Assembly: GCA_964431835.1 (NCBI GenBank)
Contig: CAYSKO010000007.1
Location: 8,997-72,996 of the forward strand
Origin: an uncultured Planctomycetia bacterium
GTDB taxonomy: Bacteria > Omnitrophota > Gorgyraeia > 2-02-FULL-51-18
DNA: 64,000 nucleotides
Reading direction: 5' to 3'
Under the pieces are notes generated by a model. That model was not told the DNA's origin, did no database searches, and was given only the letters and a program-made list of their open reading frames with translations. Positions within the stretch are counted from its first letter, which is position 1, and every line of letters starts with the position of its first letter. Shown here in pieces: positions 1 through 64,000 of the stretch. The translations under genes and the position numbers were made by a program.

Positions 1-105
1 GCGAAAATCATCGCGCGCCACAGCGGGTCGATCCGCGTGGAAAGCGAGCCCGGCGCCGGAACGACCTTCCGCGTGCTGCTTCCTGCCGTTCCGGCCTCCG
101 CATGA
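1..105 (+). CDS. Sensor histidine kinase, C-terminal fragment (HATPase_c end, ...GSIRVESEPGAGTTFRVLLP); 5' end lies outside the window
   Basis: Open frame from position 1. The G-x-G-T-T-F motif is typical of the kinase ATP-lid/G2 box. The stop overlaps the start of the next gene (ATGA). Confidence 0.6.
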   Translation, partial: AKIIARHSGSIRVESEPGAGTTFRVLLPAVPASA

Positions 106-476
106 CGGCCCGTCCGCGCATTCTCATCGTCGACGACGACGCGGAAATCTCAAGCTACATGCGCGAGCTTCTCGAAAGCCGCGACTACGAGGTGCGCGTC
201 GTTCCCGACGGAGCCGATGCGATCCGCGAGACGCACCGGTGCCGCATCGACCTCGTCCTCATGGATATCCGCATGCGCACGCTCTCAGGCATCTGGTTCT
301 GCAAGGCGCTGAAGGAAAAGGCGCAGACCCGCAACATTCCGGTCGTGATGGTGTCGGCCTACTCCGACGACGAAAGCCGGCAAAAGGCGTTTTCCGCGGG
401 CGCCGACGGCTTCCTGCCCAAGCCGTTCCGCTCCGAAGACCTCCTCGCGATCATCCGCCGGAAGCTCGCGGCATAA
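102..476 (+). CDS. Stand-alone response-regulator receiver (CheY-like REC) protein, no output domain
   Basis: Has the ILIVDDD acidic pocket, the phospho-acceptor D in LVLMDIRM, a conserved T/S and K (LPKPF). 124 aa, single domain. Confidence 0.85.
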   Translation: MTARPRILIVDDDAEISSYMRELLESRDYEVRVVPDGADAIRETHRCRIDLVLMDIRMRTLSGIWFCKALKEKAQTRNIPVVMVSAYSDDESRQKAFSAGADGFLPKPFRSEDLLAIIRRKLAA

Positions 477-480
477 TTTC

Positions 481-509
481 TCGACACGGGCGCTCCCGTT
501 AGGCATAAT
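481..509 (+). promoter_or_regulatory. Sigma-70-like promoter TCGACA-17 nt-CATAAT placed 7 nt upstream of the ATG at 517 (predicted leaderless transcript)
   Basis: Hexamers read directly from the sequence. There is no SD between the -10 and the ATG. Confidence 0.35.
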
Positions 510-516
510 ACGCCCG

Positions 517-1056
517 ATGCACAACCTCGTTGCCGTTCGACAATCTGACGAGATCCCCGAAGAGCTCCGTTCCACTCCCATCGGCAAGTTGTTTGAGTAC
601 CATAACCTTGGCCGCTCCTGGGAGACGTGCGAGAACGCCGAGCTCCTCGTCGTCATGTGCATGGACAACCGCAAGTACCTGCACATACCGGACAACTTCG
701 CCTACATCGTCCGCGCCGCGGGAGCGAATATCCGCCGCAGCGAATTCAAGATATCTTTCGCGATCGGCGTCGGCGCGGTGCGCCACGTCGCCATGATCGC
801 GCATACGCAGTGCCGCATGATGAACCTGGTCTCCCAAAAAGAGGAGTTCGTGAAAGGCCTTGTCGCCACGGGATGGACCGCCGAGCGCGCGGCCGCCCAC
901 TTCGATGAGTTCGCGCCTTCTTTCGAGATCGGCAACGAAACGGAGTTTATGGCGGGCGAAGCGGTGCGTCTCCGCCGGGAATACCCGAACGTCGTCTTCC
1001 GGCCTATCCTTTACCGCGTCGAAGACAACCTGCTTTACCTCATTTCAGAAAAATAG
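517..1056 (+). CDS. Beta-class carbonic anhydrase-like protein
   Basis: Zinc-ligand motifs C-x-D-x-R (CMDNR) and H-x-x-C (HTQC) at beta-CA spacing. 179 aa. Confidence 0.55.
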   Translation: MHNLVAVRQSDEIPEELRSTPIGKLFEYHNLGRSWETCENAELLVVMCMDNRKYLHIPDNFAYIVRAAGANIRRSEFKISFAIGVGAVRHVAMIAHTQCRMMNLVSQKEEFVKGLVATGWTAERAAAHFDEFAPSFEIGNETEFMAGEAVRLRREYPNVVFRPILYRVEDNLLYLISEK

Positions 1057-1109
1057 AAGATTTCCCCGAAGTGTAGGATAATACCCTCTCGAACAAAAGG
1101 GGATCGCGT

Positions 1110-2171
1110 ATGCCTTTGCTCAAACTGAAAAGTCCCGCGGATTTCATCGGGAAACAGGGTTCCGGCGTCATCAGCTTTGGCTCCGGACAGCCCGACTTGC
1201 CGCCGCCCAAAGAGGCGTTCGAGGGAATCAACGTCAAGCGGGATCTCCGCTACGGCCTGATCCAGGGGGAAACGAACCTTCGCGAGGCTCTCTCGAAGGA
1301 GTACCCCGGCTCGACCGCCGCGAATTTCGTCATTACGAACGGCGCCTCCGAGGCGCTCGATCTCGTCTTCCGCATGTGGCCGGGGGAGAAGATCCTCCTG
1401 CCGCGTCCTTATTATTATTCGTACCTGCCGCTCATTCTGATGGCCGGCATGAAACCCGTGTTCACCGATCTCGTCGACGGCCGCATCGACATCAAAGATT
1501 TCCGCCGGAAGATCCGCGGCTGCAAGGCCGTCCTCGTGAATTCGCCGTCGAACCCCACGGGCCGGGTGGAATCCATCGAGACGCTCAAAGAAATCGAGAA
1601 GACCACGCAGAAGCTCGGCATTTACGTCGTCTCGGACGAAGTCTACAAGGACCTCATCTACGAGCGCGAGAATTACGAGATCCAGGGCAAGCGCGTGATC
1701 ACCATCAACTCGTTCTCGAAAACGTACTGCATGTGCGGGGTGCGCGTGGGGTATCTGTGGAGCGCGGACAAGAAGGTCGTGGAGGACGTCTGCGAATTCA
1801 AGACCCACACCTCGATGAATACGAACCTCGTCGGCCAGGATATGGCCCTTTCCACTTTGAGCGCCCCGAAGGAATACACCGAAAAACAGCGCCTCATCTG
1901 GCGCGAGAGGCGTGATTTCATCTACAAGGGCCTCCTCGACCTGGGTTTCGATCTCTGGAAACCCGAAGGCGCATTTTACGTGTTGCCGAAGGCGAAGAAC
2001 GCCCGGAAGTTCCTCTCGGTGCTGTACCAGGAGCACAAAGTTATCACGTATCTCGGCGAATGGTTCGGCGCCCCCGACCGCATCCGTTTGAGCTACGCAC
2101 TCGACGTGAAGCAGATCGAAGAGGGCCTCGGCCGCATCCGGACCGCGATGAAAAAAGTCCGGGTGCTTTGA
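1110..2171 (+). CDS. PLP-dependent aminotransferase, class I/II (aspartate/aromatic aminotransferase fold)
   Basis: NSPSNPTG motif and the SFSKTY lysine (PLP Schiff base). SD AAAGGGGA upstream. Confidence 0.8.
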   Translation: MPLLKLKSPADFIGKQGSGVISFGSGQPDLPPPKEAFEGINVKRDLRYGLIQGETNLREALSKEYPGSTAANFVITNGASEALDLVFRMWPGEKILLPRPYYYSYLPLILMAGMKPVFTDLVDGRIDIKDFRRKIRGCKAVLVNSPSNPTGRVESIETLKEIEKTTQKLGIYVVSDEVYKDLIYERENYEIQGKRVITINSFSKTYCMCGVRVGYLWSADKKVVEDVCEFKTHTSMNTNLVGQDMALSTLSAPKEYTEKQRLIWRERRDFIYKGLLDLGFDLWKPEGAFYVLPKAKNARKFLSVLYQEHKVITYLGEWFGAPDRIRLSYALDVKQIEEGLGRIRTAMKKVRVL

Positions 2172-2182
2172 AGGAACCGGGC

Positions 2183-3502
2183 GTGAAAAAGGTTTTCCTT
2201 CAAACCTTTGGCTGCCAGATGAACGAGCGCGACTCGGAGGCCGTGACCGGACTTCTTTACGCGCGCGGCTGGACCGGCGTTTCCTCCCCCGAAGAAGCGG
2301 ATCTCCTCCTCTACAACACCTGTTCGATCCGCGACCATGCGGAGCAGAAGGTGTTCGGCCGCATGGGCGGTTTCCGGAAACTCAAAGAAAAGAATCCCAA
2401 GCTCATCATCGGTATCCTCGGCTGCATGGCCCAGGAGCACGGCACGGATTTTTTCCGCCGGAATCCCGGGATCGATCTGGTTTGCGGCACCGGCAACCTC
2501 GCGGACGTTCCCGCGCTCGTCGAGGATATCGAGCGTCAGCGCGGTCCGCGCCTGGCGGTCGACGGCTTGGGCGGCGAATACGGCTTGGACGGAATCGCGT
2601 ACCGCGAGGGCTCGGTGAAGGCACTCGTCACGATCATGACCGGGTGCGACCACCGCTGCACTTACTGCATCGTTCCGTACACGCGCGGAGACGAACGCTC
2701 GCGGCCTTCGAGCGACGTGACGGCCGAGGTCGCGGACCTCGCGGCACGCGGCTTCAAGGACGTCATGCTCCTAGGCCAGAACGTGAACTGCTACGGCAAG
2801 AATCTCGGGGAAGAGGGAATGGATTTCGCCGTTCTCCTGGAGAAGATCCAGACGGCCGCCCCGGGTCTTCCGCGCCTGCGCTTCATCACGAGCCATCCGA
2901 AAGACGCGAGCGACAAGCTTTTCCGCGCGATGCGCGACCTGCCGTCGGTGTGCGAGCATCTTCATCTGCCCGTCCAGTCCGGCGCGAACCCCGTCCTCAA
3001 GCGCATGAAGCGCGAGCACACGGTCGAGTGGTACGTCGAGCGCGTCGAATCCTACCGCGCGCACCTTCCCGAAGGCAGCCTCACGACCGATTTCATCATC
3101 GGTTTCCCGGGCGAAACCGAAAACGATTTTCTGGACACGCTCGCGCTCGTCGAGCGGGCGGAGTTCGACTCTGCGTTCATTTTCCAGTACTCGCCGCGGC
3201 CGGGTACTCCGGCGCTGAAGCTCGCCGACGACGTACCGCAGGAAGAGAAGGGCCGCCGCCACCGCGCGCTCCTGGCCGCGCAGAGGTCCGCGTCGGTCCG
3301 GCGGAACGGCCGTTTCGCGGGACGCACGGTGGAAGTGCTTTTCGAAACGCCTTCGCGCCGCGACGAGGGTCGCTGGGTTGGGCGCTCGCGCGACTACAAG
3401 CGCGTCGTCGCCGCCTCCGCGGTCCCGCTCGAAGGCGAGCTCCGGAGCGTCCGGATCACGGGCATCGCCGACGAGACACTGCTCGGGGAGATCGCTCTTT
3501 GA
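2183..3502 (+). CDS. miaB: tRNA-2-methylthio-N6-dimethylallyladenosine synthase MiaB (radical SAM methylthiotransferase)
   Basis: N-terminal KKVFLQTFGCQMN MTTase motif, CDHRCTYCIVP radical-SAM cysteine triad and a TRAM-like C-terminus. GTG start with SD AAGGA 8 nt upstream. The track ORF from 2060 is an upstream read-through of the same frame. Confidence 0.9.
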   Translation: MKKVFLQTFGCQMNERDSEAVTGLLYARGWTGVSSPEEADLLLYNTCSIRDHAEQKVFGRMGGFRKLKEKNPKLIIGILGCMAQEHGTDFFRRNPGIDLVCGTGNLADVPALVEDIERQRGPRLAVDGLGGEYGLDGIAYREGSVKALVTIMTGCDHRCTYCIVPYTRGDERSRPSSDVTAEVADLAARGFKDVMLLGQNVNCYGKNLGEEGMDFAVLLEKIQTAAPGLPRLRFITSHPKDASDKLFRAMRDLPSVCEHLHLPVQSGANPVLKRMKREHTVEWYVERVESYRAHLPEGSLTTDFIIGFPGETENDFLDTLALVERAEFDSAFIFQYSPRPGTPALKLADDVPQEEKGRRHRALLAAQRSASVRRNGRFAGRTVEVLFETPSRRDEGRWVGRSRDYKRVVAASAVPLEGELRSVRITGIADETLLGEIAL

Positions 3503-4140
3503 AGCGGGGGACGGGCGCGGTGCTGGTTTTCGCGCTTATAGCCGCCTGCGCGCCCGCGCACGCGAATTTTGGCCGCGCGACGACCCGGAAAGAACGCGAA
3601 GCCGCTCTCTCGCCCCGCGGCGCGGCTTCCCGGCTCTACGAGCGCATCCACGAATGTTTCCTGTCGGACGACCACGTTTCTGTCGAGCGGCTCTCCGGCG
3701 AGTATCTGGAGACGCCGCGCCAACCGAAGGCACAGGACGTGAAATTCCTACGTGCGCTCTCTCTCGTCAAGCTCGGCCGCGGAGCCGAAGCGCGCGCCGA
3801 GCTTGAACGCCTCGAATACGGCGCGACGAACCCCGAGAAAAAAGCCCGCGCCGCCGCGGCGATCGGCGACTCGTTCGTGGAAGAGGGCGACCATTCGTCC
3901 GCCTACCGGATTTATCAGGACACGCTCCGCCGCTACCCGTCGTTCTCCGAAGCGCCGTTTCTTCTCGAGCGCCTGGCGGCTTTCGCGCGCGAACTCGGCC
4001 ACGGACGCGAAGCCGATTATTTCGGCGGCCGCTTGTCCGCGGAATTCCCCGGGTGGGCGCCACCGGGCCCTCCGCAGAGCCGTCCTCTCGGCCGCGGCGC
4101 GGTAGAAGAACGACCTCACGACAACGCCGGACGCTCGTGA
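3499..4140 (+). CDS. Secreted hypothetical protein with TPR-like helical repeats (signal peptide MKRGTGAVLVFALIAACAPAHA)
   Basis: TTG start overlapping the miaB stop, with SD GGGAGA. An n-h-c signal peptide ends in AHA. The Ala/Leu-rich helical repeats are TPR-like. An alternative start is GTG 3520. Confidence 0.5.
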   Translation: MKRGTGAVLVFALIAACAPAHANFGRATTRKEREAALSPRGAASRLYERIHECFLSDDHVSVERLSGEYLETPRQPKAQDVKFLRALSLVKLGRGAEARAELERLEYGATNPEKKARAAAAIGDSFVEEGDHSSAYRIYQDTLRRYPSFSEAPFLLERLAAFARELGHGREADYFGGRLSAEFPGWAPPGPPQSRPLGRGAVEERPHDNAGRS

Positions 4141-5054
4141 GCGGGGAGGCGCGCCGCCTCGTCGCGATAGTCGGCCCGACGGCTTCTGGAAAATCCGACG
4201 TCGCCGCGGCCGTCGCCCGGCGCCTGCCGGTCGAGATCGTTTCCTGCGATTCTATGCAAGTGTACGCAGGTATGGCGGTCGTCACGCAGGCGCCGCCGCC
4301 CGGCTCGGCGCACCTAGTCTCCTTTCTTGATCCGTCGGAAGAATACAACGCCGCCCTTTTCCGGAAGGACGCCTCGCGGATCGCGGCGGAGATATCGTCA
4401 CGCGGGCACCTCCCGCTCGTGACCGGCGGGACCGGCCTCTATCTGCGCGCGCTTCTCGACGGGCTTTTCGAGGAAGGCGCCGCGAAGGATCAGGCGCTCC
4501 GTGACCGGCTCGTCGCCGAGGCGGCCGTATCGGGAGCGCCCGCGCTCCACGCGCGCTTGGCCGTGCTCGATCCAGCGCGCGCGGGGCGCGTGCATCCGAA
4601 CGACCTTCGACGCATCGTCCGAGCCCTCGAAGTCTGCGAGCTCACGCGCCGGCCGATGTCCGAGCAAGAGCCGCGCCGGAGCGGACTTCGCACGGAATAC
4701 GCGTGCCGGATATTCCTTCTCGAGCGTTCGCGGGAGGATCTCTACGCCCGCATCGAACGGCGCGTCGAACGGATGACGGGTGAAGGGCTTCTCGACGAAG
4801 TCCGGCGGCTCGCCGGGCGGCCGCTCGGCAAAACCGCCGCGACCGCGCTCGGAATCCCCGAGATGCGCGCCCATTTGGAAGGGAAGATCACGCTCGAAGA
4901 GGCGGCGGCCCTTCTTAAAAAAAATTCGCGCCATTACGCGAAGCGCCAGCTTTCGTGGTTCCGCCACGAGAAGGGCGTGGAGCCGGTCCTTGTGGGAGCC
5001 GCCGAGACGGCGGAGGAAACCGCGGAAAAAATAATCGGAGCTTTGAGCGCATGA
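4137..5054 (+). CDS. miaA: tRNA dimethylallyltransferase MiaA
   Basis: P-loop [10 protein letters not shown] and the LVGGTGLY motif. GTG start overlaps the upstream stop (GTGA). Confidence 0.9.
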
Positions 5055-6301
5055 GAGAGCGGGCGTTTTTGGTCAATTTTTCGTTCGAGAACGACAAGCG
5101 GTCCTCGCGGCTCGAAGATGACGCGGCGGAGCTCGAGGAACTCGCGCGGGCCGCGGGCCTCGCGGTATGCGGCTCGGTAAAATTCCGTCAGCCGCGCGCC
5201 ACGGCCGCGACGCTCGTGGGGAGCGGCAAAGCCGTCGAGCTCGCGGCCCTCGCCCGCGCGGCGAAGGCCGACGTGGTCGTTTATGGAAGCGAGCTTTCAC
5301 CGAGCCAGCAGCGCAACCTCGAGGAGGCGAACGGCCGCAAGACGATCGACCGCACGCAGCTCATCCTCGATATTTTCGCCCAGCGCGCCCGCTCGAACGA
5401 AGGCAAACTCCAGGTCGAGCTCGCGCAGCTTCAGTACCTCCTGCCGCGGCTTTCCGGAAAGGGGAACGAAATGTCCCGCTTGGGCGGCGGCGTGGGCACG
5501 CGCGGTCCGGGCGAACAGAAGCTCGAAGTCGACCGCCGGCGCGTGCGCGAGCGTGTGGCGCGTCTCACCGACGCGTTGGCCGAGCTCCAAGTGCGGCGCG
5601 GTGCGGGCATTGCGCGCAAAAAAGAGCAGAGGCTGCCGCTTTTGGCGCTCGCCGGCTACACGAACGCCGGGAAATCGAGCCTCTTCAACAGGCTCACGAA
5701 TTCCACCGGCCTCGTGAAAGACCAGCTTTTCTCCACGCTCGACACGACCACGCGTCTGGCCACGCTCCCGGGCCGCCGCGAAGCGCTTCTGGTCGACACG
5801 GTCGGTTTCGTGCGGGATTTGCCGCACCATCTCGTCGAGTCATTCAAGGCGACGCTCGAAGAGACCGTGCACGCGGATATTCTCCTTCATATCGTCGACG
5901 CAAGCCGCCCGGACCGGGATTTTCTGCAGGAATCGGTTCTTTCGGTGCTGGAGAGTCTTGGCGCCGACGAGAAGCGCACGATCCTCGTCTTCAACAAGGC
6001 CGACCGCCTCACCCCCGAAGACCGCCGCTCGCTGAAAGCCGCCGATCCCGACGCCTCGCTCGTCTCCGCCTTGACGGGCGAGGGGATCGACGCGCTCGTC
6101 GAGCGCCTCGCGGCCGCGCTGCCTGAACGGGTGACGAAACGCTTCTTCCTTCCGCCCCGGGCTTCCAGCCTTCTCCACCTCCTCTATGAAAACGGCGACG
6201 TCACCGCCCGCGTCGATGACGCGCGCGGCGTGCACGTGACCGTCACTCTCGCCCCCGAGACCGCTGAAACCTTCCTTAAGCGGCTGAAATCCTTGGAATA
6301 G
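5051..6301 (+). CDS. hflX: GTPase HflX
   Basis: HflX N-domain plus G-domain ([21 protein letters not shown]). ATGA overlap with miaA. Confidence 0.9.
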
Positions 6302-6401
6302 AGATTTTAAAAAGAAGTTTATGAAGAAAACACATTTCGGTTGACCCCTTAAAGCTGAATTGGTATCGTAATAAACGTTTCTACGGCTTATTTTTCCCTT
6401 C

Positions 6402-6423
6402 CGCGCCTTGCGCGACTTTTTTT
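6402..6423 (+). terminator. Putative intrinsic terminator downstream of hflX (CGCGC-ctt-GCGCG followed by TTTTTTT)
   Basis: A 5-bp all-GC stem with a 3-nt loop and a 7-T run, read directly. Confidence 0.3.
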
Positions 6424-6472
6424 CTGCCGTTTCGCTTCTGGATAAGTTTAACGACGTTTCAAAAAGGCATCC

Positions 6473-8134
6473 ATGGTCTCAGGCCGCCGCAGAAAACTCG
6501 CCCTCTTTTCCATCCTCACCCTGATCCCGCTTTTGGCGCTCCAGGTGCACTCCTCAGATTTCAAAGACCGGCTACTCCTAGCCATCCTCGGCTTGTGGAT
6601 AGCCGGCGCGTGGATCATCGTCGAGCGCGAACTGAACCAGGGGGACCGCGCGCGGGCGCGCGCCGAGAAGGAGCGCGCCGAGATGAACGTCTTCTTAGAC
6701 TCCATCATCGAAAACATCCCCCACATGATCTTCGTGAAAGACGCACGGGATCTTCGTTTCGTGCGTTTCAACAAGGCGGGGGAGGAGCTCCTGGGTTATC
6801 CGCGCGGTGAGCTCATCGGAAAGAACGATTACGATTTCTTCTCGAAGTCCGAGGCCGATTTCTTCACGCAAAAAGACCGGGAAACGCTCGAGCGCGGAGA
6901 GGTTGTGGACGTAACCGAGGAGCCGATCGAAACCAGGCACAAGGGAGTGCGTATCCTCCACACGAAGAAGATTCCATTGAAAGGCCTGGACGGCCGCGCG
7001 CTCTTCCTTCTCGGCATTTCCGAGGACATCACCGAACGCAAGCACGCCGAGCAGGCACTCCACGACTCGTCGGCGGAGATCCGCGATCTCTACAACAACG
7101 CGCCTTGCGGCTACCATTCCGTCGACAGCGAAGGGACGTTCGTCGAAATGAACGACACCGAGCTTTCGTGGCTGGGTTATTCGCGCACGGACGTGATCGG
7201 GCGCATGAAAATCTCGCACGTTCTCGCCGAAGACAGCCGCAAGCTCTTCGAATGGCATTTCGCCCAGTTCAAACGCCGCGGCGAGATCCGCGGCCTGGAG
7301 CTCGATCTTATACGGAAGGACGGCCGCGCGATGCCGGTTATTATGAGCGCCACAGGCGTCTACGACGCGGGCGGTAATTTCGTTAAAAGCAGGACCACCC
7401 TCTTCGACCTCACCGAAAGAAAACGCGCCGAGGAGCTCGCGCGGTCCAACCGGGAGCTCGAGCTTTTCGCGCGCACCGCTTCCCACGATTTGAAGGAGCC
7501 TCTGCGGAAAATCCTCCATTTCGGAGACCGCCTGAAAGAGAAGCTCTCGCGCACGCTCGAGCCCGACGACCACGATTCGCTCGAACGCATGACGCGCGCC
7601 GGCGCGCGGATGGGCCGGCTCATCGACGACCTGCTTCTTTTCTCGAAAGTCGCCGTCCAGCCCCGTGAGCAGCACGAGATCGACCTTTCCCAGGCGGTGC
7701 GGGAGGCTTTGGCGGACCTTGAGATGCGCGTTCAAGAGACCCGCGCCGCGATCACGGTCGGGAGCCTTCCGACGCTGAGGGGGGAGCCCGTCCAGATCCG
7801 CCAGCTTTTCCAGAACCTGCTCTCGAACGCGCTCAAGTTCTGCAAGAAAGAGGAACCGCCCCGCATCGAGATTTCGGGCCGCGAATTCGACGGGCAGGTC
7901 GAAGTCACGATCCGCGACAACGGCATCGGTTTCCCGGAGCGCGAAAAGGAGCGTATTTTCCGCCCGTTCCAACGCGTCCACAGCGAGTTCGAGGGGACGG
8001 GCCTGGGGCTTTCCATCTGCCAGAAGATCGTCGAAAGCCATGGGGGGACGCTTGCCGCCGAAAGCTCTCCCGGACAAGGCTGTCTTTTCCGTTTGACTCT
8101 CCCGAAGCAGGGCCGTCCCGCCGAATCCAGCTAG
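6473..8134 (+). CDS. Membrane-anchored PAS-PAS sensor histidine kinase (HisKA + HATPase_c), orphan (no adjacent regulator)
   Basis: N-terminal TM segments, two PAS folds, the H-box ASHDLKEPL, the N-box LLSNALKF and the G-boxes DNGIGF/GTGLGL. Confidence 0.85.
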   Translation: MVSGRRRKLALFSILTLIPLLALQVHSSDFKDRLLLAILGLWIAGAWIIVERELNQGDRARARAEKERAEMNVFLDSIIENIPHMIFVKDARDLRFVRFNKAGEELLGYPRGELIGKNDYDFFSKSEADFFTQKDRETLERGEVVDVTEEPIETRHKGVRILHTKKIPLKGLDGRALFLLGISEDITERKHAEQALHDSSAEIRDLYNNAPCGYHSVDSEGTFVEMNDTELSWLGYSRTDVIGRMKISHVLAEDSRKLFEWHFAQFKRRGEIRGLELDLIRKDGRAMPVIMSATGVYDAGGNFVKSRTTLFDLTERKRAEELARSNRELELFARTASHDLKEPLRKILHFGDRLKEKLSRTLEPDDHDSLERMTRAGARMGRLIDDLLLFSKVAVQPREQHEIDLSQAVREALADLEMRVQETRAAITVGSLPTLRGEPVQIRQLFQNLLSNALKFCKKEEPPRIEISGREFDGQVEVTIRDNGIGFPEREKERIFRPFQRVHSEFEGTGLGLSICQKIVESHGGTLAAESSPGQGCLFRLTLPKQGRPAESS

Positions 8135-8138
8135 AATC

Positions 8139-8166
8139 TTGACACCCGCCGGGATTGTGCTATTCT
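8139..8166 (+). promoter_or_regulatory. Sigma-70-like promoter of the heat-shock operon: TTGACA-16 nt-TATTCT
   Basis: Perfect -35 hexamer. The -10 lies immediately upstream of CIRCE. Confidence 0.45.
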
Positions 8167-8171
8167 AAGCA

Positions 8172-8198
8172 TTAGCACTCACTCTCTGTGAGTGCTAG
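8172..8198 (+). promoter_or_regulatory. CIRCE operator (HrcA binding site) TTAGCACTC-N9-GAGTGCTAG
   Basis: Matches the consensus TTAGCACTC-N9-GAGTGCTAA at 17/18 positions. It sits between the promoter and hrcA. Confidence 0.85.
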
Positions 8199-8211
8199 AA
8201 GGAGCCCTGGA

Positions 8212-9024
8212 ATGAGCGACAATCAGGCACGCAAGGACAAGGTTTTCGAACTCATCGTCCGAGCTTATATCGAGACCGCCGAACCGGTGGGCTCGCGCAT
8301 GATCTCCCGCCGTTCCGACCTGGGTTTATCCTCGGCATCCATCCGGAACGTGATGGCCGACCTCGAAGAAGAGGGTCTTCTGGCCCAGCCCCACACGTCG
8401 GCCGGCCGCGTGCCGACCGACAAGGGCTACCGTTACTACGTCGACCGGCTCATGGAGCGTGAAGAGCTGCACGATGACGAAAAGGCCGAGATCCGCGCCG
8501 AGCTCGACAAAGCCAAGTCCATCGACGGCATGGCGCTCAAAGTTTCCAAGCTCATCTCGGAACTCACCGAGAACACCGCGCTCATTTACATTCAGGGGAT
8601 CAAGCGTATTTCTTTCCTATCCGGGCAGAACGATCCCGAGCAGGCGCGTAAGTTGTCGGCCCTCATCGATGAGGCGGCCGCCGAGCTTTTCATCGATGGC
8701 GCGTTCCGGATGTTCGAGCAGCCGGAGTTTCAGGATTCCAAGCAGATGCGCCTGCTTCTCCAGACGCTCGACGACAAGGACGGCCTCGTGCGCGTGTTCG
8801 TGAAGGATCTCTCGCGGGACGAGGGTTTGCGGGTCCACATCGGGAGCGAGAACGCGCCCGAGAAGCTCGATAATTTGAGTCTCGTCGTCAAAGATTGCCA
8901 CCTAGGGCTCACGCCGTTCGGCGCCATCGCCGTCGTCGGTCCCAAACGCATGCGCTACGCGCGCATCGTCTCGGTCGTCGAGTTCGTGGCGGACACCGTT
9001 TCCGAAAAGATGAAGAGGATCTGA
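8212..9024 (+). CDS. hrcA: Heat-inducible transcription repressor HrcA
   Basis: Winged-HTH N-terminus (ELIVRAYIETAEPVGSR), HrcA family length and the operon context. ATG with SD AAGGAG; a possible in-frame upstream start is at 8188. Confidence 0.85.
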   Translation: MSDNQARKDKVFELIVRAYIETAEPVGSRMISRRSDLGLSSASIRNVMADLEEEGLLAQPHTSAGRVPTDKGYRYYVDRLMEREELHDDEKAEIRAELDKAKSIDGMALKVSKLISELTENTALIYIQGIKRISFLSGQNDPEQARKLSALIDEAAAELFIDGAFRMFEQPEFQDSKQMRLLLQTLDDKDGLVRVFVKDLSRDEGLRVHIGSENAPEKLDNLSLVVKDCHLGLTPFGAIAVVGPKRMRYARIVSVVEFVADTVSEKMKRI

Positions 9025-9557
9025 TGTTCGGTAAAAAAGATTCCGAAACGAACGCCGAGGGCGCGCAGCCCTCCGGAGAGCCTCGAGACTCGGCCGAAGC
9101 CCCGAAGCCCGCGGAAGATCTGAAGGTCGCCGAGTACCGCGACCAGATGCTGCGCATGAAAGCCGAATTCGAAAACGTGAAGAAGCGCCTCGAGCGCGAC
9201 AAGTCGGACGCCGTCAAGTACGCGAACGAGAAAATTCTCGTGGACGTGCTCCAGATCGCAGACAACTTCGAGCGCGCGCTCTCCAGTATCGACCAGGGCC
9301 ACGACCCGGCGAAGGTGAAGCAGGGTCTCTCGATCGTCCGCGACGAGCTTAAGAAAGTGCTCGAGCGCCACGGCGTCGAGACGGTCTCGAGCGTCGGCGC
9401 ACCGTTCGATCCCAACCTGCACGAGGCGGTCGGGATCGTCGAGACCGACGACGCCGAGGACGGCACGGTCGTCGACGAAGTTCAAAAAGGTTATTTTCTC
9501 AATGGGCGCTTGATCCGCCCGAGCCGCGTGCGAGTCGCACAAGCGGCCAAAAAATAA
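9024..9557 (+). CDS. grpE: Nucleotide exchange factor GrpE
   Basis: GrpE coiled-coil plus beta-domain ([12 protein letters not shown]..., [16 protein letters not shown]). ATGA overlap with hrcA. Confidence 0.9.
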
Positions 9558-9585
9558 ATCCGTAAGAAAACAGGGGGTTACGAAC

Positions 9586-11484
9586 ATGGCTGAAAAAATC
9601 ATCGGTATCGATCTCGGCACCACGAATTCGTGCGTCGCCGTCATGCAGGGCGGGGAACCCGTTGTCATTCCGAACGCAGAAGGCGGCCGGACCACGCCGT
9701 CCGTCGTCGGTTTCGCGAAGAACGGCGAGCGTCTCGTCGGGCAGGCCGCGAAACGCCAGGCGATCACGAACCCGGAGAACACGATCTTCTCCATCAAGCG
9801 TTTCATGGGTCGCAAACACGGCGAAGTACTCGGCGAAGAGAAGCTCGTCCCTTACAAGATCGTCGAGGCGAAGTCCGGCGACGTGCGCGTGAAGGCGGGG
9901 AACGGTGAATTCTCTCCGCCGGAAATCTCCGCGCTCATCCTTCAGAAGATGAAGCAGACCGCGGAAGATTATCTGGGCCACAAGGTGACGAAGGCCGTCA
10001 TCACCGTGCCCGCTTATTTCAACGACTCGCAGCGCCAGGCCACGAAGGACGCGGGCAAGATCGCCGGTCTCGAGGTGCTCCGCATCATCAACGAGCCCAC
10101 CGCGGCCGCGCTCGCGTACGGACTCGACAAAAAGAAAAATGAGAAGATCGCCGTGTACGATCTTGGCGGCGGTACGTTCGACATCTCGATCCTCGAGATC
10201 GGCGACGGCGTCTTCGAAGTCCGCTCGACCAACGGCGACACGCATTTAGGCGGCGACGACTTCGACCAGCGCGTGATGGACTGGATCGCCGACGAATTCA
10301 GGAAGGCCGAAGGCATCGACTTGCGCAAGGACCGCATGGCTCTCCAGCGCTTGAAGGAAGCGGCCGAGCGCGCGAAGATCGAGCTTTCGAGCAACATGCA
10401 GACCGAAATCAACCTCCCGTTCGTCACGGCGGACGCCTCCGGGCCGAAGCATCTGACGATGACGCTTTCGCGTTCCAAGTTCGAGCAGCTCGTGGACGAT
10501 CTCGTCCAGAAGACGCTCGAGCCGTGCAGGAAAGCGCTCAGCGATGCGAAGCTGAAGGCGGAGGAAGTGGATGAGGTCGTCCTGGTCGGCGGCATGACCC
10601 GCATGCCGAAGGTCCAGGAGGTCGTGAAGCAGCTCTTCAAGAAAGAGCCGCACAAGGGCGTGAACCCGGACGAGGTCGTCGCGATCGGCGCGGCCATCCA
10701 GGGCGGCGTCCTGGTCGGCGACGTGAAGGACGTGCTTCTCCTCGACGTGACCCCGCTCTCGCTCGGCATCGAGACGCTCGGCGGCGTAAACACGAAGCTC
10801 ATCGAGCGCAACACCACGATCCCGACAAAAAAAAGCCAGGTCTTCTCGACCGCGGCGGACAACCAGAACGCCGTCTCGATCCACGTCCTCCAGGGCGAGC
10901 GAGAGATCGCGTCCGGAAACCGCACGCTCGGCCGGTTCGACCTGGTCGGCATTCCGCCAGCGCCGCGCGGCGTGCCTCAGATCGAAGTCGCGTTCGACAT
11001 CGACGCGAACGGCATCGTGCACGTGTCGGCGAAAGACCTCGGCACGGGCAAAGAGCAGAAAATCCGTATCGAATCCTCGAGCGGCCTTTCGAAGGAAGAC
11101 ATCGAAAAGATGACCAAGGACGCCGAGGCGCACGCGGAAGAAGATAAAAAACGCCGCGAGGCGGTCGAGGCGCGCAACAAGCTCGACGGGCTCGTCTATC
11201 AAGTCGAGAAGTCGCTGAACGACGTGGGCGACAAGGTCGACGCCGGCGACCGCGAACGCGTTCAGAAGGCTCTTGGCGCCGCCAAGGAAGCGCTTGGCAA
11301 GGAAGACGTCGACGCGATCCTAGCCGCCGAGAAGGATCTCACCGCGGCTTCTCACAAGCTCGCGGAGGCCATGTATAAGCAGCAGGCGCCGGGCGCCGAG
11401 CAAGAATCCGGGGCAAACGGTTCGGCCGAGACGAAGGAAGACGTCGTCGACGCGGAATACAAGGTCGAGGACGAGAAGCAATAA
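9586..11484 (+). CDS. dnaK: Chaperone DnaK (Hsp70)
   Basis: [14 protein letters not shown] and DLGGGTFD motifs, full length (632 aa). Confidence 0.95.
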
Positions 11485-11510
11485 TCCCGGAAGGAACTGC
11501 TGGGAATTCG

Positions 11511-11546
11511 AGCGTATAGCGGGTAAAATCCGCTATACGCTTTTTT
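11511..11546 (+). terminator. Intrinsic terminator/attenuator between dnaK and dnaJ (12-bp stem AGCGTATAGCGG/CCGCTATACGCT, 7-nt loop, T6)
   Basis: Perfect 12-bp stem followed by TTTTTT, read directly. Confidence 0.6.
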
Positions 11547-11562
11547 CAATACGAAGGAAACG

Positions 11563-12666
11563 ATGGCTCAGAAAAGAGATTATTACGAGATTCTCGGCAT
11601 CGGGAAGCAGGCTTCGCCGGAAGAGCTGAAGAGCGCTTACCGCAAGGCCGCGATCCAGCACCATCCCGACAAGAATCAGGGCGACAAGAAAGCCGAAGAG
11701 CGTTTCAAGGAAGCTACCGAGGCGTACCAGGTGTTGTCGGACCCGCAGAAGCGCGAAGCGTACAACCGCTACGGCCACGAAGGCGTGCGCGGGGCGGGCG
11801 GTCCCGGTTTCGGCGCGGCTGGTTTCGAGGACATCTTCGGCGACATCTTCGAAGATTTCTTCGGAGGCTCGCGCCGCCGGCGCGGCCCCCAGCGCGGCGG
11901 CGATCTGCAGGTCGAGGTCGAGATCTCGTTCGAGCAAGCCGCGTTCGGAGTCGAAAAGGAAGTGGGCCTGCGTCGCGAGGAATCCTGCAGCGCCTGTAAG
12001 GGAAGCGGAGCGAAAGACGGCACGGCCCAAACCACCTGCGCGACCTGCCGCGGCACGGGCCAGATCGTAGCCTCAAGCGGTTTTTTCAGCGTCGCCCGTC
12101 CCTGCCCGCGTTGCCACGGACGCGGAACGTTCATCGAAGAGCCGTGCGACCCGTGCGGCGGCGACGGCCGCGTCACGGCGGACCGGAAGGTGAAGCTCAA
12201 GATTCCCGCCGGCGTCGACAACGGCATCCGCCTGCGCATGACGGGCGAGGGCGAGGCCGGCACGCAGGGCGGCCCACGCGGCGATCTTTACGTGGATCTT
12301 TTCGTTCGGGCGCACGAGATCTTCACGCGCCGGGGCACGACGCTCGTCTGCGAGGCGCCGATCAGCTTCGTACAGGCTGCTCTAGGGGCGGAGATCGACG
12401 TTCCGACGCTCGAGGGCACGACGGCGCTCAAGATCCCGGTCGGCACCCAGCCGGGAAAAATATTCAAGTTGAAGGGTAAGGGACTCGCCTCGCTGGACGG
12501 CCGCGGCCTCGGCGACATGGAAGTGCACGTCGTCGTCGAGACGCCGACGCACCTTTCGGACAAGCAGAAGGACCTTCTCAAGCAATTCGCCGCGCTGTCG
12601 GGCGAGAAGGTGAATCCCTTGTCTGCGTCGTTCGTGAACAAGATGAAGGAACTGTTCAAGAAATAA
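11563..12666 (+). CDS. dnaJ: Chaperone DnaJ (J domain, G/F region, four CxxCxGxG zinc-finger repeats)
   Basis: HPD motif, CSACKGSG/CATCRGTG/CPRCHGRG/CDPCGGDG repeats and the C-terminal domains. Confidence 0.95.
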   Translation: MAQKRDYYEILGIGKQASPEELKSAYRKAAIQHHPDKNQGDKKAEERFKEATEAYQVLSDPQKREAYNRYGHEGVRGAGGPGFGAAGFEDIFGDIFEDFFGGSRRRRGPQRGGDLQVEVEISFEQAAFGVEKEVGLRREESCSACKGSGAKDGTAQTTCATCRGTGQIVASSGFFSVARPCPRCHGRGTFIEEPCDPCGGDGRVTADRKVKLKIPAGVDNGIRLRMTGEGEAGTQGGPRGDLYVDLFVRAHEIFTRRGTTLVCEAPISFVQAALGAEIDVPTLEGTTALKIPVGTQPGKIFKLKGKGLASLDGRGLGDMEVHVVVETPTHLSDKQKDLLKQFAALSGEKVNPLSASFVNKMKELFKK

Positions 12667-12684
12667 CCGAAAAGGAAGAAGCGA

Positions 12685-12957
12685 ATGCCCACTTACGAAT
12701 ACCGCTGCGAGAAATGCCGCAAGAAGTTCGAGCTCCTCCAGCGTATGTCCGAGCCGCCGGTCAAGAAGTGCCCGCTGTGCGGGGGCGGCAAGGTCGAGCG
12801 CCTGATCGGTGCCGGCGCCGGACTCATCTTCAAGGGCAGCGGCTTTTACATCACCGACTACAAGAAGCCCTCCGCTTCCGACGCGGCCAAAAAGTCCAAG
12901 GACGAAAAACCGAAGGAATCCAAGGAAACGAAGAAGCCTTCGAAATCCAATGACTGA
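12685..12957 (+). CDS. FmdB-family zinc-ribbon protein (putative regulatory protein)
   Basis: N-terminal MPTYEYRCEKC...CPLCGG CxxC pairs and a Lys-rich tail. Confidence 0.8.
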   Translation: MPTYEYRCEKCRKKFELLQRMSEPPVKKCPLCGGGKVERLIGAGAGLIFKGSGFYITDYKKPSASDAAKKSKDEKPKESKETKKPSKSND

Positions 12958-13336
12958 GCGCGCGCGCGCGTGGTGCGCGGTTGTCGTTTGGGGAGCTTTT
13001 ATCTTCGGGGTCTCCTCTTTCCCGCGCCTCCATGTCGCGCCGGCTCCGTGGATGAAGTATCAGCCGGATAAGATCTTCCATTTCCTCGAGTACACGATTT
13101 TCGGGTATTTCTTGACGCGTGCATTTTGGCTGACGTACAATTTCCGCTCGACTCTCGCGCTCGCGCTCGCGACGTTCGCCGCGGGCACCCTGTACAGCGT
13201 GTCGGACGAGTGGCACCAAAAGTTCATACCGGGCCGGCATTCGGACCCGATGGACGTGGCCGCGGACGCGCTGGGCGTCGCTGCCGGAACATACATCCTG
13301 CTCAAGAAGACGAAAGGCTCCGCCCCTCATGCCTGA
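12950..13336 (+). CDS. VanZ-family membrane protein
   Basis: Four hydrophobic segments and the conserved SDEWHQ motif typical of VanZ-like proteins. Confidence 0.7.
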   Translation: MTERARAWCAVVVWGAFIFGVSSFPRLHVAPAPWMKYQPDKIFHFLEYTIFGYFLTRAFWLTYNFRSTLALALATFAAGTLYSVSDEWHQKFIPGRHSDPMDVAADALGVAAGTYILLKKTKGSAPHA

Positions 13337-14585
13337 GATTCGAGCGTTCCGTGCCTGGCGTTACGATGAACGGAAGACTTCCGACCCCGCACGTCTTTTC
13401 GCGCCCCCGTACGACGTCATCTCGAAAAAACAGCAGAAGGCGCTCTACTCGGCTGATCCGCACAACGTGATCCGCTTGGAACTCGGCGAAGAAAAGCCCG
13501 GCGACTCCGCGCGCGACAACAAGTACGTGCGTGCCGCCCGCTACCTCGGCCAGTGGAAGGGAGCCGGCGTCCTCACTCAGGAAAACGCGCCCTCCCTTTA
13601 CGTCTACGTGCAGGACTACAAGGAGGAAGGGGTGAAGCGCACCCGCCACGGCTTCTTCGCCGCGATGAAGATCGACGAGAAGGCCGTCAAAAAACACGAG
13701 AACACGCTCGCGGGCCCGAAGAAGGACCGCCTCGCGCTCCTTAAGGAAACCAAGACGAACCTGAGCCCGATCTTCGGCCTTTTCGAGGATTCGACGTCCG
13801 AAATCCAAAAGCTCTTGAAGGAAGGTGCGAACTCGAAGCCGGTGTACGACGTCACCGTCGATGGCGTCCGTCACCGCCTGTACGTCGAGACCGACCCCAA
13901 GCGCATCGCGCGGCTTGCGGCCCTCATGAAGAAGAAGCCGATGTTCATCGCCGACGGCCATCACCGCTTCGAAGTCGCCTGCCAGTACAAGAAGCTCGCG
14001 GGTAAAGGCGCCGCCGGCTGGGTCATGACCTATTTCGCCGACTGCCGCAACAATCCGTTCACGATCTGGCCCACGCACCGCCTCGTGAAGTTTCCGACCT
14101 CGATGAAGGACGCGCCGTCCGCGCTCTCCCGCCTGGGGGATGTGGAGCGCGTGTCGAAGCTCGACGCCGTCCTCGAAGCGCTCGCTGAAAGCCGTGAGGA
14201 AGCCCGGGACAAACGCTACTCGTTCGGGTTCTACTCGAAGAAGAGCGGCTACCTCCTCCTCACGCTCGACGACGCGCTCGCGCAAAAGGTGAAGAGGAAC
14301 CCCGTGGATTCGCTGGACGTCTCGGTGCTCCATAAGTTCGTGATCGAGCCCGTATTCAAGATATCGAAGATCGAGAAGTCCGAAGCGATCGACTTCACGC
14401 GCGACGCGCGCGAGGCCGTCGCACGCGTGAACGCGGGCGAGCTCGACGGAGCGCTCTTCCTCCGACCCACGTCGCTCGGCGAGATGATCCTCGCTTCGAA
14501 GAAGGGTCTCAAGATGCCTCAGAAGTCGACCTACTTCTACCCGAAACTTCTTTCGGGACTCGTGTTCCACTCGCTCGAAGGCTAA
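13329..14585 (+). CDS. DUF1015-family protein
   Basis: Its length and conserved blocks (MFIADGHHRFE, PTHRLV) are characteristic of DUF1015. Confidence 0.7.
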   Translation: MPEIRAFRAWRYDERKTSDPARLFAPPYDVISKKQQKALYSADPHNVIRLELGEEKPGDSARDNKYVRAARYLGQWKGAGVLTQENAPSLYVYVQDYKEEGVKRTRHGFFAAMKIDEKAVKKHENTLAGPKKDRLALLKETKTNLSPIFGLFEDSTSEIQKLLKEGANSKPVYDVTVDGVRHRLYVETDPKRIARLAALMKKKPMFIADGHHRFEVACQYKKLAGKGAAGWVMTYFADCRNNPFTIWPTHRLVKFPTSMKDAPSALSRLGDVERVSKLDAVLEALAESREEARDKRYSFGFYSKKSGYLLLTLDDALAQKVKRNPVDSLDVSVLHKFVIEPVFKISKIEKSEAIDFTRDAREAVARVNAGELDGALFLRPTSLGEMILASKKGLKMPQKSTYFYPKLLSGLVFHSLEG

Positions 14586-14587
14586 AA

Positions 14588-15301
14588 ATGCACAAACCGC
14601 GCTCGCTCACTTCGTTGTCGCTCTTTTTCCCGTGCTACAACGAGAAAGAGAACGTCGGCACCATGATCGAGCAGGCCATCGAGGTGGGGGAAACCTACGG
14701 CGTCGACTACGAGGTGATCGTCGTCGACGACGGCAGCCGCGACGGCTCGGCCGAGATCGTGAAGAAGTGGTCCGAGAAGAACGCGCGCGTGCGCTTGGTG
14801 GCCCACGAGCGCAACATGGGCTACGGCGCCGCTCTGCGTACGGGCTTGGCCGCCGCTGAGAAGGACCTCGTTTTCCTGACCGACGGCGACAACCAGTTCC
14901 GTCTGGCCGACATCGAGAAGCTGTTTTCGAAGATCGACGGCTGCGACGTGGTCACGGGATACCGCATCCAGCGCCGCGACGACGCCCGGCGCGTGATCCA
15001 AGGGCGGCTCTGGACCTCGCTCAATCGCACGCTCTTTGGCCTCAAGGTCCGCGACGTCGACTGCGCGTTCAAGCTCTTCCGCAAGAAGGCCTTAAAGGAC
15101 CTGCGTCTCGAGTCGAACCAGCTTCTGATTCACGCCGAGATCCTGGCGAGGCTCCAGCGTAAGGGCTTTCGGATCGAGGAGATAGGCGTCACGCATTACG
15201 CCCGGACCGCCGGAAAGCCGAGCGCGACAGGCCTTTCGCGCATCCTGAAGACCTTCTTCGAGCTTTTCCGGCTTTGGGGCCGAATCCGCTCCGAAAAGTG
15301 A
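14588..15301 (+). CDS. Family-2 glycosyltransferase (polyprenyl-phosphate sugar transferase, DPM1/ArnC-like)
   Basis: LSLFFPCYNEKEN, VVDDGSRDGS and the DxD motif (TDGDNQ). Confidence 0.8.
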   Translation: MHKPRSLTSLSLFFPCYNEKENVGTMIEQAIEVGETYGVDYEVIVVDDGSRDGSAEIVKKWSEKNARVRLVAHERNMGYGAALRTGLAAAEKDLVFLTDGDNQFRLADIEKLFSKIDGCDVVTGYRIQRRDDARRVIQGRLWTSLNRTLFGLKVRDVDCAFKLFRKKALKDLRLESNQLLIHAEILARLQRKGFRIEEIGVTHYARTAGKPSATGLSRILKTFFELFRLWGRIRSEK

Positions 15302-15308
15302 CCGCGGC

Positions 15309-15335
15309 GCCCCCGATTCCCGTTGAATCGGGGGC
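15309..15335 (+). promoter_or_regulatory. Strong hairpin (11-bp stem GCCCCCGATTC/GAATCGGGGGC, 5-nt loop) between the GT2 gene and accD; the right arm contains the only SD-like GGGGG for the accD start
   Basis: Perfect inverted repeat read directly, with no downstream T-tract. Confidence 0.5.
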
Positions 15336-15341
15336 CCGCTT

Positions 15342-16211
15342 ATGTTAAGATTCACGGATACCATGCCCTTCGACACCAAACTAAAAGTCAACACGATCCG
15401 CATCCTCCGGCGACGGGATATTCCCGAAGGGCTTTGGACGAAGTGCGAGGAATGCGGCGAGATCATCTACAACAAGACCCTGGAGGAAGACGCCAAGGTC
15501 TGTCCGAAGTGCGACTATCACTTCACCCTCTCGGCTCCCGAGCGCGTTGCCCAACTCACCGACGAAGGCACGTTCCAGGAATTCTTCTCCGAAGTCCGCT
15601 CCGGCGATCCTCTCAAGTTCAAGGGCCCCAAGTCGTACGTCGCCAAGATCAAGGAAGATCAGACCGCGACCGGCCTTACCGACGCGGTCGTCACCGGCGT
15701 CGGCCAGGTGAACGGCACCAAGCTCGCTCTCGGCGTCACGGATTCGCGTTTCATCATGGGCTCGATGGGCTCCGTGGTGGGTGAGCGCCTCACGCGTCTC
15801 ATCGAGAAGGCCACCGCCGAAAAGCTTCCGGTCGTTATTGTCTCGGGCTCAGGCGGCGGCGCGCGCATGTACGAAGGCATGTTCTCGCTCATGCAGATGG
15901 CTAAGACCTCACAGGCGCTCGCCAAGCTCCACGAGGCCGGCGGCCTCTTCATCTCGGTGCTTACGAATCCGACGATGGCCGGCGTCATGGCGAGCTTCGC
16001 TTCGCTCGGTGATCTCATCGTAGCAGAACCAAAGGCGCTCATCGGTTTCACCGGTCCGCGCGTCATCGAACAGACGATCCGCCAGAAACTGCCCGAAGGT
16101 TTCCAGACTTCCGAATTTCTCCTTGAGCATGGCATGATCGACAAGATCATCCACCGCCGTCAGCTCAAAGGCGCTCTTCACCAGTACATCAACTTTTTCA
16201 ACCGTTCGTAG
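15342..16211 (+). CDS. accD: Acetyl-CoA carboxylase carboxyltransferase beta subunit AccD
   Basis: N-terminal C4 zinc finger (CEECGEIIY...CPKCDYH) and the carboxyltransferase domain (GSGGGARMYEG). The alternative start ATG 15363 (MPFDTK...) gives an E. coli-like N-terminal length. Confidence 0.9.
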   Translation: MLRFTDTMPFDTKLKVNTIRILRRRDIPEGLWTKCEECGEIIYNKTLEEDAKVCPKCDYHFTLSAPERVAQLTDEGTFQEFFSEVRSGDPLKFKGPKSYVAKIKEDQTATGLTDAVVTGVGQVNGTKLALGVTDSRFIMGSMGSVVGERLTRLIEKATAEKLPVVIVSGSGGGARMYEGMFSLMQMAKTSQALAKLHEAGGLFISVLTNPTMAGVMASFASLGDLIVAEPKALIGFTGPRVIEQTIRQKLPEGFQTSEFLLEHGMIDKIIHRRQLKGALHQYINFFNRS

Positions 16212-16220
16212 GAGACAGGG

Positions 16221-17324
16221 ATGCCCCAAGTTCGCCTGGTGAACGTGAAGAAAGTCTATTCCGGCAACATCACCGCCGTGCAGGACGTGTCACTCGACAT
16301 CGAGCGCCGCGAATTCGTCGTGTTCGTCGGCCCGTCGGGCTGCGGTAAAACAACAACGCTCCGCATGATCGCCGGCCTCGAGGACATCTCGGGCGGCAAG
16401 ATCTACATCAACGATAAAGTCGTCAACGACATTCCGCCGAAAGACCGCGACATCGCGATGGTGTTCCAGAATTACGCGCTCTACCCGCACATGACCGTGT
16501 TCCAGAACATGGCGTTCGCGCTGAAGCTCCGTAAATACCCGAAGGACGAGATCCAAAAGCGCGTCAGCGAAGCGGCGGAGATCCTTGGCATCGAGAAGCT
16601 TCTCGACCGCAAGCCGAAGGAACTCTCCGGCGGCCAGCGCCAGCGCGTGGCGCTCGGACGCGCGATCGTCCGCAAGCCGCACGTGTTCCTCTTCGACGAG
16701 CCGCTCTCGAACCTCGACGCCAAGATGCGCGTTCAGATGCGCACCGAGATCAAAAAGCTCCACCAGCGCCTGCAGGCGACGATCATTTACGTCACGCACG
16801 ACCAGACCGAAGCCCTCACGATGGGCGACCGCATCGTCGTCATGAAAGACGGCGTGATCCAGCAGCTGGCCGACCCGCTCAACCTCTACGAGCGCCCGGT
16901 GAACAAGTTCGTGGCGAGCTTCATCGGTAGCCCGCCGATGAATTTCCTGAACGGCCAGGTCATCCGTTTGGACGGCAAGCTTTACTTCCAAAACGGCCCC
17001 TTCAAGGTCCGTATCAACGACGCGATGGGCCCGAAGCTCGCCGAATACGTGAACAAGGAAGTGGTTTTCGGCATCCGCGCCGAGGATATCTACGACAAAC
17101 TTTTCACGTCGGCCGCCTCGCCGGACAACACCGTCCGCGCGACCTGCGAAGTCGTCGAGCCCATGGGCGCCGAGGCGTACCTTTACCTCCGCTGTGGCCC
17201 GAACCAGTTCATCGCGCGCGTGTCGGGCCACATCCGCCCCGGCGTGAATCAGGACTTGGACCTCGTGTTCGATATGGGCCAGGCGCACTTCTTCGACAAG
17301 AATACCGAAAAGACGATTCTTTAA
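16221..17324 (+). CDS. ABC transporter ATP-binding protein, carbohydrate-import type (MalK/UgpC-like, with a C-terminal TOBE domain)
   Basis: Walker A GPSGCGKTT, the LSGGQRQR signature and Walker B LFDEPLSNLD. No permease or binding-protein genes are adjacent. Confidence 0.9.
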   Translation: MPQVRLVNVKKVYSGNITAVQDVSLDIERREFVVFVGPSGCGKTTTLRMIAGLEDISGGKIYINDKVVNDIPPKDRDIAMVFQNYALYPHMTVFQNMAFALKLRKYPKDEIQKRVSEAAEILGIEKLLDRKPKELSGGQRQRVALGRAIVRKPHVFLFDEPLSNLDAKMRVQMRTEIKKLHQRLQATIIYVTHDQTEALTMGDRIVVMKDGVIQQLADPLNLYERPVNKFVASFIGSPPMNFLNGQVIRLDGKLYFQNGPFKVRINDAMGPKLAEYVNKEVVFGIRAEDIYDKLFTSAASPDNTVRATCEVVEPMGAEAYLYLRCGPNQFIARVSGHIRPGVNQDLDLVFDMGQAHFFDKNTEKTIL

Positions 17325-17485
17325 GAAATAGTAGGAAAGGGAGGGGCCAGCTGCCGCCGTATTTCATCCCGATCCTCGCCTATCTTCTATGGCTGGCCGT
17401 CCTCGCGTCGCTTTTCCCGGTCTTTCGCCTCGATCTCCATCTCTCCGACCAATTCGTCGCCGCTCATTTCTTCCTTCTGCAGCTC

Positions 17486-18766
17486 GTGCTCGTATTCGCG
17501 TGGGCACTGTCCGGCCCCGGCGTGGCCGCGGTGCTCTCGGGTCTCGCGGCGATCGTCACGCTCTACCTCGCGCTCGGCGCCAAGGAGCCCGCGTTCTTCC
17601 TTCAGGTGCTCATCTTCGCCGGGCTCTTCGTCTTCATGGCATTCTATCTCCAGGCGATTCAGCAGCGTTATAAGGACAAGCAGATCGCGCGAGAGAAGCT
17701 CGCCGAAGATCTCCATCTCACCCGTAAGGAGATCGAGAAAAAGACGGCGCTGAAAGGCGCGCTCCGCCGAAAGATCGACCGGTTCCTCGACCTCGAACGC
17801 TTTTCGGAGCAGTTGAAGGAGGCTCAGGGCCTGGAAGCGGCCGCGAAGCTCATCGTCGAGGAGTCGTGCCGCGTGCTCGAGAAGGCCGACGAATGCGTAC
17901 TTTATCTGGTCGACGAGGATAAGCAGGAGCTTTCGCTGACCTCGACCGCTCCGGCGGCGCGGGGCCGCATGGAAAAGGCGGGACGGGTCTTCGACCAGTG
18001 GGTCATGAAGCGCTCGCAGGCCGTGATGATCGAGGACACGCGCGACGACTTCCGCTTCACCTCCGAGGCGAAGCCGGATCTGGACGACTGGCGCTCGGTT
18101 TGCGCCTCGCCGCTCGTCGTTGAGAACAAGGTCCTCGGCGTGATCCGCGCCAACTCCCTCAAGCCCCGTTGTTTCTCCGCGGACGACCTCCGTCTCTTAG
18201 ACGTGTTCGCCGGATTCGGCGCCGTCACGCTCCGTAACATCCTCCTTTACCGTACGGCCGAGGAGCTCGCCACGCGCGACGGTCTCACTGGCCTCTACGT
18301 GAAACGCCACTTCGAGGAGCGCTTGGCCGAGCTCGTCCGTGCGGCCGAGGCCGCCTCGGCGCCGTTCTGCGTCGTGCTTCTCGACATCGATCACTTCAAA
18401 CGCTACAACGACGAATACGGCCACTCGGCGGGGGATCTGGTCTTGAAGAACGTCGGGGGGATCGTGTCCGACGCCTGCGGTCCACGGGACACGGCGGCGC
18501 GTTACGGCGGCGAGGAATTCGTCGTGCTCCTGGCCGGACGCCCGAAGGGGTCGGGGCTCGAGGCCGCCGAAAAGCTGCGGCAGGAGATCGAAAAGGCCGT
18601 GTTCGTGCTGCGCCGCGCCGAGCGCCACGTGACGGCGTCCTTCGGGGTCGCTTCGTTCCCGGAAGACGGGCGCACGCCGCAGGATCTTCTTTGGGCCGCC
18701 GACAAGAACCTCTACGAAGCCAAGCATTCGGGAAGGAACCGCGTATGTGGCGCTACGTCGTCCTAA
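17486..18766 (+). CDS. Membrane-associated GAF-GGDEF diguanylate cyclase (active-site GGEEF; I-site degenerate)
   Basis: GAF-like block, GGDEF domain (RYGGEEF) and N-terminal hydrophobic helices. The first canonical start is GTG 17486, but the open frame plus a strong SD (AGGGAGG) 8 nt before CTG 17351 suggests about 45 more N-terminal residues. Confidence 0.8.
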   Translation: MLVFAWALSGPGVAAVLSGLAAIVTLYLALGAKEPAFFLQVLIFAGLFVFMAFYLQAIQQRYKDKQIAREKLAEDLHLTRKEIEKKTALKGALRRKIDRFLDLERFSEQLKEAQGLEAAAKLIVEESCRVLEKADECVLYLVDEDKQELSLTSTAPAARGRMEKAGRVFDQWVMKRSQAVMIEDTRDDFRFTSEAKPDLDDWRSVCASPLVVENKVLGVIRANSLKPRCFSADDLRLLDVFAGFGAVTLRNILLYRTAEELATRDGLTGLYVKRHFEERLAELVRAAEAASAPFCVVLLDIDHFKRYNDEYGHSAGDLVLKNVGGIVSDACGPRDTAARYGGEEFVVLLAGRPKGSGLEAAEKLRQEIEKAVFVLRRAERHVTASFGVASFPEDGRTPQDLLWAADKNLYEAKHSGRNRVCGATSS

Positions 18767-20076
18767 ACGGGCTGTGGTTCTCGATGCTTTTCCTCGTCCA
18801 TTTCTACGGGACTCCGAAGAGTCGCGCGTTCGTGCTCTTTTCGATCGCAGCCGCGGCGGCGGGGATCGCGACGCTTCCCGGCGTGGATCCGTTCGCGTGG
18901 GTCTTCTACGCCACGGCGTCGTTGCTCGTTTTTTGGGGGGCCGGGAAATTCCGGCTCTGGGCTTCGGCGCGTTCCGTGGCCGTCGGCGAAGAGCTCGAAG
19001 CGATCGAGCGGCGCTTGAACCAGGAGCACGGGACGCTCGCGGCGCTCGCCGACGAGACGAGCGGCATCTCGCTTCAGGCGGATGAAATCACACACCTCTG
19101 CGACCGCTTGAAGGAAATGTCCCAGAGTCTGGACCGCCTCGAGACGTTCCTGATCCTCGGTGAGGCGCTCGCGAAGCATTTCAAATTCGAGCGGCTCAAG
19201 CTCGTCTTCTTCGAGGATATCGACGCGTTCCCGAAACCCGAAAGCGTTTTCCAGCTCTCTTGGGCCGATTTCCAGGGCGTCTTCGACCGAAGCGCCTATA
19301 AAAAGAACCCGGATCGCGCGCGCGGTGAGATTTTTGACTTCGACCGCATGGTGATCGACACGCTGTCGCGCGGGGGGCGGCTCCTCTACGCGGCGCCCAC
19401 CGAATGGGGCGCGCCCTACATGGCGCACCCGGTCATTCTCCAGAACAAGCTCGCGGCCGCGATCATCCTGACCGGCATCAGCGAGAAGGACGTCCAGATA
19501 TTCACAATTCTCACCGAGAGCTTCGCGGCCGAGATCCGCCGCCTGCGGCTGTACGAGCGCGTCCAGATGCTCGCGACGACCGACGGGTTGACCGGGGTCG
19601 CCGTACGCCGGACCCTCCTCGAGCGTTTGGAGGGCGAGCTCGACCGCTCCCGCCGCATGGGCCACAAACTTTCTTTCCTCCTCATCGACATCGACGACTT
19701 CAAGCGGTTCAACGACCAGTGCGGGCATCTCGTGGGGGACGTCGTTCTCCGTGAAGTCGCCGACACCGTCCGAAAGAATATCCGCGAGGTCGACCTCGTG
19801 GGACGTTACGGCGGGGAGGAGTTCGGTGTTTTTCTCATCGAGACCGACGAGGCGGGCGCCCTCTTCGTCGCCGAGCGTATCCGGAAGGCGATCCAAGACA
19901 AACAGTACCGCGCCTACGACGAAGACTTAAAGGTCACGGTGAGCATCGGCTGTTCCACCTACGCCGCGGGTCAACCGCAGGACGCCGCGAGTATCGTCGA
20001 CACCGCCGACGGAGCCCTGTACGGAGCCAAGCGAGCGGGTAAGAACCGCGTGCACATGGCTGGCGCGACCCCCTGA
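18745..20076 (+). CDS. Membrane-associated GGDEF diguanylate cyclase, paralogous to the upstream gene (GGEEF, intact RxxD I-site REVD)
   Basis: N-terminal TM helices and the GGDEF domain (RYGGEEF). The ATG with SD GGGAAGGA overlaps the upstream gene by 22 nt. Confidence 0.85.
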   Translation: MWRYVVLNGLWFSMLFLVHFYGTPKSRAFVLFSIAAAAAGIATLPGVDPFAWVFYATASLLVFWGAGKFRLWASARSVAVGEELEAIERRLNQEHGTLAALADETSGISLQADEITHLCDRLKEMSQSLDRLETFLILGEALAKHFKFERLKLVFFEDIDAFPKPESVFQLSWADFQGVFDRSAYKKNPDRARGEIFDFDRMVIDTLSRGGRLLYAAPTEWGAPYMAHPVILQNKLAAAIILTGISEKDVQIFTILTESFAAEIRRLRLYERVQMLATTDGLTGVAVRRTLLERLEGELDRSRRMGHKLSFLLIDIDDFKRFNDQCGHLVGDVVLREVADTVRKNIREVDLVGRYGGEEFGVFLIETDEAGALFVAERIRKAIQDKQYRAYDEDLKVTVSIGCSTYAAGQPQDAASIVDTADGALYGAKRAGKNRVHMAGATP

Positions 20077-20086
20077 CAATTTTTTC

Positions 20087-20115
20087 TCTTATCCTGATTC
20101 GTACCAAGGTATAAT
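20087..20115 (+). promoter_or_regulatory. Candidate promoter with a perfect -10 TATAAT (20110-20115) 7 nt upstream of the ROK ATG (leaderless arrangement); weak -35
   Basis: Read directly. No SD precedes the ATG at 20123. Confidence 0.3.
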
Positions 20116-20122
20116 ACCCGCC

Positions 20123-21097
20123 ATGTCAAAAGTCGCGATTGGAATAGACATCGGCGGGACGAGCATCAAGCTCGGCCTCGTCACGGGCCAGGGCCGCCTG
20201 ATCGAGAAGACCTCTTTTCCGACCGATAAAAAGGGCGGCCGCGAGAAAACCCTCCGGGAGCTCGAGCGCCAGGTGAAAGCGTTCGCCGCGAAGGCGCGCT
20301 CCGCCGGCCACCAAGTCGCGGGCGTGGGCATCGGCGCTCCGGGCCCCGTCGACGTCGATCGCGGTTTCGTCTACTTCTTCCCGAACGTCCCCGGCTGGAA
20401 AGACACGCCGCTCGTTTCAATCCTCTCTAAGCGCCTCCGGATGCCGGTCCGTCTCGACAACGACGCCAACGCCATGGCGCTCGGCGAATTCCTCTTCGGC
20501 GCGGGCCGCGGTGTAAAGAACGGCATCGCCCTCACGCTAGGCACGGGGGTCGGCGGCGGCATCATTCTGGACGGCAAGCTTTTCCATGGCCCGACGTACT
20601 CTGCGGCCGAGATCGGCCATCTCGTTATCAACGAGGACGGCCCCAAATGCGGCTGCGGCAACACTGGCTGCATCGAAACGTACGTCGGCAACGGTTATTT
20701 CACCCGGGAAATCGAGCGCCGCCTGGCCAAGGGCGAGAAAAGCGTCCTTTCGGCTTGGATCAAAGAAGGGAAGACGCTCACACCTCTCCTTGCGAAGGAA
20801 GCATGGAAGAAGGGCGACCGTTTCGCGAAGAAAATGTGGGCGGACACGGGAACGCATCTGGGCAACGCCCTCGTGGGCCTCGTGAACATCCTGAATCCAG
20901 AAAAGATCATCCTGGGCGGCGGAATAGCCCAGAACCCCGAGATCCTTTTTCCGCACGTCATCGAAACGATCCGGAAGAAGGCGTTTCCGATCGCCTTCCG
21001 TTCGCTGAAAGTGGTCCCGGCGCGTCTCGGCACCGAAGCGGGGCTCATCGGCGCGGCAGCGCTCGTTTTCGCGAACTCGGAGGGGAAGCGCACGTGA
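20123..21097 (+). CDS. ROK-family sugar kinase (glucokinase-like)
   Basis: N-terminal GIDIGGT ATPase motif and the ROK zinc motif (CGCGNTGCIE). Confidence 0.85.
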   Translation: MSKVAIGIDIGGTSIKLGLVTGQGRLIEKTSFPTDKKGGREKTLRELERQVKAFAAKARSAGHQVAGVGIGAPGPVDVDRGFVYFFPNVPGWKDTPLVSILSKRLRMPVRLDNDANAMALGEFLFGAGRGVKNGIALTLGTGVGGGIILDGKLFHGPTYSAAEIGHLVINEDGPKCGCGNTGCIETYVGNGYFTREIERRLAKGEKSVLSAWIKEGKTLTPLLAKEAWKKGDRFAKKMWADTGTHLGNALVGLVNILNPEKIILGGGIAQNPEILFPHVIETIRKKAFPIAFRSLKVVPARLGTEAGLIGAAALVFANSEGKRT

Positions 21098-23253
21098 CCC
21101 TTCTTCGCCGCGTCCTTTTCGCCGCTCTGCTCGCAGGCGCGCTTTTCCAGACCCCCGCTTTCGCCGACGCCCCCGCACCCGAGGGAACGGCCGCCAATCC
21201 AGCCTCGCCGGCCGGAGCCTCCGAGAAGAACGAGGCGCTCGTTCCGATCCAGGTGAAGGGCGACAACGTCGAATATTTCCACGAGGAAGAGAAGGCAATC
21301 GGGACCGGCAACGTCTCGATCGATTACGAAGGCTCGCGTCTTACCGCCGACAAGATCACGGTCTTCATGAAACAAAAGACCGCGCTTGCCGAAGGCAACG
21401 TGACCCTCACTCAGGAAGGTGCGACCTACAAAGGACAGCGCGCCGAATACGATTACGCCCGGAAGGTCGGGACCGTCACCGGAATGGCGGCCACAATCGA
21501 GCCGGGCCTGCACGGCAAGGCCAAGCAGGTGGAAATCGTCTCCGAAGGTCATTACCGCATGAAGGACGCTTACTTCACGACGTGCGACCCTTGCAATGAC
21601 AACCCGTTCTACCGCGTCCAGGCGAAGTCGATCGACATCTATCCCGGCAAGAAGGTAGTCGTCAAGAACGCGCTCATCCTCGTGAAGGGCATCCCCGTCT
21701 TTTTCGTGCCGGTCTACGTGCAGCCGCTCGTGAATTTCGACCGCTTCCCTGTGCAGCTCGTGCCAGGCAAAAACTCCGAGTGGGGCCCGTTCCTTCTTTC
21801 CCGCTGGCGTTACGAGCTTGCCGATTCGCCTTCGCTTCAGTCGAAGGGGAACATCCAAGCCGACTACCGCATCAAGCGCGGCGTCGGCGTCGGCGTCGAG
21901 AATTTCTACAAGGGCGATAAGATCGGTCGCGGCGCCGCGCGCGTGTACTACGCCGACGACCATGACGCCCCGCCGCTCGGAGAGACGAAGGGCCGCTACC
22001 GCGGCCAGTTGCGGCACCAGGTTCCGCTCACGCCGGACACCACCCTCACCGCCGAATTCAACAAGCAGTCCGATCCGGAGATCGTGAAGGACTTCTTCTT
22101 CGACGAGGAATACGAACGAGACGCGTTCCCCGACACCTACGTGTCCCTGATCACGTCGAAGCCCGAATACACACTCTCGTTCCTCGAGCGCGAGCGCGTC
22201 GACGACTTCTACACCGTCGTCGAACGCAGCCCCGAGGTCCGCTTCGACACGCACAACCGCCGCTTCGCCGAGACGCCGTTCTACCTGCGTCAGGAGTTCC
22301 AATTCGCGAACTTGAAGAAAGAATTTGCCCGCTCGGAGAACCAGCTAGACGTGATGCGCTTCGACGTGAACCAGACGCTTTCCTACGACGGCCAGATCGG
22401 TCCCGTGTCCGTGACGCCGCGCGTGGGCACCCGTCAGACCTACTATTCGCGCCGTCTCGAGGATTCCGAGGATCTCGTCCGCGCCACCTTCGACCCGGGC
22501 CTCGACATCTCGACGCGCTTCTACCGCACCTACAACAAGAACGTGCACAAGTGGGGCCTCGATTACAACGGCATCCGCCACATCTTCACACCCACGGCGA
22601 GCTACAATTTCCGCCCGAACCCGACCGCGCCGCGTACGATCCTGCAGCAGTTCGACGCGATTGACGCCCTCGACAAGCGCAACTTCATCCGGTTCCAGTT
22701 CGAGAACAAGTTCCAGACCAAGCACCACGAGAAGGGGACGGGCGCTCTCTACACCCGCGAGATCGCGCGCGTGATTCCGTTCTTCGACATGGATTTCGAC
22801 ACCAAGCGCCTCGAAAATATCGGGTACGACGTGGAGCTGCGTCCCTACAGCTGGCTCGGCATCGAGTCGGACGCGCTTTACGATCCCCGCCAGGACAACT
22901 TCGAGACCGTGAACTTCGATTTCTATCTGGGCGAGAAGGACGGCGTGCAGGTCGGCGTCGGACACCGTTACGTGCGCGACGAGTCGAGTCTTTTGACCAC
23001 CGAAGTCCGCTGGACGATCAACCCCGAGTACTCGGTGCGCGTGTACGAGCGCTTCGAGTTCGACGACGACGAGTCCGAAGAGTTCGAGATCACCCTTTCC
23101 AAGACGTTCGAATGCGTCATTGCCGATTTCACGTACAACCACAGGGAAGGCGACACGTTCTTCGTGGTTCTGCGGCTCAAGGGTTTCCCGAAGGCCTCCT
23201 TCGGTCTTAGTCAATCGTACAACCGTCCGAAGGCGTCGCCGGGACGCCTCTAA
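21094..23253 (+). CDS. lptD: LPS-assembly outer-membrane protein LptD (OstA)
   Basis: Signal peptide (LFAALLAGALFQTPAFA), the OstA/LptA-like N-terminal jellyroll and a roughly 600-aa aromatic-rich beta-barrel region. GTG start overlaps the ROK stop. Confidence 0.75.
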   Translation: MTLLRRVLFAALLAGALFQTPAFADAPAPEGTAANPASPAGASEKNEALVPIQVKGDNVEYFHEEEKAIGTGNVSIDYEGSRLTADKITVFMKQKTALAEGNVTLTQEGATYKGQRAEYDYARKVGTVTGMAATIEPGLHGKAKQVEIVSEGHYRMKDAYFTTCDPCNDNPFYRVQAKSIDIYPGKKVVVKNALILVKGIPVFFVPVYVQPLVNFDRFPVQLVPGKNSEWGPFLLSRWRYELADSPSLQSKGNIQADYRIKRGVGVGVENFYKGDKIGRGAARVYYADDHDAPPLGETKGRYRGQLRHQVPLTPDTTLTAEFNKQSDPEIVKDFFFDEEYERDAFPDTYVSLITSKPEYTLSFLERERVDDFYTVVERSPEVRFDTHNRRFAETPFYLRQEFQFANLKKEFARSENQLDVMRFDVNQTLSYDGQIGPVSVTPRVGTRQTYYSRRLEDSEDLVRATFDPGLDISTRFYRTYNKNVHKWGLDYNGIRHIFTPTASYNFRPNPTAPRTILQQFDAIDALDKRNFIRFQFENKFQTKHHEKGTGALYTREIARVIPFFDMDFDTKRLENIGYDVELRPYSWLGIESDALYDPRQDNFETVNFDFYLGEKDGVQVGVGHRYVRDESSLLTTEVRWTINPEYSVRVYERFEFDDDESEEFEITLSKTFECVIADFTYNHREGDTFFVVLRLKGFPKASFGLSQSYNRPKASPGRL

Positions 23254-23275
23254 AGTCCCTATAAGGAAGGATACG

Positions 23276-24568
23276 ATGAACATAGCCGTTGTCGGTACCG
23301 GTTACGTCGGACTCGTTTCCGGGGCATGCTTCGCGAGCCTCGGGAACAAGGTCGTCTGCGTGGATGTGGATGAAAGAAAGATCGCGATGCTGAAAAAAGG
23401 CAAATCGCCGATCTACGAGCCGGGCTTGGAAGAGCTCGTCCGCGAAAATATCCGCAAGAAAACCATTACGTTCTCGACCGATTTGAAAAGCGCCACGCGG
23501 AAAGCAGAAGTGATCTTCATCGCGGTCGGCACCCCTCCCAAACCCAACGGGGACGCAGATCTCTCCTATATCGAGGACGTCGCTCGCACGATCGCGCGCG
23601 AGGTCAACGGCTACAAAGTGATCGTCGAGAAGAGCACCGTGCCGGTCCAAACCGGCGAGAAGATCCGCGACACGATGCGGCTTTTCGCGCCCAAGGGAGC
23701 CCAGTTCGACGTGGCGTCGAACCCTGAGTTCCTGCGCGAGGGGAGCGCGGTGAGCGATTTCATGAACCCCGACCGCGTGATCCTGGGTGTCGAATCCGCG
23801 CGCGCGAAAAAAGTCCTCATCGAGCTCTACAAGCCGCTCAAATCCCGCATCCTCGTCACGGACATCAAGTCCGCCGAGATCATCAAGCACGCTTCCAATT
23901 CGTTCCTCGCGATGAAGATCTCCTTCATCAACGCGATCGCGCGCGTCTGCGACGCGGCGAAAGCCGACGTCGAGCTCGTCTCGCTGGGCATGGGCTTGGA
24001 TTCGCGTATCGGCAAAAGTTTCCTCTCGCCCGGCATCGGTTTCGGTGGTTTTTGTTTCCCGAAGGACCTCGCCGCGTTCATCCGCATCTGCGAGAAGCTC
24101 GGCTACGACTTCGATCTCCTGCGTGCGGTGGAGCGGATCAACGAAGAGCAGAAACGCTATTTCGTGAAGCGTATCGAGGAGGTCCTCTGGAACATCAACC
24201 AGAAAACGATCGCGGTGCTGGGGCTTGCTTTTAAGCCCAACACCGACGACATGCGCTACGCCCCGTCGCTCGACATCGTCGCGGCGCTCCAGGCCCAGGG
24301 CGCCCGGATCCGCGCCTACGATCCCCACGCGATGGACAACGCGAAGAAGCTGATGAAGAACGTCGTTTTCTGCCGGGACGCTTACGAGGCCTGCAAGGGC
24401 GCCGACTGCGCGATTGTCGTGACGGAATGGGGCGAATTCAAACAGCTGGATCTGAAGCGGGTGAAAAAGCTCCTCACGCAGCCGACGATCGTGGACGGCC
24501 GCAACATCTACGACCCCAAGAAGATGAAGGCGCTCGGTTTCCGCTACGCGTCCATCGGGAGGTCGTGA
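23276..24568 (+). CDS. ugd: UDP-glucose 6-dehydrogenase
   Basis: N-terminal GTGYVGL Rossmann motif and the catalytic Cys block (GFGGFCFPKD). Confidence 0.9.
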   Translation: MNIAVVGTGYVGLVSGACFASLGNKVVCVDVDERKIAMLKKGKSPIYEPGLEELVRENIRKKTITFSTDLKSATRKAEVIFIAVGTPPKPNGDADLSYIEDVARTIAREVNGYKVIVEKSTVPVQTGEKIRDTMRLFAPKGAQFDVASNPEFLREGSAVSDFMNPDRVILGVESARAKKVLIELYKPLKSRILVTDIKSAEIIKHASNSFLAMKISFINAIARVCDAAKADVELVSLGMGLDSRIGKSFLSPGIGFGGFCFPKDLAAFIRICEKLGYDFDLLRAVERINEEQKRYFVKRIEEVLWNINQKTIAVLGLAFKPNTDDMRYAPSLDIVAALQAQGARIRAYDPHAMDNAKKLMKNVVFCRDAYEACKGADCAIVVTEWGEFKQLDLKRVKKLLTQPTIVDGRNIYDPKKMKALGFRYASIGRS

Positions 24569-24569
24569 C

Positions 24570-25319
24570 GTGGAAGAGCTGAAGGGCGTAATCCTGGCCG
24601 GCGGCCTTGGCACGCGCCTTTGGCCCCTTACGAAGATCACGAACAAGCACCTTCTCCCGGTCTACGACAAGCCGATGATCTACTATCCGCTCGCCTCGCT
24701 CGTTGAAGCGGGAATCACCGACATTTCGATCGTCACCGGCGGCAATCATGCGGGTGAATTCCTCCGTCTTTTGGGCGACGGCCACGCGTTTGGCCTGAAC
24801 CACATTAATTACACCTACCAGGAAGGCGAGGGCGGCATCGCGCAGGCGCTCGGCCTCACGCACTACTTCACCAAGGGCGCGCGGACTGTCGTGGTCCTCG
24901 GCGACAACCTCTACGAGGACAGTCTGCAGCCGTTCGTGGAACGCTACCGGAAGCAGAAAAAAGGTGCGCGCGTTCTCTTAAAGCGAGTCGAAGATCCTGA
25001 GCGTTTCGGCGTCGCGGAGCTGGCGGGCGGAAAGATCCTTTCGATCGAGGAAAAGCCCCTAAAACCCAAGTCCGACCTCGCCGTCACCGGCGTGTACATG
25101 TACGACGATAGCGTGTTCGATATCATCAGGACGCTTAAACCTTCCAAGCGCGGCGAGCTCGAGATCACCGACGTGAACAACGAGTACATCCGCCGCGGCG
25201 AACTCGAGTACGACGTCCTGGACGGCTGGTGGACGGACAGCGGCACGATCGAGTCTCTCTTACGCGCCAACAGTCTCGTCGCCCAGATGGCGCATGCCAA
25301 GTCCAAGGGGAAGGCGTGA
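24570..25319 (+). CDS. rfbA: Glucose-1-phosphate thymidylyltransferase (RmlA-like, short form)
   Basis: N-terminus GVILAGGLGTRLWPLT...LLPVYDKPMIYYPL is the RmlA signature. 249 aa. Confidence 0.75.
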   Translation: MEELKGVILAGGLGTRLWPLTKITNKHLLPVYDKPMIYYPLASLVEAGITDISIVTGGNHAGEFLRLLGDGHAFGLNHINYTYQEGEGGIAQALGLTHYFTKGARTVVVLGDNLYEDSLQPFVERYRKQKKGARVLLKRVEDPERFGVAELAGGKILSIEEKPLKPKSDLAVTGVYMYDDSVFDIIRTLKPSKRGELEITDVNNEYIRRGELEYDVLDGWWTDSGTIESLLRANSLVAQMAHAKSKGKA

Positions 25320-26335
25320 AGAGTCGGAGGGTCCTCGTCACCGGCGGCGCGGGTTTCATTGGCTCGTGCCTCGTGAAGATGTGGCTCCGCGAGGATCCGA
25401 AGATCGAGATCGTGAATCTCGACAAACTCGCGTACGCGGGAGACCTCGCGCGCTTGAAAGAGATCGAAAATGAGCCGCGGCACCGTTTCGTGCGCGGAGA
25501 CGTCGCGAACCCGGCGGAAGTGGAGAAGGCGATGGCGGGCTGCGACGGCGTGGTGCACACGGCCGCCGAAACGCACGTCGACCGCTCCCTTCTCGACGCC
25601 AAAGCCTTCATCGACACGAACGTCTACGGCACGTACGTTCTTCTCGAGGCCGCCCGTAAGGCGGGCGTCCGGCGTTTCTTGACCGTCAGCACCGACGAAG
25701 TGTACGGCAGCCGTCCGACGGGCTTCTTCAAGGAAGGCGCCCCGATGGCCCCGACGAGCCCCTATTCCGTTTCGAAGACCGCTTCCGACCTCCTCACCCT
25801 TTCCTACACCCACACGCACGGCCTGCCGACGGTCGTCACCCGCGGCTCGAACACCTACGGCAACTGGCAGTATCCCGAGAAAGTCATCCCGCTTTTCATA
25901 TCCAACGCGTTCTCGGACAAAAAGCTTCCTCTGTACGGGGACGGCAAGCAGGTCCGTAACTGGATGCACGTCGACGACCATGCGCGCGCGATCCTCGTCG
26001 CGTTCAAGAAGGGGAAGGCCGGGGAAGCGTACAACGTCTCTTCGAGCGTGTATCTGCGCAACATCGACCTCACGCGCCGTATTCTCAAGCTGCTCGGCAA
26101 GTCCGAGGCTCTCATCGAACGCGTGACCGACCGCGCTGGACACGACCGCCGCTACGCAATCGATTCGCGCCGCCTGCGCGCACTCGGCTGGAAAGAGCGT
26201 GTGTCCTTCGAAAAGGGCCTCACGGCGACAGTTGATTGGTACCGGGTGAACGCGGCCTGGTGGCGCGGCATTAAGGAAAAGAACGCTTTTGGCGAATACT
26301 ATCTGAAAACCTACGGAGACCGCCGCCGGGGATGA
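25316..26335 (+). CDS. rfbB: dTDP-glucose 4,6-dehydratase
   Basis: VTGGAGFIGS motif, the YSVSK catalytic pair and family length. GTGA overlap with the upstream gene. Confidence 0.9.
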   Translation: MKSRRVLVTGGAGFIGSCLVKMWLREDPKIEIVNLDKLAYAGDLARLKEIENEPRHRFVRGDVANPAEVEKAMAGCDGVVHTAAETHVDRSLLDAKAFIDTNVYGTYVLLEAARKAGVRRFLTVSTDEVYGSRPTGFFKEGAPMAPTSPYSVSKTASDLLTLSYTHTHGLPTVVTRGSNTYGNWQYPEKVIPLFISNAFSDKKLPLYGDGKQVRNWMHVDDHARAILVAFKKGKAGEAYNVSSSVYLRNIDLTRRILKLLGKSEALIERVTDRAGHDRRYAIDSRRLRALGWKERVSFEKGLTATVDWYRVNAAWWRGIKEKNAFGEYYLKTYGDRRRG

Positions 26336-27219
26336 TCCTCATCACCGGCGCTTCTGGAATCCTCGGCTCGGCGCTGATGCGCCGCCTGGGAAAGCGGGCG
26401 CGGGGCGTGTCGCGCAGCGGCCGCGGCGGCGCGGAAACTGCGGATTTGTCCCGCGCAGCCGACGTCGCGCGCCTTTTCGCGGACGAACCCGTGCTTGTCG
26501 TCAATGCGGCCGCGTTTTCGGACGTCGACGGCTGCGAACGGGATGCCGCGCAGGCCTGGGCTTCGAACGCCGAAAGCGTGAAGAATCTCGCGGTGGAATG
26601 TTCGCGCCGCGGAGTGCCGTTCCTTCATGTGAGCACGAACTACGTGTTCGACGGCCGGAAAGAAAGACCGTACGCCGAGGACGACGCGGCATCGCCCGTC
26701 CAGATTTACGGGCTCACGAAGCTGGCGGGCGAGCACTACGCGCTCGCGTGTTCGGCGCCGACGGCGGTTGTGCGGACGAGCTGGCTTTTCGGCGAGGGGA
26801 ATTCCAAGAATTTTGTCGCGGCCATCGGCGAGCAGCTGAAGAGGGAGCCCGTCGTTCGCGTGCTGGACGACCAGGTCGATGCGCCCACGCACGTCGAAGA
26901 CCTCACGGATGCGCTCGAGCGCGTCGCGGCGGCGCTCGAGGCCGCTCGGAGCGGCGCGCGCCGCTACAGGGAAATTTTTCAAGTCTGCAATGCGGGGACC
27001 GGCACGCGGCTCGAAATGGCGCGCGTGATGAAGGAATCCTCCGGAAGCCCCGCGCGCGTGGAACGTCTGGACGCGTCGGAGCTCAAAGGACGCGTGGCGA
27101 TTCGCCCCGCTTACGGAGCGATGTCGCCCGCTAAATACGAGGCGGCGTTCGGCGTGCGTATGCGCGATTGGCGCGAGGCGCTCGCGGAATTCGTCCGGAG
27201 TGCGCCTTGCGCGTCCTGA
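26332..27219 (+). CDS. rfbD: dTDP-4-dehydrorhamnose reductase
   Basis: ILITGASG motif and RmlD-like length and blocks (YGLTKLAGE). Confidence 0.8.
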   Translation: MILITGASGILGSALMRRLGKRARGVSRSGRGGAETADLSRAADVARLFADEPVLVVNAAAFSDVDGCERDAAQAWASNAESVKNLAVECSRRGVPFLHVSTNYVFDGRKERPYAEDDAASPVQIYGLTKLAGEHYALACSAPTAVVRTSWLFGEGNSKNFVAAIGEQLKREPVVRVLDDQVDAPTHVEDLTDALERVAAALEAARSGARRYREIFQVCNAGTGTRLEMARVMKESSGSPARVERLDASELKGRVAIRPAYGAMSPAKYEAAFGVRMRDWREALAEFVRSAPCAS

Positions 27220-28145
27220 TTACGGGTTCTGGTGGCTTCGTCGGCCGACACCTCGCGGCTTACGCCGCGGCGCAGGGAGCCGACGTTATTGGGACGCGCC
27301 GTCCGGGCATATCTCTCGAGGGAAAAAGCGTCGAGCTAGACCTTACGAACGTGGATTCCTTGCGGCGAGCAGTGAAGGAAGCGGCGCCCGATCTCATATT
27401 TCATTTGGCCGGCGAATCGTCGGTGGCTGCCTCGTGGCTCTCGCCCGAGCGGACGCTCGAGACGAACGTTCTCGGCCTGCAAAGGCTCCTCGAGGCGGTC
27501 CTTACCGAGAAGCCCTCCGCGCGGGTCCTTGTCGCGTGCTCGAGCGACCAGTACGGCCCGGTGGACGAAGAGGATTTACCGATCGACGAAAGCGCCCCGT
27601 TCCGGCCGACGAGCCCCTACGCGCTTTCGAAGTGCGCGCAGGATCTCATAGCGTATCAGTTCCACTACGCGCACGGCCTCCACGTAGTGCGCACACGGAA
27701 CTTTAGCCAGATCGGTCCCGGCCAGGACGCACGGTTCGCGCCCGGCCGCTTCGCACGCGAGACGGCCCGCATCGAGGCGGGTCTTGCGGAACCGGTGATG
27801 AAGACGGGAAATTTGGACGCGATCCGCGATTTCACGGACGTCCGCGATTCAGTGCGCGCTCTCTGGCTCGTGCTCGATTCGGGACGCCCCGGCGAGGCCT
27901 ATAACGTTTGTTCGGGTCTCGGGCGGCGCGTAGGGGACATCGTGGAGCATTTCCGCCTCCGCTCGCGGAAGCCGTTCCGCGTGGAGACGGATCCGGCGCT
28001 CGTGCGGCCGGTCGATGTGCCGGCCGCCTGGGGCGACGGTTCGAAGCTTTCGAGGGAGACGGGCTGGCGGCCCGAGATTTCGTTTGAACGGGCGCTCGAC
28101 GACCTGCTCGAAGACTGGCGAAAAAAAGTAAAGGAAGGCGCATGA
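27207..28145 (+). CDS. NAD-dependent epimerase/dehydratase family protein (GDP-sugar dehydratase/reductase-like)
   Basis: LITGSGGFVG Rossmann motif and the YALSK catalytic pair. TTG start 27207 is preferred; the in-frame ATG 27168 would overlap rfbD by 52 nt. Confidence 0.75.
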   Translation: MRVLITGSGGFVGRHLAAYAAAQGADVIGTRRPGISLEGKSVELDLTNVDSLRRAVKEAAPDLIFHLAGESSVAASWLSPERTLETNVLGLQRLLEAVLTEKPSARVLVACSSDQYGPVDEEDLPIDESAPFRPTSPYALSKCAQDLIAYQFHYAHGLHVVRTRNFSQIGPGQDARFAPGRFARETARIEAGLAEPVMKTGNLDAIRDFTDVRDSVRALWLVLDSGRPGEAYNVCSGLGRRVGDIVEHFRLRSRKPFRVETDPALVRPVDVPAAWGDGSKLSRETGWRPEISFERALDDLLEDWRKKVKEGA

Positions 28146-29458
28146 AGGGCATCGAACCCAAGAGCATCGAATTGAAGATCAAGGACCGCTCCCTCCGCGT
28201 GGGGATCGTCGGCCTCGGATACGTCGGTCTTCCCCTGGCGGTCGCTTTCGCGAAAGCCGGTTTCGGGACCACCGGCGTCGACGTCGACCCCCGTAAAGTC
28301 CGCTCGCTGACCGGCGGTAAATCGTACGTGTTGGACGTGCCGTCGGCCGACGTGAAGGCCCTCGTTCGCTCCCGGAAGCTCCGCGCGACATCCGATTACG
28401 CAGCGCTCGCCACGGTCGACGCCGTGATCATTTGCGTGCCGACGCCGCTTTCGAAGACGAAGGAACCCGATGTCTCGTATATCGTCGACGCGACCAAACG
28501 TATCGCCCAGCGGCTGAAGAAAGGCCAGCTCATTGTGCTCGAGAGCACGACTTATCCGGGCACCACCGAAGAGGTGATGCTCCCGCTTCTCGAGCGCTCG
28601 GGACTTAAAGTGGAGCGAGACTTCTTCCTCGCGTTCTCGCCCGAGCGCGTCGATCCCGGCAACAAATCGTTCGACACGGTGTCGATCCCGAAGGTCGTCG
28701 GCGGAATCGGGCCCGCTTCGACACGCGCCGTGACGGCCCTCTACGCGTCCGTGATCCGCCGCATCGTTCCGGTGTCCTCGGCGAAGACAGCCGAGATGGT
28801 GAAGCTTCTCGAGAATACGTTCCGAAGCGTCAATATCGGGCTCATCAACGAAGTCGCGCTCATGTGCGACCGTCTCGGCATCGACGTCTGGGAAGTGATC
28901 GAGGCCGCAAAGACGAAGCCCTTTGGTTTCATGCCATTCTATCCCGGGCCGGGTCTCGGGGGGCACTGCCTTCCTATTGATCCTCTGTACCTTTCCTGGA
29001 AATCGCGCCTGCACGGCTTCGAGGCCCGGCTCATCGAGCTGGCCTCCGCGGTGAACGAATCGATGCCTCATTACGTGGTCCAGAAGGTGGCGCAGCTTCT
29101 GAACGACCGCCGCGTGCCGCTCAAGAACGCGTCGGTCCTGGTCCTCGGCGTCGCTTACAAGCGGGACGTCGACGATCTGCGTGAATCGCCGGCGCTCGAA
29201 GTGATCGGCGGTCTCGTGAAGGGTGGGGCGCGCGTTTCTTTCGCGGACCCGCACATCGCATCGCTTTCGATGGCCGGAAAGACGCTGAAGGCAAAGCCCC
29301 TCACCGCGTCGCTTCTCGCCGCTCAGGACTGTTCGGTCGTGATCACCGACCACGCGGGATTCGACTACGACCTCGTCGCAAAAAACGCGAAGCTCGTCCT
29401 CGACACCCGGAACGCGATGCGCCGCCATAAAGGCCGCTCGCACGTGCATTTTCTTTAA
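28142..29458 (+). CDS. Nucleotide-sugar dehydrogenase, UDP-N-acetyl-D-glucosamine/mannosamine 6-dehydrogenase type (WbpA/WecC/TviB family)
   Basis: GLGYVGLPLA Rossmann motif, the catalytic GPGLGGHCLPID block and a 438-aa length. Confidence 0.85.
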   Translation: MKGIEPKSIELKIKDRSLRVGIVGLGYVGLPLAVAFAKAGFGTTGVDVDPRKVRSLTGGKSYVLDVPSADVKALVRSRKLRATSDYAALATVDAVIICVPTPLSKTKEPDVSYIVDATKRIAQRLKKGQLIVLESTTYPGTTEEVMLPLLERSGLKVERDFFLAFSPERVDPGNKSFDTVSIPKVVGGIGPASTRAVTALYASVIRRIVPVSSAKTAEMVKLLENTFRSVNIGLINEVALMCDRLGIDVWEVIEAAKTKPFGFMPFYPGPGLGGHCLPIDPLYLSWKSRLHGFEARLIELASAVNESMPHYVVQKVAQLLNDRRVPLKNASVLVLGVAYKRDVDDLRESPALEVIGGLVKGGARVSFADPHIASLSMAGKTLKAKPLTASLLAAQDCSVVITDHAGFDYDLVAKNAKLVLDTRNAMRRHKGRSHVHFL

Positions 29459-29470
29459 TGGATGAAGAAT

Positions 29471-29560
29471 GGAAGGGTGTTTCGTTTATTCGATGCAGCA
29501 GAAACGTGGCATACAAGACAATGTTGTTTCCGCGTAATCGAAGAAACGAAACACCCTTCC
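29471..29560. repeat. Imperfect 24-bp inverted repeat (GGAAGGGTGTTTCGTTTATTCGAT / ATCGAAGAAACGAAACACCCTTCC, 23/24 complementary) separated by 42 bp; an AT-rich seam inside the polysaccharide cluster
   Basis: Arms at 29471-29494 and 29537-29560, read directly. Confidence 0.7.
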
Positions 29561-29561
29561 C

Positions 29562-29593
29562 ATTGAGTCATGAATAAATTGAGTCATGAATAA
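29562..29593. repeat. Perfect tandem duplication of the 16-mer ATTGAGTCATGAATAA, abutting the inverted repeat and containing the candidate start codon of the downstream gene
   Basis: Copies at 29562-29577 and 29578-29593, read directly. Confidence 0.7.
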
Positions 29594-30539
29594 GATGAAA
29601 ACACTCCTTATAACCGGCGGCGCCGGGTTCGTAGGACGGCACGCGATCGACGCGGCCCTTAAAAAAGGGTTCGCCGTCCGCGTGCTCGACAACTTCTCGA
29701 CGAGCCGCCGCGAGGCGCTCGATTCCGTGAAGCAGCGGATTAAGCTCATCGAAGGAGACATCCGCGACCCGAAGATCGCCGCGCGCGCGATGAAGGGCGT
29801 CCATGCCGTCTTTCATCTGGCGGCGATTCGCTCGGTGATGCGCTCGGTCGAGGACCCGTTCCTCGCGCACGAAGTGAACGCCACCGGCACCCTCGTGCTT
29901 CTGGAGGCGGCCCGTGCAGCGGGCGTGAAACACTTCCTTTTCGCTTCCACGAGTGCCGTGTACGGCGACACGCCGGCCCGCCGCCAGAGCGAGGCAGGGC
30001 CGCTCCGCCCGATCTCGCCCTACGGCGCCGCGAAGCTCGCCGCCGAAATGTACGCACGCCACTATTCGCTCGAGAAGGGCCTTCCAACCACCTCGATCCG
30101 CATCTTCAACGTCTACGGTCCACGCCAGAACCCGGAGTCCAAATATTCGCTCGTCGTGCCCGGCCTTCTTTCGAAGATCCTGAAAGGGGAGAGGCCGAAG
30201 ATAGACGGCACCGGAAAACAGTCGCGGGATTTCGTCTACATCGGCGACGTGCTCGAGGCGTTCTTCCGCGCCCTCGGCAACCGGAAATCCCACGGCAAGG
30301 TGTATAATGTGGGCTCTGGCCGGACGCATTCGATCAACGACCTGGCGAGTACCCTGATCCGGCTCGCGGGCTCGCGCCTCAAGCCGGAATACGGACCCCG
30401 CCGCGGGGGAGACCCGGATGTCACCTGCGCCAACGTGCGCGCGATCGGCCGCGAACTGGGCTGGCGGCCGCGAACGGGGCTCGAACGCGGACTCAAGGAA
30501 ACCACCGAATGGGCGATAAGAGAAAAAAGCGCGTTCTGA
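29586..30539 (+). CDS. NAD-dependent nucleotide-sugar epimerase (UDP-Glc/UDP-GlcNAc 4-epimerase family, WbpP-like)
   Basis: ITGGAGFVG motif and the YGAAK catalytic pair. The alternative start ATG 29595 gives MKTLLITGG. Confidence 0.85.
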
Positions 30540-31459
30540 TCACGGGCGGGGCCGGCTTCGTCGGCTCCCATCTCTGCGAGCGCTTCCTAGAGCGCGGGCA
30601 CGAGGTGATCGCACTCGACAATTTCATCACGGGAGCGCCCGAAAATGTCCGGCATCTTTCGGGCCGGCGGAATTTCTCTCTCCTTCGCCACGATATTTCG
30701 AAGCCGATCGACGTCGACGGACGGATCGACCTCCTCTTTCACTTCGCCTCCCCCGCGAGCCCTCCCGACTACCTTAAATTTCCGATCCAGACGATGAAGG
30801 TCGGCGCGCTCGGTACGCACAACGCGTTGGGCATCGCGAAGAAAAAGCGCGCGTCATTCGTGCTCGCCTCGACGAGCGAGGTGTACGGAGACCCGCTCGT
30901 GAACCCGCAGCCGGAAACCTACTGGGGGAACGTGAATCCCGTGGGGCCGCGCGGCGTCTACGACGAGGCCAAGCGCTTCGCCGAGGCGATCTCGCTCGCG
31001 TACCTGCGCGAGCACGACGTCGATGTCAAAATCGTCCGGATCTTCAACACCTACGGCGAGCGGATGCGTCCGGAAGACGGCCGTGTCATCCCGAATTTCG
31101 TCACGCAGGCGCTCTTGGGTAAGCCCTTGACCGTCTACGGCAAGGGCAACCAGACGAGGAGTTACTGCTTCGTTTCGGATCTCGTGGACGGCATCGAAAA
31201 GCTCGCGCTTTCGCGCCACCACGGTCCCGTGAACATCGGAAATCCCAACGAGACGTCGGTGCTCGAGCTTGCGAAGCTCATCATCCAACTGACCGGTTCG
31301 AAAAGCCGCATCGTTGAGCGGCCTCTCCCTGTGGACGATCCGAAGGTGCGCTGCCCCGACATCCGGCAGGCGAAAAAGCTTCTTTCCTGGAAACCGAAGG
31401 TCGATCTGGTCACCGGGCTCGGTCGCACGATCCCTTACTTCCGGCGCGCGGTGCTTTGA
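30509..31459 (+). CDS. UDP-glucuronate decarboxylase (UDP-xylose synthase, UXS-like SDR)
   Basis: [12 protein letters not shown] motif, the YDEAKR catalytic pair and the UXS blocks [10 protein letters not shown] and [11 protein letters not shown]. Confidence 0.8.
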
Positions 31460-32190
31460 GCGGTTCGCCCCTTTTGTCGGTGGTGGTCCCGGCCTACCAC
31501 GAAGAAAACAAGATCGTCGAAGCCCTGCGCCGCATCGAGGCTTATCTGTCCTTAGGCGCCCGGCCTTGGGAAATCGTCGTCTGCACGGACGGATCGACCG
31601 ACGGCACCGACGCAGCGGTCCAGGCCTTCGCCGAGGCGCTTCCCGAGGGCCGCGTCCGGCTCCTCACTACTGAGGTTAATCGCGGAAAGGGCGCCGCCGT
31701 CCGCCGCGGCGTGATGGCCTCTCACGGCGAGATCGTTCTTTTCACCGACGCCGACCTTTCCGCGCCGATCAAAGAATGCGAAAAGCTGATCGCGGCGCTT
31801 TCTGAAGGTTACGACGTGGCGATCGGCTCCCGCGGGGTCCGTTCGCCCGGCGCGGACGTCAGGCAGAGCCCCCGCCGCCGACTCTCGGGCCGGGTATTCA
31901 ACGGTCTCGTCCGGAGCATCACCGGCCTCAAGTTCAGCGACACGCAGTGCGGTTTTAAGGCGTTCAAGCGCGAGGCCGCGCGCGAGCTCTTCGGCGAGCA
32001 GAAGATCGATGGGTTCGCGTTTGACGTTGAAATCCTTTGCCTGGCCCGGACGAAGGGTTTACGCGTGAAGGAAGTGCCGGTCATGTGGAGCGAGGGCCTG
32101 GACTCCAAAATCCGCCTCGGCGCGGATTCCTGCGCAATGGCCCGCGAACTCTTCCGTATCCGACGGCTCCACCCCGAGGGGGCACGCTAA
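31456..32190 (+). CDS. Family-2 glycosyltransferase, polyprenyl-phosphate hexose/pentose transferase type (DPM1/ArnC-like)
   Basis: [19 protein letters not shown] and the DAD motif (TDADLS). Confidence 0.8.
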
Positions 32191-32217
32191 AAAAACGTGC
32201 GCTTCTGCCGAAAGCCC

Positions 32218-32247
32218 TCGACAACGCGCGCGTCGGCGCGATAAAAT
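32218..32247 (+). promoter_or_regulatory. Candidate sigma-70 promoter TCGACA-18 nt-TAAAAT upstream of the small His-rich protein gene
   Basis: Hexamers read directly. SD AAGGAG sits before the ATG at 32289. Confidence 0.3.
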
Positions 32248-32288
32248 CTAAGGGTAGGCTTTTTTACAAACCACAAGGAGATGTCTCA

Positions 32289-32585
32289 ATGAAGAAGATT
32301 CTCGTTTGGACCGCGATCGGCCTGTTTGCGGCCGCCTCGAATGCCGCCGCTGGCGACGCCTGCTGCGGAACGTCCTCGCCCGAAGAAATGAAGCAGTCCG
32401 CCCAGACGGTGGACGACGCCGCCAAAGCGCTTGAAGGCACCAACCCCGAGCTCGCAGCCAAACTCAAAAAGATCGCCGCGCACAAGCGTGAGCACGGTGA
32501 AGGCAAGGCGGAGCACGGTGAAGGCAAGGCGGCGCACGGGCACGGGCAAGAGCATCCCGCCGGCGGCTCGGAGCACCCGGCTTAA
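32289..32585 (+). CDS. Small secreted His-rich protein (signal peptide, CC motif, tandem EHGEGKA repeats), putative metal-binding
   Basis: Strong SD, an Sec-type signal peptide (MKKILVWTAIGLFAAASNAAA), a perfect 21-bp tandem repeat at 32489-32530 and a terminator immediately downstream. Confidence 0.6.
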   Translation: MKKILVWTAIGLFAAASNAAAGDACCGTSSPEEMKQSAQTVDDAAKALEGTNPELAAKLKKIAAHKREHGEGKAEHGEGKAAHGHGQEHPAGGSEHPA

Positions 32586-32612
32586 ACCAAGAAAAAAAGT
32601 CGGTCAGTTGAA

Positions 32613-32658
32613 CGGAGCGGGAGGCCGGTAGGCCGTCCCGCTCCGGTTTCGTTTTTTT
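32613..32658 (+). terminator. Rho-independent terminator (10-bp GC-rich stem CGGAGCGGGA/TCCCGCTCCG, then TTTCGTTTTTTT)
   Basis: Read directly. Confidence 0.75.
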
Positions 32659-32679
32659 CGCGAGAACGGGTTCCTTATA

Positions 32680-34890
32680 ATGACAGATTTCCACGCATTG
32701 ATTACCTCGGGGCTTTTCCTCCCGATTCTCTTCGCCGCGGGCACCGCCCGTGCCGGTGAAGCGCATCGTCATACTAACCGCCTGGCTTCCGAAAAGAGCC
32801 CCTACCTCCTACAGCACGCCCACAATCCGGTCGACTGGTATCCTTGGGGCGACGAAGCTTTCGAGAAGGCCCGTCGCGAAGACAAGCCGGTGTTCCTTTC
32901 GATCGGGTACTCGACTTGCCACTGGTGCCACGTGATGGAGGAGGAATCCTTCGAGGACGAAACCACCGCCGCGCTTCTCAATGACCGCTTCGTCTCGATC
33001 AAAGTGGACCGTGAGGAACGCCCCGACATCGACGGCGTCTACATGAACTACGTGATGGCCACGACGGGAAGCGGCGGCTGGCCGATGAGCGTGTTCTTGA
33101 CTCCCGACCGGAAACCCTTTTACGGCGGTACGTATTTCCCGCCGGAAGACCGCTACGGCATGCCTGGCTTCAAGAGCCTTCTGAAAGAACTCGCCGACGC
33201 CTGGAAGACGCGTCGCTCTGAGATCGTCGAATCCGCTGATTCTGCCGCCGCTTTCTTGGGTGCTCGCCGTCAAAAGGGTGAAGCGAAGGTGCTCGGAGAG
33301 GAGACGCTCGCGGCCGGTTATACCCGGTTCGAGCGCATCTTCGACGACGCACATGGCGGCTTCGGCCGCGCCCCGAAGTTTCCGCGTAGCCACGTTCTTT
33401 CGTTCATTCTCCGCCAGGGCCGCCGCTCGGGCGAGCCGCGTGCTCTCGAGATCGTAGAAAAGACGCTGAAAGGCATGGCCGGCGGCGGTATGTACGACCG
33501 CCTGGGCGGGGGCTTCCACCGCTATTCGGTGGACGGACAGTGGCGCATCCCGCATTTCGAGAAGATGCTTTACGACCAGGCGCTTCTGGTGGCGACCTAC
33601 GTCGAAGCGTATCAGGCGACGGGGGACGCTTTCTACGCCCGGATCGCCCGCGAGACGCTCGATTACGTCCTCCGCGAGATGACGTCCCCCGAGGGCGGCT
33701 TCTACTCGGCGCAGGATGCCGACAGCGAGGACCCTCATGTCGCCGGAAAGAAGCGCGAAGGCGCTTTCTTCGTCTGGAAGAAGGAAGAGATCGAAAAAAT
33801 TCTTGGTGCCGAAAACGCGAAACTCGCGGTATTTCGCTACGGGGTCGAGCCGGCTGGCAACGCGCTTTCCGATCCGCACAACGAATTCAAGGAACAGAAC
33901 GTTCTCTACGACGCGCGCACGCTTGAGGCGACCGCCTCCGAATTCGGCCTGAAAGCGGAAGAGGCGGTCCGGCGGTTCGAGGGGATCGACCGCGCGCTCT
34001 TCGATGCGCGGAAGAAACGCCCGGCGCCCTATTTGGACGACAAAGTTCTCGCCGACTGGAACGGCCTCATGATCGCCGCTTTCGCGCGCGCGGGCCGTGC
34101 TCTGGACGAGCCGCGTTACGTGGAGGCCGCCGCGCGGGCCGCCTCATTCGCGAAAACGGGCCTCACGCGACCGGACGGAACGCTCTACCACCGCTGGCGC
34201 GGCGGGGAAGCGGGAATCCCGGGAAATTTGAACGACTACGCGTCGCAGATCGAAGGGCGCCTCGCTCTCTACGAAGCGACGTTCGACGAGGCGCACCTGA
34301 CCGAAGCGCTCCGGTTGGCCGATATCCTCGTCCGGCTTTTTCACGACGAGGAGGACGGCGGTTTTTACCTGACCGCCGCGGACGCCGGTGCTCCGATCGC
34401 GCGTTTGAAGGAATCGCACGACGGCGCCGTGCCGTCCGGCAACTCGGTGGCCGCGCTCGCGTTCGTTCGGCTCGAACGCATCACGGCCGACCGCAAGTGG
34501 CGCGACCTTTCCGACCGCACGCTCGAGGCGCTTTCCGCCGACGTCGCCGCTGAACCCACGTCTCTACCTTACCTTCTCATGGCGCTCGACTACGCGATTG
34601 GCCCGTCCGCCGAAGTTGTGCTCGCCGGCCGTGCCGACGACCCGGCGCTCGCGGCGTTCACGAAGGCGGTGTTTGGCGCATTCGCGCCGAACAAGGTCGT
34701 CCTCTTCCACAAGGAAGGGCAGGGCGCCGCGCTCGAGAAGATCGCCCCGTACGTGAAGGATCAGACCGCACTGGAAGGCCGGATGACCGCCTACGTCTGT
34801 CGCGACCACGTCTGCGGGTTGCCTACCGCGGACCCGGCCGCCGCCGCGAAAGCTTTGGAACCGACGAAACCGCAAGTCACGAAAGCCTAA
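32680..34890 (+). CDS. Thioredoxin-domain protein of the DUF255/YyaL family (N-terminal thioredoxin-like domain plus a six-hairpin glycosidase-like domain)
   Basis: Signal-like N-terminus, the conserved CHWCHVM motif and a 736-aa length. Confidence 0.8.
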
Positions 34891-34904
34891 AAAAGGAAAA
34901 AGGC

Positions 34905-36026
34905 ATGACGCCCACGCCGCAAACCGTCGTCGAGAACCCCGTGAAACAGATCCTGCGTCACGGGCAGAGCATCTGGTACGACGGGCTGATCGAGATCAAA
35001 CATTTCGAGACGATGATCCGCGAGGACGGGATCCGCGGCGCGACCACGAACCCCGCGATCTTCGAGAAGGCGCTCTCGCACCACGAATACGACGCCGAGA
35101 TCGCGCGCCTGGCGCAGACCGAGACGCCGGAGGAGATCTGGAAGACGCTCTCCGTGCGTGCGGTCCAGCAGGTGTCCGACGCGTTCGCGGGCGTGTTCCG
35201 CGATTCGCGCGGCGAGGACGGATACGTGTCGATCGAGGTGAGCCCACTTCTGGCGCGCGACACCGCGGGCACGATCGAGGAAGGACGCTTTCTTTGGAAG
35301 GCCGTCTCGCGGCCGAACGCGATGATCAAGGTGCCGGCCACGAAGGAAGGCCTGCCCGCGATCAAGGCGCTCACGGCCGACGGAATCAACGTGAACGTGA
35401 CGCTCATTTTCTCGCTGACGCGCTACCGCGAGGTGATGGACGCCTATCTTTCGGGGCTCGAAGAACGCCTGAAGGCCGGTAAGCCGCTGACGGGCATCGC
35501 GTCAGTGGCGAGCTTCTTCGTGTCGCGCGTCGACACGGCGGTGGACAAGGAAATCGACACGCGTCTGGCGTCCGCTTCCGAGGCCGAGAAGCACGTGCTG
35601 CGGTCTTTGATCGGCAGGATTGGGATCGACAATTCGAAGGCGGCCTACCGGGAATTTGAAACCGTCTTCTCGGGGGAGCGTTTCCGCAAACTGGAGTCCG
35701 CCGGCGCGCAGGCGCAGCGTCCTCTGTGGGCGAGCACCGGTACGAAGAACCCCGCGTACTCCGACACGCTTTACGTCGAGGCCCTGATGGGTCCGCGCAC
35801 GGTCAACACCGTGCCGCCGCCCACGCTCGACGCGTTCCGCGACCACGGAAAGGCGGGCTCGCGGCTCAAAGAAGGAACCGACGAGGCACTCGCGCGGATG
35901 ACCGCGCTCGGCGCCGCCGGAATCGATTTGGACCGCATCACCGACGCCTTGGAAAAGGCCGGCGTCGAATCGTTCGCGGATTCTTACAGGAAGATCATCC
36001 AGAGCATAGGAGCTAAAAAATCATGA
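34905..36026 (+). CDS. tal: Transaldolase
   Basis: GQSIWYDGL and GATTNPAIF motifs and the Schiff-base lysine block (MIKVPAT). Confidence 0.9.
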   Translation: MTPTPQTVVENPVKQILRHGQSIWYDGLIEIKHFETMIREDGIRGATTNPAIFEKALSHHEYDAEIARLAQTETPEEIWKTLSVRAVQQVSDAFAGVFRDSRGEDGYVSIEVSPLLARDTAGTIEEGRFLWKAVSRPNAMIKVPATKEGLPAIKALTADGINVNVTLIFSLTRYREVMDAYLSGLEERLKAGKPLTGIASVASFFVSRVDTAVDKEIDTRLASASEAEKHVLRSLIGRIGIDNSKAAYREFETVFSGERFRKLESAGAQAQRPLWASTGTKNPAYSDTLYVEALMGPRTVNTVPPPTLDAFRDHGKAGSRLKEGTDEALARMTALGAAGIDLDRITDALEKAGVESFADSYRKIIQSIGAKKS

Positions 36027-37696
36027 ACCGATCCGAATTCGCCGCGAAAGCGGCCTGGGGTACCTACGGCGAGGCGATCGCCGAATGGACCGGCAAACTC
36101 GACCGCCAGTCTGTCGTGAAACGCATCTGGGACAAAGACGCTACACTTTGGAAGAAGGAAGCGGCCGCGCAAGCCGAGATCAAGAACCGCCTGGGCTGGC
36201 TCGCGGCCGTCGCCGGTTCGAAGAAGTCCGCGCGCGAGTGGACGTCGTTCGCCGACGAGGTCAAAGCCTCCGGCGTCGAGCACGTGGTTTTGCTGGGCAT
36301 GGGCGGCTCGAGCCTCGCGCCCGAGGTCTTTCAGCGCACGTTCGGCAACGCCGCGGGATTCCCGGCGCTGACCGTGCTCGACTCGACCGACCCGGCGCGC
36401 GTCGCCGACGTCGAAAAGGCCATCGATCTCGAAAAGACGCTCTTCGTGGTTTCGTCGAAATCGGGCGGCACGATCGAGCTTCTTTCGTTCTTCAAGTATT
36501 TCCACGCCAAGGTGAAGTCGGGGGACCGCTTCATCGCGATCACCGATCCGGGCACGCCGCTCGTCGAGCTCGCGAAGCAGCACAACTTCCGCCGGGTGTT
36601 TTTGGCGCCCGAGGACGTGGGCGGCCGTTTCTCGGCGCTCACGTGCTTCGGTCTCGTTCCGGCGGCGCTCATCGGCGTCGATCTCGGCAAAGTGCTCGAA
36701 GGCGCGGAGCGGATGGTTTCGGCGTGCTCGCCCGAGAGCGCCGCGGAATCGAATCCCGCGGCGGCGCTCGGCGTGGGCATGGCGGTGCTCGCCGAAAGCG
36801 GACTCGACAAACTCACGATCCTCGCGCCCCAAGCCCTCGAATCGTTCGGCGATTGGGCCGAACAGCTCGTCGGCGAATCGACCGGCAAGGAAGGTTCGGG
36901 CGTTGTCCCGATCGTCGCCGAGCCTGTGGCCGAGGTTGCAAAGTACGGAGAAGACCGCTTCTTCGTCGCGCTGCGCCTCGCGTCCGAACCGGACGAAGCG
37001 TTCGATAAGCGCGTCGCGGCCCTCGAGAAGGCTGGTCGCCCGGTGCTCTCGCTCACGCTCGCGGACCGTTCCGATATTGGCGCGGAGTTTTTCCGCTGGG
37101 AGTTCGCGACCGCGCTCGCGTGCGCGCTTCTCAAGATCAACCCGTTCGACCAGCCGGACGTGCAGTCCACGAAGGACCGCACGAAGGCTCTTTTAAGGAA
37201 GCTCGAGGATGGCGGAGAGATCCCGCTCCGCGAATCCTCGGTGCCGCTCGACGCGTTCTGGGAGAACGCCGAGCCGGGCGATTACGCGGCAATCCTCGCG
37301 TTCGTGCCCGACCGCGAACCGCTCCGGAAGAAGCTCGTCGCCCTCCAAAAGGAGATCCGCGACCGGACGAAGCTTGCGGTGACGCTGGGCTTCGGCCCGC
37401 GCTACCTCCACTCGACCGGCCAGCTCCACAAGGGCGGCCCCAAGACGGGAGTGTTCTTCCTTATCACCGCGGCGCCGTCGGAAGATATCCCGGTGCCCGG
37501 CGAGAAGTACACGTTCGGGCAGCTCGAACTCGCGCAAGCGATGGGCGACTTCGAGGCGCTCGAGACGAAGGGCCGGTGGCTCTTCCACGTGCGGCTCGAT
37601 TCCCCGACCGAAGAGGCGCTCGGAAAGCTCCATAAAGACGTCACGGCCGCGCTGAAAGCGGGCGCCGCTCACGAGAAGGAGCTGTCCAACTACTGA
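36023..37696 (+). CDS. pgi: Glucose-6-phosphate isomerase (the bacterial type usually paired with transaldolase)
   Basis: SIS-domain blocks (VLLGMGGSSLAPEV, VVSSKSGGT) and the C-terminal PGI fold. ATGA overlap with tal. Confidence 0.85.
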   Translation: MNRSEFAAKAAWGTYGEAIAEWTGKLDRQSVVKRIWDKDATLWKKEAAAQAEIKNRLGWLAAVAGSKKSAREWTSFADEVKASGVEHVVLLGMGGSSLAPEVFQRTFGNAAGFPALTVLDSTDPARVADVEKAIDLEKTLFVVSSKSGGTIELLSFFKYFHAKVKSGDRFIAITDPGTPLVELAKQHNFRRVFLAPEDVGGRFSALTCFGLVPAALIGVDLGKVLEGAERMVSACSPESAAESNPAAALGVGMAVLAESGLDKLTILAPQALESFGDWAEQLVGESTGKEGSGVVPIVAEPVAEVAKYGEDRFFVALRLASEPDEAFDKRVAALEKAGRPVLSLTLADRSDIGAEFFRWEFATALACALLKINPFDQPDVQSTKDRTKALLRKLEDGGEIPLRESSVPLDAFWENAEPGDYAAILAFVPDREPLRKKLVALQKEIRDRTKLAVTLGFGPRYLHSTGQLHKGGPKTGVFFLITAAPSEDIPVPGEKYTFGQLELAQAMGDFEALETKGRWLFHVRLDSPTEEALGKLHKDVTAALKAGAAHEKELSNY

Positions 37697-38232
37697 TGAA
37701 ATTCGCGGAGACGGCGATACCGGGCGTGTTCGTGGTCGAACCGTCGGTTTTCTGGGACCAGCGCGGCTTCTTCTACGAGTGGTACAGGAAGGATCTCTTC
37801 GCGGCTCAGGGGATCGGGACGGAGTTCGTGCAGGACAATCACAGCTGCTCCTCGCGGGCGACGCTGCGAGGCCTTCATTTCCAGGCCGCGCCGTTTGCGC
37901 AGGCGAAGCTCGTGCGTGTCACGCGCGGCGAGGCGTTCGACGTCGTCGTCGACGTCCGTAAGGACTCGCCGACCTTCGGCAAGCACGTGACCGAAACCCT
38001 CAATCCGGAGAACAAGAAAATGCTCTACGTACCCGCCGGTTTCGCGCACGGATTCCTCGCGCTCAAAGAGGACACCGAGTTCGAGTACAAGGTGTCGGCG
38101 CCCTATTCGCCCACGCACGAGCGGGGGATCGCCTGGAACGACGCGTCGCTCGGTATCCGCTGGCCCCAGCTCGACGAACCGTACCGCGTTTCCGCCAAAG
38201 ATTCCCAGAACGCGGCATTGTCTTCGCTATGA
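37696..38232 (+). CDS. rfbC: dTDP-4-dehydrorhamnose 3,5-epimerase
   Basis: RmlC cupin blocks (DQRGFFYE, RGLHFQ, GFAHGF). 178 aa. Confidence 0.9.
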   Translation: MKFAETAIPGVFVVEPSVFWDQRGFFYEWYRKDLFAAQGIGTEFVQDNHSCSSRATLRGLHFQAAPFAQAKLVRVTRGEAFDVVVDVRKDSPTFGKHVTETLNPENKKMLYVPAGFAHGFLALKEDTEFEYKVSAPYSPTHERGIAWNDASLGIRWPQLDEPYRVSAKDSQNAALSSL

Positions 38233-39377
38233 AATACGTCGACAAGCCGGAATCGGTCGCCGAAGCCGCCCGTCTCATCGGGGCGGCGCCTTGGGCTTCG
38301 GTCGACTGCGAAGCGGACAGCCTTCACCACTACGTGGAGAAACTCTGCCTGATCCAGATCAGCGTTCCGGACCACGATTTCGTGGTGGACCCGCTCGCCG
38401 GAGCGGATCTCACGCCGATCATGACCGCGATGTCGCCCAAGCCGCTCAACCTGCACGGCGCGGATTTCGACATCCGCATGATCCGGCGGTTCCACGGTTT
38501 CCGTTCGACGGCGCACATCTTCGACACGATGATCGCGGCCCAGCTCCTGGGCTACGACCACCAGGGCTATGCGGACTTGGTCGAACGCCACTGCGGCGAG
38601 AAGCTTTCGAAATCCAGCCAGAAGGCCGACTGGTCGCGCCGCCCGCTCGACGAGAAGATGCTCGACTACGCCGTAAAGGACACGCATTACCTGAATCCGG
38701 TGAAGCTTCAGATGGAGGCCGAGCTCCGTGAGCTCGGGCGCTTCGAGTGGCACCGCCAGTGGTGCGCGCGCCTTCTCAACGCACTCATGAACGAGACTGA
38801 CGCTCCGCGCGAGGAAACCGGCCGCGAATGGCAGGTCAAAGGATGCCGCGAGCTTTCGGGAAAGGCGCTCACGTACCTTCGCGAGCTTTGGTACTGGCGC
38901 GACAAGGAAGCGCGCCGCAGGGACCGCCCGAGCTTCAAGATTCTCAACACCGAGTATCTAATCGAAATCGCGAAGTGGGCCGTCGCGAATCCGGGAACGG
39001 ACGCGGGAATGATGCCGAAGGCGCCGTCCAACGTGCGTCACGAGCTGCGCGAGCCGATCAACGCGGCTCTCAAACGCGCGGACGCTCAGCCGCAGGCCTT
39101 CGTCACGCAGGAGCGGGGAAAGTTCGAGAGGAAGCGCTGGACCAACGACGACGCGAAGCGATTCTTACAGTTGAAAGACGAACGGCAGGCGCTGGGGAAC
39201 GAGTTCAAGCTCCAGCCGAGCTTGCTGGGGACGAACGCGGCGCTCGAGATTTTGGCGTCGGGCGCTCCGAAGACACGGGAAGAGGTTGAAAAGCTCGACT
39301 GCCTGATGCCCTGGCAGATCGATCTGTGGGAAGAGCGGCTTTACAAGATCACGAACCCGCCGTCGAAGGGAAGCTGA
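38229..39377 (+). CDS. rnd: Ribonuclease D (DEDDy 3'-5' exonuclease + HRDC domain)
   Basis: Exo motifs (VDCEADSL, YAVKDTHYL) and a C-terminal HRDC-like region. Confidence 0.8.
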   Translation: MKYVDKPESVAEAARLIGAAPWASVDCEADSLHHYVEKLCLIQISVPDHDFVVDPLAGADLTPIMTAMSPKPLNLHGADFDIRMIRRFHGFRSTAHIFDTMIAAQLLGYDHQGYADLVERHCGEKLSKSSQKADWSRRPLDEKMLDYAVKDTHYLNPVKLQMEAELRELGRFEWHRQWCARLLNALMNETDAPREETGREWQVKGCRELSGKALTYLRELWYWRDKEARRRDRPSFKILNTEYLIEIAKWAVANPGTDAGMMPKAPSNVRHELREPINAALKRADAQPQAFVTQERGKFERKRWTNDDAKRFLQLKDERQALGNEFKLQPSLLGTNAALEILASGAPKTREEVEKLDCLMPWQIDLWEERLYKITNPPSKGS

Positions 39378-39381
39378 CGCT

Positions 39382-39615
39382 TTAGTCGTTGTCGTCGGAG
39401 TCGCCGCCGCCGAACCAGCCTTTATTCTCTGGCTTATTCGCCTTTTTCTTCGTGTCGATGAGCTGGCCGTCTTCCATGTCCTTGGCGACGGCGTAGCCGC
39501 CGACGACGCCGCCGGCGATAAGGGCCGCCGCGCAGCCCGGAAGGGAAAGCGCCGAGATCGTGAGCGAAATCATCATGAGAAGCGTGACGAGCGAGCGGAG
39601 GAATGGGATGCGCAC
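39382..39615 (-). CDS. OsmB-like glycine-zipper lipoprotein (signal peptide with lipobox LPGC, then GxxxG zipper AGGVVGGYAVA)
   Basis: GTG start with SD AAGGAG. The lipobox and Gly-zipper 2TM motif are read directly. It is the only minus-strand gene in the first 61 kb. Confidence 0.55.
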   Translation of the reverse strand: MRIPFLRSLVTLLMMISLTISALSLPGCAAALIAGGVVGGYAVAKDMEDGQLIDTKKKANKPENKGWFGGGDSDDND

Positions 39616-39658
39616 GGGGGAGTCTCCTTTCGCCGATTATAGCATAAACCCCTCAATT

Positions 39659-39667
39659 TGATATAAT
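39659..39667 (+). promoter_or_regulatory. Extended -10 element TGaTATAAT placed 8 nt upstream of the gatC ATG (predicted leaderless gatCAB transcript)
   Basis: Read directly. There is no SD before the ATG at 39676. Confidence 0.35.
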
Positions 39668-39675
39668 CACCCCCT

Positions 39676-39966
39676 ATGGCCGACATCGATCTTAAGAACG
39701 TCGCGAAGCTCGCGCGCCTCCACCTCACCGACGACGAAATCCGTCACCTGGAAGGCCAGGTGAAAGGGATACTCGACTTCGTCGAGCAGCTGAAGGAAGT
39801 AAACGTCGAGGGCATCGAGCCTACGACCCACCCGTTCCCGGTCCGGGACGTCTTCCGCGAAGACGAGCCGAAGCCCTCCCTCAAGATCGAAGAGTTCCTG
39901 AAGACGGCTCCCAAGGCCAAAGGCCGCTTCTTCGAGGTCCCGAAGATCATCGAGGATAAATCGTGA
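39676..39966 (+). CDS. gatC: Asp-tRNA(Asn)/Glu-tRNA(Gln) amidotransferase subunit C
   Basis: GatC family N-terminus ([19 protein letters not shown]) and its operon position before gatA/gatB. Confidence 0.9.
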
Positions 39967-41405
39967 GCTTGAACTTCGCCGAAATGACCGCCTCCGCGCT
40001 CGCGGAAGCCTACGCCGCCGGCGCCACCCAGAAGGACGTCCTCGACTCCGTTCGCGCAGCCGCCCAAACCAAAGACGCGGCCATCCGGGCCTACGTGAAG
40101 CTGGAGGGCGCCCAGCCCAAGCACCGCAAAGCCGAAAAGAAATCGCCGCTCTGGGGCGTCCCCGTCGCGGTGAAGGACAATATCTGCGTCGAAGGGCAGG
40201 AAGCCACCTGCGGTTCCAAAATCCTCCAAAATTATGTGGCGCCCTACAACGCCACGGTCGTCGAGAAGCTCTTGGACGCCGGCGCCGTGATTTACGGCCG
40301 CACGAACATGGACGAGTTCGCGTTCGGATCGAGCTGCGAAACATCTTTTTACGGCCCCACGAAGAATCCGCGCGATCTCACCCGTGTTCCCGGCGGCTCG
40401 AGCGGCGGTTCCGCGGCGAGCGTCGCGGCGCATGCGGCCGTCCTTTCCCTGGGCTCGGACACGGGCGGTTCGATCCGCCAGCCGGCCTCTTTCTGCGGAA
40501 TCGTCGGGCTTAAGCCCACCTACGGCCGCGTGTCGCGCTACGGCCTCATCGCGTTCGCTTCCTCGCTCGATCAAATCGGCCCGTTCACGAAGGACGTCCG
40601 CGATTCCGCGCTCCTTCTTCAGGTGATCGCGGGCCACGACCCGAAAGATTCGACTTCCGCCGAAGTGCCCGTCCCCGATTACGCGTCGTTCCTCGGGAAA
40701 GATGTGAAGGGGATGCGGATCGGCATTCCGAAGGAATACGTCGCCAGCGGCCTCGGCGCCGACGTGAAGAAGGCGATGGACGACGCCGTGAAGACTCTCG
40801 AGGCGCTCGGCGCGACCGTCTCCGAAATCTCGCTGCCGCACACGAAGTACGCGGTAAACGTGTATTACATCGTCGCCCCCTCGGAAGCGAGCTCCAATCT
40901 TTCGCGCTTCGACGGCGTCCGCTTCGGTTTCCGCGAGGCCGCCGCGGACGCGCTCGTTCCGATGTACGAACGCTCGCGCGGCACCGGCTTCGGCGCCGAG
41001 GCCAAGCGCAGAATCATCCTAGGCACCTACAGCCTTTCTTCCGGCTACTACGACGCCTACTATCTCCGCGCGATGAAAGTGCGCACGCTGATTAAGCGCG
41101 ATTTCGACGAGGCGTTCGCGAAGGTCGACGCGATCCTTACGCCCACCGCGCCCTCCGCGGCGTTCAAATTCGGCGAGAAATCGAAGAACCCGCTTGAGAT
41201 GTACCTCTCGGATATCTTCACGATCTCGGCGAACCTGGCCGGCGTCCCGGCGATCTCGGTGCCGGGCGGCCTTTCCGCGGCGGAAGGCCTCCCGATCGGC
41301 CTCCAGTTCATGACGAAGCCTTTCGACGAGGGTAATCTCTTCCGCGTGGCGCACGCCTTCGAGCAGGCCACCGACTGGCACAAGAAACTGGGGAACGTGA
41401 AATGA
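39963..41405 (+). CDS. gatA: Glutamyl-tRNA(Gln) amidotransferase subunit A
   Basis: Amidase signature ([12 protein letters not shown]) and the Ser-cisSer-Lys triad context. Confidence 0.95.
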
Positions 41406-42844
41406 GCCTCATCCCGACGATCGGACTCGAGGTGCACGTTCAGCTGAACACGAAGACGAAGATCTTCTGCGCGTGCGCGGTGCGTTTCGGAGACCAGCCC
41501 AATTCGAACGTCTGCCCGGTGTGCCTCGGCCTTCCGGGCGTCCTGCCCGTCCTCAACCGCGAGGTGTTCAAGCTCGGCCTGCGCGCGGTCGTCGCACTCG
41601 GCGGCGAGCCCTCGGAGCGCGTGAAGTTCGACCGCAAAAATTACTACTACCCCGATCTGCCCAAGGGCTACCAGATCTCCCAGTTCGACCAACCGATCGG
41701 CCGCGGAGGATTCGTCGAGATCGAGACGAAAACGGGCCCGAAGCGCGTGCGGCTGAACCGCCTCCATCTGGAGGAGGACGCAGGGAAGCTCCTCCACGAC
41801 CAGTCGCCGACTTCGAGCCTGGTGGATCTGAACCGCGCCGGAACGCCTCTCGCCGAGATCGTGAGCGAACCCGATCTCGACTCCGCCGACGAGGCGTACG
41901 CGTATCTTACGAATTTGAAGGCGATCCTCCGCTCCATCGGCGTGTCGGAATGCGACATGGAAAAAGGACAGCTTCGCTGCGACGCAAACGTATCCGTCCG
42001 CAAGTCGAAGTCCGAGCCGCTGGGCACGAAGGTCGAGGTCAAGAATTTGAACTCGTTCAAAGCGGTCAAAGCCGCGATCGAGCACGAGATCGAACGCCAG
42101 ACCGCCGCCCTCGGAAAAGGGGAGAAGCTTTTTCAAGAAACGCGCCTTTGGGACGACGGCAAGGAAAAGACCTTTACGATGCGTTCGAAGGAAGAGGCGC
42201 ACGACTACCGTTATTTCCCAGAGCCCGACCTCGTCCCGTTCACGCTTACGAAGGAGGCGATCGAGGAGGCCCGGAAGTCCCTCCCCGAGCTCCCGAAAGC
42301 AAAGAAAGAGCGTTTCGTTTCCCAATTCCAGCTTTCGGATTACGATGCGGCGCTCCTGACCTCGCAGAAGGAAGTCGCGGATTTTTTCGAGAAAACCGTC
42401 GGCGAGTTCAAGCTCGAGCCAAAGTCGGCCGCCAACTGGATCACGGGCCCCGTTTTCGCGTATTTGGGCGAGAAGAACCTCGCGATCGACGGCACCGCAC
42501 TCTCGCCGAAGCTTCTCGCGCGCACCGCGGGTCTCGTGCAGGCGGGGAAGATGAGTTTCCAAGCGGCGAAGGAGAAGGTGCTTCCGCTCGTCATGGAAAC
42601 CGGCCGCTGCCCCGAGGAAATCATGAACGAGAAGGGCCTCGCGCAGGTTTCGGACGACGGGGCGCTCGACGGCTGGATCGCCGAAGTGGTCGCGGCGAAC
42701 GAGAAGGTCGTAAACGAATTCAAATCCGGTAAGGACGGCGCAGTCATGTTCCTCGTCGGCCAGGTCATGAAAAAAAGCGGCGGCAAGGCCAATCCTGGCA
42801 AGGTGCAGGAGCGCCTCCGCCAGCGCCTGGCCGCCTCCGCGTGA
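41402..42844 (+). CDS. gatB: Aspartyl/glutamyl-tRNA amidotransferase subunit B
   Basis: GatB N-terminal blocks ([26 protein letters not shown]) and the C-terminal YqeY-like domain. Confidence 0.95.
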
Positions 42845-44025
42845 AGCTCTCTCCGCGGAGGGCGCTCGTCCCCGCGGCTCTCGCCCTCGTCCTCCTCCTC
42901 GGTCTCGCGGCCGCCGGATTCACGGCCGATCTCCTGAAAGGCGTCGACCGCCGTGCGTTCGAACGCCAGCTCGATCTCTTTGTCGAAGTCGTCCAGCTCG
43001 TGCGGAGCGAGTACGTGGACGAAGTGAAGATGGAAAAACTTTTCTCGGGCGCTCTCTCAGGGATGCTCCGCTCGCTCGACCCCTACAGCCAATTCCTCGA
43101 CGCCGAGGCCTACAAAGACCTGAAAAGCGACACCGAAGGCCAGTTCGGCGGCGTCGGAGTGGAAGTGGGCGCCAAGGCCGGCGTTCTCCACGTGATCGCG
43201 CCGCTCGATGAATCGCCCGCGTCCCGCGCGGGCTTGAAGGCCGGCGATGTCATCGTAAAAATCGACGGGGAGGCCATGCGGGACTTGCCGCTTTCCGACG
43301 CTGTCCACCGCCTGCGCGGCGCTCCCGGCACCCACGTGCGCCTCACCGTGATGCGCGAAGACTCGGACAAACTCCTCGATTTCGACGTGAAACGTGAGCG
43401 CATCGCGATCCGGAGCGTGAAGGAAGCGCGGATACTGGAAGGCGGTATCGCGTATCTACGCCTTTCGGCTTTTCAGGAAAATACCGCGGCCGATTTTGAC
43501 GCGGCGATCTCGCGGCTCCGCGGGGAGGGGATGACGGCCCTCATCCTCGATGTGCGGAACAATACGGGCGGCCTTCTTCTCGCCGCGATCGAGGTGGCCG
43601 AGCGCTTCGTGCCGGCCGGAAAAACCGTGATCGCGACCCGCGGGCGGAATCCAAAGAAGGGCCAAAAGTATGTTTCGGGCAATAAAGAGCCGCTCCGGCT
43701 CCATCCGCTCGTCATCCTCGTCAATAAAGGCAGCGCGTCGGGTTCGGAAATCCTCGCCGCGGCGATCCAAGATCACAAACTCGGCGTGATCGTGGGGCAG
43801 AAAACGTTCGGAAAAGCTTCGATCCAGACCCTCGTGCCCCTCCCGGATGGCACGGCGATCCGCATGACGACGTCGAAGTACGAAACGCCCGCGGGCCGTA
43901 TTCTCCACGAAGCGGGCGTGAAACCCGACGTCGAGATCGAACCGGCCGATCCGAACGGCAAAGACCCGGCGCTCGACCGCGCGCGTTCGCTCGCGCGCGA
44001 GCTTTCCGGAGTGCCTCGGGCATGA
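42841..44025 (+). CDS. ctpA: Carboxy-terminal processing protease (S41 peptidase, PDZ domain)
   Basis: Signal peptide, PDZ (GLKAGDVIVKIDG) and the S41 catalytic blocks (LDVRNNTGG, KGSASGSEI). Confidence 0.85.
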   Translation: MKLSPRRALVPAALALVLLLGLAAAGFTADLLKGVDRRAFERQLDLFVEVVQLVRSEYVDEVKMEKLFSGALSGMLRSLDPYSQFLDAEAYKDLKSDTEGQFGGVGVEVGAKAGVLHVIAPLDESPASRAGLKAGDVIVKIDGEAMRDLPLSDAVHRLRGAPGTHVRLTVMREDSDKLLDFDVKRERIAIRSVKEARILEGGIAYLRLSAFQENTAADFDAAISRLRGEGMTALILDVRNNTGGLLLAAIEVAERFVPAGKTVIATRGRNPKKGQKYVSGNKEPLRLHPLVILVNKGSASGSEILAAAIQDHKLGVIVGQKTFGKASIQTLVPLPDGTAIRMTTSKYETPAGRILHEAGVKPDVEIEPADPNGKDPALDRARSLARELSGVPRA

Positions 44026-44924
44026 TGGACCGCCGCCTCACGATCGCGCTCGCCGTCGCCTTCATCGTGACGGTCGCCGTTTTTACCGTACGCGGCTGCA
44101 CGAAGCGTTCCGACGTGCCGAAATCCGCACCCGCGCGTGTCGCGCGTCCAGTGAAGCCCGCGCCCGTGAAACCGAAGCCGAAGCCCAAGCGTCCTTATAA
44201 AGCCCCCGAAACCGTGCCGTCGCCCGTGACGCGTCCGTCCGGGGGAGAGGCGAAGCTCGCGATCGTGCTCGACGACTGGGGCCGCAAATACGACATTTTC
44301 GAGGAGGTGCTCGCGCTCGAGCGGCCGCTCACGCTCGCCGTCATCCCGCATCTTCCATATAGCGCGCGGATCGCACGCGAAGGCCGCGCGGCCGGTCTCG
44401 GCATCATCGTCCACTTCCCGATGCAGCCGAAGGCGGAGACGCACGTCGAACCCACGACGATCTTGACGACCACTCCCGATGCCGTGATCAAGAAGCGCTT
44501 GGACGACGCGTTCCGTTCCGTCGCGGGCGCCCAGGGTATGAACAACCACCAGGGTTCCGCCGCCACGAGCGACCTCCGCGTCATGCGCACGGTGCTCGGG
44601 CACTTGAAATCGAAGAACGTCTTCTTCCTCGATTCGAACGTGATCTCAACCACCGTCGGCCCGCGCGTGGCGAAGGAAATCGGCATCCCTTTCACGAAAC
44701 GCGACGTCTTCTTAGACAACGAGCTCGACGAGGACGCGATCGTCGAGCAGCTCCGGAAGGCCAAGCGCATCGCGCTTTCGCGCGGGAGCGCCGTCGCCAT
44801 CGGCCACGACCACGACGTGACGCTCGCGGCCATCCGCCGCGTTCTTCCGGAGATTGAGCGCGAAGGCGTGCGGCTCGTACTCGCCAAAGACCTCCTTCTC
44901 TACCCCGAGGACGACATCGAGTGA
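44022..44924 (+). CDS. Divergent polysaccharide deacetylase family protein (YibQ-like) with an N-terminal TM anchor and a Pro/Lys-rich linker
   Basis: Conserved blocks (LAIVLDDWG, HFPMQP, MNNHQGS). Confidence 0.7.
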   Translation: MMDRRLTIALAVAFIVTVAVFTVRGCTKRSDVPKSAPARVARPVKPAPVKPKPKPKRPYKAPETVPSPVTRPSGGEAKLAIVLDDWGRKYDIFEEVLALERPLTLAVIPHLPYSARIAREGRAAGLGIIVHFPMQPKAETHVEPTTILTTTPDAVIKKRLDDAFRSVAGAQGMNNHQGSAATSDLRVMRTVLGHLKSKNVFFLDSNVISTTVGPRVAKEIGIPFTKRDVFLDNELDEDAIVEQLRKAKRIALSRGSAVAIGHDHDVTLAAIRRVLPEIEREGVRLVLAKDLLLYPEDDIE

Positions 44925-45955
44925 TCACCCTCGGCGTGGAAACCTCCTGCGACGAGACGTCCGTCGCGATCGTTTCGGGGCGGAAAATCCTCTCGAACGT
45001 CGTCGCCTCGAGCCTCGAGGAACAAAAGCGCTACGGCGGCGTCGTGCCGGAGATCGCCTCGCGCGCCCAGCTCGAGGTGCTCCTACCCACGCTCGACGAG
45101 GCCCTTAAAAAAGCGAAAGTTCCGCTCCGCAAGGTCGATCTCATCGCCGTCACGCGCGGCCCCGGCCTCATGGGATCGATCCTCGTCGGCCTTTCGGCGG
45201 CCAAAGCGCTCTCGCTCGCGCTCGGGAAGCCCCTCGTGGGCGTGGACCACGTCCTAGCGCACGCCTACGCCGGGTTTCTTTCGGACCCCAAGCTCAAGTT
45301 CCCGTGTCTCGGCCTGGTCGTCTCCGGCGGGCACACGATGCTCCTTCGCATGGAATCGGCGTCCCACATGAAAACCCTCGGAAAAACGCTCGACGACGCG
45401 GCTGGGGAAGCCTTCGATAAAGTTGCAAAGATCCTAGGGTTGGGATATCCTGGGGGTCCAGAAATCGACCGGCTGTCCAAGAAGCAAGATCCGAACGTTT
45501 TTCGCTTCACCCGACCCTTTCTTTCGAGCGATTCGCTCGATTTCAGCTTCAGCGGAATCAAGACCGCCGTGTACCACCAGGTGGAAGCCCTGAAGAAAAA
45601 GGCGAAGGGGCCCGGTCCGAAGGTTCGCGCGCAGATTTGTTCGGGCTTCCAGGAAGCCGTCTGCGAGACGCTCGTCAAAAAGAGCGTGCGCGCCGCGGCG
45701 CGCGAGAACCTGAAGACGATCGTGATCGGCGGCGGGGTGAGCGCCAATTCCCGCCTGCGCGAGATGATGGCCGAAGCAGCGGACGAAGCGGGCCTGAAGG
45801 CCGTGTTTCCGCCGCTCGCGCTCTGCCAGGACAACGCGGCGATGATCGCTTCCTACGGTGAAGCGCTTTACCGGGAGGGGCGGCGAGACGCGCTCGACAT
45901 GCCCGGATACCCCGATTTCGAGCACCACGACGGAGCCACGAGTGGAAGAAAATAA
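44921..45955 (+). CDS. tsaD: tRNA N6-adenosine threonylcarbamoyltransferase TsaD
   Basis: LGVETSCDETSVAI, the HxxxH-like metal site (VDHVLAHAY) and VVSGGH. Confidence 0.9.
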   Translation: MITLGVETSCDETSVAIVSGRKILSNVVASSLEEQKRYGGVVPEIASRAQLEVLLPTLDEALKKAKVPLRKVDLIAVTRGPGLMGSILVGLSAAKALSLALGKPLVGVDHVLAHAYAGFLSDPKLKFPCLGLVVSGGHTMLLRMESASHMKTLGKTLDDAAGEAFDKVAKILGLGYPGGPEIDRLSKKQDPNVFRFTRPFLSSDSLDFSFSGIKTAVYHQVEALKKKAKGPGPKVRAQICSGFQEAVCETLVKKSVRAAARENLKTIVIGGGVSANSRLREMMAEAADEAGLKAVFPPLALCQDNAAMIASYGEALYREGRRDALDMPGYPDFEHHDGATSGRK

Positions 45956-46322
45956 GACCCCGCAAGAAGAGCCGAACCCCGCCGATGAGCGCTACCTCAT
46001 CGACGTCCGCGAGGCGGCGGACCTCCTCGACATCAGCGAGGAAGAGCTCTGGGCGCTCGTCCACGACCACAAGATCCCCACGCACAACATCGCCGGGGCG
46101 TTCCTGCGCTTCAAGAAGTCGGACATCGAGGCGGTCAAGATCAAATGGCGCATCCACCGCGAGCTCTTCCCCAAGAAGCAGCGCTGGTTCGCGCACCGCG
46201 ACACGGTCAAGGCGGCTGGCATCGCCGAGAAACTCTCGGACTTCTGGTACTTCAACGATTTTTACGTGATTTGTTCGTTGCTCATCATCGTGCTGCTCTA
46301 CGTGATCATCAATACCCAGTAA
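45942..46322 (+). CDS. Small HTH (excisionase/MerR-type HTH_17-like) DNA-binding protein with a C-terminal hydrophobic membrane anchor
   Basis: GTG start overlapping the tsaD 3' end. The HTH block is YLIDVREAADLLDISEEELWALVHDHKIPTHNIAGAFLRFKKSDIEAV. The C-terminus (FYVICSLLIIVLLYVIIN) has lower GC. Confidence 0.45.
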   Translation: MEENKTPQEEPNPADERYLIDVREAADLLDISEEELWALVHDHKIPTHNIAGAFLRFKKSDIEAVKIKWRIHRELFPKKQRWFAHRDTVKAAGIAEKLSDFWYFNDFYVICSLLIIVLLYVIINTQ

Positions 46323-46344
46323 AAGGCCCGCCAAAAAACCCCCG

Positions 46345-49017
46345 ATGAAATTCGTCCTGCTCGACGGCAACTCGTTCTGCTACCGGGCATTCTTCGCCAT
46401 CCGCGAGCTCCGCAACTCGAAGGGTCAGCCGACGAACGCCGTTTACGGCTTCATCACTATGCTGGAAAAGCTCCTCAAAGATATCAAGCCCGACGGCATG
46501 GTGCTCACGTTCGACATGAAGGGCCCGACGCACCGCCACGAGAAGTACGAGGAGTACAAGGCCCAGCGCAAGCCCATGCCCGACGACCTCCGCTCCCAAA
46601 TCCCCCTCATCAAGGACGTCGTTCGCGCCTACCGGATCCCCATCTTCGAGAAGGAAGGGTACGAGGCCGACGACGTGATCGCGACGCTCGCCGAGCGGAT
46701 CAAGGCCGCGGGCCACGAGACGTTCATCGCGACCGGCGACAAAGACATGCTCCAGCTCGTGGGAAAATCGGTGAAGATCGTGAATCCACAAAAGGAGAAC
46801 TTCATCTACGACGAGGCCGCCGTCAAAGAACGCTTCGGTGTGGACCCGGAGCGCGTGACGGACGTCATGGCCCTCATGGGCGACGCCTCCGACAACATCC
46901 CGGGGGTCACTGGCATCGGGGAAGTGACGGCGTCCAAGCTCATTATCGAATTCGGCTCGCTCGATGCACTTTATAAGAATCTCGCGAAGGTGAAAGGCGA
47001 CAAGCTCCGCGCGAACCTCGAAGCGGGGAAGGAAATGGCGTATCTCTCGAGGGACCTCGCCACCGTCGACCGCGCCGTGCCAATCGACATCGACGTGACC
47101 GCGCTCAAGCGCTGCGAGCCGGACGCCGAGAAGCTCGCCGAGCTCTACCGCGAATTCGAGTTCCGCACTCTTCTTAAGAACCTCCCGTCCGCCGAGGATA
47201 AGAACGCCGAGGACGCGGCACTCGAGTACGCGCTCGTTTCCGACGAAAAGGGCTTCGCGAAGCTCGTCGAGACCCTTTCCAAGAAAAAGGCGTGGGCGTT
47301 CGATTTCGAGACGACGAGCGTAAACTCGCTTCTTGCACGCCCGCTCGGCGTGTCGTTTTCGTGGAAAGACAAAGAAGCGTTCTACGTCGCGTTCACCGAG
47401 AAGGGGCCGCTCCAGGCGAAGGAATGCCTCGAGCGCCTGCGTCCGCTCTTCGAGAACGAAAAGATCGCCAAGACCGGGCAGAACCTGAAATACGAGGCGA
47501 TGCTCCTCGGGAGCCACGGGATCGAGCTCCGGGGCATCGCGTTCGACACGATGGTCGCCTCCTACTGCCTCAATCCGGCCAAGCCGAACCACAACCTGGA
47601 CGACATCGCCGCCGAACAGCTGGGGATCCGCATCACGCCGATCACGGAGCTTATCGGCACCGGCCGGAACGAGATCCCAATGGAGGAGGTGCCACTCGAA
47701 AAGGTCTGGCCGTATGGCTGCCAAGACTCCGATGTCGCCCTTCGCCTCGAAAAGACGCTCGCGCCTAAGCTCGCCGAAAAGGACCTGGACGGCCTTTTCC
47801 GGGACATCGAGATGCCCCTCGTTCCGATCCTCGGAGGCATGGAAACGGCCGGAATCGGCCTCGACATCGAACTTCTGGGAGACCTTTCGAAAGAAATGGA
47901 GAAGACCCTCGCCGCGGTCACAAAGACCATCCACAAGGAAGCGGGGACAGAATTCAACATCAACTCTCCCAAGCAGTTGTCGGAAATACTATTCGACAAG
48001 CTCCGCCTGCCTATGGTAAAAAAGACTAAGACAGGGGCATCCACGAACGTAGAGGTTTTGCTCGAGCTTTCCGAAATTCACCCGCTCCCCAAAGAAATCT
48101 TAAAATTCAGGGAACTTTCGAAGCTTAAATCCACCTATGTGGACGCTCTTCCGCTCCTTATCAACCCGCGGACGAAACGGGTTCACACCTCGTTCAATCA
48201 AACGGTGACCGCCACGGGGCGGCTCTCGTCGAGCGAACCGAACCTGCAGAACATTCCGATCCGCACCGAAGAAGGCCGGAAGATCCGGCGCGCGTTTGTC
48301 GCCGGTACGAAGGACACGGTCCTCGTCTCGGCCGATTACTCGCAGATCGAACTGCGCGTGCTTGCGCACCTCTCGGGAGACGAAAACCTGATCCGCGCGT
48401 TCAAGGAAGGCGCGGACATCCATCGCTACACGGCGGGCCTGATGTTCAACCTTCCGATGGAGAGCGTGTCAGACACGATGCGCAATTCGGCGAAGACCGT
48501 GAACTTTGGCGTTCTTTACGGGATGGGCGCGTTCAGCCTGGCCAAGAATTTGAACGTCTCGAACGAAGCCGCGAAGGACTTCATCAAGGCCTACTTCGAC
48601 CGTTACCCGAAGGTGAAGGTCTACCTCGACAAGAATCTCGAGGGGGCGCGGAAAGACGGCTACGTGCAGACCGCGTTCAAGCGCCGCCGGTATATCCCGG
48701 AGATCCTTTCGAGGGACGTGCGCGTGAAGGCGTTCGCCGAGCGCACCGCGAACAACATGCCGATCCAGGGCACTGCGAGCGACATCATCAAGATCGCGAT
48801 GATCCGCATCGCCGGGAAACTCGCGGCGGGGAAGTGGGGCGCGCGGATGATCCTGCAGGTGCACGACGAACTCGTGTTCGAAGTGCCCAAAACCGAAGAG
48901 AAGAAGCTTGTCGCGATGGTGCGTGCCGAGATGGAAGGCGCCGTGGATTTCAAGGTGCCGATGGACGTTTCAGTGAAGGCCGGGCCGAACTGGCTCGACA
49001 TGACGGAAGCCGCTTAA
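46345..49017 (+). CDS. polA: DNA polymerase I (5'-3' exonuclease, 3'-5' exo-like and polymerase domains)
   Basis: 890 aa, with the FEN-like N-terminus and polymerase motifs A (DYSQIELR), B (RRxAKTVNFGVLYG) and C (VHDELV). Confidence 0.95.
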   Translation: MKFVLLDGNSFCYRAFFAIRELRNSKGQPTNAVYGFITMLEKLLKDIKPDGMVLTFDMKGPTHRHEKYEEYKAQRKPMPDDLRSQIPLIKDVVRAYRIPIFEKEGYEADDVIATLAERIKAAGHETFIATGDKDMLQLVGKSVKIVNPQKENFIYDEAAVKERFGVDPERVTDVMALMGDASDNIPGVTGIGEVTASKLIIEFGSLDALYKNLAKVKGDKLRANLEAGKEMAYLSRDLATVDRAVPIDIDVTALKRCEPDAEKLAELYREFEFRTLLKNLPSAEDKNAEDAALEYALVSDEKGFAKLVETLSKKKAWAFDFETTSVNSLLARPLGVSFSWKDKEAFYVAFTEKGPLQAKECLERLRPLFENEKIAKTGQNLKYEAMLLGSHGIELRGIAFDTMVASYCLNPAKPNHNLDDIAAEQLGIRITPITELIGTGRNEIPMEEVPLEKVWPYGCQDSDVALRLEKTLAPKLAEKDLDGLFRDIEMPLVPILGGMETAGIGLDIELLGDLSKEMEKTLAAVTKTIHKEAGTEFNINSPKQLSEILFDKLRLPMVKKTKTGASTNVEVLLELSEIHPLPKEILKFRELSKLKSTYVDALPLLINPRTKRVHTSFNQTVTATGRLSSSEPNLQNIPIRTEEGRKIRRAFVAGTKDTVLVSADYSQIELRVLAHLSGDENLIRAFKEGADIHRYTAGLMFNLPMESVSDTMRNSAKTVNFGVLYGMGAFSLAKNLNVSNEAAKDFIKAYFDRYPKVKVYLDKNLEGARKDGYVQTAFKRRRYIPEILSRDVRVKAFAERTANNMPIQGTASDIIKIAMIRIAGKLAAGKWGARMILQVHDELVFEVPKTEEKKLVAMVRAEMEGAVDFKVPMDVSVKAGPNWLDMTEAA

Positions 49018-49022
49018 GACCG

Positions 49023-50420
49023 ATGAAACCGAAAGTTCTTTTTTGCGCGAGTGAAGTTGCGCCGTTCGCGAAGACCGGCGGGCTCGCCGATGTCGCCGGG
49101 TCCCTGCCACAGGCGCTGGGCAAGCTCGGCGTCGAAATGCTCGTGACCATGCCGCGCTACCGCGGTGTTCCCGAAGGGGAGCAAGCGATCGCCCCGGGCG
49201 TGCGTGTACGCTTCGTGGAGCACGAAGAATACTTCAACCGCTCGGCGCTCTACGGCAACGAGCTCGGCGACTACGCGGACAACCTCGAGCGCTTCGCGTT
49301 TTTCTGCAACCGCTCACTCGAAATCGCCAAGGAAACCGGTTTCCGCCCCGACGTCGTCCACGCGCACGACTGGCAGACCGCGCTCCTTCCCGTGTTCCTC
49401 AAGACGCGCTTGGCTCAGGATCCGTTCTTCGCCCGGACGAAAACGCTCTACACGATCCACAACCTGGCGTACCAGGGCGTGTTCGCCTCGAAACATTTTC
49501 CCGAGCTCGGCCTCGATCCGGCGCTCTTCAACATGGACGGCCTCGAGTTCTACGGCAAAATCAATCTCATGAAAGGTGGGCTTCTCTACGCGGACGCGGT
49601 CTCGACCGTGAGCCCAACGTACGCGCGCGAGATTCAGTCGAACGAGTTTGGCTGCGGCCTGGAAGGCGTGACCCGCCGCCGGGCGGAAGCCCTGCGGGGA
49701 ATTTTGAACGGCCTCGACTACGCGCACTGGGACCCGTCGGCCGACCCGGACATCGCCGAAGCCTACTCGGCCTCGAAACCGGCGGGGAAGACGGCCTGCA
49801 AGGCCGATCTCCAGCGCACGTGCGGCCTCGAAGAGAATCCGGCTGCGCCGGTGTTTGGCATCGTTTCGCGCCTCGCCGACCAAAAAGGTCTCGACCTTCT
49901 TTCGGACGTCTGCGATAAAATTTTGAAGGCGGGCGCGCAGTTCGTACTCCTGGGCGACGGCGACCCCGCGTACCGCACGACCTATAAAAACGTCGCCGCG
50001 CGGCACCCCCGGAAGGCGAGCGTCACTATTGGTTTCAGCGGCCCGCTGTCCCGCAAGATCTACGCGGGCTCGGACTTCTTCCTGATGCCCTCTTATTTCG
50101 AGCCCTGCGGCCTAGGGCAGCTGATCAGCCTGCGGTATGGCACTCTACCCATTGTTCGCGAAACAGGCGGCTTGGCGGACACTATCACCGACGCCGACAA
50201 GAACGACGAAACGGGCAACGGATTCTCTTTCAAAGAGCGCACACCCGACGCGCTCTGGAAGGCGTGCGAGCGCGCCCTCCGGTGCTGGGCCGATAAAAAG
50301 CGCATGGCGCTTCTGGTAAAGCGCGCGATGAAGGCCGATTTCTCGTGGAAGCGCTCGGCCGCGGAATACCGGGATTTTTATTCGTCGATGCTTGGCCGGC
50401 CGGCCGCGGAGGCCGCGTGA
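49023..50420 (+). CDS. glgA: Glycogen synthase (ADP-glucose type, GT5)
   Basis: N-terminal SEVAPFAKTGGLADV (KTGGL motif) and GT-B blocks. Confidence 0.9.
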   Translation: MKPKVLFCASEVAPFAKTGGLADVAGSLPQALGKLGVEMLVTMPRYRGVPEGEQAIAPGVRVRFVEHEEYFNRSALYGNELGDYADNLERFAFFCNRSLEIAKETGFRPDVVHAHDWQTALLPVFLKTRLAQDPFFARTKTLYTIHNLAYQGVFASKHFPELGLDPALFNMDGLEFYGKINLMKGGLLYADAVSTVSPTYAREIQSNEFGCGLEGVTRRRAEALRGILNGLDYAHWDPSADPDIAEAYSASKPAGKTACKADLQRTCGLEENPAAPVFGIVSRLADQKGLDLLSDVCDKILKAGAQFVLLGDGDPAYRTTYKNVAARHPRKASVTIGFSGPLSRKIYAGSDFFLMPSYFEPCGLGQLISLRYGTLPIVRETGGLADTITDADKNDETGNGFSFKERTPDALWKACERALRCWADKKRMALLVKRAMKADFSWKRSAAEYRDFYSSMLGRPAAEAA

Positions 50421-51022
50421 TCGTCGTCGGAGTCACAGGCTCGTTCGCATCGGGCAAAAGCGCGGCCACGACCCTCTTTAAAAAACAGGGCGCGGTGGTG
50501 TTCGACGCCGACGTCTCGGCACGGGGCGCTCTCGAGAAGGGTAAACCGGCCTACAGGGCCGTCGTGAAGCTCTTCGGCGGGAAGATCCTCGGCAAGAACG
50601 GGCAGATCGACCGCGCGGCCCTCGCCAAGCGCGTTTTCTCGAACCCGAAAGAGCTTAAAACGCTCGGCATCCTGGTTCATCCGGCCGTCATCATGGACGC
50701 GCTCGAAATCATGGACCGGACGAAGAAAAAGAAGGGTATACTCGTTCTCGACGTGCCCCTCCTTTTCGAATCGAAGATGGACAATCTCGCGGATTTCACG
50801 GTGCTCGTGAAAGCCCCGGCCAAAGCGACCCTCGCGCGCGCCTCGCAGCGCGGCGTGGACGCGGCCCTCGCGAAGAAGATCCTCGCGGCGCAGTGGCCGC
50901 CCGAGAAGAAGGCGAAGCTCGCGGATTACGTGATCGAGAACGCGAGCACCCTCGCGGACCTCGAGAAAAAAGTAAAAGAAACGGCCGCGAAAATCCGCGA
51001 AGCCGCCGCAAGTTTAGGTTAA
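50417..51022 (+). CDS. coaE: Dephospho-CoA kinase
   Basis: P-loop VGVTGSFASGKS and family length. GTGA overlap with glgA. Confidence 0.85.
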   Translation: MIVVGVTGSFASGKSAATTLFKKQGAVVFDADVSARGALEKGKPAYRAVVKLFGGKILGKNGQIDRAALAKRVFSNPKELKTLGILVHPAVIMDALEIMDRTKKKKGILVLDVPLLFESKMDNLADFTVLVKAPAKATLARASQRGVDAALAKKILAAQWPPEKKAKLADYVIENASTLADLEKKVKETAAKIREAAASLG

Positions 51023-51046
51023 CTAAAAAGGAGAGAAAGAAATAAG

Positions 51047-52309
51047 ATGGACATCGATCTGGCGAAACTCAAGAAAATGAAGATGCCCGAGCTGAACCAG
51101 CTGGCACACGAGATGAAGGTGGACGGCGTGAGCGGGCTGAAGAAGCAGGACCTCATCTTCAAGATCCTGCAGGCCCAGCCCCAGCAGTCGACGGGCGGCG
51201 TGATGACGGGCGAAGGCGTGCTCGAAATCCTGCAGGACGGCTTCGGCTTCCTGCGTTCGCCGAATTACAACTACCTCCCGTGCCCGGACGATATTTACGT
51301 CTCTCCGTCGCAGATCCGGAAGTTCAACCTGCGTACCGGCGACACGGTTTCCGGCCAGATCCGTCCCCCGAAAGAGGGAGAGCGCTACTTCGCGCTTCTC
51401 ATGGTGAACAAGGTCAATCTCGAGGAGCCTCACGAGGGCCGCGACAAGATTCTGTTCGACAACCTGACGCCTCTTTACCCGCACGAGAAGTGGAATCTGG
51501 AAGTCGCGCAGGCGGAAGTCTCGACGCGCATCCTGGACCTTCTCGCTCCGATCGGCAAGGGCCAGCGCGCGCTCATCGTGGCGCCGCCGTACAGCGGTAA
51601 AACCGTGCTCATGCAGAAGATCGCGAACGCGGTGACCTCGAACCATCCCGACGCCGTCCTCATCGTCCTCCTCATCGACGAACGTCCGGAAGAAGTCACG
51701 GACATGCAGAGGAACGTGAAGGGCGAGGTCGTCTCGTCCACGTTCGACGAACCGGCCGAGCGCCACGTGCAGGTCGCCGAAATGGTCATCGAGAAGGCCA
51801 AGCGCCTCGTCGAATCGAAGAAGGACGTCATCATCCTCCTCGACTCGATCACGCGTCTGGCGCGCGCCTACAACACGACCGTGCCCCACTCGGGCAAGAT
51901 CCTGTCGGGCGGCGTGGATTCGAACGCGCTCCATAAACCGAAGCGTTTCTTCGGCGCCGCGCGCGCGGTCGAAGAAGGCGGATCCCTCACGATCATCGCG
52001 ACCGCGCTCGTCGACACCGGCTCGCGCATGGACGAAGTCATCTTCGAAGAGTTCAAGGGCACGGGCAATTCGGAAGTCCAGCTCGACCGCAATCTCTTCC
52101 AGCGCCGCATCTATCCGGCCATCGACATCAAGAAGTCGAACACGCGCCGCGAGGAACTGCTGGTCGAGAAGGACGATTTGGCGAAGATCTGGATCCTCCG
52201 CAAAGTCCTGAACGAGCTGAATTCGTCCGAAGCGATGGAGCTCCTCATCGAAAAGGTGTCCAAGGCCAAAACGAATAAAGACTTCCTGAAAAGTATGAAT
52301 CGTGCTTAA
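51047..52309 (+). CDS. rho: Transcription termination factor Rho
   Basis: N-terminal RNA-binding domain ([14 protein letters not shown]) and the RecA-like ATPase (Walker A PPYSGKT). Confidence 0.95.
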
Positions 52310-52340
52310 ATAGGCGACCTAAAGGGAGAATCAAAGCGCC

Positions 52341-52544
52341 ATGAAAGAGAAGATCCACCCCAAGTACCATGAAACGACCATCACCTGCCTCTGCGGGAAC
52401 GTGATCCACACGCGCTCCACCAAGCAGAATATCCGCGTCGAAATCTGCGCAAGCTGCCACCCGTTCTTCACCGGCAAGCAGAAGTTCCTCGACACGGCCG
52501 GCCGCATCGAGAAGTTCGAGAAGCGGTACAAGAAGAAGGCTTAG
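52341..52544 (+). CDS. rpmE: 50S ribosomal protein L31 (zinc-ribbon type)
   Basis: MKEKIHPKY...CxxC...CxxCHPFFTG, family signature. Confidence 0.9.
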
Positions 52545-52554
52545 GTCACTTTAA

Positions 52555-52622
52555 CCGGACTCCGTCCGAGGGCGAGCGCCGCAACCCGGCGCAGACCTGA
52601 ACGCGGGGTCCGGTTTTTTATT
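52555..52622 (+). terminator. Rho-independent terminator after rpmE (10-bp outer stem with an internal GCGCCG/CGGCGC sub-stem, then TTTTTTATTT)
   Basis: Read directly. Confidence 0.5.
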
Positions 52623-52633
52623 TCCCCGCCCCC

Positions 52634-53692
52634 ATGCGATTCCTGAGGAAAGCCGAAGAGAAAGAGAAACGCTACGAAGAGGTGAAGAGCCTCCTCGAGG
52701 ACCCCGCCATCGGCGGCGACCCGACGAAAGTCCGCGACCTCGGCAAGGAATACCGGCAGCTCCAGAAGATCCACGAGCTCTATTCCGAGCACAAGAAACT
52801 CGAAGCGGAAACCGAAGGCGCCCGCAAAATGGCCGGCGATAAATCCCATCCCGAAATGATGGAGCTCGCCCAAGGGGAGCTCACCGAGCTCGAAGCGCAG
52901 ACCAAGAAAACCGTGAAGGATCTGGAAGCACTGCTCGTTCAGGACGACCCGGTGCTTCTCCGGAACGTCCTCCTCGAAATCCGCGCGGGAACTGGCGGGC
53001 TTGAAGCCGCGAGTTTCGCGGGCGAGGTGTTCCGCATGTACTCGCGCTTCTCCCAGAAGAACGGTTTCAAGGTGGAGGTCCTTTCCTCTTCCCCCGGAGA
53101 CGCTGGCGGCTTCAAGGAAATCATCGCGAACGTGATTGGCGAAGGCGCGTACGGCCGCTTCAAGTTCGAAAGCGGCACGCACCGCGTCCAGCGCGTCCCG
53201 GCCACCGAGGCTCAAGGGAGAATCCACACGTCGGCCATCACCGTCGCGGTCCTTCCCGAAGCCGAGGAGGTCGACGTGGAAATCAGGACCGAGGATTTAA
53301 AAATCGACGTTTTCCGCTCGGGCGGCCCCGGCGGGCAGTCGGTGAATACCACCGACTCGGCCGTCCGCATCACGCATCTGCCGTCCGGCCTCGTCGTCTC
53401 GTGCCAGGACGAAAAGTCCCAGCTTAAAAACAAACAGAAGGGCCTGAAGGTCCTGCGCGCGCGCCTTTTCGACAAGATCACGAGCGAGCGGAACGCCGAA
53501 ATCGCCAAGCAGCGCAAACAGCAGGTCGGCTCGGGCGACCGCTCCGAAAAAATTCGCACCTACAACTTTCCCGATCGCCGCGTGACCGACCACCGCGTGG
53601 GTCTTACGCAGTACAATCTCGAAGCCGTCATGCAGGGCGAGATCGAGCCGTTCATCGAAGCGCTCTACGAAGACGAATTCGAGAAGTCTTGA
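52634..53692 (+). CDS. prfA: Peptide chain release factor 1
   Basis: GGQ motif (SGGPGGQSVNTTDSAVR) and the PxT-type decoding region. Confidence 0.95.
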   Translation: MRFLRKAEEKEKRYEEVKSLLEDPAIGGDPTKVRDLGKEYRQLQKIHELYSEHKKLEAETEGARKMAGDKSHPEMMELAQGELTELEAQTKKTVKDLEALLVQDDPVLLRNVLLEIRAGTGGLEAASFAGEVFRMYSRFSQKNGFKVEVLSSSPGDAGGFKEIIANVIGEGAYGRFKFESGTHRVQRVPATEAQGRIHTSAITVAVLPEAEEVDVEIRTEDLKIDVFRSGGPGGQSVNTTDSAVRITHLPSGLVVSCQDEKSQLKNKQKGLKVLRARLFDKITSERNAEIAKQRKQQVGSGDRSEKIRTYNFPDRRVTDHRVGLTQYNLEAVMQGEIEPFIEALYEDEFEKS

Positions 53693-54564
53693 GCGAAGCG
53701 GCCCGGGAGAATCTCGCGCTCCTTAAAAATGTAGAGAAAGCGCTCGCAAAGGGCCGCGTGGTTTCCGCGGCGGCGGAGGCCGAGATCCTCGTGCGGCATT
53801 ACGCGAAGCTCGGAAGGGTCGATTTCTTCGCGGGGAGCCGGAACGTGCCGCCTGCGGCCCGGAAAAAAATCGAGAAGGCCGTCGCGAAGCGCGTGAAGGG
53901 GATTCCGCTCGGGCAAATCCTGGGGGAAGCCGATTTTTACGGCCGGACGTTCGCCGTCGACCGGCATGTTCTCGTCCCGCGGCCCGAAACCGAGGTCCTC
54001 GTCGAGGAGACCTTGAAGGCGCTCACGGAAACGGGCCTCCGGGCCCCGGAAACGCTCGATTTATGCACGGGCTCGGGGTGCATCGCCGTTTCGTTGACTT
54101 TGGAGCGTCCCGATTGTAAAATGACCGCTCTCGACGTCTCTCCCAAGGCGCTTCGCATCGCCCGTAAGAACGTGGAGAAACACGGGTTACGGAAAAAGGT
54201 CCGGTTCTTGAAGGGGGACCTTTTCGAAGCGTTCGGCAAGGGAAAGAAAGCTTTTTGGGACGTCATCGTCTCGAATCCGCCTTACATCCCCCGAAACGAG
54301 CTCAAGAAACTGCCGCGCGAAGTGCGCCGCGAACCGCGCGTCGCGCTGGACGGCGGCGAAGCCGGACTCAACGTGATCCGGAAAATTTTGGACGAAGCGC
54401 CGCGTTATCTCAAGGCTCCTGGGCGGCTTCTCCTCGAGATCGGCAAGGGCCAGTCGCGCGCTCTCGCGAAAGATCTCGCGCGGCGGCCGGAATATTCGGA
54501 TTGGAAGTTCGTCAAAGACCACACGGGCATCGAGCGCATTCTGACGGTGAGAGTAAATGGATAA
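53689..54564 (+). CDS. prmC: Release factor glutamine N5-methyltransferase PrmC (HemK)
   Basis: SAM-binding LDLCTGSG and the NPPY motif (IVSNPPYI). ATGA overlap with prfA. Confidence 0.9.
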   Translation: MSEAARENLALLKNVEKALAKGRVVSAAAEAEILVRHYAKLGRVDFFAGSRNVPPAARKKIEKAVAKRVKGIPLGQILGEADFYGRTFAVDRHVLVPRPETEVLVEETLKALTETGLRAPETLDLCTGSGCIAVSLTLERPDCKMTALDVSPKALRIARKNVEKHGLRKKVRFLKGDLFEAFGKGKKAFWDVIVSNPPYIPRNELKKLPREVRREPRVALDGGEAGLNVIRKILDEAPRYLKAPGRLLLEIGKGQSRALAKDLARRPEYSDWKFVKDHTGIERILTVRVNG

Positions 54565-55828
54565 ATTGGTCATCGAGGGCGGCAAACGCCTCGAGGGAAC
54601 GGTGAGCGTGAGCGGCGCGAAGAACGCGTCGCTTCCGATCCTCGCCGCCACCGTCCTCACGAAGGAAAAATCCGTCGTGAAGAACGTGCCCGAAGTCGCG
54701 GACATCTTCACGATGGTGAAGATCCTGAAAACGATGGGCGCGAAGGTTTCGTTCGAGAAGAACGTGGTCCAGGTCGATCCGTCGGGCATCAAGAATCCGG
54801 TGCTGACGTACAAGATCGTCTCCACGATGCGCGGCTCGATCTGCTTCCTTGGGCCGCTCCTGGCGCGCTTCAACGAAGCCACCGTGTCTTTCCCGGGCGG
54901 CTGCGTCATCGGCCCACGCCCGATCGATCTCCACATCAAGGGCGTGCGCGCGCTCGGCGCGGAAGTGACGCTCGAAAAAGGTTACGTCACCGCGAAAGCG
55001 AAGAACGGTCTCAAGGGCGCACGGATCTTCCTCGGCGGCGCCTTCGGTTCGTCGGTGCTCGGCACGGGCAACGTCATGATGGCGGCCACGACGGCGAAGG
55101 GAAAGACCGTCATCGACAACGCGGCCTGCGAGCCGGAAGTCGTGGATCTCGGCAATTTTTTGAAGAAGATGGGCGCGAAGATCGAGGGGCTCGGCTCGCC
55201 CTCCATCGAAGTGGAAGGCGTGAAGAGCCTTAAGGGCGCCGTCCACTCCGTCATTTCGGACCGCATTGAAGCCGGCACGTACATGATCGGCTCGGCGATG
55301 ACGAAGGGCGACGTGACGCTCACCAATTTCGATCTTTCGATGATGGGCGCCATGCTCGACAAGCTCCGCGAAGCCGGCGTGAACGTAACCGAGAAAAACG
55401 GCCACGTGCGCGTGCGCCGCGAGCGCATCCTCCGGCCCGTGTCGGTGACGACGCTCCCGTATCCCGGCTACCCGACGGATCTCCAGGCGCAGATGATGGC
55501 GCTCATGTGCGTGGTGCCCGGCATCAGCGTGATCACCGAAAAAATTTACCCCGAGCGCTTCATGCACGTCGCCGAACTCAACCGCATGGGCGCGTCCATC
55601 ATGCTCGAGGGCCCGTCGGCGATCGTTAGCGGCAAGAAGAAGCTTTCGGGCGCGCCGGTCATGGCGTCCGATCTTCGCGCGTCGGCCGCGCTCGTCCTCG
55701 CCGGCCTCGTGGCCGAAGGGGAAACCGAAGTGCGTCGCATTTATCACCTCGACCGCGGTTACGAGCGGCTCGTGGACAAGCTGGGCTCGCTCGGCGCCAA
55801 AGTGCGCCGCGAGAAAGATTACAACTAG
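54557..55828 (+). CDS. murA: UDP-N-acetylglucosamine 1-carboxyvinyltransferase MurA
   Basis: MDKLVIEGG...VSGAKNA N-terminus, the catalytic Cys loop and a 423-aa length. Confidence 0.95.
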   Translation: MDKLVIEGGKRLEGTVSVSGAKNASLPILAATVLTKEKSVVKNVPEVADIFTMVKILKTMGAKVSFEKNVVQVDPSGIKNPVLTYKIVSTMRGSICFLGPLLARFNEATVSFPGGCVIGPRPIDLHIKGVRALGAEVTLEKGYVTAKAKNGLKGARIFLGGAFGSSVLGTGNVMMAATTAKGKTVIDNAACEPEVVDLGNFLKKMGAKIEGLGSPSIEVEGVKSLKGAVHSVISDRIEAGTYMIGSAMTKGDVTLTNFDLSMMGAMLDKLREAGVNVTEKNGHVRVRRERILRPVSVTTLPYPGYPTDLQAQMMALMCVVPGISVITEKIYPERFMHVAELNRMGASIMLEGPSAIVSGKKKLSGAPVMASDLRASAALVLAGLVAEGETEVRRIYHLDRGYERLVDKLGSLGAKVRREKDYN

Positions 55829-55858
55829 AACCGAACAATCCCGGAAGGGGGTGAATGT

Positions 55859-56110
55859 ATGGCAGTCGTTATTCGTCTGAAATCGACCGGCACCAAGAAG
55901 AAGATCAAGCACCGCGTCGTCGTCACGGACTCGAAGTTCCCGCGCGACGGGCGTTTCCTCGAAGAAGTGGGTTATTGGGACCCTTCGAAGGAGCCCGCGG
56001 AAATGAAGATCAAGACGGACCGCGTGGAGTTTTGGATTTCCAAGGGCGCGAAGCCTTCGGACACCGTCCGCTCGATCCTCAAGAAGGTCGGAGTGAAGTA
56101 CGGTCAGTAA
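55859..56110 (+). CDS. rpsP: 30S ribosomal protein S16
   Basis: MAVVIRLKSTGTKKK...DGRFLEEVGYWDP family signature. Confidence 0.9.
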   Translation: MAVVIRLKSTGTKKKIKHRVVVTDSKFPRDGRFLEEVGYWDPSKEPAEMKIKTDRVEFWISKGAKPSDTVRSILKKVGVKYGQ

Positions 56111-56128
56111 GGACAGGAAAGAAAAGCC

Positions 56129-56911
56129 GTGAAGGTCGTCGTCCTCACGCTCTTTCCCGGCATGTTCGAGTCGTTTCTTTCGCACTCGATCATGAAACGG
56201 GCTTTGGCGGCGGGCACGGTCAGCGTAAACGCGGTCGATATCCGCGATTACGCCCACGACAAGCACCGGACGGTGGATGACCGTCCGTTCGGCGGCGGCC
56301 CGGGCATGCTGATGAAGCCCGAGCCGATCTTCGAAGCGGTCGATGCGCTCTTCGGAAAGCGTCCCAAGAAGAAAGGGCGCCGGTTCGTTTACATGAGCCC
56401 ACAGGGGAAACGGCTGGATCATGCGACGGCGGCCGGCCTGGCGAAGGCGGACGAACTGGTGGTGCTCTGCGGCCACTACGAGGGCGTGGACGAACGCGTG
56501 GTCGAGGCGTTCGTCACCGACGAAGTCTCCATCGGCGACTACGTCCTGACCGGCGGGGAACTGCCGGCCATGGTTTTGATCGACACGGTCACCCGGCTGA
56601 TCCCAGGGGTGCTCGGCAGGGAGGAATCGAAGGAATTTGAATCTTTTTGCGGGAATCTGCTAGAATACCCGCAATATACGAGGCCCGCCGTTTATCGCGG
56701 CAAGCAGGTCCCCCCGGTGCTCCTCTCGGGAAACCACAAGGCGATCGAGGGTTGGAGGAAGGAAGAGGCGCTCAAGCGTACGCGCGAGAGAAGGCCGGAT
56801 CTCCTTCACGGGGAAGAAGTTACGGTTAGTTCCAAGAAGGTAAAAGGAGAAGGTCATGCATCCGCTGTTGAAGGCGCTCGAAGCCGAGCAAATCAAAAAA
56901 GACATCCCTAA
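56129..56911 (+). CDS. trmD: tRNA (guanine37-N1)-methyltransferase TrmD (with a roughly 20-aa C-terminal extension overlapping rplS)
   Basis: SPOUT-knot blocks ([36 protein letters not shown]). Confidence 0.9.
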
Positions 56912-57236
56912 GTTCCGCGTGGGCGACACGATCAAGGTGTCGGTGAAGGTCGAAGAAGGCGATAAGACCCGCACACAGACCTTCGAAGGCACTGTCATGA
57001 AGAGGCAGGGTTCGGGTATCCGTGAAAGTTTCACGGTGCGCCGCACTTCTTTCGGCGAGGGCGTCGAGAGGGGTTTCCCGGTCCATAGCCCGAACGTGCA
57101 GAAGATCGAGCTCGTCCGCTCCGGCAAAGTGCGCCGCGCGAAGCTGTATTATCTCAGAGATCAGAAGGGTAAGAGAGGCAAGATTGAGGAAGAGCGCAGG
57201 CGCGAAGAGGCGGTTCCGACTCCTCCTTCGGCATGA
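56856..57236 (+). CDS. rplS: 50S ribosomal protein L19
   Basis: FRVGDTIKV...ESFTVRR family signature. SD AAAGGAGAAGG. Confidence 0.9.
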
Positions 57237-57888
57237 CGCGGATTTCCTGAACCGGGGTTTCCTGTCCCTGGCGGGCGTAGACGAGGTCGGTAGGGGTCCC
57301 CTTGCGGGACCGGTAGTGGCCTCGGCTGTGATCGTCAGGGACGCTTCATTTTCGTGCGCCATCGACGACTCCAAAAAGTTGTCGCCCGCATCCCGGGAAG
57401 TGGCGTACAGGGAAATCCTTCAGAAAGCCCACGTCGCCGTAAGCGTGAAGGATCATACGGTGGTCGACGAGCTCAATATCTTTTGGGCGTCGATGGCCGC
57501 GATGAAGGACGCCGTGCGCCGCTTGCCTTCCACCCCCGATTACGTGATCGTGGACGGCAACCACGTCCCCGATTTCGAGCAAGACAAAGACGTCCGCCGC
57601 GCCGCCCTCGTGAAGGGCGACTCCAAATCCCTCGCGATCGCCTGCGCCTCCATCGTCGCGAAAGTGACCCGCGACCGCATCATGGAAGAGTACGACAAAG
57701 TTTATCCCCAGTACGGCTTCAAATCCCACAAAGGCTACTGCACGCGCGAGCACGTCACCGCACTCCTCGCGCATGGCCCGACCCCGATCCACCGCCGCAG
57801 CTTCGAACCCGTGAAATCCCTCGTCGAAGGCCGCTCCCCGGGCCTCCGAATGAAAGATTGCCAGCCCCGCGGCTCCAATTTAGAATAG
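57184..57888 (+). CDS. rnhB: Ribonuclease HII
   Basis: [16 protein letters not shown] motif and the DDSK and DGN catalytic residues. The start is uncertain (TTG 57184 after the SD-like GAGAGG); it overlaps the rplS 3' end. Confidence 0.75.
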
Positions 57889-57894
57889 ACCTCC

Positions 57895-59433
57895 ATGGAA
57901 ACCCTTTTAATCATCGACTTCGGTTCCCAGTACAACCAGCTCATCGCCCGCCGGGTGCGCGAGTCGAAGGTGTACTGCGAGATCGTTCCGCCCACGATCA
58001 CCGCCGACCAGATCCGCGCCAAAGGGAACGTAAAGGGGATCATCCTTTCCGGCGGCCCGGCGAGCGTGTACTTAAAGAACGCGCCTCAGCTCGACGCGGG
58101 CTATCTCGAGCTCGGCCTTCCGATCTTCGGCATTTGCTACGGCATGCAGGCCCTTTCGCATCTTTTGGGTGGCAAGGTCTGCCGCGCGGAAGAGAAAGAA
58201 TTCGGCCGCGCCGATCTTTTCGTGAAAAGCTCCGGCGGCTCGCTCTTTAAGGGCGTCCCCCGGAAGTCTATTTCCTGGATGAGCCACGGCGATTACGTTT
58301 CGATCATGCCGAAAGGCTTCCAGACCACTGCCTTTACGAAGAACACCAAAGTCGCCGCATTCGAGAACGACGCGAAGAAGATCTACGGCGTCCAGTTCCA
58401 CCCCGAGGTCGCGCACTCCGAGCACGGTAAGAAGGTGATCGAGAACTTCATTAAGGTCTGCGGTTTCAAGAAGTCGTGGACGATGGAGAACTTCATCAAG
58501 GAGAAGACCCGCGAGATCAAGGAGAAGGTCGGGACCGACCACGTGATCCTCGGCCTCTCGGGCGGCGTGGATAGCTCCGTCGCCGCCGCGCTCATGGCGA
58601 AGGCGCTCGGGAAGCAGCTCACCTGCATTTTCGTGAACAACGGCCTGCTAAGGAAGAACGAGGTCGAGTACGTCCGCCAGGCATTCGCCGGCAAATTCAA
58701 TTTCAATCTCGACATCGTGGACGCCGAGAAGCATTTCCTCACCGCGCTGAAAGGCGTCACGGACCCGGAGAAGAAACGCAAGGTCATCGGCCACGAGTTC
58801 ATCTACGCCTTCGACCGCGAAGCGAAGAAAATCAAGAACGCGAAGTGGCTCGGGCAGGGGACGCTGTACCCCGACGTGATCGAGAGTAAGTCCGCCTTCG
58901 GCGGCCCCACCGCCGTCATCAAGAGCCACCACAACGTGGGCGGCCTCCCTGAGAAGATGAAGCTCAAGCTCATCGAGCCCCTCCGCGAGCTTTTCAAAGA
59001 CGAGGTCCGCGAGCTCGGGAAATCGCTCGGCCTCCCGAAAGAGCTCGTATGGCGCCACCCGTTCCCGGGCCCCGGCCTGGCCGTGCGCGTCTTGGGAGAA
59101 GTCACGAAGGAACGCTGCGACATTTTAAGGGAAGCCGACCACCGCTTCCTGGAAGAACTCCACAAGAGCGGCCTCTACACGAAGATCTGGCAAGCCTTCG
59201 CCGTCCTCCTCCCGGTCCGCTCCGTGGGCGTCATGGGCGACGAACGCACCTACGACAACGTCGTCGCCCTCCGCGCCGTCACCAGCGTCGACGGCATGAC
59301 CGCGGACTGGTTCGATATGCCGAAGGAAGTTTTGGGAAAAGTTTCTAACAGAATCATTAACGAAGTCAAAGGCGTGAACCGCGTCTGCTACGACGTGTCT
59401 AGTAAACCCCCGGCGACTATTGAATGGGAATGA
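57895..59433 (+). CDS. guaA: GMP synthase (glutamine-hydrolysing)
   Basis: GATase catalytic Cys (GICYGMQ) and the PP-loop SGGVDSSV. 512 aa. Confidence 0.95.
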
Positions 59434-59475
59434 GAAGGTAAGCATGAACCGCTTAACCGATAGGGTACGACATGG

Positions 59476-59503
59476 AGCTCAGCATCAGCTGAGTATTTTT
59501 TTT
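59476..59503 (+). terminator. Short hairpin (AGCTCAGC-atca-GCTGAGT) plus T9 run directly after guaA; the likely guaA terminator and the left border of the low-GC islet
   Basis: Read directly. Confidence 0.45.
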
Positions 59504-60137
59504 GAGCTTTTTTAAAAAAGAGAAATACCAAGACCCTTCCTTCCCTCCGCTTTTAGATAACGAAATTGAATTTATAAAAAAACTCGACGTAGATTCCGCG
59601 ACTCGATTCATTGAGACGCATGGAAAAAATAAATCCGCTGATGCCAAAGAGCATATCAGGGAAGCAAATCAATTCGAATTCGATATTTGCAATCTTTTAC
59701 TCAAAGGAGCAGGCGCGGCTTTTACATTATATTTTGCTTTGATCGCATATCTGAAGATAACGCCTTCATTTGTACCATTAATTCTTTGGGCTACTTCTGC
59801 GTATTTAGGCATGCTTCATCAGAAGAAATGGTCTCGGAGATTGTTGGGCATTGGTAAAAGAGAAAACTTAATTTCCATGGAAGCGGCACTTCAAATTTTC
59901 AAGCACAACGATGATAGATGTAAGTTCGTGATGCAGGTATTGAAAGAGCAGTTTTTGTACTTAAGCCGCATAACGGCGAAGCAGAGATTAAATCAAGCAG
60001 ACTATAAGTATGTTGTAGTATTCACAGAACTTCCTTTTTTTCTCATAAATTTACAGATTATTTTAGTTATCCTAGGAATTTTTATCGCCGCAACTCAATT
60101 ATTTCCCAACTCAGTAAGCTTAAATGTTGCTAGTTAG
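59502..60137 (+). CDS. Hypothetical membrane protein (two hydrophobic regions flanking a soluble middle segment), low-GC
   Basis: Open frame of 211 codons with an AT-rich composition. The only start is TTG inside the terminator T-run, so the true start may be an internal ATG. No recognisable domain. Confidence 0.35.
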   Translation: MSFFKKEKYQDPSFPPLLDNEIEFIKKLDVDSATRFIETHGKNKSADAKEHIREANQFEFDICNLLLKGAGAAFTLYFALIAYLKITPSFVPLILWATSAYLGMLHQKKWSRRLLGIGKRENLISMEAALQIFKHNDDRCKFVMQVLKEQFLYLSRITAKQRLNQADYKYVVVFTELPFFLINLQIILVILGIFIAATQLFPNSVSLNVAS

Positions 60138-60190
60138 TCGGCCTTAAAACAAAGTCCTGACAACGTCCTTTAAGCAAAAGAAACTGAACG

Positions 60191-60502
60191 ATGAGTGATT
60201 CGTACTCTGTTCTCGGTCTGAAGCCCGGCGCTTCGAAGGATGAGATTCGAGAGGCGTATCGCGATCTCGTGAAGGTTTGGCATCCGGATCGCTTCGCGCA
60301 CGATCCCGTTTTCCAGAAAAAGGCGCAGGAGAATCTCAAACAGATAAACAAGGCGTACGAGGAGCTTTCGAACGGGACGCAGAATCGAGCCGCGTGCGAG
60401 CGGAGCGTCCGCGTGAAAAAGCATCCCCTTCGTCTTCTGCGGGGAGCGCGAGGACTAGCGCCTCAGCCCATGCGTCGAAGCCGCGCGCGAAAGCTTCTGT
60501 GA
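60191..60502 (+). CDS. J-domain (DnaJ-like) protein
   Basis: YSVLGLKPGASKDEIREAYRDLVKVWHPDRF with the HPD motif. The Arg-rich C-terminus may be low-complexity. Confidence 0.7.
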   Translation: MSDSYSVLGLKPGASKDEIREAYRDLVKVWHPDRFAHDPVFQKKAQENLKQINKAYEELSNGTQNRAACERSVRVKKHPLRLLRGARGLAPQPMRRSRARKLL

Positions 60503-60723
60503 TGTCTTCTCAAAAATGCCATTTCGGCGGTTTGGCGCTCATGTGGACACTCTTTGGGCTTTTGGAACTCGGCGCGGTCGGTGTCTATCAAAGCTCGCCG
60601 CCAGCTCCGTCTACGAACGCTGAGGTGGCTCCCTGGACGGAAGTAGATCCGAAGTCGATCCGGCTCGAAGGGCTCGGTCCGATATTGGTTATTTCACGCT
60701 CGGATCAACGAAAGAGAGAGTAA
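60502..60723 (+). CDS. Small single-TM protein translationally coupled to the J-domain gene (TGATG overlap)
   Basis: ATG at 60502 shares the A of the upstream TGA. A hydrophobic helix (HFGGLALMWTLFGLLELGAVGVY) follows. Alternatively it is the frameshifted C-terminus of the J-domain protein. Confidence 0.35.
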   Translation: MSSQKCHFGGLALMWTLFGLLELGAVGVYQSSPPAPSTNAEVAPWTEVDPKSIRLEGLGPILVISRSDQRKRE

Positions 60724-60887
60724 GAAGCGTACAGGGCACTCCCACTAGCATCGTTGGTAACATGTGGTTGTATGGGTTCGATCACGTCTCCTTCGACTCA
60801 AGTGGAAAGGTCGTGGGGTACCGTAATGACTCCGGAAAGCTTAGAGTGCGATGATCGAAGCATCAACGGAGCGAGAAGGCATCTTCC

Positions 60888-60936
60888 CATACCGGACGTC
60901 GTCCCGACCGACCTTTCGGGACGTCGTCCCAAAACC
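60888..60936. repeat. 49-bp direct repeat, copy 1 (CATACCGGACGTCGTCCCGACCGACCTTTCGGGACGTCGTCCCAAAACC), with an internal 7-bp-stem hairpin
   Basis: Identical at 49/49 to the copy at 61536-61584. Confidence 0.85.
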
Positions 60937-61016
60937 CGGGGATACACAACAACTTATAGGAAGTCATCATCCGAACAGACCGGGCGCCGTCTGAGAAGTA
61001 ATTATCGGGGATCAAA

Positions 61017-61496
61017 ATGAAACGACCCATTCCGCTCGTTATGTCCTTCCTCTTGCTTGCTGGCTGCGCCACGATGAGCAGTCTTCCTAAGACTGCAAAC
61101 GACGTCAATTTCGATTCGAAAGAGGGGAAGACGGGCTGGTCCAAATATGAGGAGACGTTCTTCTTCAGGGGTGTGGACAAGCGCACGACGTACCTGGCGG
61201 CAAAGTCCGGGCTTTCGGACGCGGAATTCACCGTGACACAAGCGGATTTCGAGAAGGGATACGCCAAGGGTAAGCACGGCATGACGGCTTACGACTGGAA
61301 CATCGTGGCGGGCGTGTACGTCAAAGAGATAGAGGGTGGCACTCAGGTGAAGATCGTAGTGGAAGGCTCTAAGGACATCGGCTTCATGGGTGACATGACA
61401 GACCAAAGCTGGCCTCAGAAAATTTACAAGGGTATGCGGGACTACGTCCAAGGCGAGTCCTCCATAACGGATCCGAATAAGAAGATCTTTCAATGA
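61017..61496 (+). CDS. Hypothetical lipoprotein (signal peptide MKRPIPLVMSFLLLAGC with lipobox LAGC)
   Basis: Lipobox read directly. 159 aa, bracketed by the 49-bp direct repeats. No recognised domain. Confidence 0.55.
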   Translation: MKRPIPLVMSFLLLAGCATMSSLPKTANDVNFDSKEGKTGWSKYEETFFFRGVDKRTTYLAAKSGLSDAEFTVTQADFEKGYAKGKHGMTAYDWNIVAGVYVKEIEGGTQVKIVVEGSKDIGFMGDMTDQSWPQKIYKGMRDYVQGESSITDPNKKIFQ

Positions 61497-61535
61497 CGAA
61501 TACGGGAAAGACTGTAAATCATCGTCTTGATACTT

Positions 61536-61584
61536 CATACCGGACGTCGTCCCGACCGACCTTTCGGGACGTCGTCCCAAAACC
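61536..61584. repeat. 49-bp direct repeat, copy 2 (identical to 60888-60936)
   Basis: Read directly. Confidence 0.85.
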
Positions 61585-61663
61585 GGATGGATCGGCCCTT
61601 CATTCTGAAAGAGGCGTAAACAATCGCCTTAAATTAACGCTGTTGCCGACTCCGATTCCAGTC

Positions 61664-62332
61664 TCAGAGCGCGTTACTTTTTCCTATATTACAAACGGAG
61701 CAAAGGGTCCTTAGATTTTCAGTCATTGTCGCTCCACCTTTTGACCATGGCTTGATATGGTCAACATGCAAAACAACCGCCGGATCTTTCGCAGGGCTTG
61801 CACCACACATCTTGCAAATACAGTTATCTCGGATCAAAACCATAGCTCTAAGACGCCAATTGATCTTCCTTGGCCACTTTCCATGATTTATTTTAGAATT
61901 TCCGATGTTAGGGGCCACCTCCATCATCTCGGAATTATTCACAAAATCCCCGAATGCTTGCAGAGCCTTGTTCCAGGATCCAAATCGTTTTTCATAAGTG
62001 CCTAGCGCAAATTTTGAAAGACCCGCGGTTTTTTCCATATCTGACCCTACGGGCTGTCTTCCAAGCTTTTGCCAAACATCGGCTAAATTGCCGAACAACG
62101 TCTCTTCCTTGTTATTCGACGTCAGAACAATTCTTAATCCGGCCACCTCTAGCGCTGTATTCCATGCGCCAAATCGTCTAAGAATTGTGGTCTTTCCAAA
62201 TCTGCCCTTTTCATCATAGGCGGCTGCCGTTAAGGTTGTCTGTCCCATGGATTCCGCGACCCTTCGAATGTCGGCCGCCAACTCCTTATTTGGAATATTT
62301 CGCCTTCTAAGGTTAATTTCAAATTTTTTCAT
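61664..62332 (-). CDS. HNH endonuclease with two N-terminal homing-endonuclease-associated repeats
   Basis: HNH motif (HVDHIKPWSKGG...NLRTLCSVCN) and CxxC pairs. Two RFG(S/A)WN(K/T)AL repeat units are typical of HNH-associated repeats. Confidence 0.8.
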   Translation of the reverse strand: MKKFEINLRRRNIPNKELAADIRRVAESMGQTTLTAAAYDEKGRFGKTTILRRFGAWNTALEVAGLRIVLTSNNKEETLFGNLADVWQKLGRQPVGSDMEKTAGLSKFALGTYEKRFGSWNKALQAFGDFVNNSEMMEVAPNIGNSKINHGKWPRKINWRLRAMVLIRDNCICKMCGASPAKDPAVVLHVDHIKPWSKGGATMTENLRTLCSVCNIGKSNAL

Positions 62333-62336
62333 ACGC

Positions 62337-62792
62337 TCAATCCAAAAATGGCTCTATCCATTTTCTAAATAACTTTAACGCATCCGCCGGCACCACAATC
62401 GGGAAATCAACAAGCGCGTCCACGCCATGCGCCATGAAGTCGCGCGTGTTCCAGGTGACAAATGCGGATACTTTTGCCAAATGCGCCGAGCAAAGGATGG
62501 AGGCATCTCCCTTATCTAATTTGTGTAGAAATCGTTTTGCTTGAGTAGCCGTGGGTTCGGGTGCGATTTCCGGAGCGAGGGCTTTTAAAAGTTCGCGGCT
62601 TTTCTCAACCCGAATAGGAAACTTTTTGGATAAGACGCGGTCTATTTCTATAATAACCTCTTCCGAGACAACCATACTGATCGCGCCACCTTCTACGAGA
62701 CGGATAAGCTCTCCCGCCGCACCTTCCGGAGAAAGCAAAGCCGCTATGTAGGTGCTTGTATCAAAGAAGATGCGGTATCTCGGTATGGCCAT
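62337..62792 (-). CDS. vapC: PIN-domain toxin (VapC-like ribonuclease)
   Basis: N-terminal IFFDTS acidic motif and PIN fold conserved acidic residues. It lies immediately downstream of an AbrB-type antitoxin. Confidence 0.8.
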   Translation of the reverse strand: MAIPRYRIFFDTSTYIAALLSPEGAAGELIRLVEGGAISMVVSEEVIIEIDRVLSKKFPIRVEKSRELLKALAPEIAPEPTATQAKRFLHKLDKGDASILCSAHLAKVSAFVTWNTRDFMAHGVDALVDFPIVVPADALKLFRKWIEPFLD

Positions 62793-63038
62793 TTATGAAC
62801 TTTTGCTGTGGCGAATCTTTTTCAGATCCTTTAAAAGCTCATCCAGCGTGATACCTTTCTCTTTGGATTCTTTCACAAACCCCGCTGATGTAGTTTTAAA
62901 TGTAGAGAGCCCTGGGGTAATCAAAATCCCATTTCCCACTTTGGCTACGGACAAAACAGAGTCCTTCGAAAGATGAAGTGACTCCCTGATGCCTGATGGG
63001 ATCGTCACCTGTCCTTTTTCCCTCATTTTGGTTACCAT
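62793..63038 (-). CDS. vapB: AbrB/MazE/SpoVT-type antitoxin (VapB-like)
   Basis: Swapped-hairpin motif (KGQVTIPSGIRESLHL). ATG with SD GGAG, and its stop abuts the vapC start. The track ORF extends further upstream, but the 81-aa form fits the family. Confidence 0.75.
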   Translation of the reverse strand: MVTKMREKGQVTIPSGIRESLHLSKDSVLSVAKVGNGILITPGLSTFKTTSAGFVKESKEKGITLDELLKDLKKIRHSKSS

Positions 63039-63080
63039 TCTTCTTCTCCTATTTTCATACTGATTCCTACTTTCTAACAA

Positions 63081-63109
63081 AGTGTACCACAGATAGGGGT
63101 GGAATTCAA
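63081..63109 (-). promoter_or_regulatory. Candidate promoter for vapB-vapC-HNH on the minus strand: TTGAAT-17 nt-TACACT
   Basis: Reverse complement read directly. It lies about 45 nt upstream of the vapB ATG. Confidence 0.3.
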
Positions 63110-63458
63110 ATAGCAAACCCCTCTGTGCCAATGTGATCGCAAAAGCGGAGGCGTTACTCCCCGTGACACCCTATTTGCAAAACCGGGCCGCGTCGTTCAA
63201 CATAGGAGCTCTGGCGACCCCAGCCGTGCGCCTCTGCGCACGGCACTCCGGAGGCGGCTGTATAAGGGGTCAAGTCTTTCCCTGACTGCATCTGACGCGT
63301 ATCTATCGCAACGCCGTCGAATATCCGAATCCCATGCGACAAGCTTCTTGAAACGAAAGCAGCTTGAGACGATGGTCCTGTAGGACCCCATAAAATTACT
63401 TGTAGGGCCGATGGTGCAAATAATCTTTGAGTTTATTGTTTGTTTCACTGGACGCGCA

Positions 63459-64000
63459 TCAAATAAATATTTTTATTTTATGTTTTCTAGATCGCAACGC
63501 CATAAAAAAACTATAAGCCAAAGTTAAAATAGTTACAGGCAAAACAAATAATAGCGTGGTTCGACCGAATATCGGCAATAGATCGTGGGCTTGAGCGTTC
63601 AGGATCAAATAGATGATATAGAAAAAATAGTAGGCTAAAAAAATAAACCCTTCCCAGCGTGCAATCAGCCGCCCAGTTAAAAATATCGGCAAGCAAGCAA
63701 ACGCGACCGCGATCATGAACGGTAGATCAAAACCGATGAGGGATCGCGCGACGGGGACAGATCCAGCTCCGGACAACAGACCTGTCAGGCCTCCGACACC
63801 TAAAATATTGAATATGTTGCTACCGATGACATTCCCGATTGCAATATCCTTTTCTCCTTTAAGCGTTGCGACGACTGACGTGAAGATCTCCGGAAACGCT
63901 GTCCCTGCCGCGATGATCGTCAGCGAGATCACTAGATCGCTAACCCCGTACGCCTTAGCAATGGCTACAGCTCCCAATATCAGTCTATTGGACCCGAAAA
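63459..64000 (-). CDS. CaCA-family cation/calcium antiporter (YrbG-like), C-terminal half; the gene continues beyond the window end
   Basis: Alpha-2 repeat motif (GNVIGSNIFNIL) and multiple TM helices. AT-rich composition unlike the core genome. Confidence 0.7.
   Translation of the reverse strand, partial: FGSNRLILGAVAIAKAYGVSDLVISLTIIAAGTAFPEIFTSVVATLKGEKDIAIGNVIGSNIFNILGVGGLTGLLSGAGSVPVARSLIGFDLPFMIAVAFACLPIFLTGRLIARWEGFIFLAYYFFYIIYLILNAQAHDLLPIFGRTTLLFVLPVTILTLAYSFFMALRSRKHKIKIFI

Follow-up and report, generated by a model that had tools for sequence, protein, structure and literature searches.

A vapBC toxin-antitoxin cassette with an HNH nuclease gene in a slot of variable content behind vapC

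Near the right end of the window, by which we mean the whole 64,000-nt stretch of DNA that was analyzed, three intact, co-oriented genes lie on the minus strand. vapB (63038-62793) encodes an 81-aa AbrB/MazE-type antitoxin, which matched Pfam MazE_antitoxin (PF04014; E=3.6e-7, 30.5 bits, cut-off 24.7) and, in NCBIfam, the AbrB domain (TIGR01439; E=9e-8, 31.7 bits, cut-off 28.3). Of two possible starts, the ATG at 63038 and a TTG farther upstream (63131), we preferred the former, because the homologues are 80-81 aa long. The TAA stop of vapB is followed, with a gap of 0 nt, by the ATG of vapC (62792-62337), encoding a 151-aa PIN-domain toxin (Pfam PIN_3, PF13470; E=2.5e-13, 51.3 bits). Four nucleotides (GCGT) then separate the vapC stop from the ATG of a gene for a stand-alone HNH nuclease of 222 aa (62332-61664). 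The positions and packing of the genes given in the initial annotation were reproduced, and Pfam profiles (MazE_antitoxin, PIN_3, two HNH_repeat units and HNH) bore out its domain assignments.

The acidic residues D11, E45, D96 and D118 of the PIN domain were invariant in an alignment of 20 homologues (alignment A2). VapC has 435 homologues, many of them 70-91% identical, and in all 71 close metagenome loci (L072-L142) the ORF immediately preceding vapC encodes a VapB homologue. With its AbrB/MazE antitoxin, its PIN toxin bearing the acidic residues and this conserved adjacent pairing, the cassette is, as read from sequence, a canonical VapBC type II toxin-antitoxin, with predicted toxicity and neutralization.

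The single TTGAAT-17-TACACT promoter claimed for the operon is present ahead of vapB. Read from the sequence, this sigma-70-type promoter (63081..63109, minus strand) consists of the -35 hexamer TTGAAT (63109-63104), a 17-nt spacer and the -10 hexamer TACACT (63086-63081); the spacer ends in TGG, placing an extended -10 TG at 63089-63088. Because only 8 of 12 consensus positions match, it fell below the threshold of a consensus scan and is absent from that listing. The -35 hexamer, the TG of the extended -10, the leader and the Shine-Dalgarno sequence are conserved across eight related loci. Homology among these loci starts about 95 nt ahead of the vapB ATG, the sequences beyond the promoter being unrelated, and this is the sole conserved promoter of the trio. 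The leader (63039..63080, minus strand) carries repeated GTAGGAA/GTATGAA-like motifs, near-invariant in their alignment columns over the eight loci (alignment A5), and the Shine-Dalgarno GGAG at 63049-63046, 7 nt ahead of the vapB ATG. Since type II toxin-antitoxin systems with AbrB-type antitoxins autoregulate, we infer that these motifs are a candidate VapB operator.

The three genes have a GC content of 0.43-0.49 and a GC3 of 0.44-0.50, against 0.59 and 0.84, respectively, for guaA, in agreement with the low-GC islet described previously. Judged by this foreign composition, the vapBC cassette is a recent horizontal acquisition from another organism. Its neighbors in the window encode a J-domain protein, a Na/Ca exchanger and a 159-aa product that matched no Pfam family and reads as a lipoprotein. 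The same trio is present on an independently assembled JGI contig of 2,014 bp, which shares an overlap of about 120 nt of unique sequence with a neighboring 22-kb contig.

In gene order (antitoxin first, abutting genes), in the AbrB/MazE N-terminus and the four acidic PIN residues, in a conserved promoter and leader consistent with autoregulation, and in its high mobility and multiple contexts, the pair resembles other VapBC systems. A standard VapBC operon has two cistrons only, and most relatives of this cassette keep to that pattern. What sets the window apart is an unrelated nuclease gene, the third of the trio, set tightly against the 3' end and followed by a conserved REP-like element.

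The HNH protein comprises two HNH_repeat units (approximately residues 13-130; Pfam E=8e-26, two stretches), a linker and a C-terminal HNH (beta-beta-alpha-metal) domain (PF01844; E=2e-12, 47.5 bits). In Pfam, HNH_repeat bears the name homing endonuclease associated repeat. Degenerate catalytic residues had been named as an outcome that would refute the three-gene proposal; D191, H192, N206 and N215 were invariant in an alignment of 24 homologues (alignment A1), as were the zinc cysteines C173, C176, C211 and C214 (CxxC...CxxC), and the HNH/His-Me finger motif is complete in its His, Asn and Cys-pair residues. In total, 4332 homologues were found. The protein aligned with HNH cores in the PDB, IscB among them. 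Its AlphaFold2 model had a mean pLDDT of 67.7, with helical HNH_repeat units, a candidate DNA-binding region, at pLDDT 80-90; for these units, a Foldseek search against the PDB returned zero matches at E <= 0.001. Our literature search found no paper on the function of PF18780 or on a linkage of vapBC to HNH genes.

Beyond the nuclease gene lies a conserved, REP-like non-coding element of about 110 nt, which delimits the far side of the position occupied by the nuclease (the slot). Part A of the element (61585..61652, minus strand) matched, by BLASTN and alignment, the sequence following the nuclease genes in L155, L152 and L072. In place of part B, the window has a 49-nt repeat with a predicted hairpin (61536..61584, minus strand; repeat family D1), a second copy of which, at 60888-60936, is 100% identical (two matches versus zero expected). 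The element is dispersed in related genomes (L152, 2942-3033; L072, 3596-3635, inverted; L106), and inverted copies flank the cassette on both sides in L072 and L154. Metagenome assemblies break at the element or at the window's 49-nt repeat; JGI contig L242 stops exactly ahead of the copy at 61536..61584.

Rfam matched the 3' element neither in the window nor at any of four related loci. An integron cassette with attC was rejected: the element folded no better than shuffled sequence in three of five loci, L152, L155 and L072 (z = -0.08 to +0.95), and no clear RYYYAAC/GTTRRRY core sites were seen in it by eye. A small coding ORF opposite the element was also dropped by eye, because its frames differ between loci.

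To describe what follows vapC, we took a neighborhood census of 80 metagenome loci. No HNH_repeat gene was found downstream of vapC in the 45 loci with enough downstream sequence. Outside the clade of the window's VapC, which was delimited by a tree, none of about 38 distinct loci had any nuclease downstream, the genes there being housekeeping or miscellaneous. Within the clade, five non-orthologous small nucleases occupy the slot right behind vapC. The HNH_repeat-HNH gene of the window recurs on the P0003 contig as the same type (82% identical, gap of 4 nt) with another downstream context. The HNH_repeat-HNH protein of L152 is only 37% identical, despite a VapC that is 88% identical. L155 carries a 111-aa mini-HNH, L072 a 208-aa HNH without HNH_repeat, and L236 a 97-aa GIY-YIG. 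The slot nucleases are always co-oriented with vapC, at gaps of 4, 3, 1, 26 and 66 nt, so that three of the five start 1-4 nt past the vapC stop. The one other slot gene, in L097, had no Pfam match; five of six occupants are therefore nucleases. A nuclease follows vapC in 5 of 9 loci in the clade versus 0 of 38 outside it (Fisher test, p about 8e-5). The presence of five nucleases in one slot argues that the adjacency is neither chance nor a fixed partnership.

In the closest relative, L154 (VapC 91% identical), the element begins 34 nt after the vapC stop, so that the slot appears empty, an allele that rests on a match of 16-25 nt at a contig end. The slot thus appears polymorphic for presence and absence, being occupied in the window, L152, L155 and L072. 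In other clade members (L075 and L237-L240), convergent housekeeping genes or other genes take the place of the nuclease. With or without a nuclease, VapB (80-81 aa) and VapC (150-152 aa) are equal in size and architecture.

From the HNH side, we examined 62 genomic loci of the family, and this VapBC was absent from all of them; the largest cluster of like neighbors had four members. The HNH gene instead lies behind unrelated genes, for example thrS, argC, Bro-N and ATPases. Sampled neighbors included Bro-N, an AAA_14/DUF4143 ATPase, a methyltransferase, ThrRS (thrS), ArgC (argC), DUF3644, NYN, OmpA and LeuA. The upstream ORF was co-oriented with the HNH gene in 40 of 51 cases, at a gap of <=50 nt in 25 of them and <=10 nt in 9, indicating that a close position behind the upstream gene is a habit of the family. 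Taken together, the two censuses show no conserved partnership in either direction, be it of the HNH gene with this VapBC family or of VapBC with the HNH family.

The locus is probably best explained as a mobile vapBC cassette in which promoter-less nuclease genes have repeatedly been inserted into the slot behind vapC. The HNH gene looks like an optional passenger and not a fixed third component, because in sister cassettes the slot either appears vacant or contains a small nuclease of another kind. A single transcript, autorepressed by VapB or VapBC, would span all three genes, and HNH protein would be produced at a low level through translational coupling to vapC. VapB would neutralize VapC alone; tolerance of the HNH protein may come from its being site-specific, nicking or modification-dependent, and not from inhibition by VapB. 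The nuclease genes would arrive by repeated independent insertion or replacement, in the manner of the HNH and GIY-YIG homing endonucleases that T-even phages carry as free-standing cassettes lacking promoters, and the conserved, mobile vapBC would offer them a landing site, a platform for expression and retention through addiction. It is possible, though doubtful, that the clade with its dedicated slot represents either a first instance of intronless homing on a bacterial chromosomal toxin-antitoxin, in which selfish nucleases ride on an addiction module, or a hitherto unrecognized modular system, a toxin-antitoxin switch with interchangeable DNase effectors.

Some features of the HNH family count against its being a passenger. 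It is about 60% identical across phyla, which is unusually conserved for a selfish endonuclease. Viral contigs and phage genomes contain almost no full-length members: none with the full-length architecture was found in cultured phages, and viral contigs yielded just two weak, near full-length relatives, 41-47% identical. Near argC and thrS, alphaproteobacterial members of the family show a degree of synteny, hinting at a cellular role. HNH_repeat-HNH genes also stand behind other toxin-antitoxin pairs, namely an annotated MazEF pair on a plasmid of Leptospira weilii (gap of 269 nt), a Gp49/HigB-like toxin with an HI1420-type antitoxin in L016 (76 nt) and BrnA in L025 (86 nt). As for the other slot occupants, site-specific homing by the mini-HNH (111 aa) and the GIY-YIG (97 aa) is doubtful, as Pfam detected no DNA-binding module in either. 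A phage origin of the locus was rejected, since VapC relatives and the 3' element are absent from viral contigs.

The initial annotation had proposed a dedicated vapB-vapC-HNH system or defense module. As a fixed three-gene system, this was rejected on the neighborhood censuses from both sides (0 of 62 HNH loci and 0 of about 38 VapBC loci outside the clade); at the family level, this lack of co-occurrence is an outcome that the annotation itself had named as refuting. A looser version, in which a VapB-controlled PIN RNase works with a swappable DNase in defense, abortive infection or reinforced addiction, seems rather unlikely. Effectors are interchangeable in several modular defense systems, and the recruitment of five non-orthologous nucleases to one slot in one VapC clade, with zero outside, could equally reflect selection for joint function. 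The operon layout implies co-expression, and the HNH_repeat-HNH genes behind type II pairs in Leptospira weilii, L016 and L025 point the same way. However, toxin-antitoxin neighbors make up only 2 of 51 from the HNH side, not clearly above chance, and the association is unconserved at the family level. The apparently nuclease-free closest relative, the convergent genes in L075 and L237-L240, and the constancy of VapB and VapC regardless of a nuclease also tell against a joint function. Moreover, there is no DNase immunity gene, and the window neighbors are not defense genes. PADLOC-DB v2 contains no model matching VapB or VapC, and the catalytic core of the HNH protein drew generic matches (REase_II, mREase_IV and a weak PtuB); a known defense system was rejected accordingly. 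The earlier domains, packing, promoter and composition thus stood while the dedicated defense system did not, and the alternative mentioned alongside it, a free-standing homing-type HNH gene hitch-hiking on a toxin-antitoxin cassette, fits the evidence best.

Recombination without homing would account for the dispersal of the 3' element, the assembly breaks at it or at the 49-nt repeat, and the inverted copies bracketing the cassette in L072 and L154: the REP-like element would drive illegitimate or repeat-mediated recombination, the nucleases being the commonest small mobile genes there. We regard this as improbable, given that five of six slot genes are nucleases, that these are always co-oriented with vapC and mostly start within 1-4 nt of its stop, and that nucleases are not generally dense, no further HNH gene having been detected in the 8-kb flank of L072. 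A chance adjacency of two mobile genes in a flexible island, or a contig chimeric at the repeat, might be suspected from the foreign composition, the high mobility of both the VapC and HNH families and the bounding repeat at which one assembly breaks. It is very improbable and already disfavored by the trio on the independent 2,014-bp contig with its unique overlap, by the PIN-4 nt-HNH arrangement repeated on P0003 in a different downstream context, and by the clade enrichment.

If the slot is real and nuclease-driven, homing-type spread would extend beyond phages, introns and inteins, and toxin-antitoxin cassettes would give other selfish genes a place to land and a means of being retained, a layered genetic parasitism. 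If instead the pairing is selected, the locus would define a DNase module that is gated by a toxin-antitoxin and has exchangeable effectors, which would bear on the search for defense systems. Should neither hold, it is an ordinary VapBC cassette with an equally ordinary stand-alone HNH gene beside it. In all three cases, the locus warns against taking tight gene packing for a fixed multi-gene system.

Among known systems, the slot nucleases resemble the homing endonuclease genes of T-even phages (mob, HNH; seg, GIY-YIG; PMC2988022), which are small genes between or behind conserved genes in the same orientation, often promoter-less, polymorphic for presence and absence, and belonging to families that replace one another at one position. 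In T4, free-standing GIY-YIG and HNH endonuclease genes occupy intergenic regions, and seven are promoter-less cassettes that use upstream promoters (PMC2988022). According to the title of a study cited in that paper, SegH and Hef genes replace mobC and mobE. By contrast, the nucleases described here reside on a bacterial chromosome or island, in a toxin-antitoxin cassette, and their homing is putative. The window's HNH family is also far more conserved, with full-length relatives nearly absent from viral data.

Tripartite toxin-antitoxin systems (such as toxin-antitoxin-chaperone, PaaR-PaaA-ParE and omega-epsilon-zeta) likewise have three co-transcribed genes including a toxin-antitoxin pair, co-transcription being predicted in our case. 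Their third gene is a regulator or chaperone conserved with the pair, whereas here it is a facultative, interchangeable nuclease: the occupants vary and one slot is apparently empty.

McrA-like and type II or IV HNH restriction enzymes share with the HNH protein a C-terminal HNH/HNN motif and a CxxC...CxxC zinc site, and the protein weakly matched REase_II (E=1.5e-8) and mREase_IV in PADLOC and McrA in the PDB (6ghc; E=1.5e-3). These matches span only the catalytic core of about 60 residues, however, and there is no relationship in the N-terminal HNH_repeat units. In the window, no partner methyltransferase was found next to the HNH gene; among the 10 sampled neighbors of the HNH family, one was a generic methyltransferase.

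The three minus-strand ORFs that the initial annotation had read as a vapB-vapC-HNH operon were recovered at exactly the coordinates claimed. Pfam searches identified an AbrB/MazE antitoxin gene, vapB (63038-62793, 81 aa; MazE_antitoxin, E=3.6e-7), a PIN toxin gene, vapC (62792-62337, 151 aa; PIN_3, E=2.5e-13), and an HNH nuclease gene (62332-61664, 222 aa) encoding two HNH_repeat units (E=8e-26) and an HNH domain (E=2e-12). NCBIfam calls for the trio agreed, bearing out all of the domains claimed. The vapC ATG directly follows the vapB stop codon TAA (0-nt gap), and the HNH gene begins 4 nt (GCGT) beyond the vapC stop. PIN residues D11, E45, D96 and D118 were invariant in an alignment of 20 VapC homologues; similarly, HNH residues D191, H192, N206 and N215 and zinc cysteines C173, C176, C211 and C214 were invariant among 24 homologues. 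The catalytic residues of both domains are thus intact, and the degeneracy of the HNH site that had been raised as a possible objection was not found. Judged by sequence, VapBC here is of a known, ordinary kind and shows every feature that defines membership at this level.

The single promoter proposed upstream of vapB (minus strand; -35 TTGAAT, 63109-63104; 17-nt spacer; -10 TACACT, 63086-63081) matches 8 of 12 consensus positions and was therefore unreported by a consensus scan; it is nevertheless supported by its conservation in relatives. Eight related loci are similar from about 95 nt before the vapB start codon onward, the DNA beyond being unrelated. The conserved stretch takes in the -35 hexamer and a TG extended -10, then a leader in which GTAGGAA-like motifs recur, and GGAG as the Shine-Dalgarno sequence. 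This pattern of conservation is good evidence that the promoter and operator are real. Between the three genes, the scan found neither a terminator-like site nor a convincing promoter, as had been claimed. At this locus, the VapBC cassette is intact and its promoter and leader are conserved; tightly appended to it is an intact HNH gene without a conserved promoter of its own. Its description as a low-GC islet of foreign character also held: GC is 0.43-0.49 and GC3 0.44-0.50 in the trio, versus 0.59 and 0.84 in the neighboring guaA.

We then surveyed both families. VapC has 435 close homologues, many 70-91% identical and all about 151 aa long. All 71 close relatives among 80 metagenomic loci (L072-L142) have a VapB homologue directly upstream, and vapB-vapC is a tight unit. 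By contrast, a dedicated partnership with the HNH gene was not borne out at the family level: no HNH_repeat gene follows vapC in the 45 loci whose downstream sequence reaches 700 nt, and this VapBC family adjoins the HNH gene in 0 of 62 genomic loci. A different HNH gene follows vapC in one of the 45 (L072). Other downstream genes are miscellaneous, among them those for D-Ala-D-Ala ligase, a glycosyltransferase, cyclophilin, SecA, a dehydrogenase, a PLD-like protein, an IS110 transposase, a CAAX protease and a ribbon-helix-helix protein.

The HNH family yielded 4332 matches at E <= 1e-5, uniform in architecture and length (about 225 aa) and about 60% identical across Omnitrophota, Planctomycetota, Alpha- and Betaproteobacteria, Elusimicrobia, Verrucomicrobia and others. 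An all-against-all comparison of three genes on each side gave a largest neighbor family of only four members. Upstream genes sampled encode Bro-N, an AAA_14/DUF4143 ATPase, a methyltransferase, DUF3644, an NYN-domain protein, OmpA and LeuA; the HNH gene stands 1-4 nt (by choice of start codon) behind threonyl-tRNA synthetase and overlaps N-acetyl-gamma-glutamyl-phosphate reductase by 4 nt. Of 51 upstream ORFs, 40 share the orientation of the HNH gene; the gap is at most 50 nt for 25 and at most 10 nt for 9. The family thus shares a habit and no fixed partner, being typically placed behind any upstream gene. Toxin-antitoxin neighbors occur at two of 51 loci (a Gp49/HigB-like toxin with an HI1420-type antitoxin at L016; BrnA at L025), not clearly more than chance. 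Leptospira weilii plasmid pLiSL16 (NZ_CP092201.1, 25393-26941) offers a further example: its HNH_repeat-family HNH endonuclease (40% identity to the window's) is encoded 269 nt behind, and in the same orientation as, a gene pair annotated as AbrB/MazE antitoxin and MazF toxin. Close to this group is a RelE/HTH pair, and two more L. weilii plasmids carry matching HNH genes.

Full-length relatives are almost absent among IMG/VR viral contigs, and of 293 phage records with a match, not one spans 80% of the protein; this sets the family apart from typical phage homing endonucleases. In Alphaproteobacteria the gene occupies a partly conserved chromosomal context, with argC upstream in two loci (L036, L042) and thrS nearby in three (L017, L032, L059), and in several it overlaps housekeeping genes or stands a few nt off. 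This context and the roughly 60% identity between phyla point tentatively to a cellular function, not a purely selfish one. An AlphaFold2 model (pLDDT 67.7) gave no significant neighbor in a structure search, and we found no publication on the function of PF18780 (HNH_repeat). The protein is unexceptional within a large, uncharacterized stand-alone family. At loci L064/L065 (2977-4709) and L068-L071 (4785-5675), HNH proteins 67-69% identical to the window's are preceded by a 61-aa HTH_3 protein, a layout that resembles a controller protein plus nuclease; L064 has a second, tandem HNH_repeat-HNH gene (288 aa), and further neighbors are a Schlafen-like ATPase (L068) and a serine recombinase (L071). 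The architecture is also common on haloarchaeal plasmids (27-33% identity, often 2-4 copies per replicon); on the one inspected (NZ_CP101162.1, 42308-43279), the gene lies beside replication genes and a transposase.

In a neighbor-joining tree of VapC, the window forms a clade with L154, L155, L152/L153, L072, L075, L097, L237-L240, L236 and L241. Nucleases behind vapC in this clade are always co-oriented. The window and contig P0003 carry HNH_repeat-HNH genes that are 82% identical, each after a 4-nt gap, in different downstream contexts. At L152, VapC is 88% identical to the window's and the vapBC DNA about 85%, whereas the HNH_repeat-HNH protein (3-nt gap) is only 37% identical. L155 has a 111-aa mini-HNH (1-nt gap), L072 a 208-aa HNH without HNH_repeat (26 nt) and L236 a 97-aa GIY-YIG (66 nt). 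In L075 and L237-L240 the genes after vapC are convergent and unrelated, and the L097 occupant has no Pfam match. Occupancy of the slot is facultative and interchangeable in sister cassettes. Non-orthologous nucleases occur at 5 of 9 informative clade loci versus none of about 38 distinct loci outside (Fisher p ~8e-5). The nucleases are not related among themselves, so the occupancies are probably independent events, not one inherited insertion. We found nothing comparable in the literature, and the recurrent settling of varied HNH and GIY-YIG genes at a single position after vapC in one clade appears to be undescribed.

DNA similarity among the window, L152, L155 and L072 resumes 3' of the nuclease gene in a ~110-nt non-coding element with the consensus GTCAATTTAAGCCGATTGT...TTCGGAATGAAG.GCCGA.CCATCC, followed by a hairpin-prone part. 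In the window it spans 61585-61652, its second part replaced by a 49-nt repeat (61536-61584). Copies lie at 6166-6266 and 2942-3033 in L152, 977-1079 in L155, 1480-1533 in L106 and 5155-5251 in L072, where a partial, inverted copy (3596-3635) stands just upstream of vapB. Since other copies occur elsewhere in related contigs, the element is a REP- or MITE-like dispersed repeat of these roughly 45%-GC genomes. L072 and L154 have an inverted copy or long palindrome just upstream of the vapBC promoter, so that their cassettes are bracketed by inverted repeats in the manner of MITEs. The element has no Rfam match, and an integron attC site was rejected, its fold being no better than that of shuffled sequence in 3 of 5 loci. 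In L154, whose VapC is the most similar to the window's (91% identity), only 34 nt separate the vapC stop codon from the start of the element, close to where the contig ends; its local alignment score against L155 and L072 was reached by 0 of 500 shuffles. L154 looks like an empty site, on a 16-25-nt match.

From these comparisons, insertion or replacement of passenger nucleases behind vapBC seems most likely. The nuclease genes would have entered between the vapC stop and the REP-like element, and a highly conserved, multi-copy, horizontally moving cassette would suit their landing and retention, addiction by the toxin-antitoxin pair penalizing loss of the whole block. One transcript from the vapB promoter would span all three genes, under repression by VapB alone or in complex with VapC, the mode of control in other AbrB-type type II systems. 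HNH translation may be coupled to vapC termination, and would therefore give low, toxin-antitoxin-buffered HNH levels. VapB would have no reason to neutralize the HNH enzyme, whose toleration would imply site specificity, nicking or DNA-modification dependence. The locus belongs neither to tripartite toxin-antitoxin systems nor to integron cassettes. The closest precedent is the free-standing mob (HNH) and seg (GIY-YIG) genes of T-even phages, which are intergenic and co-oriented with their neighbors, seven of these endonuclease genes being promoter-less cassettes on upstream promoters (PMC2988022); by its title, a study cited there shows mobC and mobE of related phages replaced by SegH and Hef genes.

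Counting against passenger nucleases are the unusual conservation and partial alphaproteobacterial synteny of the window's HNH family, its rarity in viruses, and the lack of a Pfam-detected DNA-binding module in the two smallest nucleases. Selection for a toxin-antitoxin plus DNase module, its effectors exchangeable, would account for the convergent recruitment and would fit the occasional pairing of the HNH family with other toxin-antitoxin systems, but we consider it improbable: the closest allele is apparently empty, VapB and VapC are unchanged, and the defense module suggested initially fits no PADLOC system and has non-defense neighbors in the window. That nucleases home into toxin-antitoxin cassettes here, or that a toxin-antitoxin pair gates a modular DNase system, is, taken as one claim, rather doubtful. 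The REP-like element may simply be a recombination hot spot, but this leaves unexplained why 5 of 6 occupants are nucleases (the sixth being that of L097). Chance adjacency or chimerism is unlikely given the clade enrichment and the repeated layout in P0003. The trio is also present on a separately assembled 2,014-bp JGI contig (L001), which overlaps by about 120 nt of unique sequence a 22-kb JGI contig (L242) that carries guaA and ends exactly before the 49-nt repeat. Despite this break, the adjacency is consistent between assemblies, and the trio is probably not an assembly artifact.

The 49-nt hairpin-forming, REP-like repeat, CATACCGGACGTCGTCCCGACCGACCTTTCGGGACGTCGTCCCAAAACC, has only two copies within the 64 kb, which are identical (61536-61584 and 60888-60936) and bracket a single plus-strand ORF (61017-61496) for a lipoprotein-like protein of 159 aa without a Pfam match. 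A second low-GC islet (59250-60250, GC 0.37-0.39), distinct from the vapBC island, directly follows guaA and contains a plus-strand ORF (59502-60137) for a 211-aa protein without a Pfam match; the DnaJ-domain gene after it (60191-60502) is host-like in GC. Upstream of the cassette, about 420 nt of apparently non-coding DNA separate vapB from a minus-strand sodium/calcium exchanger (Na_Ca_ex) ORF (63459-63977). As this ORF is also low in GC (0.45), the foreign island probably reaches past the window end at 64000.
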